Shown in pieces: positions 1 to 6,880 of a DNA stretch of 6,880 nt. The first letter of the stretch is position 1. The number at the start of each line of letters is the position of its first letter. A program made the translations under genes and the position numbers. A model generated the notes under the pieces. The model saw only the letters and a program-made list of their open reading frames with translations, was not told the origin of the DNA and ran no database searches. This DNA comes from Octopus sinensis. Taxonomy: Eukaryota. The stretch is from contig NW_021829209.1 of the NCBI RefSeq assembly GCF_006345805.1, positions 1 through 6,880 of the forward strand. The letters run 5' to 3'.

Positions 1-110
1 TAATAATAATATCAATAATAATAAAATCATAATGATAATAATCATATAATAATGATAATGATGATGATAATAATAATAATAATATAATAATAATAATGAT
101 AATAATATAA

Positions 111-141
<31 letters not shown>

Positions 142-170
142 TAATAATAATAATAATAAATAATAATAAT
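1..170. repeat. Imperfect (TAA)n microsatellite with GAT interruptions
   Basis: Direct reading: taataataa... from the window start to the 'gatttcattt' junction at 171. Confidence 0.97.
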
Positions 171-760
171 GATTTCATTTATTTGCCACAAGGGTGAAGG
201 ATGAGGGTAACAATACAGAGACAGACATAAAGTGTGCGGGTTTACCTATAATGAAGCGATAAGAAAATGGAAGAAAGAAAGTATATACGGTATACACTGA
301 AAAACAAAAGGGACATACGCATAATATACAAAGGTTTTTTTTCGAAAAGTGAAGTGGCGGGGATGATGATAAAGGTGTGGCCCTCCTGATACAGCAAGAC
401 CTCTAGGGATAATTGAGGAACCCCACTTTCCGTGATTTTCCTGAAACACCAAGAGCAAGTGCCCTCTTCAATTTCTTCTTTCCGACTCACAGGTCTTTAT
501 TCAGAGAGCTACCATCCACTCTTGCCATTTTCGCAGTTTTTATCCATCTTTCGATAAACTCACTCGAGGACAGCACTTCCCTCTCCACTCTCAATTTCCT
601 TTCCAAGTGAATCTTGAAGAAGTCAATGAGAGTTCTACCAAAGAGGCATGTCTCTGTCCTCATGCATTTTAGCCTTGTCCACCAAACAACCTCTTTCAGC
701 ACAGCCACTGGACAAAGGAAAACTGCCTTGCCTGACCGACTGACATGATAGTTCCCGAAT
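171..760 (-). mobile_element. 5'-truncated 3' fragment of an L1/Tx1-clade non-LTR retrotransposon (ORF2 C-terminus + ~315-nt 3' UTR)
   Basis: The minus strand has a non-repetitive open frame 759-487 ending in TGA, then a 3' UTR containing AATAAA ('ggcaaataaatgaaatc') that runs into (TTA)n. The peptide pattern 'KEVVWWTR...FFKIHLERKLRVERE.....F.ERW' resembles, by recollection, L1/Tx1 ORF2 C-termini (W..R ... RLRVE ... F..RW). Clade assignment needs a profile search. Confidence 0.7.
487..759 (-). pseudogene. ORF2 C-terminal remnant of the LINE (90 aa, FGNYHV...SLNKDL*)
   Basis: The non-repetitive part of supplied ORF 487..933. The upstream part of that ORF is only translated microsatellite and HINE end. 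No start codon of its own. Confidence 0.65.
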
Positions 761-854
761 AACAATAATAATAATAATAATAATAATGATAATAATAATA
801 ATAATAATAATAAATAATAATAATAATAATAATAATAATGATAATAATAATAAT

Positions 855-887
<33 letters not shown>

Positions 888-890
888 CAT
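761..890. repeat. Compound microsatellite (AAT)n grading into (AAC)n
   Basis: Direct reading: (aat)n ~761-856, (aac)n ~855-886. Confidence 0.97.
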
Positions 891-1007
891 CATAAGAGCA
901 CTCGGACAGTGTAAATCTCCGCCAAGGCAACACCAGCGTTCTCTCAGCGATTAAGCAGAGATGATTTTTAAAATGAGAATATCTGAAATAAACTCGACTG
1001 CTCTCAC
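891..1007 (-). mobile_element. Truncated copy (3' terminus only) of the DINE-1/HINE-like Helentron at 3517-3890
   Basis: 892-1007 aligns without gaps to 3518-3633 with 18 mismatches in 116 nt (~84%, hand count). It retains the subTIR atctccgcca (915-924) and the terminal stem-loop cact-cggac-agtg (899-911). Confidence 0.85.
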
Positions 1008-1010
1008 TAA

Positions 1011-1158
1011 TATATTATATATATATTTTCATAAATACATTATATTATCTTCATAAATATATTATATTATTTTCTCAAATATATTATATTTATTTTCATA
1101 AATATACTATATTATCTTCATAAATACATTATTTTCACAAATATATATATTTTCATAA
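1011..1158. repeat. AT-rich minisatellite, ~22-bp unit (atacattatattatcttcataa), ~7 degenerate copies
   Basis: Units end in tcataa/tctcaa/tcacaa at 1034, 1056, 1078, 1101, 1123, 1140, 1158 (spacings 22,22,23,22,17,18). Confidence 0.85.
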
Positions 1159-1369
1159 CGGGTCCATCTGCCAATGAACGATATTTTATCCTATGCATTG
1201 CAAGAACTGTTTTCATCTTTCCTTAGATGGAACAAGGAGACCCATCTTGGACACAGAAGGCGCAGTTATGGAGTCCTTCTCTACTGGTGTACTAGGAAAA
1301 CGGATGCGAGCATTGAATCTATCGACTAAATTCGTTCACTCTACAGTAAAAGGGAAAGACAAACGCGTA

Positions 1370-1414
1370 TACTATTTAATCGATTCCGAAGGGATTAAAG
1401 ACATAAGTGACCTC
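1370..1414 (-). mobile_element. Degenerate antisense fragment of the SINE core
   Basis: The reverse complement gaggtcacttatgtctttaatcccttcggaatcgattaaatagta aligns to gaggtcgactttacctttcaccctttcggggtcgataaattaagta at 1540-1585. Confidence 0.6.
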
Positions 1415-1451
1415 TGGGTCGATAACGTAACTGAATATTTCGTAATATTAA

Positions 1452-1682
1452 GGCGATGAGATGGCAGAAACGTTAGCGCGCCAGGCGAAATGCTTAGCGA
1501 TATTTCATCTGCCGTTACGTTCTGAGTTCAAATTCCGCCGAGGTCGACTTTACCTTTCACCCTTTCGGGGTCGATAAATTAAGTACAAGTTACGCACTGG
1601 GGTTGATATAATCGACTTAATCCATTTGTCTGTCCTTGTTTGTCCTCTCTGTGTTTAGCCCCTTGTGGGTGGTAAAGAAATA
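1452..1682 (+). mobile_element. tRNA-derived SINE, full length (cephalopod-type)
   Basis: A-box-like tggcagaaacg (1462-1472), B-box gagttcaaattcc (1524-1536), core 'gtcgactttacctttca..ctttcggggtcgataaattaagtac...ctgggg..gat..aatcgact', and tail 'gccccttgtgggtggtaaagaaata'. A second copy follows immediately. Confidence 0.85.
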
Positions 1683-1810
1683 GGTATTTCATCTGCCGTT
1701 TCGTTCTGAGTTCAAATTCCGCCAGGTCGACTTTACCTTTCATCCTTTCGGGGTCGATAAATTAAGTACCAGTTACGCACTGGGGTCTATGTAATTGACT
1801 TAATCCCTTT
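1683..1810 (+). mobile_element. Tandem partial copy of the same SINE (no A-box head, no tail)
   Basis: 1685-1806 vs 1501-1623: 7 substitutions and 1 gap in 123 columns (~93%). Confidence 0.88.
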
Positions 1811-1816
1811 GGTATG

Positions 1817-1853
1817 TCCGCGCTCTTAACCACTACGCTATATGGCGTAGTGG
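1817..1853. other. 24-bp near-perfect palindrome made of two back-to-back Pol III A-boxes (tRNA/SINE head fold-back)
   Basis: ccactacgctatatggcgtagtgg (1830-1853) has 11 of 12 complementary pairs. The plus strand reads TGGCGTAGTGG (1843-1853). The minus strand reads TAGCGTAGTGG continuing TTAAGAGCGCGG, like a tRNA D-arm. Confidence 0.7.
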
Positions 1854-2019
1854 CAATGGGATCCGAACAAATGCGATGGTTGAAACGTGTGAAAAAAAAA
1901 CCCCAAAAGTCCGGGTTATGTTGAAAAATAAAACTCACTTAGTTACATTCTATGAGAGTTTCTTCATCAGGCTACGAGTTTCGGAGATCAGCCTGGCAGT
2001 TAGTCGATTTATGATCGAT

Positions 2020-2066
2020 GTTCAATCCTACAGAGGTTAAATGCTTGCTTTTCATCATTCGGGGGC
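2020..2066 (+). mobile_element. Old degenerate SINE fragment (B-box + core start)
   Basis: gttcaatcc (2020-2028) followed by gaggtt...cttttcatcattcggggg, resembling gaggtcgactttacctttcatcctttcgggg of the SINE copies at 1540-1570 and 1724-1753. Confidence 0.45.
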
Positions 2067-2221
2067 GGAGGAGTATGTTGATAAGTTGTCATGAGTTAAT
2101 TATTTTGGTCTGAAACATGTGAATAAATCCTCTCCCTAATTTTCTGAGCTTGCGCTCCATGATACAATCCCCATTTTTCATAAAAATAAAATGTGAAAAA
2201 CCAGGAGAAAAGCACATTCCA

Positions 2222-2224
2222 ACT

Positions 2225-2287
<63 letters not shown>

Positions 2288-2460
2288 GCTACTACCACCA
2301 CCACCACCGCCACCACCGGAACTACCGCTATTAGTGGTATTATTACTAACACGACTACTGCTGCTGCTAACAACAATGATAAATATCCTCACGATGATGA
2401 AACATATTCCACTTTCCCCTCCCCTCCTCCTCCAATTCATCATCATCATCATCACCATTG
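2222..2460. repeat. Compound trinucleotide microsatellite (ACT)n/(ACC)n with shorter (GCT), (AAC), (CCT), (CAT) runs
   Basis: Direct reading; it produces the poly-T/L/V/S ORF artefacts. Confidence 0.93.
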
Positions 2461-2725
2461 TAGCCATTAAGCTATCTTATTACTTCTATAATTTTTATTC
2501 CTTCTTTTTTCTCTTTTTTCTTTCAATATTTCTTTTATTATTATTATCTTTTTTTGTTTTCTTCAGTTATATATTCATGCTTTTTCGTCATAATATCTTA
2601 CAAAACTGCCAAGTTTGCGCCGACAAAATGCGATTACCACAAAATATTACGAATTTTTACATTCCATAAACCGGATTTGGAAAATGGAGGAGGGTTAAAA
2701 ATATAATGTTGAATAATTCATAATT

Positions 2726-2731
2726 TTATTA

Positions 2732-2795
<64 letters not shown>

Positions 2796-2857
2796 CATCA
2801 TTATCATTATTATTATCATTATTATTATTATTATTATCATCATTATTAATATTATCA

Positions 2858-2926
<69 letters not shown>

Positions 2927-2952
2927 TATTATCAGTAGTCTTCTTCTTCTTC
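2726..2952. repeat. (ATT)n microsatellite with ATC variants, followed by a short (CTT)n
   Basis: Direct reading. Confidence 0.97.
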
Positions 2953-3165
2953 TTTGCTGATTACGTATTCCAACTAGATTTTGTTTGTTTGTCTTATGTT
3001 GGCTTACATTTTAAGAAAGAATATTTGCCATTGAAGAAGAAGAAAAACGGAGAGAGGAAAAAAAAACATTTTGAAAATTTGTTTGAATGTTGTAACATCG
3101 AATGCAGATTAGTGAGTAATATTGGAAGTGGAGGAAAGGTTTTAATAAAACTGGTGATGCTCATA

Positions 3166-3393
<228 letters not shown>

Positions 3394-3458
3394 AGGTAGT
3401 GACGCTTGATGACCTTTGGTACGTGGACCATGATGATGACAGTAGTCATGATCGCCAT

Positions 3459-3516
3459 AATAATAATAATAATAATAATAATAAAATAATAATAATAATA
3501 ATAATATAATAATAAT
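3459..3516. repeat. (TAA)n microsatellite abutting the Helentron 3' end
   Basis: Direct reading. Confidence 0.95.
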
Positions 3517-3890
3517 AACAAGCGCACTCAGATAGCGCAAACCTCCGCCAAAGTAATGCCAATGTCCTCTCAACGATTAACCAGAGATGATTTTTAAAAT
3601 AAGAATATCTGAAATAAACTCGACTCCTCTCACAAACGAGAATACTAAAAATGAACCGGACCGCTCTCAAAAATTAAGTAAAAAAAAAACAGGAAAAATA
3701 ATCCAGAATCCTTGTCCGGTACCGGATCGATCCCAGAACCTAATCAGTTTGTGCCAGTTACAAGGCCGAACATCCCTGAAAGTGGCATTCGAATCTATCC
3801 AGCGGATCTTGAGATATCTTGGCCACGGACAAACAAACAAAGAAACAGTGACCGTAGACAATATCTCCGCCTTCGCTATGGCGGAGATAA
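3517..3890 (-). mobile_element. Full-length non-autonomous Helentron (DINE-1/HINE-like rolling-circle element), 374 bp
   Basis: On the minus strand: the 5' end TT-atctccgcca is folded into a 10-bp hairpin (tatctccgcc 3862-3871 / ggcggagata 3880-3889), followed by a short (GTTT)n/GTCC tract (3826-3845). At the 3' end come a subTIR (acctccgcca 3541-3550, 9/10 match to the 5' one), a small stem-loop GCGCT-atctg-AGTGC (3524-3538) and a ...CTTGTT end. No TSD; T-rich ends. This order matches the published DINE-1/HINE architecture. Confidence 0.82.
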
Positions 3891-4236
3891 TTATAATTTA
3901 ACGAGAAGTTAAACGTTGGGTGACTTCTTCGAGTCAATTTGCTATTAGTATTTGCGTCTCCAAATATTTTAGACTGTTTACAATTGGAAAGATAGCTTCC
4001 AACCACACACTCCCAACCTGTGATGAAAATGCATTTTTGTTTGGGTAGAATGTTTCCGTAATAAACAAACAGAGCATCCTTAAATTGCGCCTTGTTGGCT
4101 CTTGAAAAACTTGAGATAGATATACGTCAGCCCTCTCCTTGCCCGCGTTTCTATATATTCACAAGCAAGGAGATAATAATTTACTCTTGTATTTGTACAC
4201 TAGATGGTTCTGTGTCCAAGAACTGCTCTTATTTAG

Positions 4237-4338
4237 AGACTCCCTTTTCGAAACAAAGAACACAAAATTTTCCCATTCATGCACACACCTGGTCCTCGTT
4301 TTCCTGGTGCTCTTCTTATGAACGGATGTGGCCTACAG
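4237..4338 (+). CDS. Candidate isolated internal exon (102 nt; phase-0 reading RLPFRNKEHKIFPFMHTPGPRFPGALLMNGCGLQ), product unknown
   Basis: Acceptor ctgctcttatttAG (AG 4235-4236), donor CAG|GTTAGG (GT 4339-4340), length divisible by 3, open in two frames, in one of the few non-repetitive stretches. No recognisable homology. Confidence 0.3.
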
Positions 4339-4499
4339 GTTAGGTTGCTCGGTTGATGAATTTTGTGACATGTGGTGTCCTGATACAAAGCACTACATTT
4401 CATTTTGATACCGTCGATTTATCTTTAACGAATACCAAGCGGTTACAGGTCTATCTCTGTCTATGTCTGTTTGTGTGTCTATCCCTTTCTCTAGTATAC

Positions 4500-4752
4500 T
4501 TTTCTTCTTTTACATGTTTCAGTAATTTGACCACGGCCATGCTGGAGCACTCACATAAAGTGTTGTTTTTTTAAGTCGATGAAATCGAGCCCCAGAACTT
4601 ATTCTTTGTAAGCTTAGTACTTATTCTATCGCTCTCTTTTACCGAACCGCTACGATTCGTGAATGTAAGCACATCGCAATCAGGTGTCAATCGATGGTGG
4701 GGCGAGGTGGGGACAAACGTAGACACAAAGACATTCACATAAATACACACAC

Positions 4753-4754
<2 letters not shown>
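4500..4754 (-). mobile_element. 3' half of a second SINE family (core domain + tail)
   Basis: The minus strand reads '...cgatagaataagtac...ctggggctcgatttcatcgactt...gctccagcatggccgtggtcaaattactgaaacatgtaaaagaag'. The first two blocks match the core of the SINE at 1572-1618 (cgataaattaagtac...ctggggttgatataatcgactt). Confidence 0.65.

Positions 4755-4785
<31 letters not shown>
4755..4785. repeat. (TA)n microsatellite
   Basis: Direct reading. Confidence 0.97.
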
Positions 4786-4787
<2 letters not shown>

Positions 4788-4789
<2 letters not shown>

Positions 4790-4846
4790 CCACATTAAAT
4801 GTTCATACATCACTAGGAGAGTGCTGTATGAACATTTAATGTGGTT
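4788..4846. repeat. Perfect 22-bp inverted repeat with 15-nt spacer (59-nt hairpin)
   Basis: aaccacattaaatgttcataca (4788-4809) is the exact reverse complement of tgtatgaacatttaatgtggtt (4825-4846). The spacer adds cact/agtg pairs. Confidence 0.95.
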
Positions 4847-5003
4847 CTAGAGTCAAGTTTTGACTGCTATTTCCAGCGTGGTGGTGTCTCTTAGATACCT
4901 TAAATTATGATTTTAAATAATTATTACCCCTGAAAGGTTTTTATTCCCATGCTGGCCACCTGATAAGATCGGTATTTTAAATATAGATCTCAATCCTTAA
5001 ATA

Positions 5004-5006
<3 letters not shown>

Positions 5007-5071
<65 letters not shown>
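5007..5071. repeat. (AT)32 microsatellite
   Basis: Direct reading. Confidence 0.97.
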
Positions 5072-5072
<1 letters not shown>

Positions 5073-5257
5073 GACGGGCTTCTTCCAGTTTCCATCTGAC
5101 AAATACACTCACAAGGCTTTGGTTGGTCTGAGGCTATAGTAGAAGATACTTGCCCAAAGTACCACGCAGTAGAAAATATGTGGATGGGAAGCATGTGAAC
5201 CCAGAACCTTGTGGTTGGGAAGCAAGCTTCTTACCACAAAGCCATGTCTGCGCCTAT
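5072..5257 (-). mobile_element. 5' (tRNA-derived) half of a SINE, B-box disrupted
   Basis: The minus strand begins ataggcgcagacaTGGCTTTGTGGtaag (A-box 5244-5234), has a truncated B-box GGGTTCA (5202-5196), then 'tttgggcaagtatcttctactatagcctc...gccttgtgagtg...gaagcccgtcg' running into (TA)n. Confidence 0.78.
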
Positions 5258-5581
5258 CCCAAATCTATCTTAAATGTTACCCCGAATCAAAGACAGGAAG
5301 AATAGCTAATTCCATTCTCCGTAGTCGCACGGAATCTCATTATTCCGCAACCTCGCCAAGGAAGTGACAGGTTAAATGCTGCTTTTTTAAATATCGCTAA
5401 ATACATTCTATGAAATGTTGTTGTTGCCATGTGTTATTGGAATTCCCAATGAATAGAAGACGAAAATATTGGCACGAAACTGTTTTCTCCTTATCGAGTT
5501 ACTGATTTTAATGCAAGAAATATTTATCTGTATATGCAGTGCCATAAACGCCTTCTTCCTGTCCGTCACAAACGTTTGCTG

Positions 5582-5802
5582 AGCTCCATGAGGCCATCGC
5601 CTTAAGTTAGCTATTTGATACACAAACTGATACACAAACTGTATCCATATAACCTACGCTGCATTGAAAAGGGGCAATACCCCGAAACGCGTCTGTAGCT
5701 GCCGGTCAAGTAGTGTGGAGCGACTGACCTCCCTTGTTCGAAGGTTATATGGATACAGTTTGTGTATCAAATAGCTAACTTAAGCGATGGCCTCATGGAG
5801 CT
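5582..5802 (+). mobile_element. Fold-back element, probably a Penelope-like/retrozyme pLTR with an inverted 5'-truncated copy
   Basis: The right arm 5742-5802 (61 bp) is the reverse complement of the left arm 5582-5655 with zero substitutions. The left arm carries one extra C (5600/5601) and a 12-bp tandem duplication gatacacaaact (5617-5628, 5629-5640). The 86-bp spacer holds a hammerhead fold. Confidence 0.75.
5658..5699 (+). ncRNA. Minimal type I hammerhead ribozyme (U3-A8 core variant)
   Basis: Stem I gcugca 5658-5663 / uguagc 5694-5699 (5 WC + 1 GU); core UUGAAAA 5664-5670; stem II gggg 5671-5674 / cccc 5680-5683 with loop caaua; GAA 5684-5686; palindromic stem III acgcgu 5687-5692; GUC triplet 5691-5693, so cleavage is predicted between 5693 and 5694. 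Confidence 0.8.
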
Positions 5803-5921
5803 AATAAGCGGACAGCTTTATTCTTATTTATAAGAATGCCATATTAGTATGGCGATAACTATTATTTTCCGGAACGCTGCCGTTGTTCTCTTTAGAGAGA
5901 CTTAGTAATTTTAATATTTCT

Positions 5922-5985
5922 ATTATATATATATATAATATATATATATATTATATTATATTAGATATATTATATATATATATTT
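5922..5985. repeat. Degenerate (TA)n / AT-rich low-complexity tract
   Basis: Direct reading. Confidence 0.9.
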
Positions 5986-6082
5986 ACTCCACCATATATT
6001 ATTATAATTATTAGGGAATATTACTTCGAAGCACACAGGAAAAACGCATTCAAATTAAATGTACTAAAATGAACATCTCTCA

Positions 6083-6342
6083 ATTTTAGAGACAGAACCA
6101 CCTTCAACTCAATCAACACTGAAAGGTTTTATACCCGACCACTCCATAAAATGTCAAAAATTAAATCTTATACTAACTATATCTATTCTGAATCTTGTAT
6201 TTTCCGTTCATAAGATTACATGTGTTTCACGATTCAGAATAGGTATAGTTAGTATAAGATTTCATTTTTACCATTTTAGGAGTGGTTGGGTATAAAATCT
6301 TTCGGTGTTGATTTGAGTTAAAGGTGGTTCTGTCTCTAAAAT
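6083..6342. repeat. Long inverted repeat (fold-back/MITE-like): 112-bp arms, 36-bp spacer
   Basis: 6083-6194 vs the reverse complement of 6231-6342: 8 substitutions and 2 single-base indels (~91%). No TSD recognised. Confidence 0.92.
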
Positions 6343-6354
6343 AACTTTTATGTT

Positions 6355-6372
6355 TATATATATATATATATA

Positions 6373-6439
<67 letters not shown>
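6355..6439. repeat. (TA)n microsatellite, one interruption
   Basis: Direct reading. Confidence 0.97.
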
Positions 6440-6442
<3 letters not shown>

Positions 6443-6621
6443 GCCATGATAGATGTTAGCCACTACACACATTTTTTCTCTCCTTGTTTCTTTCTGGGTC
6501 CCTTTCTGTAGAAGAGCGTAGGCTCGAACCGTAAAATACTTTCTACTCCTGAACATTTTAATAATACATCTGTTTGTTTTGTACACCACCTGTCTTCGTC
6601 TTTTGATTTTTCCTAAACTCT

Positions 6622-6624
<3 letters not shown>
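6440..6624 (+). mobile_element. 185-bp island between two (TA)n tracts containing a degenerate hammerhead-like motif; possible non-autonomous PLE-type repeat
   Basis: Unique sequence sharply bounded by (TA)n on both sides. It contains ttt-CUGUAGAA-gagc(guag)gcuc-GAA-ccgu-A-aaa at 6503-6536. Confidence 0.45.
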
Positions 6625-6659
<35 letters not shown>

Positions 6660-6673
6660 GTGTGTGTGTGTGT
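6625..6673. repeat. (TA)n followed by (TG)n
   Basis: Direct reading. Confidence 0.95.
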
Positions 6674-6880
6674 TTGTGATATTTATGACATACTAAGGCA
6701 GAATGCTAACATAGTCGCTATGTCGGCAAATATCGTATAAGCGGGCAGCAACCTGATATTGAAAGCAAACATGTATTATTAAAGACAAAATAATCCGTAA
6801 AATAGACAGGGTTAATAATGACATTACCGTAAATTTTATATTCAGTATTTAATACGTCGTACGTAATTCATTTAGCTCAA

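Follow-up and report, generated by a model that had tools for sequence, protein, structure and literature searches.

A 221-nt fold-back at positions 5582–5802 carries a type I hammerhead-like motif in its spacer, and both of its arms end outward in the same terminal nucleotide. It lies in the window analysed here, a 6,880-nt stretch of Octopus sinensis DNA. The combination of core, helices and palindrome in the motif is not expected by chance. From this anatomy and the published literature, we judge on balance that the unit is probably a dead-on-arrival retrotransposition product of a non-coding, hammerhead-bearing lineage, either of Penelope-like elements (PLEs) or of non-LTR retrozymes. The most economical reading of its geometry is a head-to-head twin insertion of two 5'-truncated copies, one of 147 nt and one of 61 nt, with their 3' ends facing outward.

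The fold-back and its surroundings

The left arm measures 74 nt and the right arm 61 nt. The original prediction had described 61-bp arms free of substitutions around an 86-bp spacer, and both points were borne out: repeat finding and global alignment of the right arm against the reverse complement of the left found 0 substitutions, and the spacer has the length given. This lack of substitutions means that the event was recent or that the arms have been homogenised. The arms differ only in that the left one has an additional C at 5600/5601 and a tandem repeat of a 12-nt unit; this unit, TGATACACAAAC, is present in a single copy in the right arm, at 5758–5769. The prediction had called these an insertion and a duplication in the left arm, which is right as to the indels themselves and leaves their direction ambiguous, loss from the right arm fitting a single locus equally well. 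All 61 of the 61 pairs between the arms are Watson-Crick pairs, with G.U pairs at 0, which points to copying at the DNA level and not to selection for an RNA helix.

Both arms have outer ends at the same nucleotide, ...GGAGCT facing outward, in agreement with the two outward 3' ends that had been predicted, while their inner ends differ (one belongs to a 147-nt copy, the other to a 61-nt copy). At the inner junction the arms could be extended by 3 nt (5656–5658 with 5739–5741) at the cost of one mismatch, and a CG dinucleotide makes the exact boundary ambiguous. The AGCT noted earlier at both ends of the unit is indeed there, and it is ambiguous as a mark, being a palindromic tetranucleotide that fits an inverted repeat and a direct repeat equally. 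Folded as RNA, positions 5575–5810 reach −125 kcal/mol, which corresponds to a z-score of −14.9 relative to shuffled sequences. The 61-bp duplex foreseen for a transcript is found as to the number of its Watson-Crick pairs, but not as an uninterrupted helix: bulges of 1 nt and 12 nt divide it, and its longest continuous run is ∼28–29 bp.

The arm geometry leads us to read the longer copy as the 3' end of a retroelement, either truncated on its 5' side or of unit length. Its hammerhead-like motif lies 103–144 nt from the presumed 3' end; with a single copy, no pLTR can be defined. The linker between motif and right arm folds into a weak local stem (GGUCA...UGACC), and no similarity to it was found elsewhere in the window. 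Positions of all parts of the unit are collected in Table 1.

Table 1. Parts of the fold-back and of its hammerhead-like motif, in window coordinates
Feature	Position	Strand	Remarks
Left arm	5582..5655	-	Inverted copy of the element's terminal 61 nt; minus strand ends ...GGAGCT at 5582 (alignment)
12-nt tandem repeat, TGATACACAAAC x2	5616-5627 and 5628-5639	.	Units 100% identical
Spacer	5656-5741		86 nt between arms
Longer copy (putative), 147 nt	5656..5802	+	Hammerhead-like motif, 42-nt linker and 61-nt 3' terminus; suggested by arm geometry
Type I hammerhead-like motif	5658..5699	+	Descriptor scan, MFE fold
Helix I	5658-5663 pairs with 5694-5699		6 bp, one G.U
Core box UUGAAAA	5664-5670		U3 = 5664, A8 = 5669
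Helix II, GGGG/CCCC	5671-5674 and 5680-5683		4 bp, loop CAAUA, G10.1-C11.1 first
GAAA	5684-5687
Helix III palindrome ACGCGU	5687-5692		A15.1...U16.1
C17	5693		Predicted cleavage site 5693/5694
Linker	5700..5741	+	Unique, 42 nt, between hammerhead and right arm
Right arm	5742..5802	+	61-nt 3' terminus of longer copy, ends ...GGAGCT at 5802

Searches for further copies were made within the window and in large sequence collections. BLASTN of the element against the rest of the window returned no second copy. A 23-mer from the hammerhead gave 0 exact-pattern matches in metagenome, prokaryote-genome and viral collections. A 20-mer from the arm gave four matches, all on prokaryotic or metagenomic contigs; each extends over only 20–23 nt, and we rejected them as chance matches. 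At the protein level, ten ORFs of the window were absent from a collection of 15 billion proteins, and a stop-free 47-aa plus-strand frame across the spacer had 0 phmmer matches among 1.84 billion representatives.

The window is AT-rich, and a large share of it is covered by (AAT)n, (ATT)n, (ACT)n, (GAT)n and (TA)n microsatellites (1–175, 760–880, 2222–2290, 2720–2930, 3160–3370, 4755–4787, 5007–5070, 5925–5985, 6355–6440 and 6625–6655). A (TA)n tract lies ∼120 bp downstream of the fold-back, the insertion itself being outside any such tract; (TA)n is a preferred target of some PLE clades (PMC8557442). Two further inverted repeats were noted. The larger, at 6083–6342, is an older MITE-like fold-back of ∼260 bp with a 30-nt centre; it lacks a ribozyme motif, abuts a (TA)n tract and has nested arms at 6083–6112/6313–6342 (97%), 6111–6159/6265–6313 (84%) and 6147–6197/6228–6278 (90%). 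The smaller, a hairpin at 4788–4846, follows directly on a (TA)n tract; its loop has 5 nt, and its 27-nt arms are 96% complementary. It matches several miRNA models, but only below threshold (mir-759, for example, scores 34 bits where the gathering score is 100). Among direct repeats, two adjacent SINE-like copies (1501–1628 and 1685–1811, ∼184 bp from start to start) are 92–97% identical, and ARAGORN found no tRNA gene at them. This unit and the microsatellite load would suit a cephalopod-like host. A 129-nt dispersed direct repeat (882–1010 and 3508–3636, 83% identity) adjoins an (AAT)n/(ATT)n microsatellite at each copy, and may be a retroposon end with a microsatellite tail. Finally, GTTCGAA at 5736–5742, which straddles the junction of spacer and right arm, resembles a Pol III B box. 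ARAGORN found no tRNA in the window, and neither a properly spaced A box nor a tRNA-like fold accompanies it; the resemblance is probably a coincidence.

The hammerhead-like motif

Read on the plus strand, the motif is GCUGCA-UUGAAAA-GGGG-CAAUA-CCCC-GAAA-CGCG-U-C / UGUAGC, with the order and spacing of a type I hammerhead. Two invariant bases of the CUGANGA core are changed, C3 to U and G8 to A, and all other core positions match; in place of the invariant C3 ... G8 core we find U3 U4 G5 A6 A7 A8 A9 ... GAA A15.1 ... U16.1 C17. U3 and A8 are able to form a Watson-Crick pair, and by their sequence the two changes are mutually compensatory. In the active hammerhead structure, C3 is joined to G8 by Watson-Crick pairing (PMC3884650). 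Covariation to U3-A8 occurs naturally in Cercyon PLE hammerheads, and ∼1,300 matches to it are reported from Schistosoma mansoni (PMC4209133). Helices I and II are present in the MFE folds both of the isolated motif and of the whole fold-back, with pair probabilities of 0.6–0.74 in the full fold-back. Loop 2 (CAAUA) and the UAC directly 5' of helix I presumably resemble their counterparts in the S. mansoni hammerhead.

At E≤10, no hammerhead family of Rfam release 15 matched the window as a whole or a 131-nt region around the motif (5630–5760). The only Rfam matches in the window were sub-threshold miRNA models, on AT repeats and on the 4788–4846 hairpin. A full-text literature search with strings from the hammerhead matched only unrelated primers. 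The original prediction of a complete minimal type I hammerhead is therefore right in position and topology; the cleavage site that it placed at 5693/5694 is also the right one for such a motif, with C17 at 5693. It goes too far in "complete", given the UUGAAAA core in place of CUGANGA and the lack of an Rfam match. "Minimal" does not apply either: a short helix III is kept here, whereas a min-HHR, in the terms of PMC4209133, lacks helix III.

How often such a motif would arise by chance was estimated with a strict descriptor. It comprised a C3-G8 or U3-A8 core, an optional bulge, a helix II that has 4 bp or more, includes G10.1-C11.1 and carries a 3–8-nt loop, GAAA, a palindromic insert of 0–6 nt followed by U and H, and helix I of at least 5 bp. 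The descriptor was composed after the motif had been seen, so the resulting chance figures are somewhat generous. Positions 5658–5699 were its only match in the window on either strand, and there were 0 matches in 2 × 20 Mb of first-order Markov sequence. Its analytic expectation is 2–5e-6 per window, or ∼1–2 matches per 2.7-Gb genome; a much looser version of the descriptor gave ∼1e-3 matches per window. Real hammerheads number hundreds to thousands per metazoan genome (PMC4209133), and 235 Rfam hammerhead_1 loci are recorded for the giant squid genome (PMC6962438). Because real counts so far exceed the expected chance matches, a true hammerhead-derived sequence is far likelier here than a chance match.

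A chance resemblance in the loop of an unrelated hairpin is accordingly very improbable. It would account for a core that is off consensus at two invariant positions and for the failure of Rfam to match, it gains something from a descriptor drawn up after the fact, and a scan of many windows could find one of the one or two matches expected per 2.7-Gb genome. The expectation for any one window is nonetheless minute, and the two deviations are compensatory and equal a published natural PLE variant. Real hammerheads are also marked outside the core by G10.1-C11.1, by their helix sizes, and by a palindromic 15.2-16.2 with loop 3 (PMC4209133). These marks occur together here, in the form of G10.1-C11.1, helices I and II of the canonical 6 bp and 4 bp, and a palindromic helix III with its loop 3.

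Helix III is the short element of the motif. It consists of A15.1-U16.1 and C15.2-G16.2 around a 2-nt loop, and its pair probability in the monomer is 0. Two co-folded copies are instead predicted to form a double hammerhead, in which ACGCGU makes a 6-bp intermolecular helix III and helix I pairs in trans; its energy is −34.7 kcal/mol, compared with 2 × −14.3 kcal/mol for the monomers. Such a dimer mechanism has been described for newt, axolotl and PLE hammerheads. Small palindromic helices III are known from PLE hammerheads in Drosophila, rotifer, shrimp and mosquito variants (Cervera & de la Pena 2014, PMC4209133); dimeric PLE hammerheads cleave poorly in vitro (PMC4209133). Both the descriptor scan and BLASTN within the window indicate that the locus has one hammerhead only. 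Since helix III would need a second copy, a single hammerhead is present and dimeric PLE hammerheads cleave weakly, the folding model makes cis self-cleavage at this locus unlikely, with little or none expected. The proposal that the loop opens itself by self-cleavage was thus the weakest part of the original prediction, and we regard a self-opening dsRNA for Dicer or ADAR as unsupported speculation.

Probable origin of the unit

Copies that share a fixed 3' end but stop at different points on the 5' side are the hallmark of target-primed reverse transcription. In the twin insertion that we favour, each target strand at a single staggered break would have primed one reverse-transcribed copy of the same RNA 3' end, and the two copies would lie head to head. 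This would leave a 3' terminus, ...GGAGCT, next to either flank, and the 5'-truncated ends would meet at 5655/5656, possibly through CG microhomology. The longer copy would happen to retain the hammerhead, and the shorter would not; slippage would later have set the arms apart by a 1-nt indel and a 12-nt repeat unit. The hammerhead would be a relic of the parent element's processing signal, a double hammerhead formed between two tandem copies through the ACGCGU palindrome. Any action of the hairpin as dsRNA would be an incidental effect of the insertion geometry.

Several published observations fit this geometry. PLEs show a pattern in which an inverted 5'-truncated copy lies next to the upstream end of the element (PMC8557442, which cites Evgen'ev & Arkhipova 2005 for the inverted truncated upstream copy). 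Here a 61-nt inverted copy with the same terminus lies directly upstream of the 147-nt copy. As in the PLE insertions described by Craig et al. 2021 (PMC8557442), the two copies stand head to head with a shared 3' terminus outward, and their 5' truncation points differ; unlike those insertions, the copies are tiny (147 + 61 nt), and no ORF, tandem pLTR or 30–40-bp "tail" is recognisable. Dual hammerheads on opposite strands, 100–700 bp apart, are known in S. mansoni (PMC4209133), and Penelope elements are present in cephalopod genomes (PMC6962438). No long ORF and no RT or GIY-YIG remnant was found in the window, and no Pfam domain in its 10 longest non-repetitive ORFs. Such an absence is what a severely 5'-truncated copy would lead one to expect, and the copy could still derive from a PLE. 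Apart from the ambiguous AGCT, the unit shows no target-site duplication.

With the hammerheads of PLEs (PMC4209133) the motif shares the type I topology, the exchange of C3-G8 for U3-A8, G10.1-C11.1, and a palindromic 15.2-16.2 that implies action as a dimer. It also resembles them in its site, in the non-coding terminal segment of a retroelement-like unit, and in their occurrence as single dispersed motifs and opposite-strand pairs. It differs in its helices, helix II having 6–8 bp in PLE min-HHRs and 4 bp here, and helix I 2–5 bp there and 6 bp here. A further difference is that no PLE ORF or pLTR was seen here, and the motif is known from one copy.

In helix sizes the motif is closer to metazoan non-LTR retrozymes (Cervera & de la Pena 2020, PMC7229834; Li et al. 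2026), which likewise have a helix I of 6 bp, a helix II of 4 bp and a short (1–2-bp) helix III capped by a palindromic loop. They too are small and non-coding, with dimer-dependent cleavage in some lineages and solo monomers common. Retrozymes, however, are tandem repeats that need at least two consecutive units for activity, whereas here there is one hammerhead and no array; their units measure 170–400 nt against 147 nt here, their core is canonical and ours is not, and a perfect 61-bp inverted arm is no feature of theirs. As a retrozyme, the unit would be at most a solo monomer. Animal retrozymes are reported to derive from PLE pLTRs, solo monomers being common among them (bioRxiv 10.64898/2026.07.22.740005). 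The predicted PLE- or retrozyme-type insertion thus agrees with the anatomy and the literature, but lacks the tandem unit that the definition of a retrozyme calls for.

The same anatomy can be read at the DNA level, as a MITE or fold-back DNA transposon with terminal inverted repeats of ∼57–61 bp and a 4-bp AGCT duplication, inside which a hammerhead fragment is carried or was captured. MITEs and fold-back elements are likewise short and non-coding, with long perfect terminal inverted repeats (perfect here over 61 bp) and possibly a short target-site duplication. AGCT at both ends is compatible with such a duplication, but a self-complementary AGCT is expected at 1 in 16 inverted-repeat tips whatever their origin, so that it is uninformative and the duplication ambiguous. 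No other direct repeat flanks the unit, nor does one appear when its ends are moved inward by 2 bp (5584–5800; AG against CT). The MITE-like fold-back of ∼260 bp and the small hairpin elsewhere in the window, both without ribozymes, indicate that DNA-level fold-backs or MITEs are common at the locus. A transposon origin would nevertheless leave a PLE- or retrozyme-type hammerhead inside it without a reason, and arm differences due to slippage only would fit any young inverted duplication equally. To our knowledge, hammerhead motifs are not a feature of MITEs. We consider this origin unlikely.

Somewhat more doubtful still is a two-step history in which a solo hammerhead repeat, a retrozyme monomer or PLE fragment at 5656–5802, was inserted first and its last 61 bp were later copied locally at the DNA level in inverted orientation, by template switching during replication or by fold-back repair, to give the left arm. 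The slippage-type indels, in arms otherwise identical, do suggest replication-based events at the site, and the absent target-site duplication and an inner-junction microhomology of just 2 nt (CG) suit this history as well. Yet the duplicated segment ends exactly at the presumed element terminus, which would here be a coincidence and is expected of two 3'-end-primed copies. A template-switch inverted duplication usually puts the copy next to its source, and this copy sits 86 nt away, beyond a unique segment. It is also conceivable, though only as a slim prospect, that the fold-back did not arise by accident at insertion, and that hairpins with the hammerhead in the apical loop make up an element family which natively transposes in this form; cleavage by dimers in trans between transcripts would then lift the constraint of the loop and free long, almost perfect dsRNA for Dicer or ADAR. 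If so, it would be a ribozyme-gated source of dsRNA, possibly relevant to the heavy A-to-I editing of cephalopods.

Three other routes to a palindrome were considered and rejected. Self-priming of a cDNA hairpin would have given a small loop flanked by two copies of all 147 nt. With L1-style twin priming from a single template, an upstream segment would have been inverted, and the same 61 nt would not occur twice. A palindrome created as a long-read assembly artefact would have a different scale.

Significance

Earlier work has described each of the features involved, namely the U3-A8 variant, the palindromic helix III and the inverted truncated partner, and the locus opens no new question. 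It would gain greater weight only if copies across the genome showed the hairpin and its loop hammerhead to be a conserved unit, or if small-RNA or editing data showed the arms to be processed. The practical use of the finding is in repeat annotation of the host, and as a reminder that Rfam models miss the U3-A8 core variant. If the twin-insertion reading is true, the fold-back adds another young insertion to those of non-autonomous retroelements with hammerheads, and as a genomic repeat it is of an ordinary kind. It would then show the U3-A8 core variant outside flatworms, and would present a miniature version of the head-to-head geometry of PLE insertions.
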